From Eledone cirrhosa (Eukaryota), in assembly GCA_964016885.1 (NCBI GenBank), contig OZ024745.1, forward strand, positions 21,514,001 to 21,578,000: a stretch of DNA of 64,000 bases. The letters run 5' to 3'. This document shows positions 1 through 64,000 of the stretch, piece after piece; position 1 is the first letter of the stretch; every line of letters begins with the position of its first letter. The notes beneath the pieces are model-generated. The model was not told the DNA's origin, searched no databases, and saw only the letters and a list, made by a program, of their open reading frames with translations. Made by a program: the position numbers and the translations under genes.

Positions 1-207
1 AGCGTGTTTATGGCATCGATCCTATTCCTTGCATTCAATTCCGTTCTTAAGATTGCTCTTACTCTGCGGTAACATTCCTTCCTTATCCTTTCCCTCATTG
101 TCGAGTGCTTGATTCCGTCTCCTTCACAAACACCTAGATATTTGTAAGTTTTTTCTTGATCAAGTTCTCTTATCACGTTCCACCGATCAAGATTAATGTC
201 TGAACTC

Positions 208-208
<1 letters not shown>
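1..208 (-). mobile_element. 5'-truncated R4/Dong-like non-LTR retrotransposon fragment (RT thumb region), runs off the window
   Basis: Minus strand reads ...IRELDQEKTYKYLGVCEGDGIKHSTMRERIRKECYRRVRAILRTELNARNRIDAINT, homologous to the element at 6404-8060 (YKYLGV...EYLRRVRSVLKSHLNSRNAISAVN); its 5' junction abuts (ATT)n. Confidence 0.8.

Positions 209-280
<72 letters not shown>
209..280. repeat. (ATT)n microsatellite
   Basis: Direct reading. Confidence 0.97.
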
Positions 281-282
<2 letters not shown>

Positions 283-411
283 TTTTCTTTGTTATTTTAT
301 TACATCCTCTGTTTTTTTTACACGCAGAAATGCCCATTTGTACCGTCCTGTATTGTCCTGTACTGTCCTTAATGTCTACTTTATGTAAACCCTTGTAGTT
401 AATAAAGAAAA

Positions 412-412
<1 letters not shown>
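283..412 (+). mobile_element. Short 5'-truncated copy (3' UTR only) of the Tx1-clade element, with (ATT)n tail 413-463
   Basis: Near-identical to 6232-6361 including AATAAAGAAAAC; a few substitutions. Confidence 0.85.
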
Positions 413-463
<51 letters not shown>

Positions 464-672
464 GGCCACCTACGTAGTAAATCGTATCATCGTGAGCTCC
501 GCAAAGGTTTGTTATTTCCGTTTGTTAAAAAATTGCCATTTATGGAAAATTTTATTGTTAACTGTTTATAAGCACACATACATTGTTTTCCGAAAAGGAC
601 ACCCAAAAAGATTGGGGCCTTGTGCCCAAAATTTTAACTTTTATTATTATCAAAAAATTTCTTTGAAAAAAA

Positions 673-2663
673 ATGGCTACTTCACCTCTGCACGAAGCAG
701 CTGAAAGCCTTCCTCACAAAATCACACCTCACACCGACACCACCATTGTAAATGTTACTACGTTTGCCAACACAAAAAAAAAATATAAGCAGTAGCAATA
801 TTTTAAATTTGTCTCAGGCAGACATTCATTTCCCGCCATTACCAATGACTGCAGGTGTTAAAGCCTCCACCACCACCACCACCGCGACAACCACCATCAC
901 CACAACCACCGCGACAACAGAAACAAAAGAAGAAAAAAATAAATTAAGTCGTGATGTCGAAATGAAATCAAGCAAAATGGACTCTTCCCCACCAAAGACG
1001 ACTGACGTCACCACCACCACAACTGAAACTAAAATTAATATTAACGATAGCAACAACAACAACAATGACATTATAAACCCCCCCCCCCTCAGTTTCGCCA
1101 GAGTAGCAAAACAATTCGAAGCATTTACGGTAACTCAGTAAGATTTAGAAAATGCCAAACAAATGGTAAAGAAAGATGGGTACAGGGTCAGCCTCATCCC
1201 CCACCTAATAAAATGGAGCATCGGCGCCTATGCACCGTGTCGTATAGAGCAATAAATGTAAAATCGCGCCGAGTGGAACGGGCATCCGAGTCCCAAATCC
1301 TAAAAGCTTTGGGACATGTGTGGGCAAGAAAAACCCACATCAGACGTGGGCAAAAGTATGGAACCGTGGACGTGTTCTTTGAAACACCAGAGGAGGCTAG
1401 AGAACACTCCATGGCCCCATTAAAAAGTGACGACTTCACACTCGTCCCAAGCTATTGTGGACAAAGACTCGTAAAGATCAGGGTGACCCACGTTCCACCG
1501 GCCATCGAAATTCCCTGGCTAATAGCGGCCGTCCTCGCCGGCATCGAAGCCAACACGAAAATAATAGCAATAGCAAAAGAAAAGCAGGAAAACTAGTCCG
1601 GGTCTGGGATGGAGCTCCTGATCCAAGCGGACCAAAAAAGCATTGAGGAGATCCCAGAGGTAATATACCTCACTGACGGCAGCCACCTCGCGGTAATTGT
1701 CGAGGGCAGAAGACCTAGGTGTGTCGTTTGTGGTGAAGGAACCCACCTAAGGGCTTTCTGCCCTCAGGCTAAAAGGTTGAGGCCACCTCTCCTACCCACC
1801 CCAGTGACACAACCATCAACACCACCAGTAGCAGAGATGGCAGCAACAACTGTAGCAGCAACAACAGAAGCAACTATAACAGCAACAACCCCAGCAACAG
1901 TAGCAAAACCAACACCACCACCGCCACCAGCAAAACCAACACCACCACCACCCAACGCTTCAGAACTAGCACCAGCGCCTACACCATCCACCACGCCACA
2001 ACCAAAACTAACGGCTGTGGAGGATTTTCCACTCCCCGGCCTATCACAACTGGAGACAGATTGTGACGACGAGGAGTGGGAAACGATATCCGGAAAAAAA
2101 AAAAAGAAACCAAAAAAGAAAAAAATTCTCTTCCTTCCCCCTCCAAAAACAAAATACAGAGGGAAACAAATAAATTAAGAAACAAAAAAGTTAGGACAGA
2201 TATGCCACCATCCACACCAGCATCACCAACCCCATCAACCCAAACAACAACACCATCACTATCATTAACCCCAACACCACCATCACCTACACCACAAAAG
2301 TCACCAAAATGCGAAACAGAAACAAACCCACAACAAACGCAAACAAAACAAAACAACCAAAACGATACACACTACACAGCATTACATTTGAACAACAAGC
2401 AATTATTACACTACATCCAACACAACACCAGCATCACAGAAAAAGACTACACAACAACACCAAAATTCACACCACCTCCACACATACAAATCACTCGCAT
2501 CACACAGAAAACGTACATGACACTAAAACAAAAATTCCCCAAAGACATCGGAGACTTCCGACAAGCACTCTCCAGGAGGATTTATAAGGACATCCTTCCT
2601 GAGGAGGCCACAAGCAGTGAAAAGGATGGAAAAACCGTCCTTCCCCTACGAGAAGTAAGGTAA
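673..2663 (+). pseudogene. Tx1 ORF1 (gag-like nucleic-acid-binding protein), disrupted by stops and frameshifts
   Basis: Spread over ORFs 752-1141, 1213-1596, 1609-2178, 2076-2663; CX2CX4HX4C knuckle CVVCGEGTHLRAFC followed by a Pro/Thr-rich region; TAG at 1139 and 1594; start ATG at 673 is inferred. Confidence 0.75.
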
Positions 2664-2697
2664 GTGATCTTTCCCATCTTTTCCACCCCTTTTCAAC

Positions 2698-5600
2698 ATG
2701 ACCTCACTCAGAATAGGCAGCATAAATGCGCGTGGCTTGGGGTCGTCATGGAAGCAGGGCCACCTGCTCAACGACCTCAGGTCACTAAACATAGATGTAG
2801 TGGCCATCAGCGAGACCAGAATCTCCGAAGCACAGGCTTTCGCACCGATCTTCGGCGGCTACGATGTGTACGCATCTCCCAGCCGTCCGGGATCGGGGGG
2901 AGGAGTTGCTGTGCTTTTTCGGAGAGGTTTGGATCTTGCCATACGGGCCATCTTCCTGGACCCAGAAGGTAAGTTGGTGGTGCTGGACGTGACTAGCGGA
3001 GACGGCCAAGCTTTCAGGTTAGTGGCCGTCTATGCCCCGACAGGAGCAGGGCGGCCTGATTTCTTCCGGCGTCTGGAGACCTTTCTTGGAACGTCCCGCT
3101 CGTTAGTGTTAGTGGGCGACTGGAACGGGATCTTAGATGCACGCTGGGATTGTGTGGGATTAGTGGATAGGGAAGGAGGGTGCAAGAGTCTCACCAACCT
3201 GCTCAGACGTTTTGAACTGTCTGACAGGTACCGAATGGATTTCCCGAATGTACCAATGTGGACTTGGACAAATCGCATAGGGTCATCCAGATCATATCTA
3301 GATAGAGTATTTTGTAGGGAAATAGATAGGTCTAGCATAGGCTGTCCACAATTCAAGATAGTCAGCTACACGGACCACAAATTCGTGATCTGTGTGCTTG
3401 ACTTAGATAGGCTTCATAGACAAGGATCCGGCTACTGGAAGCTAAACGCGTCCTTACCAGCGCGCAAGGCCTACAGAGACCGGATTAGCGAACTAGTTAA
3501 GCGGGCGTTGACGGTGGCCATCGTCAACAACAAGTGGTGGTTTGCTCTGAAAAGAGCAATTAGAATAGAGTCCATTAGGTTTAGTAAGACTTTAGCAATA
3601 GAGAAAAATAGAGCAGAGGGAGAATTAGTTAGAAAATTAGATGAGGCGCTTAGCAAAGGCATCGCGACCGACGTACTTGCGGCGAAATTGGCCCTTGACC
3701 AATTCTTCAATGCAAAGCACGAAGGCTGCGTTGTCAGAGCTAGGGTGCGTGCTCTCAGACACGAGGGGACGAAAGTCGTTCAATGGGCCCGAGTGGCGGA
3801 GGCGCGTCGTGGCAACAAAGCCACGATCCGGTCTTTGGTGGACCACGACGGGCGCATGCTACACGATCCCGGGCAAATGTGTGAAGCTTTTCAGCGACAC
3901 TTCGCTCAACTGTTCGGGGGCAGTGGCGGGCCGGATCGAGGGATGGACTTTAGTGTCTACCTCGACGTACTGCCGCGGCTTTCGGCCACTGAGGCGGAGT
4001 GTTGCGAAAAGCCGATAACAACCGCTGAAGTACGGGATGCAATGACTAGTTGCACAAGGGGTAAATCGCCTGGTTTGGATGGTCTGCCCTATGAACTTTA
4101 CGTACAAATGCCAAACTTGTTCGGAGGCCTCTTGGCGGACGTCTACTGCAACTGGCAACAGAACGGGAGAATTCCCAGCTCTGTGAGCCGAGGAGCGGTG
4201 GCGCTGCTGAGAAAGGATCCGAACAAGGGGGATAACATAGATAATTTTAGGCCCATAACTCTGCTAAACACAGAGTTCAAGATGTTGGCCAAGGTGCTAG
4301 CAAAGAGGTTGGCGCTTGTCGTTGGTGGTCTGGTGGGAGAGGCACAGACATGCGCCATTCCCGACAGATCCATCCACGACAACCTCCACCTCATGCGATA
4401 CATCGTAGAGAGGGTAGCTAGGGAACCTGGCACGGGTGGGTCTTTGATCAATTTAGATCAGTCGAAAGCCTTCGATAGGTTCGACCATCGTTACCTAGCG
4501 GCAGTCCTGAGGGCGGCTGGCTTTGGGCCCGTCTTCAGAGGCTGGATCGCTGCCATGCACAGCGACATCTGCTCTGTAGTGAGAGTGAACAGTCACCTTT
4601 CGGAACCGTTCAACATCATGCGCTCGGTCCGCCAAGGATGTCCCCTCTCGTCCCTATTGTACGTATTGACTCTCGAGCCATTACTGCACAAACTGGAGAC
4701 GTTGAGGTGGGTCCCGCGCGAACTAGGATGCGGAAGATCCGTGTCAGCATATGCCGACGATGTCACCGTAGTGGTGTCGAACGCCAAACACATCGAGGCG
4801 ATCGGCACTACACTAAGAGAATACGAAGCGGTGACAGGAGCAATGATCAACCAGGAAAAGTCAGTGGGCCTGCAGCTCGGCACCTGGAGAGGCAGGTCCA
4901 TGCCGTCCAACAGCGTCGTCGGGCGCTGGACGGACGGACCGGTTAAAATGCTAGGGGTCTGGTTCGGTCCAGACCTCCAGACGGACAAAAACTGGGACGA
5001 GGTGACGAGCAGGGTGGCTTCCCTCACCCAGAAATAGGCCGAGAGGAAGCTATCCCTGAAAGGTCGAGCGGAGGTGGCGAATGCGTACATCGCATCCGTC
5101 ATCTACTACCGCCTGACCGTCGTACCTTGTCCTAAGCCCCGCCTGACTGCGCTGGAGCGTTTGCTCTTTGGCTTCTTGTGGAAGGGACGCGCCCCGATGG
5201 TCAGGCGGTCCATCTGCTGTCAACACCCGCTACGTGGAGGGCTGGGCATGCCGTGGCTGATGATGCGCAGACACGCGCTCAGGCTACGACATCTCCACCT
5301 CTTCTTCGACGGTGATCAGGTGTGGTCGCCGTTTGCGAGACACGTTTTTCCCCAGCTCGTTTCCTTGACGGAGCTGCAGTCCTGGGTCAAGCGAAGACCG
5401 AGAGGGAGCGCTTGGAGACTGGAATGTCTTCAGGCGCTCACAGCCCTCGACCAATCGGGCAATGTGATCGGTGGAAACTCCACCTTGGCGTTCTATAGGG
5501 GATTAGTGGAGGGGAAGAGCGACGACGTACTTGGAGAAACTCTAGGCGTCGACGAAAATCAACTAGCCAATCTCTTCGGAAGGACTTTCGGGCCGGGGCC

Positions 5601-6117
5601 TATGGACAACTTCCAGAAATCCCTGGCCTGGCAGTGCTACCGAGGAGCTTTGCCAGTTCGGGATAAACTCTACAGGCATGGAGGTGCCGTCAGCCGGGCA
5701 TGTCCGAGATGCGCGCAGGGCGACGAAACCGTCCTGCACGCACTCGTCCAGTGTCCGAGCATTGCTGACTTGTGGGTTTATGTCGAACACCTGCTGTCAC
5801 GTGTAGGACGGATCCAGCTATCAGCTGAGTCCATCGTGAGGATTGCCCCGCCCCCTTCCTTTAGCCGGGAAGGGCAGGCAGTTTTTATCTGTCTGGTGGC
5901 CATGGCGAAAGAGATAGTATGGTGGACACGTTTGAAAGGGCTGAAGACGAGCACTTACCTCTTCGGTGATGCCCTGATTAACTTTTTCAAATTTCATTTG
6001 AAAAGGAAAATCAGGGTAGAGAGGGAAGTGCTCTCTTCCCAGCATTTTGTTGAAAGATGGGTGAGAGAAGCAAGTATGGCCCGAATGAATGGGCCTTCTC
6101 TGAGTATGTGTCTGTAA
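2698..6117 (+). pseudogene. Tx1 ORF2: APE endonuclease, reverse transcriptase and zinc-binding domain; one in-frame TAG at 5035-5037
   Basis: APE motifs SINARG, SET, VYAP, GDWN, LDR, TDH; RT motifs KSPGLDG, FRPITLLN, DQSKAFD, RQGCPLS, YADD; C-terminal CPRC...ETVLHALVQC; ORFs 2698-5037 and 5074-6117 are in one frame. Confidence 0.93.
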
Positions 6118-6360
6118 ATTAAAGGTGGAAAACTGGGAGAGGGCACTTGCCCTGGTGGTCAGGGCCACTGTGGTCTTTTAATGGGCTTTCTCCACAAATG
6201 TCCCTCGGAAGTCTCCCCCCTATTGGGGAATTTTTCTTTGTTATTTTATTTCAACCTCCGTTTTTTTTACACGCAGAAATGCCCATTTGTACCGTCCTGT
6301 ATTGTCCTGTACTGTCCTTAATGTCTACTTTATGTAAACCCTTGTGGTTAATAAAGAAAA

Positions 6361-6403
<43 letters not shown>

Positions 6404-8060
6404 GGCCACCTACGTAGTAAATCGTATCATCATGTGTCTCAGTCATTGATGTTAGTTAACTGGAAAGTTTGTTGAAATGAATATCAAGCCACTACCTGCA
6501 GCCTCAGATATTCAGGACGTATCGGAGGGTTCTTGCTGTTCCCAGCAAGCATGCCTTTTGAAGCGTCCCAAAAAGCGTGAAGGGGCCAATTTTCTTTAAC
6601 CATCCCTGGAAACTTTTTGAGATAGTCCCTAGTGCGCCTATGACAATCGGGATCACTTTGACTTCATGGCAGTTCCAAATCCTTTTTACCTCCCACTTTA
6701 AGTCCTGGTATCGGTTAATTTTCTCCCTCTCCTTCTCTTGCACTCTCGTGTCGAATGGGCAGGCCACATCCACAATCAGGCACGATCTTTTTTCTTTGTC
6801 CAAAACCACCAGGTCAGGTCTATTGTGTTCCAGTTTCTTGTCCGTCTGTATCCTAAAATCCCACAGCACCTTCACCTGATTGTTTTCTATCACCGCCTCT
6901 GGCTTATGCTCATACCACTTCTCAGAATGTGGTAAATTGTTTACTTTGCATAGGTGCCAGTGGATCACCCTGCCCATCACATCATGTCTCCAGTTCTTAT
7001 AGTGAGTCTGGGCTAGGGGTTTACAATCGGATACAATGTGAGCCACAGTCTCCTCTCTCTCTCCACAGATCCTGCACAGTGTGCTAGCCTCCTCCTTGTA
7101 AATGTGGTATTTCAACCACTTTGTTTTGAGGGCCTGCTCCTGCGCAGCCATTAACATTCCTTCTGTAGCCTTTTTAAGGTCTCCTCTTTTCAACCAGTTC
7201 CATGTCTGTCGATCTCTAAATTCAGTTTTCTCAAACAAGGTACTATGAAGGGATTTTTCCTGAAGGCTGCTCTTTCTCCTTGATGTTATTTCCTCCTTGG
7301 ACATCCCCTGGCCTATTGTCCCCTCTTTCAGTACAGTTCTGAGCATTGGCTCCTTACTATCAGTCACGTATTTGTGTAGGTTGTTTTTCTCCATCTGAAC
7401 ACAGTCCTCTATGCTGATAAGACCTCTTCCACCCTCAGATCTCCTATCGACATCACTCCTCTTGTGGAACATGTTGTAGCTAGTCAATAGCTTCCTAGTC
7501 TTCCTATCCATTTCTTTTTGTTCAGCAACATTCCATCTCAGAATTCCCGCACTGTACCTAATAATAGACACAGCTCGGGAATTTACTGCACTTATGGCAT
7601 TCCTACTGTTCAGATGTGACTTTAATACGCTCCTTACTCTCCGAAGGTATTCAGTTCTAATCAATTACTTCATTTTTTTGTTCTTGATGTCATCAGCCTC
7701 CAGAACGCCCAAATACTTGTATCCTTCCTCAGAGTCAATTTCCTTTATCTTCTCACCTGTTGGTATCTGGATTCCGTTACTTCTGCTCAACTTACCCCTC
7801 CTCATCACAATGATTCCACACTTACTAATACCAAATTGCATACATATATCATTGCTGAAAATACGGACAGTGTCAACAAGCACATCCAACTCCTTCTCAC
7901 TTTTACCGAAGAGCTTAAGATCGTCCATGAAGAGGAGGTGATTGATGGTAAGCCCTCCCTTTCCCAACCTGTATCCTGCTCTCACTTTTCGCAGTACACT
8001 GGTCAGAGGCATCAGGGCAAGGACAAACAACAGAGGGGACAGACTATCTCCCTGGAAGAT
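6404..8060 (-). mobile_element. 5'-truncated R4/Dong-like non-LTR retrotransposon (RT plus restriction-like endonuclease) flanked by (TAA)n on both sides
   Basis: IFQGDSLSP, FMDD, YKYLG; CRIC...H...C knuckle, RHD, RPDLVV...DVACP...EKINRY; coding 8060 to 6504 with a stop at 7665-7667; about 100-nt 3' UTR ending GTGGCC(AAT)n. Confidence 0.9.
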
Positions 8061-8061
8061 A

Positions 8062-8112
<51 letters not shown>

Positions 8113-8114
<2 letters not shown>

Positions 8115-8181
8115 AATAACGTACCAGTAATGTACTGAGTAATTGCTGGCCTTGTGCCTAAAGTAAAAACAATTATTATTA
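8113..8181 (+). mobile_element. 3' fragment of tRNA-derived SINE family A
   Basis: GTACCAGTAATGTACTG...AATTGCTGGCCTTGTGCC...AACAATTATT matches the full copies at 43940 and 48348. Confidence 0.75.
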
Positions 8182-8404
8182 TCCTCCTCCTCCTCCTCCT
8201 TCTTCTTCTTCTTCTTCTTCTTCTTCTTCTTCTTCTTCTCCTCCTCCTCCTCCTCCTCCCCCTCCTCCTCCTCCTCCTTCTTCTTCTTATTCTCCTCCCG
8301 CTCCTCCTCGTCCTCCTCCTCCTCCTCCTCCTCCCCCTTCTTCTTCTTCTTCTTCTTCTTCTTCTTCTTCTTCTTCTTCTTCTTCTTCTTCTTCTTCTTC
8401 TTCT
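8182..8404. repeat. Compound (CCT)n/(CTT)n microsatellite
   Basis: Direct reading. Confidence 0.95.
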
Positions 8405-8538
8405 AACGATACAGAAGATATCCCCATTCCCCTACTAATGTCTCCACCAATCACATTGGTCCTGCCTCAGTATAAACAGACACCAACACCAACACCAACA
8501 ACAACAACACGCCACGCTACAAAAGAGACTATGAAGGT
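8403..8538 (+). repeat. Dispersed repeat that follows a (CTT)n tract; longer copy at 37410-37882 (-)
   Basis: CTAACGATACAG...CCAATCACATTGG...CTATGAAGGT matches the reverse complement of 37600-37728. Confidence 0.85.
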
Positions 8539-8719
8539 CTAGGAAAGTAGATAATGGAGTTGGAAACTTTACTGTGGAAAACAAACTCTAATGAATTCAT
8601 AGGAAAAGTTGAAAACATAAAAACTAGAACACAGTCGTGTTTTCAATACAAGTCACAATGAAAAGCTGTTTCCTGTATATATATGTATATATATATGTAT
8701 GTATATATATATATATTGC

Positions 8720-8753
<34 letters not shown>

Positions 8754-8810
8754 CATGTATATATATATAAATATATATTGCATGTACACATATATATATA
8801 TATATATATT

Positions 8811-8879
<69 letters not shown>

Positions 8880-8927
8880 ACATATATATATATTGCATGT
8901 ATATATATGTATATATATATTGCATGT

Positions 8928-8958
<31 letters not shown>

Positions 8959-8974
8959 ATATATACATATATAT

Positions 8975-9097
8975 GTAGGAGGTGAGTTTTATTGTAGTAC
9001 AATAAAGCAATGCAGATATCGGATAAGAAGCACTCTACAGTTTGTAGGACTGGAGTATACATGGAACTCCTTTAACCATCTTTTGATCTTATATATT
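8975..9097. mobile_element. Small two-part inverted insertion of ribozyme-element family C in (TA)n
   Basis: 8975-9059 matches 40969-41053 and 9061-9097 matches 41324-41360. Confidence 0.85.
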
Positions 9098-9239
9098 ATA
9101 TACATATATATATAGATATACACATAATATATGTATATATGTATATATATATATGTATAAGTATACATATATATATATTTGCATATATATATATATATAT
9201 GTATATGTATACATATATATACATATGTATACGTATATG

Positions 9240-9293
<54 letters not shown>

Positions 9294-10038
9294 TATATAC
9301 GTGTGCGTTTGTGTATTTATTTGTAATTTTGTGTACGTGTACACATGTATGTGTAAAGTAACTATGTGTATATTTGTGTTTTCCAATGTATGTGTATATA
9401 TTTGGACTTTATGCATATATAATTTATACGACACGATGCTGTAGTTGTGGTGCTGCGGAGATGAGATAACGTATCACACGAAAACATCTAGAACTGATCT
9501 ACAAGATAAATTAGCTCCGTCTACCAATTATTGATGCAGCTTCCGCTTGCAGAGTTTTTATTCTTTTTATTATTATAGTTTATTTATTTATTTATTTTTT
9601 AGTAAATTTCTTTTGTGTTTATCTTTTTCTTTTGCCTCGCTTTTCTTTTATTCTTCTTCTTGTTACTTTCTTTATTCTGAAGTTAAAATCTCTATCGTTT
9701 TCTTCAAATTAATTCTCTAATATCTTCTCTATTTTCACCATTTTTTCTTCGTCTCTCAAATATTTCTTCCGTCTCTCCTCTATTTTTGTCTTTCATTTAT
9801 ATACTGTTTCTTTTGCTCTCCTTTTCTTTTTTCTTTTTTCCCAGACTTCTTTCAATATTTAATTCATTCCTTCAGATATAATTTATTCATTCGCTGTTCA
9901 TTCTTATATTTTTCCACAATTTCATTCTTCTTGTTTCGTTCATCTTCTTTCTTGCTCTCATATTATTTTCCACCTTCATTGCTTTCTCTCAATTCTTTCA
10001 TATGTTTCCTCCTTCTTAATCTATCTACCTATCTATCC

Positions 10039-10102
<64 letters not shown>

Positions 10103-10104
<2 letters not shown>

Positions 10105-10177
10105 AAAACCCCCGCCGTCACGTCTTGTAATGATTGTAATGATCCATTTTTGTACGCCCCTGTGGCAAATAAAGAAA
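10103..10177 (+). mobile_element. Tx1-related 3' end fragment in (TATC)n
   Basis: Matches the 3' UTR end of 17544-18150 (CCCTGTGGCAAATAAAGAAA); (CTAT)n on both sides. Confidence 0.8.
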
Positions 10178-10213
10178 TCTATCCATCTATCTATCTATCT
10201 ATCTATCTATCCA

Positions 10214-10445
10214 GCCTGTAGGTGGAAAGGTGGAAGTTCAAAGGAGCACCCCCTCTCTGTGCTCCTAAGGAAAAGGATTGCACACTTTTTCGGGGGTGTG
10301 TGTAACACCCAAAACGCCTCCTCCCTATTGAGGACTGTATTGTTAATTTTATATTTGTTATTTGTTTTTTACTCGTTCCTGTATGTAAACTCCCCCCTTG
10401 TATTTGTCCCCTTCTTTTGTGCCCCCGTGGCAAATAAATAGAAAC
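10214..10445 (+). mobile_element. Tx1-related 3' UTR fragment in (TATC)n
   Basis: Starts at the ORF2 stop context (AGCCTGTAG) and ends CCCGTGGCAAATAAA then (TATC)n. Confidence 0.7.
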
Positions 10446-11798
10446 TTATCTATCTATCTATCAATCTACCTACCTATCTACCTATCTACCTACCTACCTA
10501 TCTCTATCTATCTGTCTATCTACACATCTATCTTTCTCTTCCTTCGTTCTTCCATCATTATTATCTTCATATCTCATTCATTTTTTCATTCTATTACAAT
10601 TTCTTCACTCCGTATCTTGATGTCTCTTGTAATCATTCTTTTGTCATAATATCATTTCCTTCCTTAGCAATAATATTTCTTATATTTTCTCTTCTTCTTC
10701 CTTTTTATCCTTCTTTTGCTATCCTTCTAACTACTCAAACTCTTTCTCTCCCTCCACTTTTTCTATATATCTTTGCGATCTATTTCCGTGTTTCCATCTG
10801 TTCCAACTTATCCATCTATATCTTTCATATTTTCAATATTTTTACATAAATTATTTCCCATTTCTTTTCTGTTTTCATTCTTTCCTAATCTTTGATCTCG
10901 TTTATTCATTCTATTTTCCTTCATTCTTAATTTCTTTCCTTCTCCTTTCCTCTTTGTTTTTCTCTGTCTTTCTCATGTCTCTGTCATCTTTCATGTTTCT
11001 TTCCAACCCTCCTAATCTCTTTCATTGTTTCATTCATTCTATCCTCAGTTATTTGTTGCTAATTTTGTTTTTTGCTTTCTTCTGTTCGTTCTTTCGCTCT
11101 TTATTTCTGTCTGACTCTCTCTTTCTCTCTTCCTTTCTCTTTTTTTCATTGTCTCTTTTTGTCATTCTTGTGTTTTCTTTTCTTTGATTCTTCCATTATT
11201 TCCTTCACTCGTTCATTTTTTTTCTTGTATAGTATTTCTTTTTCTTTTCATTCATACATTCTTTCATCTTCTCTGTTTCATTCTCTATCTCTTCTCTCTT
11301 TTCTTTGTTATTTCATTCTCTTTGTCCTTATTTCGTTCCTTCATTCTTTCATTCACAATATTTCTCATCTTCGTTTCCTTTTATCAACATTTCTCATATT
11401 TTTTATCGTACGTTTTCTTCTCTTCTAATTATTTCTTTGTTCACTTATTGTTTTTTTTTTGTTCTTTTTTATATTGGGGATGGCCATGTTGCCAGTATAG
11501 CCAATAAAAAGAAACACACCCGCTCCATATGGTTTTAACTTTATCTTTATTGCTCGTTATTCATTCGTTAGTCAACGTTCTTTTGTCACACATTCTGTGA
11601 CCTCTTCAATGACTATCTGTTTTCTATTGTGCTTCTTCTTTCTGGTTTTAAACTGCTACTCAATGTTGCTTTTTTGTTTTGGGCCAAATACGTTTTTCTG
11701 TTTATATATCTTTTTTTCCTTCGTTAAGTTTCTCAACTCTTTCATTCTTAGATTAATTATTTATTAATGTATTTGTTTATTTTTCTATATTGACGTCC

Positions 11799-11867
<69 letters not shown>

Positions 11868-11959
11868 TCTGTATCTATTTATCTATCTATCTATCTTTCT
11901 TTCTTTTCTCCCTTTCTTTGTTTTCTTATCATTTTCAATATCCTATTCATTTGTTCATT

Positions 11960-12134
11960 TATTGAGTTACGGCTCTATACGTCCTGACTTCCAATCCAGT
12001 GGAGGTTAGTTTTGCTTTTCATCGTTACGGATTCGAGAAAATAAAGTACCAGTAATCGACTGGGGTCGATTTAAGCGACATTTTCTTCTCTCAAAATTAT
12101 TCGCCTTGTCTCTAAATCAGGAGCCATTATTATT
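11960..12134 (+). mobile_element. Degraded SINE family A copy
   Basis: GAGTTACGGC...TTTCATC...AAAATAAAGTACCAGT...GGGGTCGATT. Confidence 0.65.
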
Positions 12135-12384
12135 TATCGTTTCTCTATTTGTTTCCTGTTCGCCCTCTCCTATGTTATCTCTTACGTTACCTAATTTATT
12201 CTTTCTTTCATTTTTTCTTTCCTTCTTATTCTACTGTTATGTTCTGCTTCTTCATTTTCTCACCCTTGCCATTTTTTAAACTTTATTCACACTTCTTATT
12301 TATAATATATTTATTCATGTCTTCATTTCACTATTTTCCTATTTTTCCTAATTACATTCTTTTCATTCTAGGCACTCCTTCTAT

Positions 12385-12655
12385 TTCCATTATCCGGGTA
12401 TTTAAGCAATGTTTTTCTGAAGGTAGTTGCGAGAGTATATTCCACTTTTCCGAGATACACAGCCAGCAAAATATTGTCCCATTCACATAGGGGTGTATTT
12501 TACTAATATACTCCATTTAATGGGAAATGATTTGCCATTATATTTTAGGTTCCACACATGGTTCGTGACCTGAGTAACATGATTTTTGTCAGGATGTCTG
12601 TAGGCTGTTTCATATTTCAGGTACCAGCTTTTGAATCGGCTCTTTAGTCATACCG

Positions 12656-12657
<2 letters not shown>
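12385..12657 (-). pseudogene. Penelope-like element GIY-YIG endonuclease C-terminal fragment (type with CxxC)
   Basis: With frameshifts reads VGMTK.RFKSWY...TNHVWNLK...IKWSIL...PY...CWLCISEKWNI...LNTR; abuts (CA)n(TA)n. Confidence 0.7.
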
Positions 12658-12742
<85 letters not shown>

Positions 12743-12790
12743 TGTATGTATGTATGTATGTATGTATGTATGTATGTATGTATGTATGTA

Positions 12791-13093
12791 TCTTTTTGGT
12801 AAATATCATCTTGGTTAAGAGAGTGGGACTGGCTTTGTGCAGTGCCTTTGCTCACTATAAAAGCTTCACAGCACAGGCATTGCTTTATATCTGGAGATCT
12901 CTCTGCACTTGTCATCACATGGTACCATGGGCCCAGCACTATGTGTCAATAATTGTCACAAGTGTAGTCTTTGTACCAGAGTTTTCAAGTCGCTGGCTGG
13001 ACTAAAAAGTCACATTTGTTCAGCGCATTGGTAGGGGTTCTCCTACATGGATATAAAGTAGTGGCCGTACTCGAAAACGAGTTGGCAGCCACC
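12791..13093 (+). mobile_element. 3' end of an RTE-clade LINE between (TATG)n tracts
   Basis: Encodes terminal finger CSLCTRVFKSLAGLKSH and ends GGCCGTACTCGAAAACGAGTTGGCAGCCACC(ATGT)n, like 15310-15340. Confidence 0.8.
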
Positions 13094-13116
13094 ATGTATG
13101 TATGTATGTATGTATG

Positions 13117-14925
13117 GAGAGATGCAGTAATGGTGGTCTTGTACAAGGGAAAGGGTAACAGGAACGATTGTGGGAACTACAGAGGTATATCATTGCTTTC
13201 TGTCGTAGGGAAAGTTTTATGTAGGGTGCTTCTGGACCGTCTGCTGACACACATTGCAGATTGTGTTCTTCCTGAAAGTCAATCTGGTTTTCGTGCTGGA
13301 CGCGGCACTACTGATATGATCTTCTCAGCTAGACAGCTCCAGGAGAAGTGCATGGAAAAAGGCTTGGATCTGTATCAGGTTTTTGTCGATCTGACAAAAG
13401 CTTTTGATACTGTTAACAGAGATGCATTATGGAAGGTTCTCCAGAAACTTGGTTGCCCTGATAAGTTCCTTGCTTTAGTTAGGTCTTTCCATGACGACAT
13501 GAAGGCTTGGGTTAATGTCGGGGGTAACATGTCGGAGCCTATCTCAGTAAAAAATGGAGTGAAACAGGGGGATATTCCAGCACCGACCCTGTTTGCCATA
13601 TACTTTGCAATGGTTTTCTGTATTGCATTCAGGAATTGCGAGCATGGTGTTTACATCCGATATCGAACCTCAGGCAGCATATTTAACATCAGGTGCTTTG
13701 CTGCGAAGACAAAAGTATTTACATCAATCATAAGAGACCTCTTGTATGCAGATGATTGCGATCTTGTAGCGCACACAGAGAGTGATATGCAGCACATTTT
13801 GAATGCATTTTCTGACGCTTGCACTGCCCTAGGTCTGATTGTCAGTCTCAAGAAAACCGTCGTCATGTACCAACCTGCCCCTGGTAAGCTGTACACTGAA
13901 CCAAACATCTATGTGTATGGCAAACGACTTGGAGTGGTTGATCAGTTTGTCTACCTGGGAAACACTGTCAATCGATACAGCAACCTTGACAGTGAAATCT
14001 CACTTAGGATTAGGAAAGCAAGTGATGCTTTCGGAAAGCTAGAAAGGCGACTCTGGGGTCGGCGAGACATATGCAGGAGGACAAAGGTAAAGGTGTACAG
14101 GGCATGTGTGCTCTCTTGTCTTCTTTATACCTGCGAGACCTGGGTCACATATCGACACCACCTTAAGCAATTGGAGCGTTTCCATCAGATGTGTCTCAGA
14201 CGGATCCATGGCGTTCACTGGAGGGACCACATCAGTGATGTCGAGATTTTGGAAAGCTCTATGTGTGACAGTATAGAGGCTCTTGTGCTTAAGCAACGAC
14301 TCCGTTGGAGTGGTCACCTTGCCAGGATGAAGGATTCTAGAATACCAAAACAACTCTTTTATGGAGAGTTGGTTAAAGGAAAACGACCGCCACATAAACC
14401 AAAAAAGAGGTATAAGGATTCCTTGAAAGCCTCTCTGAAAGACGCTAACATCTCTGCTGATACATGGGAGAATATTGCTGCTGATCGTAATAAATGGAGA
14501 AAGACTGTATATGAGGGAAAAGTTGCCTTTGAGGCATCTCGAATCGCATAGAGAAAGTAAAGCGGGATGTGAGGAAGGGCATTGCTGTTGCACTTCCAGA
14601 CGGCGAGGGTCCTCCTATGGTGCTGACATGCGGCGTATGTGCGAGACTCTGCCTAAGCAAAGCTGAACTCGAAAGTCATCTTCGCAGTCATAAAGTAAGA
14701 CCAGTGGTTGACTACCAGGCTGCTGTTGGAGATGCTACTCATCATGCTTGCCAGACATGTGGTAGAGAATGTAAATCAGCAGGAGGGCTCAAGCGACATG
14801 CAAAAGTACACGAACTCCAACCACAGCCGACTATTCCCAGTGAATGTTTTGGTTGCCGACTCTGTGCAAGACATTTTAGATCATTGGCTGGGCTAAAAAG
14901 CCACATTCGATCGCAGCGCTGTTAG
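13117..14925 (+). pseudogene. RTE reverse transcriptase with three C-terminal C2H2-type zinc fingers, interrupted near 14549-14569
   Basis: ORFs 12971-14551 and 14569-14925; fingers CGVC..HLRSH, CQTC..HAKVH, CRLC..HIRSQ. Confidence 0.88.
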
Positions 14926-15032
14926 TTGCTATCGTGTGTGTGTGTGTGTGTAGATATGCTTATGTGTGTGCGTGTGTGTGTATATATATATGTATATGTA
15001 TATTATTATTGTTGTTGTCGTTATTATTATTG

Positions 15033-15079
<47 letters not shown>

Positions 15080-15137
15080 GTTATTAATGTATGTGTGTGT
15101 GTATATGTGTGTGTGAGTGTGTGTGTGTGTGTGTATG

Positions 15138-15212
<75 letters not shown>

Positions 15213-15340
15213 TTTTTTTTTATTTTAATTTTTATTTTATTTTTATTCATTTATTACTATTATTATTATTATTATTATTATTTTTTTTTTTTTCTTCTTC
15301 TCGTGCAATGGCCATACTCGATAACGAGGGGGCAGCCATC
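13117..15340 (+). mobile_element. 5'-truncated RTE-clade LINE with microsatellite-expanded 3' UTR
   Basis: NYRGISLL, ESQSGFR, DLTKAFD, GVKQG, YADD, YLG, LYTCETW, LRWSGH; 3' terminus CTCG-ATAA-CGAG hairpin then GGCAGCCATC-ATGTATG. Confidence 0.9.
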
Positions 15341-15341
15341 A

Positions 15342-15491
<150 letters not shown>

Positions 15492-15757
15492 CGTGTGTGT
15501 GTGCTTTTATATTAATCCTTAAAACAGACGACGCTATGTTAGGGGACACTTCTAGTTCCCTCCCTTTAATCACTTAAGTTCACATAATATGCAAATGAGG
15601 ATACCAGCCGATGTTTCATACACATTTTATAGCGTATTTTGTTATAGTTGCTACTGTGTAAATGCCACGGGTGATGGATACAAATCCCAAAACAGCTGTG
15701 TCGCACTCTCACCGCCACTGAGATAGCTGTGACATTCATCCCTAAATTACCATCTTA

Positions 15758-15843
<86 letters not shown>

Positions 15844-15885
15844 CGTTCTTCCCTAAATTTCCACATTGAATTAACTCTTTCTTTC

Positions 15886-15921
<36 letters not shown>

Positions 15922-16021
15922 GTTAAGGGTGAAAGCAGCGATTCTTTGCTTAAACTTTAATCTGTTATTTTAATAAATATATATAATATATATATATATA
16001 TATATAAACGTTTGTATATGT

Positions 16022-16780
16022 ATAATAAAGCCAAAACAATGCAGGTATGGACATAGAATAAAGAATGCAAATGCAAAAGATATTGTTGACAATTAGTCTT
16101 TTACCTTAGATTTATTTAAATGTCCTTAATTTTCGAGATAATATCTCTTCTTCGGAGAGAAGTAAAGTGGTTAAACCAGTGTTCTAAATAGCTTGCCAAG
16201 TCATGCTGACAGGAAATGGTATAGAGTATCTGTGCTATCTCTAATGTCAAAGAGTTAAGGTTAGGTGGATAAAGAGTAGTCTCCCTTTAAAAGGGTTTTT
16301 TTTTTTGTACATGCCTGTTTAAGTGTGTGGGAGAATGCATGAAGGTGTAAGTATGTGAGTGTGTGTGTGTGAGAGTGAGAAGATATATCTATACGTAAAT
16401 GTGGGAGATAGAACTGGTCTTTGTGTGTGTATGTGTGTGTGTGAGAGAGAATAAGTGGAGGTGTAAGCGTGTGTGTGTGTGCGTGCGTGTGCGTGTGTGT
16501 GTGTGCGCGTGTGTGTGTGTGGGGGTGTAAATATGGGGCAAGAAGCTCTATCAAGTTATAAATTGGGCGTTGAGTTCTAGTCTATTATTGATTGGTGGAT
16601 GTGTTTTGTCTATAATTAGTGTTTCCTTAATTCTAAGATTGCCGAGGTTTCTCTCCTTAGTTCCTATCCTAACTGTTATGGTTTTGTCGGTTTTTTGCAT
16701 TTAACTATGTGTTTCTTAAATGAGGAAGCGTTAGTATTGAGGTGTTCTTTTATTCTTATGTGGAGTGGTCTGGTGGTGCT
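16022..16780 (-). mobile_element. 5'-truncated Penelope-like element: GIY-YIG C-terminus (16551-16780), 3' region with simple repeats and a degenerate hammerhead (about 16113-16160)
   Basis: STTRPLHIRIKEHLN...SFKKH...NLRIKETLII...PPINNRLEL with one frameshift; minus-strand CCGAAGA-AGAGAT-ATT-ATCTC-GAAA; TA repeats at both ends. Confidence 0.78.
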
Positions 16781-16790
16781 ATATACATAT

Positions 16791-17500
16791 ATATCACGAT
16801 ACATTAACGGAGCCATAGACTCTCGCCGTTCCCTGTAAATAATGGGCTCAAAGGAGAGGAAATCCTGGGCACTTTAGAATACAATATGTTGAAAAGGTAA
16901 CACACTAGAGAGGGATACAGTGAGCCATCAATTATTGATGGCGCACTGTATCTCTCTCTAGTGTGTCACATTTTCAACATATTGTATTCTAAAGTGCCCA
17001 GGATTTCCTCTCCTTTGAGCCCATTATTTACAGGGAACGGCGAGAGTCTATGGCTCCGTTAATGTATCGTGATATTTCGCTCCTTATAATAGTCTTTCCT
17101 CTCTCTCTGTTTAGTTAAGCACGCTTCTCTGAGTGGTTTTGGGCTGCCCTTTCTAGCAGCTCGGCCCTCAGAGACCACTGGTTCACTGCCCTTAAACACG
17201 CTGTGACTTCTCTCTCCCACGTGTAGTTGGACGGTCGCTTTAAAAATTCTCTTAGTGTTGTCTGAAATGTATGGCCTAACACACGCTGATGAACCTGGGT
17301 TATTTCACTTCTCTCAACAACTTAATGGCGAAACAGATCACTTTGGATTTGTACGTGTGTTATATAGTTATAGAGGTATTTATTTACGCTTTAATTTATA
17401 TTTTTAATTATCGTCTCTATATTCTGCCTTCCATAGGTTATAGATTCCCTGTTTTATTGATGGCGCACTGTATCTCTCTCTAGTGTGTTACCTTTTCAAT
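16791..17500 (+). mobile_element. Non-coding ribozyme element family L: about 140-bp fold-back plus 522-bp direct-repeat unit
   Basis: Inverted arms about 16791-16932/16934-17075; 16934-16978 repeated at 17456-17499; TA-repeat flanks. Confidence 0.85.
17278..17361 (+). ncRNA. Type-I hammerhead ribozyme
   Basis: AACACACG-CTGATGA-(stem II)-GAAA-CAGATC ACTTTG GATTTG-TA-CGTGTGTT; 8-bp stem I, GUA cleavage triplet. Confidence 0.88.
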
Positions 17501-17543
17501 ATATATATATATATATATACATATCTATCTATCTATCTATCTA

Positions 17544-18150
17544 GGGGTGACCGACCTGTGGAATTATGTCGAACAGCTACTGTCACGTGTGTGACGCATC
17601 CAGTTGTCAGCCGAGTCCATCGTGAGGATCACCCCGCCGCATTCATTTAAGAATGAAGGAGAGGTGGTTTTCCTCTGTCTGGTGGCGATGACGAAAGAGG
17701 TAATATGGTGGACGAGGTTAAAAGTACTGAGGGCAAACACCTTTCTCTCCGGGCAACAACTTATCCCCTTCTTTAAGTTCCACTTCAGAAGGAAGGTGAG
17801 AGTGTAGAGAGAGGTGCTACACCCCAGTAAATTCGCTAAAGGTGGGTGAATGAGGCGAAAATGGTCCGAGTAAATGGACCTTCTCTGTATATAAACCTGT
17901 AGGTTGAGGAAGATAAACAGAGGGAAGACAGGAACACCTACAAAACGTGTTCCTGGTGTTGAGGGTTGTTCTATCCACGGGGTGTAAAACAACCCTGTAG
18001 TAACGTTCCCCCCTATTGGGGATTTCAATTGTTATTTTATTATATATAGTTTATTGTTATTTATTAATGTTAAAGTTATTTTTATGTAAAACCCCCGCGT
18101 CACGTCTTGTAATGTCCCATTTGTGTACGCCCCTGTGGCAAATAAAGAAA
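17544..18150 (+). mobile_element. 5'-truncated Tx1 relative in (TATC)n
   Basis: SAESIVRITPP...EVIWWTRLK...FFKFH homologous to ORF2 C-terminus at 5800-6117; (TATC)n on both sides. Confidence 0.9.
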
Positions 18151-19046
18151 GATATCTATCTTTCCCAAATAACCACCTTAAATTCTATCTGTTATCTGTC
18201 TTTTAATAAGATTTCTTTCCTTCTGACTTCAATTATTATTGTTTTTCTTTCTTTATTTTCTTTCATCGCTTCTGTCGTGTTATTTCTTTCTATTAATTCT
18301 TTCAGTTTGATTCTTTCATCTTCCTTTTCCTATCGATGTATTTATATATTTATTTATTTATTTACTTACAATGTTTTTCTTCTTGTTTATTCCTACATAT
18401 TCCTTCTTTCACTCGTTCGTTCCTTCATTCTTACTGCCTACATTTTTCTACATTTCTATCATTTTCCTCCCTCCTCTCTTTTCTTTCCTTCTTTCTCTCC
18501 TCATCCACTCCTTTCGTGTTGATTATTTTCTTCTTTATCATTTTGTCTGTTTTAAACAAAAACAAAAACAAAAAATTATAGCAAAAATAAAAATAAATAT
18601 ACATAAACAAATAAACAAATGAAACAATAACATTACATGTTTTTTGGGGTTGTTATTTTGCTATATGTTTTATCTATAGTTTTGTTGTGTTTTGTTTTTA
18701 ATCTCCATTTTTTTTATCATCCTTTTCGCAACTCGATATTTTGGAAGCCATTTTGGAAAGAATAGAAGCAACGTGTGATATGAATGTAAAAGGGTATGTA
18801 TTAATCTCTCTGTGTGAATGTGTGTGTGAATATATGTGAATGTATACATAAACACACACACACATACACACACAGATACACACACACACATACACACAGA
18901 GGTACACGCATACATACATACACATGTACACATACACAAACACACACGTACACACAAACACACGCACACACAGGCACACATATGTATATATATGTAAAAA
19001 TATCTATATCTATCAATAGATACATATACACACCCTTCTCCCCACG

Positions 19047-19162
<116 letters not shown>

Positions 19163-19291
19163 TATATATATATGTGTGTTTATTTAAGTTTATCTATTTA
19201 TATATATTTATTCATAGATACCTACAAGAATGCACACATACACACATATTTATATATAACTTGATATATATATATATATATACATAGATGC

Positions 19292-19325
<34 letters not shown>

Positions 19326-19725
19326 TGAGAGAGTGAGGGGGGATGAGGTGAGAGGGAGAGAGAGGCTAAGGAGGAGAGGGAGGGGATGAATGTGTTGTTT
19401 TTCTACGGGTGTTAATTTTCATGTAAGTAATCACGTATTGAGTGTACATACATGTGTGTATGTGTATGTTTATATGTACATGCGTCTGTGTATGTACACA
19501 TATATGTATATATATATATATAGATATGTACGTATGTGTGTAGGTATATATATATGTGTGTATGTGCGTGTGTCTGTCTGTACAGGTGTAGGCAAACATA
19601 AATGTATATATTTTCATGTCATTTGCCATATATGTAAGGTATCCTCTCTGTTCTTGTGCATACATATGTGAAGAGCAATATTGTTATATATATTACCATC
19701 TCCAATCTCTCTCTCCCTTTCTTCC

Positions 19726-19772
<47 letters not shown>

Positions 19773-19976
19773 TATTCCAAAAGAAAAGACAAGATGGAGT
19801 AGGAATTGACAACCAGCAAGAAGAGGAGGCACAAAAGAGGACATGTTGTCTTTGAGGAGGTCACAATGTGAGGCAAAAGAACGTCAACAAACCAGTGAAT
19901 AACAAGTAATAAAGATAAGGAGGAAATCATCTGGTGTATGTGTTTCTTTTTATTTGGTAATACTGGCAACATAACC

Positions 19977-20199
<223 letters not shown>

Positions 20200-20380
20200 T
20201 ATACATGCATAGGTGTGTGTTTACCTCTCCATTTTCTTTCTATATCTCTCTATGTATCTCTTTAATTACTTTCTTAGCTCTATATGTTTATCTACCATTC
20301 TATTTATCTGTACATCCCATAGCATATATTTCTAACAATATAATTGCCGCTCCCGTATTTATGTTTACAGAGAGAAAGGT

Positions 20381-20448
<68 letters not shown>

Positions 20449-20544
20449 GGACTGTTTATTAATTTATTCATTATAATATAATTATGTGCAAATACATTTA
20501 CTCATCCAAAATTTCATAAAGTATCATAACACTCATATACGCAT

Positions 20545-21190
20545 ATCTACCATAGATCCGAGGGAAAAAATACGTTAGATGGTATAATCCACCATCCAAC
20601 CTTTCTGTACAAAACACCATGTCGTAAAACATTTTCTTTCCGTAACGGCCATATATTCCAGAAGCTGATCAACTAAACAGTATTATGGCAAGTATCATCT
20701 GCGCGAAAACTATAGACATATCCAATGCTATCAAGAGCTACAACCATATCTAAGACAGAGAGCCGGCATGTAATGAAACACGAGCCTTCGTTCCGTAGAG
20801 GGCAGATACCTAGAGAAATACATTGTTTACACGGCTTATGTTTCCACTAAAACTATATAGCACTCTCTCAATAAACATGAATATACGGTTGTTTTACTGA
20901 AAGGTCACTTTAAAGGTCTGATACGATAAGAAATATAAAGAAAGTCTTACAAAAACAAAACCTACAGTGACCACACTACAAGATCTAACTACATTAAATA
21001 ACAACTCGTGTAGTTTCTGATCAAATTATCATAAACTATGCTTGTGTAGGAAAGCAGCTGATACATTTGAAAATATATAGCTTAATCAGAGAATAGTCCC
21101 CAGCAAAACCATACGTTCCAAATCATATATATGCAAAACACAACACTTTCGACGTAGATTTGGAATAAGAGAGAGTACTGCAGGACATTC
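20545..21190 (+). pseudogene. Heavily decayed Penelope-like coding fragment (linker plus GIY-YIG region)
   Basis: Fragments KYVRWYNPPSNLSV, FRNGHIFQKLIN, IKSYN, VEGRYLEKYIVYTAYV, GHFK, AKPY occur in the expected order, with many lesions. Confidence 0.6.
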
Positions 21191-21434
21191 ACCATCTAAC
21201 GTGAGATGTTGGGTAAAATACGGGTATTTGAAAATGGATTACAATCACGTGAGCAGTGTCTCGTAAATAGACAACTACGAGTTAATTTTGACTTGACCAA
21301 ATTGTTCCTTAAGAATTTCAAAGACGACCACAATATTTATGACAACAGATAACCATTGACACACAAAGTTTAAACCACATAAAGATTAGTTACGTTGGGA
21401 GTGTCAATGGAACAGCCTAATTGTGAGATTAACG

Positions 21435-21660
21435 TGTACGTGGCTGAGCAGTCCACCAATTTTGTATCTTTAACAGGGAGAACCAGCATGACACAAAACG
21501 TAACGAGGCAGGTCTCTTGAATTACATGTACAAAATATTTTTGTCACCGGAGTTAACTGAACCAATGTGAAAGAAAGTGTCTTGTTCAAGGACAGACACG
21601 CTACTTCAGACACAACGCGCCTTCCGATCATTGACCGAAGAAACTAACCACTAAGCCAGA
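21435..21660 (-). mobile_element. Degraded SINE family B copy
   Basis: Reverse complement has TGGCTTAGTGGTTAG head and GTCCTTGAACAAGACACTT domain as in 41741-42062. Confidence 0.6.
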
Positions 21661-21789
21661 TTCCGTCTCTCAGACACATCAATATATATATAAATGTGTA
21701 TGTGGGGGGGCGGGGGGAGCCCGTGGCTTAGGAGTTAGTGTATTCACAACCATATATCGATATCTATATAGGCACGAGTTATTTGTCCG

Positions 21790-22097
<308 letters not shown>

Positions 22098-22231
22098 CAT
22101 ATCCAAATGTCTGTGTGAGTGAGCGTGTGCGTTTCTGTAAGTAGGTAGGTGGATATTCGTCTCAATATCACCCCCCTACCACTTACACTCGTGTATATAT
22201 ATATATATGCATATATATATATATATAATAA

Positions 22232-22280
<49 letters not shown>

Positions 22281-22329
22281 TATATATATATATAATAAGT
22301 GTGTGTATATATATATATATATAAATGTA

Positions 22330-22419
<90 letters not shown>

Positions 22420-22770
22420 CATATATATATATAATAAGTGTGTGTATTTATATATATTTATATATATATGTGTTTATATATATATTATTCCCGCTTTATT
22501 TCCTCTTATTTCCTAATAGGTGTCTTTCTCTCTCTCTCTCTCCCTCTCTCTCACCCTGCCTCCCTATCTATCAGCCTCTCTCTCCCACTAACACCTTCTC
22601 TCCTACCCTCTCTATATTCAATATATTACAACCTCACAAACGATTTTTTCATGGCAATTTACCTGATTATTTTTATTTTATTATTTTTACCTCATTTCAT
22701 TGTTTTGTTTTTATATTCTGTTTATTACAATTATATCGGTATTTTAGTTGGATATAATTGTTTTCTTCAG

Positions 22771-22869
<99 letters not shown>

Positions 22870-23224
22870 TCTATGTATGTATGTATGTATGTATGTATGT
22901 ATGTATGTATGTATGTATGTTGTATGTATGTATGTTGTATGTATGTTGTACGTATGAATGTATGTATGTATGTATGTATGTATGTATGTATGTATGTATG
23001 TATGTATGTATGTATGTATGTATGTATATATGTGTATGTATATATGTATGTCTGTATGTAGCTGAATATGTATGTATGCCTGCATGTATATATATATATA
23101 TATGTATATATAGATATTTATATATGTATGAATGTAAGTTGTGTGTATGTATATATGTAGATATTTATGTATGTATGTATATATGTAGATATGTATGTAT
23201 GTATGTATGTAAGTATATATATAG

Positions 23225-23260
<36 letters not shown>

Positions 23261-23505
23261 GTATGTATGTGTGCATGAATGTAAATATATATGTGTGTAT
23301 ATATGAATATAAATATGTATGTAAATAGGTATCTAAGTAGGTGTGTATGTAAATGTATGTATGTAAGTATATATGCATGTATGAATGCTTGTGCGCATGG
23401 GCGTATATAATGTCTGTAAATCAATACACATATACATGAACACATATATATTTCTGAATGTCAGAGTTTTATGTAATCACATATACTCAGCAACACACAC
23501 ACACA

Positions 23506-23625
<120 letters not shown>

Positions 23626-23962
23626 TATCTTTGTGTGTGTGAGTGTGCATCTTTATATATGCATACATAGATACACACATACGTACATAACTACAAACAT
23701 ACATATAGACACACACATATATACAAACATGCATATATAAATGCATAAATACAAATACATACATATATATATATATATGAACATGAATATGTATATATAT
23801 ATATACACATGCATACAATATACATACATACAAACATAATATATGTCTATATGTACATACACACATAAATACTTATATATATATCTACACATGCATACAT
23901 TTAAATATACATGCAAACATAATGCCTACATATATATCTATATATACATACACACATAAATA

Positions 23963-24003
<41 letters not shown>

Positions 24004-24098
24004 GCACACATAAATATACATACAAACATAATGCATACATGTACATACACATATAAATACATATATACATACATATATATACATATATATATATATAC

Positions 24099-24278
<180 letters not shown>

Positions 24279-24724
24279 TATATACATACATATATATATA
24301 TATATACATATATACACACGTAACAACACTTCGCAACGCTTAACGATTTTAAAAACCTAAGCGGTATAATTTCCGCCTTGATCCTCTCAATTTTCTTCTC
24401 TCGTTCACATTTCCTTCTCCTTTTTCTTTCTTTTTTTCTTTTTTTCATTTCTTTTTTTTCTTCTCCTAAATTTCTATCTCAATTTCTTCTCTTCTTCTTA
24501 TTGCTGTTTTCTTTTCTTTCTAATTTTTATATATTTTGTTGTTCTCCCTCTTATTGTTGTTGCTTTGCTATTGTGTATACATATATATATATATATAATT
24601 GTAATATATATATATATATATGTATGTATATATATATATGTATATGTACATACATACATATGTATATGTACATATATATATAAATAAATATACAGTTTAT
24701 ATATATATGGATATGTACAACATG

Positions 24725-24810
<86 letters not shown>

Positions 24811-24811
24811 G

Positions 24812-24875
<64 letters not shown>

Positions 24876-25121
24876 TATGTATATGTACATACATACATAT
24901 GTATATGTACATATATATATAAATAAATATACAGTTTATATATACATATATATGTACATACATATATATATATGACATATATATATATATATATATATAT
25001 ACGTATATTGCTTTTTTTCTTTTTCATCTAATGAGATACCATCGATTTTCGCCTTAGGAATATACTACCAACGAAATATTGCATGCACCGCACTGAATTG
25101 TGTTTCGTCCTTCAAATTCGT

Positions 25122-25197
<76 letters not shown>

Positions 25198-25250
25198 CTC
25201 TCTCTCTCTCTATCTCTCTGTCTCTCGCTCTCTCTCACTCACTCTCTCTC

Positions 25251-25320
<70 letters not shown>

Positions 25321-25343
25321 TTCTCTCTCTCTTCCCCCTCTCA

Positions 25344-25390
<47 letters not shown>

Positions 25391-25406
25391 GTTTGTATGT
25401 ATGTAT

Positions 25407-25445
<39 letters not shown>

Positions 25446-25522
25446 ATATATATATATATATATATATACATACACGTTTGTATGTATGTATGTCTATATA
25501 TATATATATATATTCATATATA

Positions 25523-25715
25523 ACGAAGGAAATGTGGTAAGGAACCAGGTGGACCATAACGCACCAAAGTACTCAATACTTGAGGTAGTAGAGTGGGTAA
25601 TAGGAACCAGTAAGACCCCGACAGCTGAGCTCAAGCCGTTTCGACGGCTAATTCTGGACTGAATTAGCCGTCGAAACGGCTTGAGCTCAGCTGTCGGGGT
25701 CTTACTGGTTCCTAT
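25523..25715 (-). mobile_element. Fold-back insertion of ribozyme family G in (TA)n
   Basis: Perfect 55-bp arms 25600-25654/25661-25715 plus unpaired tail 25523-25599. Confidence 0.9.
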
Positions 25716-25885
25716 ATTCATATATATATATATATACACGTTTTTATGTATGTATGTTTATATATATATATATATACACGTTTGTATGTATGTTTATATA
25801 TATATATATATATACACGTTTGTATGTATGTATGTATGTATATTTATATATATATATATATACATACACGTTTGTATGTATGTAT

Positions 25886-25929
<44 letters not shown>

Positions 25930-25946
25930 GTTTGTATGTATGTATG

Positions 25947-25987
<41 letters not shown>

Positions 25988-25999
25988 TTTTGTATGAAT

Positions 26000-26087
<88 letters not shown>

Positions 26088-26115
26088 ATTTTGCGTGTGT
26101 GTGTGTGTATATGTA

Positions 26116-26146
<31 letters not shown>

Positions 26147-26149
26147 TTG

Positions 26150-26189
<40 letters not shown>

Positions 26190-26223
26190 TGTATATATAT
26201 GCATTTGTCTGTATATATATATT

Positions 26224-26311
<88 letters not shown>

Positions 26312-26315
<4 letters not shown>

Positions 26316-26707
26316 AACGAGTAGGACCCCGACGGCTGAGCTCAAGCCGTTTCGACGGCTAATTCTGGACTAAATGTAAATTTTTATCCTGGTATATGAA
26401 TAGCGGAGATTCTCAGGGGGTAATTCCATATATGGTAAAAGTGATTGTCACAAGGATTGGTCAAAAGTTTGTTGTTGAGACACATAATTCTTTCATGGCA
26501 ATTTGTGGAAGGAAGGGGTAGCTGAACCCGCCAGTAGAAGAAAGACGGAGAGGGGGTGGAGGAAACCCAGTCGTACGTTGATAGTGCCAACTACAGCAGG
26601 GCAGGAGGTCAAGCAAGTATGCTAAGGAGCGGGAGGGGGAGGATGTCGAAATAATAAGTAAAACAATATGGGGTAAATATATAGAAGAATACCGAGAATG
26701 ACAAAAG

Positions 26708-26708
<1 letters not shown>
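26312..26708 (-). mobile_element. Longer copy of ribozyme family G in (TA)n
   Basis: 26312-26371 matches the family G arms; TA-repeat flanks. Confidence 0.8.
26326..26421 (-). ncRNA. Type-I hammerhead-like motif with imperfect core and long stem II
   Basis: ACCCC-CTGAGAA-(about 60 nt)-GAAA-CGGCT TGAGCTC AGCCG-TC-GGGGT; core deviates from CUGANGA. Confidence 0.6.
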
Positions 26709-26754
<46 letters not shown>

Positions 26755-26757
<3 letters not shown>

Positions 26758-27341
26758 TTCTTTATTTGCCACGGGGGCGTAAACAAATGGGACACTACAA
26801 GACGTCACGGCAGAGGTTTTACATAAAAATAATTTAACATTAATAAATAACAATAAACTATATATAATAAAATAACAATTGTGAGATAGAATGAAAGGTA
26901 GTTACTGCAGGGTTGTTTTACACCCCGTGGATAGAACAACCCTCAACACCAGGAACACGTTTTGTAGGTGTTCCTGTCTTCCCTGTTTATCTTCCTCAAC
27001 CTACAGGTTTATATACAAAGAAGGCCCATTCACTCGGGCCATTTTCGCCACATTCACCCACCTTTCAGCGAATTTACTTGGGTGCAGTAGCTCTCTCTCC
27101 ACTCTCACTTTCCTTCTCAAGTGATACTTAAAGAAGGGGATAAGTTGTTGTCCGGAGAGAAAGGCGTTTGCCCTCAGTCCTTTTAACCTCATCCACCATA
27201 TTACCTCTTTCGCTATAGCCACCAGACAGAGGAAAACCGCCTCTCCTTCGTTCTTAAATGAAGGCGGCGGGGTGATCCTCACGATGGACTCGGCTGACAA
27301 CTGGATGCGTCCCACACGTGACAGCAGCTGTTCGACATAAT
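26755..27341 (-). mobile_element. 5'-truncated Tx1 relative
   Basis: YVEQLLSRVGRIQLSAESIVRITPPPSF...RVNGPSLYINL; near-identical to 17544-18150. Confidence 0.9.
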
Positions 27342-27357
27342 ATCTATATTTATATAT

Positions 27358-27400
<43 letters not shown>

Positions 27401-27412
27401 GATAGATAGATA

Positions 27413-27630
27413 AATTTCTTTATTAGCCACAAAAGCACAAAAGAAGGGGACACATACAAAGGGGTAAGTTTACATACAATAAAAACGTGTAAAATATTAT
27501 GACAAATGCAATAGGGGGAGACATTACATATGGGTAACACTTACCCCCGAAAAAAATGTGCAATCCTCATCTCCAGGCGTACGAAGAGTTTGTACCCCTT
27601 TACTGTCCTCCTCTTTTTCCTCAACCTATA
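27413..27630 (-). mobile_element. Tx1-related 3' UTR fragment between (TAGA)n tracts
   Basis: Reverse complement ends TTGTGGCTAATAAAGAAA then (TATC)n. Confidence 0.7.
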
Positions 27631-27899
27631 GATAGATACTTTCACACACCTATATATACAAATATATATATATATATGTTGTGTAAATATCTATCTATCT
27701 ATGTTGTCATATATCTATATATCTATATCCATATATAGAGATAAATATACACGGCTGTGAATGATTGTGTATAGAAGATTATATTAATAAGAGGAATTCC
27801 AACTTTGTCTGATTTACTCGTTTTATTTACAATCCTTTAAAATTGATAATGGTATTAGAATGCAATAGTATGCTAGAATATTAAATGTTAAGTGTTAAT

Positions 27900-27938
27900 T
27901 GAACAAGTACTTTCATGCTTTCGCAATCTTCAGGTTCA
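27900..27938 (-). ncRNA. Minimal type-I hammerhead ribozyme within dispersed repeat 27740-27942
   Basis: TGAAC-CTGAAGA-TTGC GAAA GCAT-GAAA-GTAC-TT-GTTCA; palindromic GTAC replaces stem III. Confidence 0.82.
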
Positions 27939-27974
27939 TATTGTGTGGTGACAGTCAAGTTTGCAATTTTCAAT

Positions 27975-28093
<119 letters not shown>

Positions 28094-28628
28094 TAGATAA
28101 ATAAATATAGAGATAGATATACAATGGTGAGCTAATCGCTAGTGAGAGTTTTATGTTGTTGTTGCTGGCTTCAGCTACCTCGATGTACGGGAGTGCAATC
28201 AGATCCGTCGTGTGAGTCTCGGGGTTATCTGCGGAGACTATTCTGTAAAAATTATGTTCTGCTGGATATAAAGACTATACAAGCTCCAGAGATATTTCAG
28301 ATGAGTTAGAGGCTCTCCTAAACGAATTATATGTGGCGACGTCAGATAATGTTTATCTTGGACCAAATATTTCGAGCCGAAACACCATATTCTTTTACCA
28401 GAAATCAGACATGACTGTATTCTTCTATATTGCAACAGTTAAATTTAAAATTCACCTAAACTAGCAGCTGTGTATTTCGACCAATGCAAATCACATTAAC
28501 TGTCTGTTTCTATATATTTAGTATATATAGATAACATCTCTGTCTGACGACTGATGCAGACATATATTATTATCGTCTGTATCCAGAAACCTTTGGTAAT
28601 GGAGTAGTTATATTTTGTGTTGTTCAAG

Positions 28629-28701
<73 letters not shown>

Positions 28702-28924
28702 GGTGGTGTGGGATGTTTAAAGCGTCCGTAAGCGGTGGGCCGTTTGAGCAATCGACAAATTTGGAAACTCTGCTTTGTAGAATCGAGACGTATCTGAGGT
28801 CCTTGCGATTTCAGAGTCAGGTTCGATCAGTATATCAATCGTGCCTCGAGCTCGTTGCCAGAGAAACGATTGTAATATGTCTAATAAATTTTATTCGTAG
28901 CAACACTCATTCTCCGTTTTTTAT

Positions 28925-29015
<91 letters not shown>

Positions 29016-29030
29016 ATATATATATATATA

Positions 29031-29160
29031 TAGGAACGAGTAGGACCCCGACGGCTGAGCTCAAGCCGTTTCGACGGCTAATTCTGGACTAAAGAACCCT
29101 AAGTATTGAGTACTTTGGTGCGTTATGGTCCATCTGGTTCCGTACCACATTTCATTCGTT
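29031..29160. mobile_element. Two-part inverted insertion of ribozyme family G in (TA)n
   Basis: 29031-29093 antisense arm plus 29096-29160 sense tail. Confidence 0.85.
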
Positions 29161-29175
29161 ATATATATATATAAT

Positions 29176-29463
29176 TAGAAACTCAAAATAGTCTCTTACA
29201 ATTAAAAAACTCAAGGAAAGAGATTTTTCCGAGCCGTATATTATAATTGAATATAAAAGAGAGATAAACACAGACATAAAGATGTATGTGTTCAAATCGT
29301 AAAGGACCAGATTCACTAAGGTGAAAAAGATACTAACTATTAACAATAGGGTTTGCCAGAGTTAATTTAAGAATAAATCAATTTAGCAAATCTGGTCCCT
29401 ACGATTTGAACACATACATGTATATGTATGTGTTTATCTCTCTTTTATATTCATTTATAATAT
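29176..29463 (-). mobile_element. Fold-back insertion of ribozyme family M in TA repeats
   Basis: Arms about 29238-29312/29389-29463; homologous to 42467-42672. Confidence 0.85.
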
Positions 29464-29507
29464 AAATACACATATATATATATACATATATATATATACA
29501 TATATGT

Positions 29508-29561
<54 letters not shown>

Positions 29562-29566
<5 letters not shown>

Positions 29567-29855
29567 TGTAATAAACAACATAAGGCAATTATTCCATTTA
29601 CCAGTGGTTTCTAAAAGCAAAAGATTTTGCTTTCAATCCTCAGAATGAAAAATCCTGGTCTGTTTATTGAATTTGGATATAAATAAACAGACCAGGATTT
29701 TTTCATTCTGGGGATTGAAAGCAAAATCTTTTGTTTTTAAGAAACCACTGGTAAATGGAATAATTGCCTTATGTTGTTTATTACATAACTATTAAGCTCT
29801 GTTACCTACATAGAGCACTTTTTTTCCTGGACTTTTCCGACGGAATTACTTCATT

Positions 29856-29858
<3 letters not shown>
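29562..29858 (+). mobile_element. Fold-back ribozyme element family A in (TA)n
   Basis: Arms about 29562-29668/29682-29791 and tail 29792-29858. Confidence 0.9.
29592..29650 (-). ncRNA. Type-I hammerhead ribozyme (mirror copy at 29701-29760 has a CTGGGGA core)
   Basis: TTCATT-CTGAGGA-TTGAAAGCAAAA TC TTTTGCTTTTA-GAAA-CCACTGG-TA-AATGGA. Confidence 0.85.
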
Positions 29859-30929
<1,071 letters not shown>

Positions 30930-31088
30930 TATAAATATACACGGCTGTGTATGATTGTATATAGAAGATTATACTAATAAAAGGAATACCGACTTTGTCT
31001 GATTTACTCGTTTTATTTACAATCCTTTAAAATTATAATGATATTATAATGAAATAGTATGATAGAATATTAAGTGTTAAATGTTAAT

Positions 31089-31127
31089 TGAACAAGTACT
31101 TTCATACTTTCGCAATCTTCAGGTTCA
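31089..31127 (-). ncRNA. Minimal type-I hammerhead ribozyme within dispersed repeat 30931-31131
   Basis: Second copy of 27900-27938 (TGAAC-CTGAAGA-TTGCGAAAGTAT-GAAA-GTAC-TT-GTTCA). Confidence 0.8.
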
Positions 31128-31365
31128 TATTCAGTGCTGAAAAAGCCACGACACAAGTCCCTGTCACTGAAATTAATTCTCCCCCTCCCCCCTCCCAAAC
31201 AAAAATACCAGTTATCAACCAACCTAGTCATAATACCCGCAATACCCGCTTAAACTTGTTCTCTCTTGGGGCCTCTGAGTGAGACTTGGAGTGACTCTCT
31301 TGGGGTCACTGAGTGAGACTTGGTGTGAGCCTGTACACACACAAATGAAGATCCAAACATTAAAA

Positions 31366-31580
31366 TAATAATTGTTTGTGCATTTAGCACAAGGCCAGCA
31401 ATTTGAAGGGAAGGAGAAAGTCGATTAAATCGACCCTAGTATGTTACTGGTACATTATTTTATCGAACTAGTACGGATGAAAAGCAATGATAACCTCGGC
31501 AGGGTTTGAAATCAGAAGTAAACGGTCATAACTCTATACCACAAAGCTTGTTTTCTGACGCTCTATCGATGCTGCCAATC
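31366..31580 (-). mobile_element. SINE family A copy
   Basis: Reverse complement of GATTGGCAG...GTCGATAAAATAA..TACCAGT...GCTGGCCTTGTGC. Confidence 0.75.
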
Positions 31581-31611
31581 CACTATGTGTCTCTATGTTT
31601 ATTAATTTTTC

Positions 31612-32390
31612 CCGTCGAACTCACCAGTCTGTTCGGTAGCATTTTCCGCCCGGGACCTATGGACAACTTCCAGAAGCCCCTGGCCTGGCAGTGCTACCGA
31701 GAAGCTCTACCCGTTCGATATAAGATCTACAGGCACGGACGCCTGTCCAAGATGCGAGCAGGACATTGAAACCGTCTTACACGCAATTGTACACTGCCCG
31801 GGCGTAAGCGACCTGTGGAACTATACAGAACAACTGCTATCGCGTATGGGACAAATCCAGTTGACTGCCGACTCCATAGTAAGGATCAAACCGCCAGCCT
31901 CTTTCAAAAACGAAAGAGAGGCGGTTTTCCTCTGTACAGTGACTATGGTGAAAGAGGTTATATGGTGGACGAGATTGAGAGGACTGCGGACAGATGCCCT
32001 TCTCTCCGGACAACAATTGATTCCCTTCTTTAAGTATCACTTTAGAAGGAGAATCAGAGTGGAGAGAGAGACACTGCATCCCGGTAAATTTACTGAAAGG
32101 TGGGCGAATGAAGCGAAAATGGCCCTAGTGATTGGGCCTTCTCTGTTTATAAGCCTGTAGGTTAAAGAAGAGAGCAAAGGGAAGAAAGGGGCACTTGCAC
32201 AACACGCTCCTGAAGTTGAGCGTTGTTCTATCGACGAGGTATTAAACAACACATTTGTGGTTTTTCCTCCCTATTGGGGATTTCGATTGTTATAATTTGT
32301 TTGAATATTTTTACACGACTGTATGTAAGATTCCCGGCATGTCTTTGTATTGTCCCCTTTTCTTGTGCGCCCTTGTGGCAAATAAAGAAA
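31612..32390 (+). mobile_element. 5'-truncated Tx1 relative ending in (TATC)n
   Basis: PGPMDNFQKPLAWQCYREALPVR...EVIWWTRL...FFKYHF; AATAAAGAAA then TATCTATC. Confidence 0.9.
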
Positions 32391-32517
32391 TATATCTATC
32401 TATCTATTTCATTTTTCCTGTATCTCTCTGTGCGCCTGTCTAGTTTCATCTGTATATTACCCTCTTTCTCTCTCCGCCCTCTCTCTCTCTCTGCACACAC
32501 ACACACACACATATATG

Positions 32518-32586
<69 letters not shown>

Positions 32587-32684
32587 ATGTGTGTGTGTAT
32601 ATATATATATACTTATATATGTATATATATGGAAGGGCTGTTTCGATGTGTATGCATGCATATATATCCATATCTATATATATC

Positions 32685-32739
<55 letters not shown>

Positions 32740-33039
32740 CCTATTCTCTCGCTTTCTGTTATCTGCCTCTATCACCCTTTCGCACGTTTGTCGTACACCC
32801 TACTTCACACATATATACGCCAATCATTACTACTCTTACTCACCACAAGCAAAACGCTTCGTACATCATCGACCACTCCTACCTCAGCACCAACCCTCAC
32901 CACTGTTCACCTCCTGCCCCCCGTTTCACTCTTCCAGGCAGTTATTCACACCTCTTCTCACGTCTTTGATCACCTCGTCTCCTTTTTCCCGCTCTTCAAT
33001 TTCTTGTATCTCCGCTACGACCATTGCTCACACCTTTAC

Positions 33040-33570
33040 AATAGCAAACACACACATACGCACAAAGGTGGCTGTACATTTACACATATTTGTATACACA
33101 CACACACACACATTCACACAAACACACACATACGCACAAAGGTGGCTGTACATTTACACATATTTGTATACACACACACACATTCACACAAACGCACACA
33201 TGTGCACAAAAGTGTCTGTACATTTACACATATTTGTATATACTCTCACACAAACACACACATGCGCACATATTTGCATATATACACACACGCACAAAAG
33301 TGTCTGTACATTTACATATATGTGTATACACACACACACACACACATACACACACATGTGCACAAAGGTGGCTGTACATTTACACATATTTGTATATATA
33401 CACACACACACACACACACACTCACATGTGCACAAGGGTGTTTGTACATTTACACATATTGTATACACACACACACACACACACTCACTCAAACAAACAC
33501 ACACATGCGCACAAAGGTGTCTGTGTATTTACACATACTTGTACATACACACATGTACAAACACACACAC
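33040..33570. repeat. Degenerate minisatellite, about 60-80 bp unit, about 7 copies
   Basis: Repeated CACAAAGGTGGCTGTACATTTACACATATTTGTATA(CA)n. Confidence 0.85.
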
Positions 33571-33640
33571 AAACACCTCCATGTACACATACACACGAAC
33601 ACATTACACGTACACTCAAAAATACACAAATATTAAACAA

Positions 33641-33690
<50 letters not shown>

Positions 33691-33878
33691 GTGGTGTTGT
33701 GTTCGTATATGCATATGCGTATTTGTATGGATACATATACATTTATATATGTGTATACACACATATATGTCTACAATACGTATGCAAATATGCCTGTATA
33801 ACTATACGTTTGTGTATAACATATATATATATATATATATTCATATATGTGCGTGTATTCATAATTACATACACGCGC

Positions 33879-33975
<97 letters not shown>

Positions 33976-34261
33976 ATATATATATGTATGTATATACGTT
34001 TATATATGTGCGTATGTGTATATTTGTATGTATGTGTGACATGCATTCGCCTCCCCCCTTTCGGTTTCTGTTGGGATCGTCGCTTCCATACTTCCATGAT
34101 TGTTTTTCTCAGCCATTATTTTCATTCTAACAACGCCGTCACTTTCAGCTCCAACATCCATATCTATTTATGTAGGCCGCCATTTTACTCCGTCTCTTAA
34201 TTCCGTAAATTATATATATATATATATATACAGTATATATATATATATATATGTATATATT

Positions 34262-34305
<44 letters not shown>

Positions 34306-34361
34306 TATATAAACACACATATATAAACACACATATATATATACATATATATATATATATG

Positions 34362-34401
<40 letters not shown>

Positions 34402-34441
34402 GATATATATATACACATATATATATATATAAATATATATA

Positions 34442-34475
<34 letters not shown>

Positions 34476-34567
34476 CTGTATATATATATAAATAACTGTG
34501 TATACATATATATATATATATATATATACATATATACATATATATATACATATATACATGTATGTAT

Positions 34568-34606
<39 letters not shown>

Positions 34607-35040
34607 GAGCGAGAGTTTCCAAGTATTTATGCCTCAGTAAATAACTATTGGTTTATTAATATATGGGGGTATATAAGGGATATATACGGTATAACGACAT
34701 ACACCTAAGAAAACAGTCTGTCACACATTCCTCAATTCATTGTTAAAGTGTTCCATATACATATATACATATATACATATATACATATATACATATATAC
34801 ATATATACACTTCTACTCAAACACTTACACGTATTAACAAACAGACATGCTGATGCACACATACACACATACACACGCATACATACTTCCAACTACAGTT
34901 GCTCACACACACACATCTTTAGGAGCACACACACATGCATATATGCAAGTGTGTGTATGTATATATACATTTCTTTGTATAATGCATAAGTATGTATGTG
35001 TGGAGTTTTTGTGTCCAAAACTATCTACCTAACCATCTAA

Positions 35041-35095
<55 letters not shown>

Positions 35096-35099
<4 letters not shown>

Positions 35100-35288
35100 A
35101 AAAAGTATGACGCCGACGGCAGAGCTCAAGCCGTTTCGACGGCTATTTCTGGTCTGAAATAGCCGTCGAAACGGTTTGAGCTCTGCCGTCGGGGGTCATA
35201 CTTTTTCCTATTTCCTACTCTACTAACCTAAATATTGAGTACTCTGGCGCGTTATGGTCCATCTGGTTCCTTACCACAATTCCTTTGT

Positions 35289-35290
<2 letters not shown>
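35096..35290 (+). mobile_element. Fold-back insertion of a diverged family G member in (TA)n
   Basis: Arms about 35096-35149/35156-35210 and tail 35211-35288. Confidence 0.9.
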
Positions 35291-35331
<41 letters not shown>

Positions 35332-35349
35332 ATATTTATATATATACAC

Positions 35350-35472
<123 letters not shown>

Positions 35473-35670
35473 AGGATCTGCTTGTGTGTGCGCGCGTATA
35501 TTATTTTTTAAACTATTTGTAGTAGAATATGCGGTTTTAAATATATATGCGCGTGTGATTGTGTATATACATAATATCTTCATGTATATAACTAATTACA
35601 AACACACACACATAAACACACACCACACAGACCTTAAGAACACACACACACACATATATGGGTGTCTGCT

Positions 35671-35709
<39 letters not shown>

Positions 35710-35763
35710 GAATATACAAAGACATACGCGCGTGACCACACAGACTCACACACGCGTACACAG

Positions 35764-35831
<68 letters not shown>

Positions 35832-35848
35832 ATTCAGAAACGAAATAC

Positions 35849-35889
<41 letters not shown>

Positions 35890-36171
35890 ACACGTTTAAA
35901 AATATCGATATAACGTAATTATCTTCTCTCCTATCTTTTTTCCTCAACACGACAACATACAAATCGTCAGAAATCTCCATATATATTTTTTAATTCTTTT
36001 TCTGCTGTTCACTTGCTTTTCTTTCTCTGTGTGAAGGTTGTGGGAAGGTTGTGGGAAGAGTTTTATGGAAATATTATTATATTTAGATTCTTTCACATTT
36101 ACATACGTTATATTATTATTTTTCAGTTGGTGCTGATGGATATTCTCAGGCGATTGAAATATATATTTGTG

Positions 36172-36228
<57 letters not shown>

Positions 36229-36724
36229 CACACACACACAGACGCACATATGCGTGTATGAGTATTTGTGTGTGTGTCTGTGTGTGTGTTTGTGTGTGTT
36301 AGTGTGTGTATTTAAGCAACATTGTATAAGGTTACTAGCTGGTTTCATGTTAATACGTGTGAACATTTAGATTTTTGTTCTTATGCATATCTCTCTCTCT
36401 TTCTCTCTTTCTCTCTCTCTCTGTACACACACACACACACGCACACACACACACACACACATATATATACGTATATATATATATATGTGTGTGTGGTTGT
36501 GTGTATATATATACATGTGTATATATATATATATATGTTAAATATATATGTATATATATATAAATGTTAAAAGCAAGAATATGCTCCTCACATTTCATTA
36601 ATTCTTCTTCTTCTTCTTCTTCTTCTTCTTCTTCTTCTTCTTCTTCTTCTCCACCACCCCTTCCTTCTTCTTCTTCACATTTAACATTTAATATATATAC
36701 ATATATATATATATGTATATATAT

Positions 36725-37118
36725 AATAATAATAAAAAAGAGTACTTTTTTCGCTCTACATGGCTGAATACAATAAATGTAATCTGAGTTTTTCGAATAT
36801 TAATAACATTCGATTCGTTTGCAATTATTCAAACAAGCCTCATTTTTTAAGCCATGTCAGTAGAATGAACCCTTCATTCTTGCTCTGGTGTTGGCATGTA
36901 AACAGAACTGCAGGGCGAGGGATTGGCAGTATCGGTAGAGGATCGGACGCCATGCTTTGCAGCATAGAGTTACGGCCCTTTGCAGTCTGAGTTCAAATTC
37001 CTCCCAGGTTAACTTTGCCTTTCATCCTTACGAGGTCGATAAAATAAAGTAATTGCTGGCCTTGTGCCAAAAGTAGAAACAATTATTAATATTCGAAAAA
37101 CTCAAATTACATTTATAT
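36725..37118. mobile_element. Fold-back element in (TA)n with 34-bp arms enclosing a SINE
   Basis: 36773-36806 pairs with 37083-37116. Confidence 0.65.
36918..37087 (+). mobile_element. tRNA-derived SINE family A
   Basis: A-box TGGCAGTATCGG, B-box GAGTTCAAATTCC, body GCCTTTCATCC...GGTCGATAAAATAAAGT, tail AACAATTATT. Confidence 0.88.
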
Positions 37119-37122
37119 AATG

Positions 37123-37210
<88 letters not shown>

Positions 37211-37409
37211 TTAATTGTAATTAATTGACAGCAAAGCGAGTGGAATATTCACTAAGCATCTTGGGAGAGACAATGTGCTAGTATTCGTGTTCATCATATA
37301 CATATGTGTATATAACTGTTTTAGTTAGGTGTAAGTAGGGAGTTAGTTGGTACGAATATAGGAATAACAGTTATAGTGACTGAATTTAGGAATTTGAATA
37401 TTAAATATT

Positions 37410-37882
37410 AGTATCGGAGTAAGTTTATTTAGAGAGCAGCGAGCGAAGTTTGAAAATTGAAATAGAAGGCTTCGCCGTATCTTTTGACTTAAAGAAATAG
37501 GCTAATAACAGGGCGTATAAACCGAACGAACGGGAAAATGATGGGTATTTAGCACATGGGAGTCGAACTGACACCTCTCGTTTACCGGATAAGTATGCTA
37601 CCTTCATAGTATCATTTGTAGCGTGGCGTGTTGTTGTTGTTGGTGTTGGTGTCTGTTTATACTGAGGCAGGACCAATGTGATTGGTGGAGACATTAGTAG
37701 GGGAATGGGAATATCTCTGTATCGTTAGAAGAAGAAGAAGAAGAAGAAGAAGAAGAAGAAGAAGAAGAAGAAGAAGAAGAAGAAGAAGAAGAAGAAGAAG
37801 AAGAAGAAGAAGAAGAAGAAGAAGAAGAAGAATTAATGAAATGTGACGAGCATATTCTTGCTTTTATTAACATATTCAACAT
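37410..37882 (-). repeat. Dispersed repeat containing an internal (CTT)n tract (37727-37830)
   Basis: Flanks match 36562-36605 and 8403-8538 in reverse complement; left boundary approximate. Confidence 0.75.
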
Positions 37883-39061
37883 GTTTATCTATTTAAGCAG
37901 TGTGTTGTGCAATTAATTCCACCATTAATCATATATCCTACTTAATATTAACTTCATTATTACATATATTTATAAACATCATCATATATATAATGTGACT
38001 AACTAGCAACTATACGTATTTTCTCCTCTCCTCTATCCCCTTATTTTCCTGTATCTACTTCGTTCGTCTTTTTTGGTCTTTCCTACATCTCTTTTCTCTC
38101 TGTTCCTATTTTCCGAAGAAAGTCTAGCGTGCGAAATACTATGTAATATATTATAATGTTTTGCCCATAAAATCTGTCCTATGATTCTTTCTTTAAGCAT
38201 TCTGACCATATATCCGTAGTATGGGAGCTGTTATTTCTCAATTCGGAGAAGTAGCGGCTCTACCTGAAGCGACTCTCTGTTTCCCGACGTCTATAGCAGT
38301 ATTTACATGCTACTAATTCTAATTATATATGTTAGTATGTATGTTTATAAACATATTATATATGATTATATATCTACTACTATTTTGAACCACGCTGAGT
38401 TATCTTTCTTGTCGCCCACACAGAGAAGAGTTACGTTTATATTTTATTGTAATCACTTGTAATGTGTGCAATAACATATCTGGATATCCATACTTGCGAT
38501 ACTATAAGTTACAGTGCAAACTCATTAAATTAAACAAGAATTCTACATCCAATAGAGCATGTTAGTCTATATCATTTGAAGTCTCCAATGAATGATATTC
38601 CTATTGCTTCCATATATTTATATGTTATTTACCTTTAAACATAATATAATTATCGATTTCTAACTTTCACACAAATCCAGAAATACGTAGCAAAAATTAC
38701 AGAATCAGATAAATCGATTCTAGTACTTCACTGATACTCGTACATTAGTATGTCTAGAGTAATATAAAGTTAATCCAACGGATTTTCAAATAAGAACAGG
38801 TAAATCCTTCAGTAAATACATTAAGGTATTTAGACCATAATACAGATATTTCCATGATTCCATTAATTTAAATACTTCTAATACTTATATGTGATATTGT
38901 ACAAATATTTAATATATAGTCACTTCAGCTTCCATTTTGCCGATGTTTCATACGTTATCTCTTATATATTAGTTCCTATTATATATCAGTGCAAATTAAA
39001 TGATCACATGATCACATGATTCAAATAATATAATGACTACGTCTGGATGTGTGGGTATATG

Positions 39062-39150
<89 letters not shown>

Positions 39151-39153
39151 TCA

Positions 39154-39218
<65 letters not shown>

Positions 39219-39328
39219 ATGTGTGTGTGTAAGTATGTATGTGTATATATATATATATTTAAATATATATATGTGTGGGGGTGTAGGAGTGTGTGTATGT
39301 GTATATCTGTATGTGGGGGCGGGTGTGG

Positions 39329-39422
<94 letters not shown>

Positions 39423-39737
39423 GTGAGTGAGTGTGTATGTGCCTGGTTGTGACTGTGAATTCATAGAGAGAAGGCTAAAGAGATGAGGTTGAAGAAATGT
39501 AGTAAGAAAGAGCTAGAAATAGAGTTATATGATCGATGTTATGTAAAATATGTCATTAACATATCATGTAGTCAGTAATCTACTATGCTAAGTCACTCGT
39601 ACTTCTCTCCAACCAATATGTTTGTGTTGATTCATCTTTTATCCCATTATAGTTGTCTGAACTTACTGCTTATATACATCTTTTAGTCTTTCCAAATGTG
39701 AATGAACCTAAGGCAGCTTCTTCAAGATGTAATTATG

Positions 39738-39795
<58 letters not shown>

Positions 39796-39801
39796 AAAAA
39801 A

Positions 39802-40130
39802 ATAGAGGTGTGACACACGAGTTGTGATATAAAAGGAAAAGAAAATGCTGACAAATTTTTCCTAGTGAAAAATAGTTTAATTACGAATAATGTGATGTTT
39901 GCTCTAATCAGATTAGAGCAAAGATCACGGGCGCTCTATCTCAAAATTATTTTTGAAAACATTCGAAATGCGCAACCGGTAAAAACTTAAAAGTAAAACT
40001 GAATACTAACCAATACTTATTACTAATTTATACTTATTCGTAATTAAACTATTTTTCACTGGGAAAAATTTGTCAGCATTTTCTTTTCCTTTTTACTAAT
40101 ATATCACAATTCGTGTGTCACACCTCTATT
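39802..40130. mobile_element. Fold-back or MITE-like element in (TA)n with about 90-bp terminal inverted repeats and an internal palindrome
   Basis: 39802-39890 pairs with 40034-40130; internal hairpin GTGATGTTTGCTCTAATC-A-GATTAGAGCAAAGATCAC at 39892-39928. Confidence 0.75.
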
Positions 40131-40170
40131 TAGAAAAAAAAAAAAATATATATATATATATATATATGTG

Positions 40171-40266
<96 letters not shown>

Positions 40267-40561
40267 TAATTACATGTATGTTTATATCTGTGTTTATCTC
40301 TCTTATATATATATATATATATATATATAGTATTAAGGATACTATTTATGGTTATGCATATACTAAAACCTTTTATAGTTATATATATTTTAAACCCTAA
40401 ACAGTGAACAACAGTAATTTATTACTACCTTATTACCAGTAAGATAAATAGCTCAATGTAATAACATCAGTTGTTCTACAGAGCAGTTATATCGAAATCA
40501 CATGAATCAAAGTTCTATTCAAACCATTTATTAGCTTACAATATATATATATATTCTATGG

Positions 40562-40938
40562 TATTAAATAAATGGAAACTATATTTATAAAACCATATTT
40601 ATTTTATTATATATATTTCTAGGGTGCCAAGACAACATTGGTACGCTTTCATCAGATAAAATACAAAGTTTGTTTTATAAATAGAGACATACCCATGAAA
40701 ATCATACCTTATCGGTTGGAAATTCACTGGATAGTCTTTGTATTTTAACTGATGAAAGCGTACCAATGTTGTCTTGGTACCCTAGATATATATATAATAA
40801 AATAAATATGGGTTTATAAATATAGTTTCCATTTATTTAATATTATTGAATTTTTACTCCAGTAAACTGTTGAGTGCTCTAAATCAGTTTTAAACATGTA
40901 TATTTGTCGGACTTCCAACAAATTAAATACCCCTTCTA

Positions 40939-40941
<3 letters not shown>
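40562..40941 (+). mobile_element. Fold-back ribozyme element family B in TA repeats
   Basis: Arms about 40562-40668/40736-40842 and tail 40843-40941. Confidence 0.88.
40602..40661 (-). ncRNA. Minimal type-I hammerhead ribozyme (mirror copy at 40742-40802 has GATA in place of GAAA)
   Basis: TTTTAT-CTGATGA-AAGCGTACCAA TGTTGTC TTGGCACCCTA-GAAA-TATATA-TA-ATAAAA. Confidence 0.82.
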
Positions 40942-40972
<31 letters not shown>

Positions 40973-41095
40973 GGAGGTGAGTTTTATTGTAGTACAATAA
41001 AGCAATGCAGATATCGGATAAGAAGCACTCTACAGTTTGTGGGACTGGAGTATGCATAATATAAGATCAAAAGATGGTTAAAGGAGTTCCATATA

Positions 41096-41162
41096 TTTTA
41101 TTATGCGCATTTCAAAAACAAACATCATCAAACAATAATATTTGTGTTTTCATCAGATAAAA
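41096..41162 (-). ncRNA. Minimal type-I hammerhead ribozyme
   Basis: Reverse complement of 41254-41320. Confidence 0.87.
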
Positions 41163-41253
41163 CAGGAGAACATGATATTTAAATCAACATATATGTTGAT
41201 TTAAAACTGCACTATCAACAAGTGTTTTTTAGCCTTCATATCATGTTCTCCTG

Positions 41254-41320
41254 TTTTATCTGATGAAAACACAAATATTATTGTTTGATGATGTTTGTTT
41301 TTGAAATGCGCATAATAAAA
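41254..41320 (+). ncRNA. Minimal type-I hammerhead ribozyme
   Basis: TTTTAT-CTGATGA-AAACACAAATATTAT TGTTTG ATGATGTTTGTTTTT-GAAA-TGCGCA-TA-ATAAAA; palindromic stem III. Confidence 0.88.
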
Positions 41321-41356
41321 TATATGGAACTCCTTTAACCATCTTTTGATCTTATA

Positions 41357-42062
<706 letters not shown>

Positions 42063-42064
42063 TT

Positions 42065-42879
42065 TAAGAGAGAGATAAACACAGATATAAACTAGGGTGA
42101 AAAAAATACAATTAACAATATGGTTTGTCAGACTCAATTTAAAACAATAAATCAAGAAAAGAAATACAAACCTATATTGGGCAACTGCCGGAACACCCAG
42201 ACTGCTTATGGTAGGCAGTTTCGCAATTTTAGCGAAGATAATTACCAATTCTTTGCTCATCAGTGGGTGTAAAATTAGTAATCCCTTCACTTCTAAGCAT
42301 CTCAGAAGACTGAATAGTGTGTAAATATAAAATAACGCACATGACATCAGAACCTAGCATGTTACATAAACGTACGCTACTAAAAATAGCAGCCAAGTTT
42401 ACACGATATTTAAATTATCTCGACAAAAATTGAAGGAGCCGACTATATCAAAGGTATATATTGAGTTAGAAACTCAAAATAGTCTCTTACAATTAAATAG
42501 CTCAAAGAAAGAGGTTTTTCTGAGCCGTGTAATATAATTGAATACAAAAGAAAGATAAACACAGATATATACATACCTGTGTTCAAATCGTAAGGGACCA
42601 GATTCGCTAGGGTGAAAAAAATACTAACTATTCACAATGTGGTTTGCCAGACTCAATTTAAAATAATAAATCAAGAAAAATAAAAACAAACCTATATAGG
42701 GCAACTGCCGGAACACCCTAGCGAACTTGGTCCCTTACGATTTGGACACATGTATGTTTATATCTGTGTTTACCTCTCTTTTATATTCAATTATATTATA
42801 CGGCTCAGAAAAACCTTTTTCCTTGAGCTATTTAATTGTAAGAGACTATTTTGAGTTTCTAACTCAATATATACCTTTG

Positions 42880-42884
<5 letters not shown>
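42065..42884 (-). mobile_element. Ribozyme element family M: complete 520-nt unit, partial tandem copy and inverted arm
   Basis: GCAACTGCCGGAACACCC at 42181 and 42701; inverted arms about 42444-42614/42714-42884. Confidence 0.88.
42193..42270 (-). ncRNA. Canonical type-I hammerhead ribozyme
   Basis: ACACCCA-CTGATGA-GCAA...TTGC-GAAA-CTGCCT ACCATA AGCAG-TC-TGGGTGT; 7-bp stem I, GUC triplet. Confidence 0.92.
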
Positions 42885-42942
<58 letters not shown>

Positions 42943-43939
42943 TTCGTACATATACGTGTACGTAGGTATAAAAGAAAGACTAAAATCAAACATACAAAAA
43001 CAATTCGTTTTATTCGTTTCACGTTTTGGAGGATAAATTATAGAAGTGGATTTTTATCAACTTTAGCAGAGCCCGTGAATATTTAGAGCAATATATATAT
43101 CTGTGTGTGTGAGTGTGTGTGTGTGTGTCTGTCTGTGCGTGTGTGTGAGGCGCCCACCAAATCTGAATTTAACCGACCAAGGTTAAATCTGGTCTTGGTC
43201 TTAATTTTGCTTTGACTTGTAACAAATTACTCATAATTTTAAATCTGCCCAATATTCTGTTTTTCATAACTCTCCAAAATATTGGATATATGAAACTTGA
43301 AGTAATAATTCGTAAAATCTCATTATGTTTTATTACTAAAAAAAAAGGGTGGTGCTTTGTCAGAATTATTAGGGCGTCGGATAGAATTCCTATGAATTAT
43401 TTTTAAAAGATATTAATACCTCCTTTATACCAAAATAGTATGTTAGATATAAAATATTTTAGTAACATAACTAATAAATAACATTGCAATCACTCTTTAA
43501 CAAAGCATCAGTGCGGTAGCATTCACTAAAAGCAGCCGGCTCATGATAGAATGTGAAATAAAATATAACTGTACCCGCTAGAAAAGCCCTTTTATTAAGA
43601 ACAATTCAAATTGGGTTTTAAAAACGCCAACGAGTTGATTGATGTCTCCGTGGGTGTCCGTGGGTGCATTTGAGGGGCTGGGGGAATTAAATGTTCATCA
43701 AAGATCACAAGGTATCCCAAGAGATGAAATAAGGCATTACGTCCAAGACTCTAAAAATCCCGCCAAACCTCAACTAAAGGTTGGTACTTTATTTATCTTC
43801 CTCGAGGATTGTGAAAAGCAAATATGACTTTGTCGAGAATTTTACTGAGAGTACTGCAGAGAACCCCAACAAATAGCGTGGATTATCTAATCCAACGCTC
43901 TAACGACGGCTATGATTATTGCTGTTGTTGTTGGTGTAG

Positions 43940-44120
43940 AGGATTGGCAGTATCTGTAGAGGGTCGGACGCCACACATAGAGTTACGGCCCTTTATGATC
44001 TGAGTTCAAATGCCGCCGAGGTTAACTATGCCTTTCATCCTTACGGGGTCGATAAAATAAAGTACCAGTAATGTACTGGGACAATTGCTGGCGTTGTGCC
44101 AAAACTAGAAACAATTATTA
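43940..44120 (+). mobile_element. tRNA-derived SINE family A
   Basis: Same A/B boxes and body as 36918-37087; a more degraded minus copy lies at about 43765-43910. Confidence 0.88.
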
Positions 44121-44896
44121 TCATCATCACCATTATCAACAACAACAACATCATCATCATAATTATGATGATGATAATCATCATCATCATCATCATCACC
44201 TGAGTATATTAATAATTTCTAAGCAGTTCTCAGCTTCACACCAATTTACATATTAGTTCACCCTTTTGAATTAAGAATCATTTTCAATGTCGCTATAAGG
44301 TGTTGTTTTCAACACGTCAGTGATCAAAATGAAACTTGCTCTGACAAGTTAAAATCCTTACCAACTGCGCAGTTACCTCTGTCTAAATATATTAATGCAC
44401 ACATTATGTATTTATGTATATATACTAGCATAACATCCGATGTTACTCAAGTTGAAAAATGTCTATAAATATACCAGAATTATTCTTCTTGAAATTATAT
44501 TCGATTTAATAAACCATATTGAATTTCTCGAGAAAAGTTATCTTTGGTGTAAGAAATTCCTTTCTTCCAAAATATTTATAGGATTGCGCTGTCTCATAAA
44601 ACGTACTAAAAATACTTACCCAATTCAAGTAAGTATATGCAATAGTGCTAATTCATGTGAAAGGGAAAACAGTTTTGATTAATTTGACACTATCACTAAG
44701 CATAGTCCATAGTCCTTTTTGTCGAACAACTATTTTAAATTAGCCAAATCCTCATTTGACTCTTATGGGCAACTTATTTTGTGTGTCCATTTCATGTCCT
44801 AACAGACAGAACTGCCTGGTCCACTTTCTTTTACTATTGTCCTTACCTAACAAATATACAAATTTAATATATAGATAAACACACACACACACACAC

Positions 44897-44957
<61 letters not shown>

Positions 44958-45117
44958 TGTGTGTGTGTGTGTGTGTGTGTACGACGAGCCCGCAGGTCCA
45001 GAGTCAGACAAGATCCATGCAATGATCGTGTCTCGAGCTGTCCTCCGACGAAACAATTCTAACACACAATAAATTGATTTCAGATGCATCACTGATTTTT
45101 CGTTTTATATTATATAC

Positions 45118-45846
<729 letters not shown>

Positions 45847-46455
45847 ATATATATGATGACTTGTAAACATGTCTTATCTTCACGTATCTTCTCTGTAGAT
45901 TGTAAAAGATGAAAAGCTTGAGTTGAGTTTCGAATTTGGTTGAGAATTGAATTTGCACATAATTTTGTTAGTAATATTGTTAATCTCGATGATTAAGATG
46001 TGACTATTGTTCCATTATGGGAGTTGTCGACTTTATTAATTCTATCATTAATGTTATCTAAAATGTATTTCTCAATTAACCTTTCACACTCTTAGCAATG
46101 TTAATTACTATGTGTTTTGTATTCAAGACTTCTTAGGCATGATAAGAAAAATAAAGTTTTCGAAAGGAAGCTAAATCCTGCTATCAAACACGTAAAAAAC
46201 AAATAAAAATTTATATTCCCAGCTTACCTCAAATCTTACCCCAAATATGCCCAAAAAAGGTAACTTATATTTTCGAGGTAAAATCAATAAAACCGAAACT
46301 CAAAATAGATAACACCTTAGTATATTTGGCTAACGTGGAGATTATATTCCTTTCAAATATCACAAGAACTTCGTCTCTTGTCTAAAAGCACTCCCCTAAA
46401 AGCGTGAACGGATTAATTAGTAAACACATTTTAAATACCATTAATGGTATAACTA

Positions 46456-46568
46456 AGTTCAATTCCGGGCGAGGTTAACTTTGTCTTTCATCCTTACGGG
46501 TCGATAAAATAAAGTACCGGTAATGTACTTGGAAATTGCTGGCCTTGTGCCTAAAATAGAAACAATTA
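46456..46568 (+). mobile_element. 5'-truncated SINE family A copy with target-site duplication
   Basis: ATTAATGGTATAACTAAG occurs at 46440-46457 and 46565-46582. Confidence 0.85.
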
Positions 46569-46911
46569 ATGGTATAACTAAGAAACGGTCTACGTCTGTT
46601 AATGGAACAGTAGTAGCAGCGTAAATCTGCTGGTTTAAACATATAAAAATATTAGTATGTACAACTTTACCTTTTATTATTCCAGGTTTGATGACGTATA
46701 TACCAATGAAATACTGGTGTCAGTTTAATTTAAACTTGAAGTAATGTGCCATTGAAAGAAATTATCATCCTTAGTATAAATTATTATAAAGAAAAATCAT
46801 TATATTTTCATGGCTTTGTCAGATTAGGAAGAACAACATCCATGAGATTAAAGTAGCTTCTGATACTGATACGACCAAGAGAGGGTGTGGGCCCTGAAGG
46901 TAACGACAGTA

Positions 46912-47108
46912 GTAATAATTGTTTCTACTTTTGGCACAAAGCCATCAATTACCCAGTACATTACTGGTACTTTATTTTATCGACCCCGTAAGGATGAAAA
47001 GCAAAGTTAACCTCGGCGGGATTTGAGCTCAGACTGTAAAGGGACGTAACTATGCTGGAAAGCATGGCGTCCGAGCCTCTACCGATACTGCCGATCCACC
47101 GCCCAATC
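46912..47108 (-). mobile_element. SINE family A copy with target-site duplication
   Basis: ACGACAGTAGTAATAAT at about 46903-46919 and 47110-47126. Confidence 0.88.
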
Positions 47109-47394
47109 CACGACAGTAGTAATAATAATTAGAACACAAGGTATGATAAAACAAATATGAAAAAAGTCATATCAGGGCTCACAACTTTACAGTGTCCAAC
47201 TCATAGCTCTGCTGTGGAAGTCATTTTCGATGCACTAACACCAGCCAGACACTAACATCTCAACATACGCACCTTATGTAATAAACACTTCATAAAACAC
47301 GCTACTCACACAATATATTCTCCCTAAGATTATCACTCAATAAAATAACACACAACCAACACTCGGGACAGCCGTAATATATTAATTCTACATG

Positions 47395-47660
47395 GCCACA
47401 CACCACACATCACACACCACCCATCACACATCACACATCACACATCACACACCACACACCACCCATCACACATCACACATCACACACCACCCATCACACA
47501 TCACCCGTCATACACCACACATCACCCCCCACCCATCACACACCACCCATCACACACTACACATCACACATCACACATCACACACCACACATCACACACC
47601 ACACATCACACATCACACACCACATACCACACATCTCACATCACACACCACACACCACAA
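47395..47660. repeat. (CACAT/CACAC)n pentamer repeat
   Basis: Direct reading. Confidence 0.9.
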
Positions 47661-48134
47661 ACCAAACTCCACACACCTGACACTGTGATACATAACAATG
47701 ATTTACACAGCACATACGAAACATATTCACCACCCAGCATATTCTCCTCACCCTGAGCGGATAAATCTTTCGCCTTTTACCACCCCCAAAATAACACAAT
47801 TCGCATTACACGTAATCTACAGAACAGGTTTAATTTCATAACAAAAAACAAAAAACAAAAAACAAAAAACAAAAAACAAAAAACAAAAAACAAAAAAAAA
47901 CTGATGCACTACACAAGGGGTCTTAAACTCAGAGACTCAAAAGAGCCCTTATGTCTTGAGGGGGATACACAGTGGGCCAAAAGTGAGATGGGTAGGGTGT
48001 TAGTTTCCCTAATTGTAATGCTAATTAGCAATACAGCTGATAGACAGCTATTTATTTTTTTCAACAATATGAATATGTACGTGTATGATAGCAAGTGGGA
48101 TACGTAAATAAGCACAAAATGTAGGGGCCAAATT

Positions 48135-48290
48135 TTCCATCCCTGGGTCTCCTATGGGATGGTTTTGCCTGTAAATTCTGTCCAGCGATTCTTTCCTGGT
48201 ACATTCTAACCACGTGCCTATAGTATCGGAGTAATAATCTCTCAATTTGGAGATATAGTGGCTCTACCGGGAGAGACTCTCTGTTCTTTG
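48135..48290 (-). mobile_element. Decayed RTE LINE C-terminal fragment
   Basis: LRYYRHVVRMYQERIAGQNLQAKPSHRRPR resembles the RTE LRWxGHVxRM...GxRPRGRP region. Confidence 0.7.
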
Positions 48291-48347
48291 AGCTACACAC
48301 TTTATCGAGTAATGTTACTCCGAAGACAAAATTAGAATGCATTATTT

Positions 48348-48530
48348 TTGGCAGTATCGGTAGGGGGTTCGACGACATGCTTTCCAGCATAGTTACGACC
48401 CTTTATGAACTGAGTTCAAATCCCGCCGAGGTTAACTTTGCCTTTCATCCTTATGTGGTCGATAAAATAAAGTACCAATAATGTACTGGGATAATTGCTG
48501 GCCTTGTGCCAAAAGTAGAAACAATTATTT
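48348..48530 (+). mobile_element. tRNA-derived SINE family A
   Basis: Same A/B boxes and body as the other copies. Confidence 0.88.
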
Positions 48531-49085
48531 ATGATTAATATCATATTTTAAAGTTATAGCAATGTTGATTACCAATAAAATTCATTCCCTTATTATCTGT
48601 GTTCCCTTTTCTGTTGGCTAAAATACCTTTCGATATTACAATACCATAAGATATTTGCTTGGGTGTTTTATAAGTAACTTTCCAGTTCGATGTTCGTACA
48701 ACTTCCAAGACACTGAAATTCAAATTTGTTGCCACAATTTCAAAATGAGAATCCTAGCACAATTTCTAAAACTAATTGTCAAACACTGAACAAGAGTGTT
48801 ACATTATCCACACAATATGATATCTGTAAGAGTCTTGCATTCGGTAGGACACCTTTCTCTACAAGTAACTGGACTTGCGTATGGACCTGAGGGCCCAGGG
48901 TGGGTTTCCTTCTTCAACAACACTTTAAACAAGTGTTTCACCGTCTTATTTTGATTCTATTAAACTATCCATATATTAACCATTTTTCTTCTAATGTAGA
49001 TTATTTATTTTTCCTGTTATCAATCATATATATATATGCATATATATATATATAAATATACATATATATATACATAATATAATAA

Positions 49086-49178
<93 letters not shown>

Positions 49179-49215
49179 GGTAATATATATATAATATGAT
49201 AATATATATAATATG

Positions 49216-49264
<49 letters not shown>

Positions 49265-49266
<2 letters not shown>

Positions 49267-49437
49267 CGAAGGAAATGTGGTACGGAACCAGGTGGACCAT
49301 AACGCACCAAAGTAGTCAATACTTAGGGTAGTAGAGTGGGTAATAGGAACGAGTAGGACGCCGACGGCTGAGCTCAAGCCGTTTCGAGAATTAGCCGTCG
49401 AAATGGCTTGAGCTCAGCCGTCGGGGTCCTACTCGTT

Positions 49438-49442
<5 letters not shown>
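49265..49442 (-). mobile_element. Fold-back insertion of ribozyme family G in (TA)n
   Basis: Tail 49265-49342 and arms about 49343-49387/49398-49442. Confidence 0.9.
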
Positions 49443-49501
<59 letters not shown>

Positions 49502-49530
49502 ATATAAATATATATATAATATATATAATA

Positions 49531-49595
<65 letters not shown>

Positions 49596-49621
49596 ATATA
49601 TATATATATATATATAATATG

Positions 49622-49659
<38 letters not shown>

Positions 49660-50075
49660 GTACATATGTATGTATAATATGATATAATATTATATATATA
49701 TTGAAATAGAGAGAGGTGGAGGAATTGGAATGCTAAAGAGGTTGTTCATTATTTAAAAGACATATATCTAGTTTTACACTTTTATTCGATGCACGTTGCT
49801 CGGTTCTTCTTAAACCTCCACTACCAGATTTCCAATTATATCACGCCATGTCACATTTCATTAGGTATGATGGCTGTCATATATTGAGGTATCATTTCTC
49901 GTAGCTCTATCTGAAATATAGCTTTGCTTTTGTTTATTTAAAATCATCAGCAATGTATACTGTCTAATGATAAATGAATTAATAACGCTCCTAGTATTAA
50001 GTTTTGTTTAAACAATACTTTTTGACTTTACATCCTATTAATATTGCTGGAATTCAATCCGTCTGTCCATATATA

Positions 50076-50280
50076 CCAGGGTAAGCTGAAACGTTCATAG
50101 GCTGTCTATGACGGAGGGATGCTAGCGCTGTGAAATATTGCATGCATTAATTTCATCTCTTCTTATTAATAAATTCATTGTTTTGGGGGTTTTTTTCGGG
50201 AATATGTTGAAAAATAAACATCATTTGGACATTCCATGAAATAATCTTTTACAGCATATGAACTTTTCAGCCGCTCCTCG
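50076..50280. mobile_element. Tc1/mariner-type MITE with degenerate TIRs and TA flanks
   Basis: TA-CCAGGGTAAGCTGAAACGTTCATA ... TATGAACTTTTCAGCCGCTCCTCG-TA. Confidence 0.65.
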
Positions 50281-50542
50281 TATATCAACTCATGCAAAAT
50301 TGGAAAGGTTGACTTAAAATAATGGGAATTTTTGATATAAAAATAATTACACATACAAATAGAATTACAGAGAAACCCATACACACATACACACAAACAT
50401 ACATACACATACACACACACACACTCACACACTCACACACTCATACACACACACACACACTCATATATATATATATCTTCAATGAACTTATAACATGAAG
50501 TTCACATGAAGATATGTCACTTTCTTTACACCAATTATTGTA

Positions 50543-50599
50543 TTTTATCTGACGAAAGTGTACTAAAATATTAGTACCCTTGAAATACGTATAATAAAA
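50543..50599 (+). ncRNA. Minimal type-I hammerhead ribozyme within a TA-flanked element (about 50476-50740)
   Basis: TTTTAT-CTGACGA-AAGTGTACTAA AATA TTAGTACCCTT-GAAA-TACGTA-TA-ATAAAA. Confidence 0.88.
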
Positions 50600-50847
50600 T
50601 AAAAATAGCTTTATAAGGATATTTTCCATTTATTAATATTATTGATATTAATGATACTCCGGATAAAACCGTTGATTGCTTCTAATCTGTTGTAAATTAA
50701 CTCTGTTGAATAATGAACAAACCAAATAACTCATTGTTTATATATATATATATATATATATATAACCCCCCACCCCTCACTCTCAAGAGCGTGAAACTAA
50801 TAAACCTTTGTTCGCACTGTCTCTCTGTTTTGTTCCCGTTCCATTTT

Positions 50848-50897
<50 letters not shown>

Positions 50898-51815
50898 AAC
50901 CTTTGTACGTATATAAACATTGTTTATTGTGAACTAATTTAGTATTGGTATGGCAATATAACAATACTGTAATACTAGAAAGTGAAAATTTATATTTATG
51001 ATTAAAGATTAACTGTTTTGTTATAATTTCACTTAACTTTCACACAACTATTTAATCAACACACATCGAAATATTTTGTTTATAATTACGTGTAAATAAT
51101 ACACAGTTTAACTTATTAACTTTAATAAATAAATGCAGTTTAGTTGGAGTAAGTGAAACAATCTTGATCTGTGTGTTCGTTCTCACTGCAGTATTTCTTT
51201 GTCATTTCATCAACACATTTACCATTCTTCCTTGTATATTACAATATATATTAAAATTAAAATATACATAATTAAAAGTTACTTTAGCTTTGTTCAGTTC
51301 TGTTCAGTTCTGTTCAAGATCACTAATATCACCTGATGCTGGTGATTCCAGACAAGTTAACCTTCTTTACTTTGACAACGTAGCATATTCTGTATAACAA
51401 ATCTCTCAATTTTCTCGTCAATTCAGTTGTGGACAATTTGATGACGAGTGTTTATTTCATTTACCATCTTTGAGCAAAAAGTTTAAGTTCGTCAATAAAC
51501 ACAATATCATTAATAGCAAGTAACCACTCCATTCAATTTTATGCCAAGTTCCAGTTTCATTTAAGGTATCACATTGAAATATATGTGCCTCAAATTCTAG
51601 AGAACAACATGTTTTCCATTTGCTTACAGCTTAGATCGTCTCGTTTGCATATTAGATAATCGGAAGGTTCTGTTGGCAATACCACATATCTTGAGAGTGT
51701 CGATGTTCCAGCTTTGTCCTCAATTTATCCCATTTCAATAAGTAGCAATCTTGAATTAGTATCAATCCTGCTGACCTCGTCTCTCGACTGCACATTTTTT
51801 GTGTAGTGACAATTC

Positions 51816-52060
51816 AAATACCGGTCGCTCTCCGACAGGTTTGCGGTCGTACCCTTGGCAGTGGAGACTGCTGGTATCCTCGGCCCTAGGGCTACCTCCC
51901 TATTCACCACCATAGACGCTGAGCTGGCCAGCCGCAGTTGTGAGCCTCGCGAGCTGGAATGGCTTTTCCAGCGCGTCTCCCTTGCCGTCCTCCGGAGAAA
52001 CGCCTTCTCCATTTTGTCCGTCGTGGCTGTGGGGAGGTCACCAATATGATTGACTGACTT
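51816..52060 (+). mobile_element. 3' fragment of a CRE-like non-LTR retrotransposon (restriction-like endonuclease C-terminus)
   Basis: KYRSLSDRFAVVPLAVETAGILGP...EPRELEWLFQRVSLAVLRRNAFSIL; GC-rich island ending in TGAC repeats. Confidence 0.75.
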
Positions 52061-52759
52061 GTCATTTTATCAGTCAGATGATATGTCCATGAGGTTCAAT
52101 GTGCTGAATCAATAAGTTTCTTTGACGGGGGTCTTTGACTTATATATTGAGTGAGTGTGAAAGACCAAAGGTCATTACTGAAAGTCTTTAAATAAAAAGG
52201 TATTACTGTATTATGTTCGGATTTCTTCAACTACATGCCTTTCTGTAAACATATTTATTTCCATGTTTTCATCTAATGTAGTTAGGGTTTCTAATATAAT
52301 AAAGTATATAAGGTCAGAACGAATGAAAAACATTTTCTTATGCCCAGTAAGTGCTGTGTTTCTCACCCGCTTTATTTTGTACATCAACCACCTGCTGGTC
52401 ATTGCATTTAAACAAAGACACTAAACTGTGCATGTGACATTATCCTAAACTACTATATGACCTTTCTCATGCAGCTATCAACTACATAAACCCAGCCACT
52501 AATATATTACTTCTATGAACAAAGAAAGTGAGAGCATCCTTAAATGATAACATGATAAATCAAATCTCATTCAAAACCTTCTTCTAACAACCACTACATA
52601 TATCAGTATATGTACTACATATATCAAAATAACACAGAACATAATGTTCTCTCTCTCATTGGGAGGAAAATCGTTCGATGCGGAGAAAAATATTTCAAGC
52701 TCTACAAATTCTAAACTTATCTCACTAAATCTATTGACCTTTCTTACAGAACGTAAATT

Positions 52760-52945
52760 TCTAACGCAATCAAGATTGAAACCTAAGATCGAAGTTTCCG
52801 CTTTAAAACCAAAAATTGTTTCAACCCAGAATAGTTCTCTGTATTCCTGTGAATCATGGTCGGTAACAATACGTTGCCTTTCCGTTGGACAACATCAGTG
52901 GCGTGGAGAAAGGATACTGGAATACATGGTGGACTACTGGTCTTC
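52760..52945 (+). mobile_element. Old RTE-like fragment
   Basis: LYSCESW...RIL motif order; otherwise decayed. Confidence 0.4.
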
Positions 52946-53509
52946 CAAAAACACCCTTGCCTCGGAGCAGAACATTCTAGGTTCAAATACTATGGTTATT
53001 CGTGATCTAAAGGGGTCTTTACCCTTCACCCTATTTATTTATTAAAGATGGTGCCAATCAATTACGACATCTTCGCAGTCACTATATAATATATGAAACT
53101 GCATGAGTGTGTGAATATGTGTGTATGTGAGAGTGCGTGTGAGTGCGTATGCGTGGGGTGGTGGGGGGCGGTCTGTGTGTGTGAGTGTGTGCGTGTGCTT
53201 GTGCGTGTGCGTGTGTGTGTGTGTGTTTGTTCTTTATCTATGTTCCTCGGAGAATTGTTCATTAAGACAAGTCTGGAATATTCGCTTCTGTGAAGTTACT
53301 TAACCAAGTTTTATTAAGTTTTTGGCTGTTTTCAATATTGGTTAATACATTAAACAGACGCTAGTGTAGCCAGGTCTACATGATAGAGTGCATATATCTT
53401 ATTAGCTTCTCATCACTCATCTTTGATAAATGCGAATTGGTGTTTCTTCATATACACTATACTGTGTTCGAGGTCATAGAGAGACGTATACGCATACCCC
53501 CCCCCCCTG

Positions 53510-53572
<63 letters not shown>

Positions 53573-53625
53573 GGAGAGGTAAGTTTACGTTTAAGCGTGT
53601 GTATTATATATATGTACATGTATAT

Positions 53626-53671
<46 letters not shown>

Positions 53672-53704
53672 TATATATATCATATATATATATATATATA
53701 TATA

Positions 53705-53775
<71 letters not shown>

Positions 53776-54039
53776 GTGGCGTGTATACATAGGTGTGTAA
53801 ACATTGAGAGATTAAGTTCTGAACACGTATTAAATTTTATTCATTCTTACCTTCTAAACTAATTCTAGTTTCTTTTTTCTTAGATGTTTTTCAATGTCAT
53901 TGGCAGAACAAGTACGAAACAGAAAACTGTGCTGATAGTTAAATATACGATGTACGCATTTACCAAGGTTACTGAAGGTTCTCTGGGCTGATAAAGAAGG
54001 GTTTTCAATTTATCGAATACAGAAGAAACATTTAAATCA

Positions 54040-54300
54040 ACAGAATTATTCGTCCAAGTTTCGGGCATGTGGTTAGAATGTCTCAGGAAAAAATCGCTGG
54101 ATAGATTATACAGGCAAAACGAACTGGCAGGAGTCCCAAGGGTCGACCCCGAGCAAGTTAGTTGGATAACATCCATGAGCTTGGTTTGTCACGCTTGGGG
54201 ATCTAGCCGGATCAATTGCAGACGGTGGCTTCTGACAGGACCCGCTGGAAAGAATGTTTCAGGACTCTTCCCCCACGACCCTCCCATGATTAAGTGGGCG
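54040..54300 (+). mobile_element. Decayed RTE LINE C-terminal fragment
   Basis: FGHVVRMSQEKIAG*IIQAKRTGRSPKGRPR; related to 48135-48290. Confidence 0.72.
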
Positions 54301-54711
54301 AAGAAGACAAAGTATTATACGTTTGGTTATGGTCGGAGAGATACAGAAATTACCACACAGAGCTCTTAAGGAACTGGTTGGAATTACAAATACGTGAAAT
54401 AGGTGAACATAAAGAAAACGACATGCAAATCGCTCCTTTTTGGGTCGTGGATATGGTGGAAGGGAGCAAGTATGAGGAAGTTTTAAGAAATACCCCAAGG
54501 CATCCCATATAACTCTTCAACAACATAGTCCCTAACCACCGTACTCCGAAAGATAAAAGCCAATACTGACCTGAAGAATGATAGATCCAGATTCTGGTGA
54601 GGTTGATGGACAAATAATTGCTGCAAACTACTTTTATCCGTAATTCTCAACTATTTTTCATAGTGATCGACTATTATTAAAGTAATTTCTGTTGGGAGGA
54701 CAACATTTCAA

Positions 54712-54806
<95 letters not shown>

Positions 54807-54879
54807 CTATAATATATATATAAATATATATATATGAAATTTGAAATATAATTTGAAATATATATATATATATATATAT

Positions 54880-55797
<918 letters not shown>

Positions 55798-56308
55798 TGT
55801 CTGTGTGTGTGTGTATTTATGAGAGAGATATATATAGAGAGAGAGGAGGGTGAGAGAATATAACAGTTTCTATGGTAACGAATTGAAGCATTTGAGGACA
55901 ATACGAGGTAATTGAGTGAGATATTACAAGAGCTAGATGAATCCCTCCAAGTTTTCCATTGCTCCAAGATCTGACCAAAGACCGTCAACCATTTCACCAT
56001 TCATATACTTTTTATCACAGAACCACACTTTAACTCCAGAGTGTGAGAACAAAGCAACAAAAAAAGTAGAAGACTAACTAATAGATGGGGGTGTTGCTGG
56101 TGTAGAACATTTCCTTCATTATATATCGTTTTCTTCCATTTTAATCTCTCTCTCTTCCTCCCTCACTATCTCTTTTTCTTTCTCTCTCTCTCTCTCTCCC
56201 TCCCCCTTCCCTCTCTTTCTTTCTCTTTCTTACTTTCTCACCATTTCTCTCTCTCTATATATATATGTGTACATAAGTATACGTACACACACACTCTCAC
56301 ACACACAC

Positions 56309-56365
<57 letters not shown>

Positions 56366-56644
56366 CGAGGTGTTAAATCTTCATTACATTTATTACTATA
56401 TATATATATATAATCATTATATATATATATGTATATGTATATATATACAAATATGTATATATATATAATATATATATATGTGTGTGTGTAAACGTAAATG
56501 CATACTCATATTCTCGTGCACACATATACACACATACCCACACACACACAAACCCACACATCATGTATTTCACCTTCAATTCCTCTTTCTCCTCCTCTTC
56601 TTTGTCTACAGTATATTTTCTTTCTTTTTCTTTCTATCGCAAGC

Positions 56645-57200
<556 letters not shown>

Positions 57201-57642
57201 CTACGTCTTTTAGATTAATTAATTGGGGCGGACGATGGCGTAGGAGAGTTCTGTATATTTAACTTTCTCCGCCATACAGTATCACGACGACTGCAATTAT
57301 AACGCAGAAATATATTTAAAAAAACAATATAGATAACAAAGCAAAGTATAAACAACATAAATATGAATGGAAACAGCAGCAGCAGGAGAAGCAACAACAA
57401 CAACAACAACAATAACAGCAGGAGGAGAAAAGCTAGTAGCAGCAGCAGCAGCAGCAGCAGCAACCAGGAACAACACCAGCATCTGAGGTATATGCATCGA
57501 CGTCAATAACAAATATAATTAAATCATATATAATAAGTGGTATAATTTAATTAAGAATATATATATAGATATATATATATATTATATAATATATATATAT
57601 ATGTGTGTGCGAGTGTGTGTCTGTGTGTGTGTGTGCGTGTGT

Positions 57643-57690
<48 letters not shown>

Positions 57691-57797
57691 TCATGTATGT
57701 ATGATACTATGCAATATGTACACGCGATATGCGTTCCTAGAGTTTTATATATGTGTATGTGTGTGCACACACACACATATATAAATATATATGTATG

Positions 57798-57905
<108 letters not shown>

Positions 57906-57971
57906 AATATATATATGTAAATCTATATCTATCTATCTATATATATATATATTCCGAAGAGATTGTTTACG

Positions 57972-58035
<64 letters not shown>

Positions 58036-58139
58036 AAAGTGAATATATATGATATGCCTTCATTAGTCAGATTCAATGACAAGGCTTAATTACACATTGT
58101 TCTGAAGTATTCGTGAAAATTGCACACACAACATGCTAA

Positions 58140-58335
58140 CACACGGCACATCTAAACACACAGCGACACGATACATCTAAGCCCACACATACCCACACGA
58201 TACATCTAAGCCCACACATACCCACACGACACATCTAAGCCCACACATACCCACACGATACATCTAAGCCCACACATACCCACACGATACATCTAAGCCC
58301 ACACATACCAACACGGCATATCTAAACACACAACA
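58140..58335. repeat. 29-bp minisatellite
   Basis: CACGATACATCTAAGCCCACACATACCCA, about 5 copies plus degenerate ends. Confidence 0.9.
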
Positions 58336-58619
58336 TGCTAATACAACAGAAATATACATCATTACATGGGTATGCATCATGTTATTTTATTATTATTCAT
58401 CAGAATTTTATTATTTTAATGTATATATATTACAAATGTGAACAATAACGTCGTTTATTAAAGTTTTCCGACGGGTGTATCGCTGGTTCAATGCTTTGTT
58501 GAGAGAAAATAAGGTGGATTTTGCTAGAAGGGAACCGGCTCTTTCCTCAATATTTACATCCTTTGCAAATATATGACAAATAATTCATACATGTACTCTT
58601 ACATGTAAACATACATAAT

Positions 58620-58688
<69 letters not shown>

Positions 58689-58691
58689 TTA

Positions 58692-58723
<32 letters not shown>

Positions 58724-58939
58724 TGTGTGTGTGTGTGTGTATGTGTGTGTGTGTGAGAGTGTGTGTGTGAGTGTGTGTGAGTGTGTGTGTGAGAGAGAGT
58801 CAGTTTCAACAGAGTCATATACAGGTACTTTCTTTGGTTTGTTTATCCCAACTCATTCATCCTGCATTAACAACAATGGCATCCATCTTATTGACTGTGT
58901 GCTCTAAACCCTTGGATATTCATATCAAGTTTGTACTAC

Positions 58940-59500
<561 letters not shown>

Positions 59501-60103
59501 TGACGAGAGGCTTCCGCGCAGCTTCCATCTACCAAATTCCACTCTCAAGCTAATATTTAACGTGGGGCTATGATAGAATGCATTCTCGTTCCTTGGTGGG
59601 CAGTGAACTTTCTACCCACACGGTAGATTGACCTGTCACATTAATACTATGTATTTAGATATACATATCTGGAAACATATTTCTGAAGCTTCTCTGAACC
59701 AGTAAAACGGTTTGGATTCATCAAATACAGAATATAGATTTAAATCGACAGTAGTATGTCTTTGATTATAGTCGGAAAGGGACAGTAACCACCACACATG
59801 CGCAACTGTTTCGAATATAAAGATGTAAAATAATTATCCCCCCCCCCCCCTCATCTTTCTATTTTATTTTTTATTTCTCGTTCTATCTTCTGATAAAGGA
59901 CTAGTACCCTAAATGTTAAGACTCTTTTTCTGTTATTTCAAGCGTTAGAATAATATATTCCTTCATTATTCTGTGACATTTACTATCGTATTTCTGTTTA
60001 CATTTTACAGACATTTGTACATTATTCTATGTACTATACATGCACCTTTAATGAGTTGTAGTGCACCTGAGCACTGTACACAATAATTTCATTATATTAT
60101 TGT

Positions 60104-60173
<70 letters not shown>

Positions 60174-60281
60174 AGTTAGAGTTATGTTCATAACAGAATC
60201 ACATACCCGTTTTCAATTGATCGCATGCGGTCTCTTTTGCGAGTATGTCATGCAACATTTGATACATTTTAAAATATTGTA

Positions 60282-60337
60282 TTTTGTCTGAAGAAGGCAT
60301 ACTATAATTTAGTATCCCTGAAATATATATAACGAAA
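60282..60337 (+). ncRNA. Minimal type-I hammerhead ribozyme within a TA-flanked fragment (about 60169-60385)
   Basis: TTTTGT-CTGAAGA-AGGCATACT ATAATTT AGTATCCCT-GAAA-TATATA-TA-ACGAAA. Confidence 0.83.
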
Positions 60338-60383
60338 TAAATAATGATGCTATAGTGATATATATTCCATTTATTACTAGTAT

Positions 60384-60551
<168 letters not shown>

Positions 60552-60604
60552 AAGGAAAAGCGAAGTAGTTTCAGATGTTCAAGTCCTTTAATAATAATGT
60601 ATGT

Positions 60605-60675
60605 TGTGATATATATTTCAATGACGACACTGACCACACTGTTCTGTGTGCGAGTGTCGTGTCATCATCAGACAG
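60605..60675 (-). ncRNA. Type-I hammerhead ribozyme, mirror copy of 61278-61349
   Basis: TCATCAG at 60665-60671; intact core on the minus strand. Confidence 0.8.
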
Positions 60676-61277
60676 CTTGTTACATAATAAGGTTATGTTT
60701 CCGAGGCAATCCAGATTGAATCGACATGGGAACGGATGAAGTTCGTGCTTTTGGGTTTTTCATCCGTTCCCTTGTGAGTACCAATTCACCCCCACCGGTC
60801 TGCGCAAGCGCATGTCCGAAGGAAGTTGACCATTAACCACCGCAGATTTCAACGAAATTCGCTGTCAGTTCACCCTCTCAGCCAAAACAATGGCCCACCT
60901 ATGCCCTACCAAAGTTTACTGCGACCCATCACGACTGTGGTAGTCAGCCGAAAGCCAGAGGGGATGGGAGGGTGTTAGTTTTTATAGGTCATAATACTAC
61001 CTTTCACTAAGCGTTGACAGCAAGACTGACCATCAACTCATAAGGGAAAATAAAATTAATTCTAGGTACCATGTTTTTACATTGGAAGTTAAGAGTGAGA
61101 GTTGTAAATAAAAATTAAAAATTAAAATCCTAAGTCAAATATCAGAGATTATAAATTAAACAATTAAAAAATAAAAAAATTCGAAATTCAAAAATTTTTC
61201 AAGTGATAATTCGGATTGAGTAAAAATATCGATTCAATCTGGATTGCCTCGGAAACATAACCTTATTATGTAACAAT

Positions 61278-61349
61278 CTGTCTGATGATGACACGACACT
61301 CGCACACAGAACAGTGTGGCCAGTGTCGTCATTGAAATATATATCACAG
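61278..61349 (+). ncRNA. Type-I hammerhead ribozyme with extended stem II
   Basis: CTGT-CTGATGA-TGACACGACACT..CACAC AGAACA GTGTG..AGTGTCGTCATT-GAAA-TATATA-TC-ACAG. Confidence 0.87.
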
Positions 61350-61471
61350 CATTATTATTAAAGGTCTTGAACATCTGAAACTACTTCGCTTTTCCTTATT
61401 CGATATTTACTACGTCACTCCTGTGGAAAAAGTACGTTGAGTGCTTGAATTGAATTGCATCAATGTTTACC

Positions 61472-61515
<44 letters not shown>

Positions 61516-61683
61516 TAGATAGATAAATCTACCAATAGATCTACCAATAAATCTACCAATAAATCTACCATAGATCTATATGACATACATACCAACACAC
61601 ATATATATCCTAGAAACGATCGTAAAATGATGAATTTTTTAATATAAGGAACTTGTTCTTTGTTTTATTCATTGTTTTTATTA

Positions 61684-61723
<40 letters not shown>

Positions 61724-62040
61724 TTTCACTTCATAAACCTTGTTTGTAAATAACATTATTCTTTCTGCACCTTCTCTTTAACATGTGCGACACCATACTA
61801 ATACATATCACTATCATTTGATAATGCATAAATGCTGAAACTGGTAAGAGACAATTATTAAATATATAAATAGATAAATAAATGGCATTGTTAAATAATA
61901 AATAAATCAACTAATACCTTAACACTTCACACAAAGTAAAACATTTCGTTTTAATCATTTTCTAACCCAGAAAAAAGAGAGAGAAATAAGAAAGGAAAAA
62001 AATATTTTTTTCTTCCTAATAATCGTTTCTTTCTCCCTGT

Positions 62041-62133
<93 letters not shown>

Positions 62134-62134
<1 letters not shown>

Positions 62135-62385
62135 CGGCGATGAATTAGTTTTGCGAGGTTTTTGATATGAAATCGTGTGTCGAAACAAATATTGTTATAC
62201 TTGGGGAGGGTCATACTTTGGGTGTTGTTGTTATTCCATTCATTTTTTCTTTTACCGTCCGGTTATGGAACCAACCAACCAACCGGAAATTTATAAATTC
62301 TTAAATTTATAAATTTAATTTAAGCAACTGGTGCGTGTGTTTCTTATTGGCAACATGACCCTCCCAAAGCATAACAATATATTTA
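62134..62385. mobile_element. Small fold-back element in TA repeats
   Basis: ATATTGTTATACTTGGGGAGGGTCAT (about 62179-62204) pairs with ATGACCCTCCCAAAGCATAACAATAT (62355-62380); unpaired tail 62134-62177. Confidence 0.6.
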
Positions 62386-62525
62386 TATATATTGTAATGA
62401 ATAATTTTGTAATAGATATATGTATATTTATATCTCTTCCCGGCACATCTCCCTCGTTAATATCTACGTATAAATATTCTATTAGCAACTGTCTCCTTCT
62501 TTCCATTCCTCATTCTCGCGCAATC

Positions 62526-62581
<56 letters not shown>

Positions 62582-62588
62582 ACCCTCA

Positions 62589-62624
<36 letters not shown>

Positions 62625-63002
62625 TTCTCTATCTATCTATATATCTATCTATACGTTTACCTGCCTGTTTCCTTCATTCCTTTACTCATAAGTTCTCAAT
62701 CGTTCTCTCATTTTCCTTTACATTCCTTCATGCTTTAAACTAACAGATATATTCAATGATTTAATATTCTGTTCTTGTTTGTCAGCTATTATTTCTCTGA
62801 TCACTTTCTACAATACATTACATTAATGAAACAATGTATGCCGCTTCTGTCAAACATTTCATGAGACGTGGGCAATGCCATCACGTTCAGAAAAGCAATC
62901 TCTTTCGCCTACACGGATTGTTTACCAAAACATTCTTATATAATAAACACACACACACCCATACCCATACAGACACACACGCTCTCTCTCTCTCTCACTC
63001 TT

Positions 63003-63036
<34 letters not shown>

Positions 63037-63147
63037 TTTAATGCGATGTAATACCAATGATGGTTGGAAAATCACTGACGAAGGACTATTTTTATCATAT
63101 GTAACCCATATGCAAACCACGCAGTATTCTTCTTTCTTCTCAATTTT

Positions 63148-63206
<59 letters not shown>

Positions 63207-64000
63207 ACGGCAGGGACCTAGCTGAACTCATATAGGGGGTACAGTCCATATATGGGCATGCAATCAAAACATAGCAGTAGTATCATATCGAACAATCCTA
63301 AAAATTGTTGTATTTCTTGTCTGTTACGGGGAGTGGTCAATGAGTTTTGTATGTCATGTACTTGGTTAAATTCCTTCATAGCGGTGGGGGAAAGGGGGGG
63401 GGTGCTGAACTAGCCTGTAAAACAAAGACGAGGGAGTAAAATGACATTCTGAACTGTGGATGCCAGGCCGGTCATGCATTAAGAGAGAATTCTTTACAAC
63501 TGTCTCTTAAGGGGGTAAAATCAGCATAGGAAAATCAAGGAATGTTGTAGAGTGAAGGTGTGTATGCCAGGTCATCAGTTGGCTAAAGATCAGGATTTTA
63601 ACCATGTACAGACATACCAAAATTCATTTTGTTTATTAAAATAATAATCAAATTAAATTAATTCTACAGTTAAACACATAGAGAAATACTAAGTTTGTTA
63701 CCAAAGAGCCAGAAGATTGACAAGTCGACTCTAAATATGATTAACATCACTAAGAAAGCCATGAACGACACCACATCTTTTATTACTTCGATTTTAAAAG
63801 TAGGTTTATAAATATTAATCGTCAGTAGTTTTCTAGGTGGCCTAGTTAAAAGTATTAGAGACGGGGGTGATCTTGGTATGGAGTTCACTCATGAGATACA
63901 CGTTGAGGCCCTCACTGACGTTTTCAGTTTTTTTTTCTACGCGATGTAAAAAAAAATTGAGAAAGTTTTGTAGGACACCACACACGTATCTCCTAACCAA

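Follow-up and report, generated by a model that had tools for sequence, protein, structure and literature searches.

Metazoan non-LTR retrozymes (Cervera and de la Pena 2020, PMC7229834; Li, Clavereau, Pollet 2026, 10.64898/2026.07.22.740005) are described as non-coding units of low GC content, each with one type I hammerhead ribozyme, with head-to-tail joins and a proposed dependence on Penelope-like elements (PLEs). The repeat family of Eledone cirrhosa considered here is alike in all these respects. However, the typical unit in those accounts is about 300 nt, versus 520 nt here, and our family, which is known from DNA alone, consists mostly of dispersed copies of less than two units that carry an inverted arm.

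Hammerheads also occur in the pseudo-LTRs (pLTRs) of PLEs, and their combination of a partial tandem, an inverted 5′-truncated copy and a tail (PMC4209133; PMC8557442; PMC3846280) recurs in our family. Microhomology at the joins, a tail at one end only and (TA)n targets like those of the Hydra and Naiad clades are further points of likeness. In contrast to these elements, ours has no ORF, and its tail measures 77-88 nt against the 30-40 bp published for PLEs. In the anole PLE Poseidon PAc (Frangieh et al. 2024, PMC11167929), as here, two internal start sites of reverse transcription downstream of the hammerhead define the genomic ends, the targets are AT-rich, and both strands are cut and extended. 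In vitro the hammerhead of the autonomous PAc could be dispensed with, and the published account of PAc describes no reads from the cut, whereas our family has a small excess of DNA ends just past it. A precedent for a ribozyme cut that defines the 5′ junction of a retroelement is R2 with its 5′ HDV-like ribozyme (PMC3774820). In Drosophila R2 the cut is described as the precise 5′ junction, whereas here most copies ignore the site, and both the ribozyme and the enzyme class are different. The in vivo role of PLE hammerheads has been called unclear (PMC8557442), and a literature search that reached the smaller part of the subscription papers brought up no paper that describes 5′ ends of genomic PLEs at the cut sites of hammerheads.

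We analyzed a window of 64,000 nt (the whole stretch under study) on contig OZ024745.1. Unit position 0 is the first base 3′ of the predicted cut; negative positions lie upstream of it and positive ones downstream. The window contains the following features of the index locus and its surroundings:

42193..42270, minus strand: type I hammerhead with a 7-bp stem I, CUGAUGA core, long bulged stem II, GAAA and 5-bp stem III
42200..42718, minus strand: full repeat unit of 519 nt, or 520 when the base that follows the cut is counted
42061..42199, minus strand: partial second unit, made of unit 0-112, a 36-nt deletion and about 148-175, with a degraded short outer end
42714..42884, plus strand: inverted arm, equal to unit 105-275 at 94%, ending at the long outer end of the family (275)
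42714..42718, no strand given: CACCC/GGGTG microhomology at the head-to-head junction
41900..42054, plus strand: very high-copy SINE-like repeat (the SINE label is our reading) that adjoins the short end and lies outside the element
29164..29462, no strand given: second family copy in the window, comprising unit 45-264 (minus) and an inverted 110-189

The hammerhead and its predicted cut lie where the first-pass annotation had put them. On the minus strand CUGAUGA occupies 42263-42257, GAAA starts at 42222 and GUC is found at 42202-42200, so that GUC/U is predicted to be cut between 42200 and 42199. The annotated period of 520 nt was confirmed; the unit has a GC content of 33%, below the 45% that limits retrozymes, and is without a long ORF. 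Downstream of the ribozyme the second unit is 88% identical to the first and carries the 36-nt deletion. At the other end CACCC at 42714-42718 is common to the direct copy and the inverted arm, just as had been proposed for this join, and beyond the arm the locus continues as (TA)n and then (TG)n. The upstream copy was said to begin within 1 nt of the cut. Its alignment does extend through 42718 and misses only the first post-cut base (T at 42719 versus A at 42199), but with the 5-nt microhomology the join may lie at any point between 1 and 6 nt past the predicted cut. The unit had also been described as running from ribozyme to ribozyme, which has to be dropped: no second ribozyme was found upstream in the index locus, which holds one hammerhead, and a definition of retrozymes that requires two consecutive hammerheads does not cover it. 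The 520-nt monomer is real as a repeat unit, but with only one ribozyme at the locus its own transcript would be unable to release a monomer by double cleavage.

The second family copy in the window has one long and one short end and no ribozyme. In contigs from two runs of unknown type and one sample, the SINE-like repeat beside the index copy reaches a depth in millions, with loose ends at 42054. The 3′ end of a SINE-like repeat is joined to unit position about +52 to +55 in at least two loci, L021:2129 and L125:1389 (92.5% across the join), and probably also at G000:C1:261563552, which may reflect a target preference or a small chimeric family. Two further fold-back inserts with CUGAUGA, at 40540-40800 and 41050-41366, are apparently ends of other PLE-like families. 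By eye, and without a chance control, we also saw that unit 27-130 has intron-like signals on either strand. The plus strand, opposite the ribozyme, shows look-alikes of a donor, a branch point and an acceptor at 42591-42652, and the minus strand, which is that of the ribozyme, a donor with polypyrimidine-AG at 42692-42607.

The index copy has the conserved CUGANGA, GAAA and NUH with three stems that characterize a type I hammerhead. An Rfam search did not detect a hammerhead at the gathering threshold or at E up to 10, where it returned only hairpin-driven miRNA noise, and the unconstrained MFE structure (-20.5 kcal/mol) is not the hammerhead fold, which reaches -15.3 kcal/mol when constrained. 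Support for the motif comes from covariation. We compared 26 natural copies picked from 44 intact motifs selected by regular expression. In these, 95.9% of stem cells were paired, against 23-41% in slid controls, and double changes were found in 6 of the 17 pairs, three of them in stem I (21 cells versus 3.7 in shuffles). The stems covary across subfamilies, and the index copy itself carries a compensatory U-A pair in stem III. On this comparative evidence the hammerhead motif, core and stems alike, is under selection. As the copies are related and were chosen for an intact core, the covariation argues for the fold and not for activity. In contrast to the minimal dimeric hammerheads of PLEs, stem III here has 5-6 bp, so the ribozyme could work as a monomer, and stem II is of the long kind that Rfam misses. 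In one subfamily (L144, L168, L220, L229) CAGAAGA replaces CUGAUGA, stem I is fully compensated, and stem III has 6 bp.

The unit belongs to a large family, with 4,243 first-look candidates in the 3.0-Gb genome, 40 of which were scored, and 986 exact genomic matches to one degenerate 22-mer. On the ribozyme strand, outer ends lie at unit position about 187 (short) or 264-275 (long), mostly in (TA)n, while inner ends are scattered, which gives the partial tandems of variable 5′ truncation expected of PLEs. An inverted 5′-truncated copy adjoins the 5′ end, again as in PLEs, in 133 head-to-head insertions counted among the loci examined after five duplicate loci were dropped. Among these, 87 combine a long with a short end, one has two short ends, none has two long ends, and 45 have a non-canonical end; the rule of one short and one long end therefore holds in 87 of 88 classifiable insertions. 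The tail extension is confined to one end, and the 87 long-plus-short insertions match the one-end tail of PLEs (PMC8557442). The two outer ends likewise match the two adjacent internal start sites of reverse transcription reported in vitro (PMC11167929), and the rule is a clean genomic counterpart of such two-site internal priming. The length of the tail, 77-88 nt instead of 30-40 bp, is a point against regarding the element as a passenger of PLEs. The index locus is, in our reading, an old copy of this abundant, non-coding, PLE-mobilised and retrozyme-like element.

Could these copies be merely the 5′-truncated ends of an autonomous PLE with tandem pLTRs? Their structure is typical of PLEs, and a PLE-like RT/GIY-YIG frame of another family is present in the genome at L142. 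However, every long copy runs upstream of the ribozyme into the unit and then into the previous unit, and no copy linked to an ORF, including RT and GIY-YIG between pLTRs, was seen in the output listed for the 151 loci scanned; we consider this explanation very unlikely. A recurring alternative sequence upstream of the ribozyme was not seen by eye among the 100 matches listed of 190, and an autonomous PLE with the same terminal repeat appeared neither in the 151 loci nor among the 100 matches listed. For this reason the partner enzyme is only inferred.

The L142 frame (L142:1251-4565, G000:C1:181.96 Mb) is RT plus GIY-YIG-like, frameshifted and 5′-truncated, with a CxCx5C linker; it is bounded by a 385-nt inverted repeat in (TA)n and is Hydra-clade-like. 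Pfam gave 0 matches for its ORF, and an Atlas comparison led to HTH_animal/RVT_1 clusters. We rejected it as the parent of our element, as its terminal repeat is a different one of its own; at the level of sequence, it shows that RT/GIY-YIG-like enzymes exist in this genome, not which one is the partner. The insert at 40540-40800 of the window is 75% like the sequence adjoining the RT/GIY-YIG element.

We consider it likely that the index copy is an old non-coding hammerhead repeat which a Penelope-like retrotransposon enzyme inserted in trans into a TA microsatellite, in the form of two cDNA arms placed head to head. The enzyme would nick both target strands and prime two cDNAs at two internal sites on an RNA of more than unit length, either a circle or a linear multimer. 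The long cDNA would have passed one ribozyme site, gone on through a whole unit and ended 1-6 nt before the following site, while the short one would have stopped at unit 105-109, after which the two cDNA 3′ ends would have annealed via CACCC/GGGTG. A model with an antisense template, put forward for PLEs (PMC3846280), would alter this argument on polarity.

As the long cDNA crossed one ribozyme site, the template was not a linear monomer cut at both sites. A covalently closed 520-nt circle, as in retrozymes, would explain both the partial tandems and the read-through, and is compatible with either origin of the 5′ end discussed below; circles were proposed in PMC4209133 and, according to PMC7229834, have been shown for other animals. 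Tandem copies within an insertion have a median identity of 94.4% (41 pairs), close to that of arm and terminal copy (94.5%, 91 pairs) and far above the 86% between loci, and the arm shows no preference for the terminal copy (19 vs 16 vs 13 sites in 10 loci). Arrays of full units were absent from the 40 scored matches of the 4,243 candidates, and of 105 locus strands with a ribozyme, in a sample that favours long copies, 4 had two of them on the one strand. However, the identity of nearest neighbours at different loci is just as high (95.4%), and a linear multimer of homogeneous units would fit no less well. Folding of the sense strand is good in six copies (z -2.5 to -6.8), but z below -4 was also reached by 4 of 10 control stretches and the circular MFE is no better than the linear one, and we therefore set whole-unit folding aside as weak evidence for a circle. 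On balance, we regard the circle as a real but tentative possibility.

The junction of the index copy has been found at one other place in the genome:

42444..42800, no strand given: junction block, arm 187 to 105 plus unit 1-275, recurring at locus L042 (G000:C5:20.235 Mb)

L042 lies 1.3 Mb away on the same contig and is 97.8% identical over 358 nt to 42800-42444 of the window, across the inversion, while the next best locus reaches 90.6%. It shares rare variants with the index direct copy at unit 21, 80, 86 and 174 (family frequencies 5/85, 5/121, 2/106 and 2/168, respectively) and also carries the arm-type bases of the index arm; its own arm is only 91.6% like the direct copy. The outer ends of L042 are the canonical 187 and 275 sites, in (TA)n. 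Segmental duplication was rejected as its origin, since the flanks are unrelated and give no alignment, and L042 is not the parent of the index copy, because the index arm is longer. These comparisons suggest that the index junction block was probably copied again to L042 at a later time, which could have happened via RNA or by DNA-level copying. Junctions can therefore be re-copied, and a 5′ end at the cut site inherited. Three of four differences in the direct copy of L042 read A>G relative to the index copy, too few to claim ADAR editing.

Where, then, do the 5′ ends of the family lie relative to the cut? A probe at unit 68-98, which samples the subfamily of the index copy, gave 107 matches, 100 of them listed; 80 loci were fetched and 15 reused, and the window's own 29-kb copy was left out. 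From the resulting 99 rows we dropped the index copy, L079 (a duplicate of L078) and one side of L064, and three rows (L054, L095, L104) were corrected by hand. L078 and L079 (G000:C2:161.09 and 161.17 Mb) have identical junctions 81 kb apart and were counted once; a local or assembly duplication is likely. In the remaining 96 copies, 5′ ends occur all along the unit, at about 0.6% per nt; the cut region is reached by 69 copies, and 66 of them pass the site. The bin 0..+9 has 0.70% per nt, bins downstream of it 0.54-0.78, and the bin -80..-71 has 1.18. Read-through alone is no argument against cleavage; the template would be an uncut multimer or a re-ligated circle.

Four further pattern searches supplied upstream sequence for 365 of 1,283 matches, from which junction rows were picked by eye and mapped against 40 intact natural references. 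Loci selected on site or length (the 21-match set and the scored loci) were kept out of the peak statistics unless they also belonged to an unbiased sample. The curated table holds 73 junctions from -30 to +9, without the index copy, L042, seven internal deletions and four rows that were ambiguous or outside the range; some twelve positions in it were corrected by eye, and each of three palindromic loci contributes two junctions. In this table 36 junctions fall in the 10 nt of 0..+9 and 37 in the 30 nt of -30..-1, a roughly threefold difference in density (p 7e-6 to 9e-5). As a control we used an anchor that lies about 90 nt upstream of the cut and counted its ends by eye in other subfamilies: 4 of 100 were in its first 10 nt, compared with 24 of 165 (p 0.007). 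The excess is carried by the sample anchored at +10 (24 vs 17), whereas the remaining samples gave 12 vs 20 (p 0.08-0.16). There is thus a modest step of 5′ ends at the cut and no sharp single-base peak. Of four internal deletions with a downstream breakpoint at 0 to +3 of the cut (L181:551, L215, L158, L164), we note that they are possibly template jumps from a cut end; other deletions land elsewhere.

One explanation of the step is that the template's 5′ end was made by the ribozyme and the enzyme ran off it, with one base trimmed at the join. A position of +1 would suit the index join. Five independent copies have their start precisely on the first post-cut base (L114, L132, L175, L176, L223) and four at +1 (L040, L082, L133, L134), in three subfamilies together, while -1, -2 and -3 have 0, 1 and 0. 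The threefold density and the selection on core and stems also point this way. However, positions -4, +6 and +9 have five junctions each, positions 0/+1 are no denser than +2..+9 (p 0.28), and outside the +10-anchored sample 0/+1 accounts for only 2 of 32 junctions (p 0.48). In the probe sample, the bin -80..-71 exceeds the one past the cut. The same RNA would also have to keep an uncut or re-ligated site 520 nt downstream, and in the anole PLE cleavage was dispensable in vitro, with no RNA reads starting at the cut in the account given (PMC11167929). We hold a ribozyme-made end to be rather unlikely.

The excess may also have arisen with no cleavage at all, if reverse transcriptase stalled at the foot of stem I and at a small hairpin at +10..+19, aided by microhomology of the G-run. 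In agreement with this, 24 of the 36 junctions at 0..+9 lie at +4..+9, where the 3′ strand of stem I has its foot or has already ended; a further cluster is found at the 5′ foot of stem I, and +1..+5 can pair perfectly with CACCC at unit 105-109. However, the other 12 junctions, at 0..+3, are within the paired strand. We regard stalling as a tentative possibility. The step would be given by a few percent of cut templates with trimming of their ends, and equally by stalling at the stem I foot.

For the index copy itself, ordinary truncation fixed by microhomology is likely, and more so than run-off from a ribozyme-cut RNA end. The latter, estimated from the range of the excess, is doubtful; this judgement of a ribozyme-made end may be too severe, as the step is real both in the pooled data and against the control anchor. 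The first-pass annotation had taken the locus as genomic evidence of cleavage in vivo. A single locus is insufficient for this, the more so as its junction has been inherited elsewhere, and what persists is a hint at the level of the family. The family-wide comparison that it proposed, with randomly placed 5′ truncations as the opposing outcome, came out largely on the side of the latter: ends are scattered, most copies read through the site and no sharp peak exists, but there is the modest excess downstream of the cut.

A broader reading is that a few percent of insertions stem from freshly cut linear RNA and the rest from a 520-nt circle that had been re-ligated and was copied starting at either end of a DNA break, with finished fold-backs such as that of L042 transcribed and re-mobilised across their own junction. 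We consider this combination unlikely. The index locus by itself adds little. The thousands of junctions in the family, in subfamilies whose stems differ, make the in vivo role of a PLE hammerhead testable from DNA alone, and if the broader reading is true, the family would be a fossil record of a Penelope-type hammerhead at work in the germ line.
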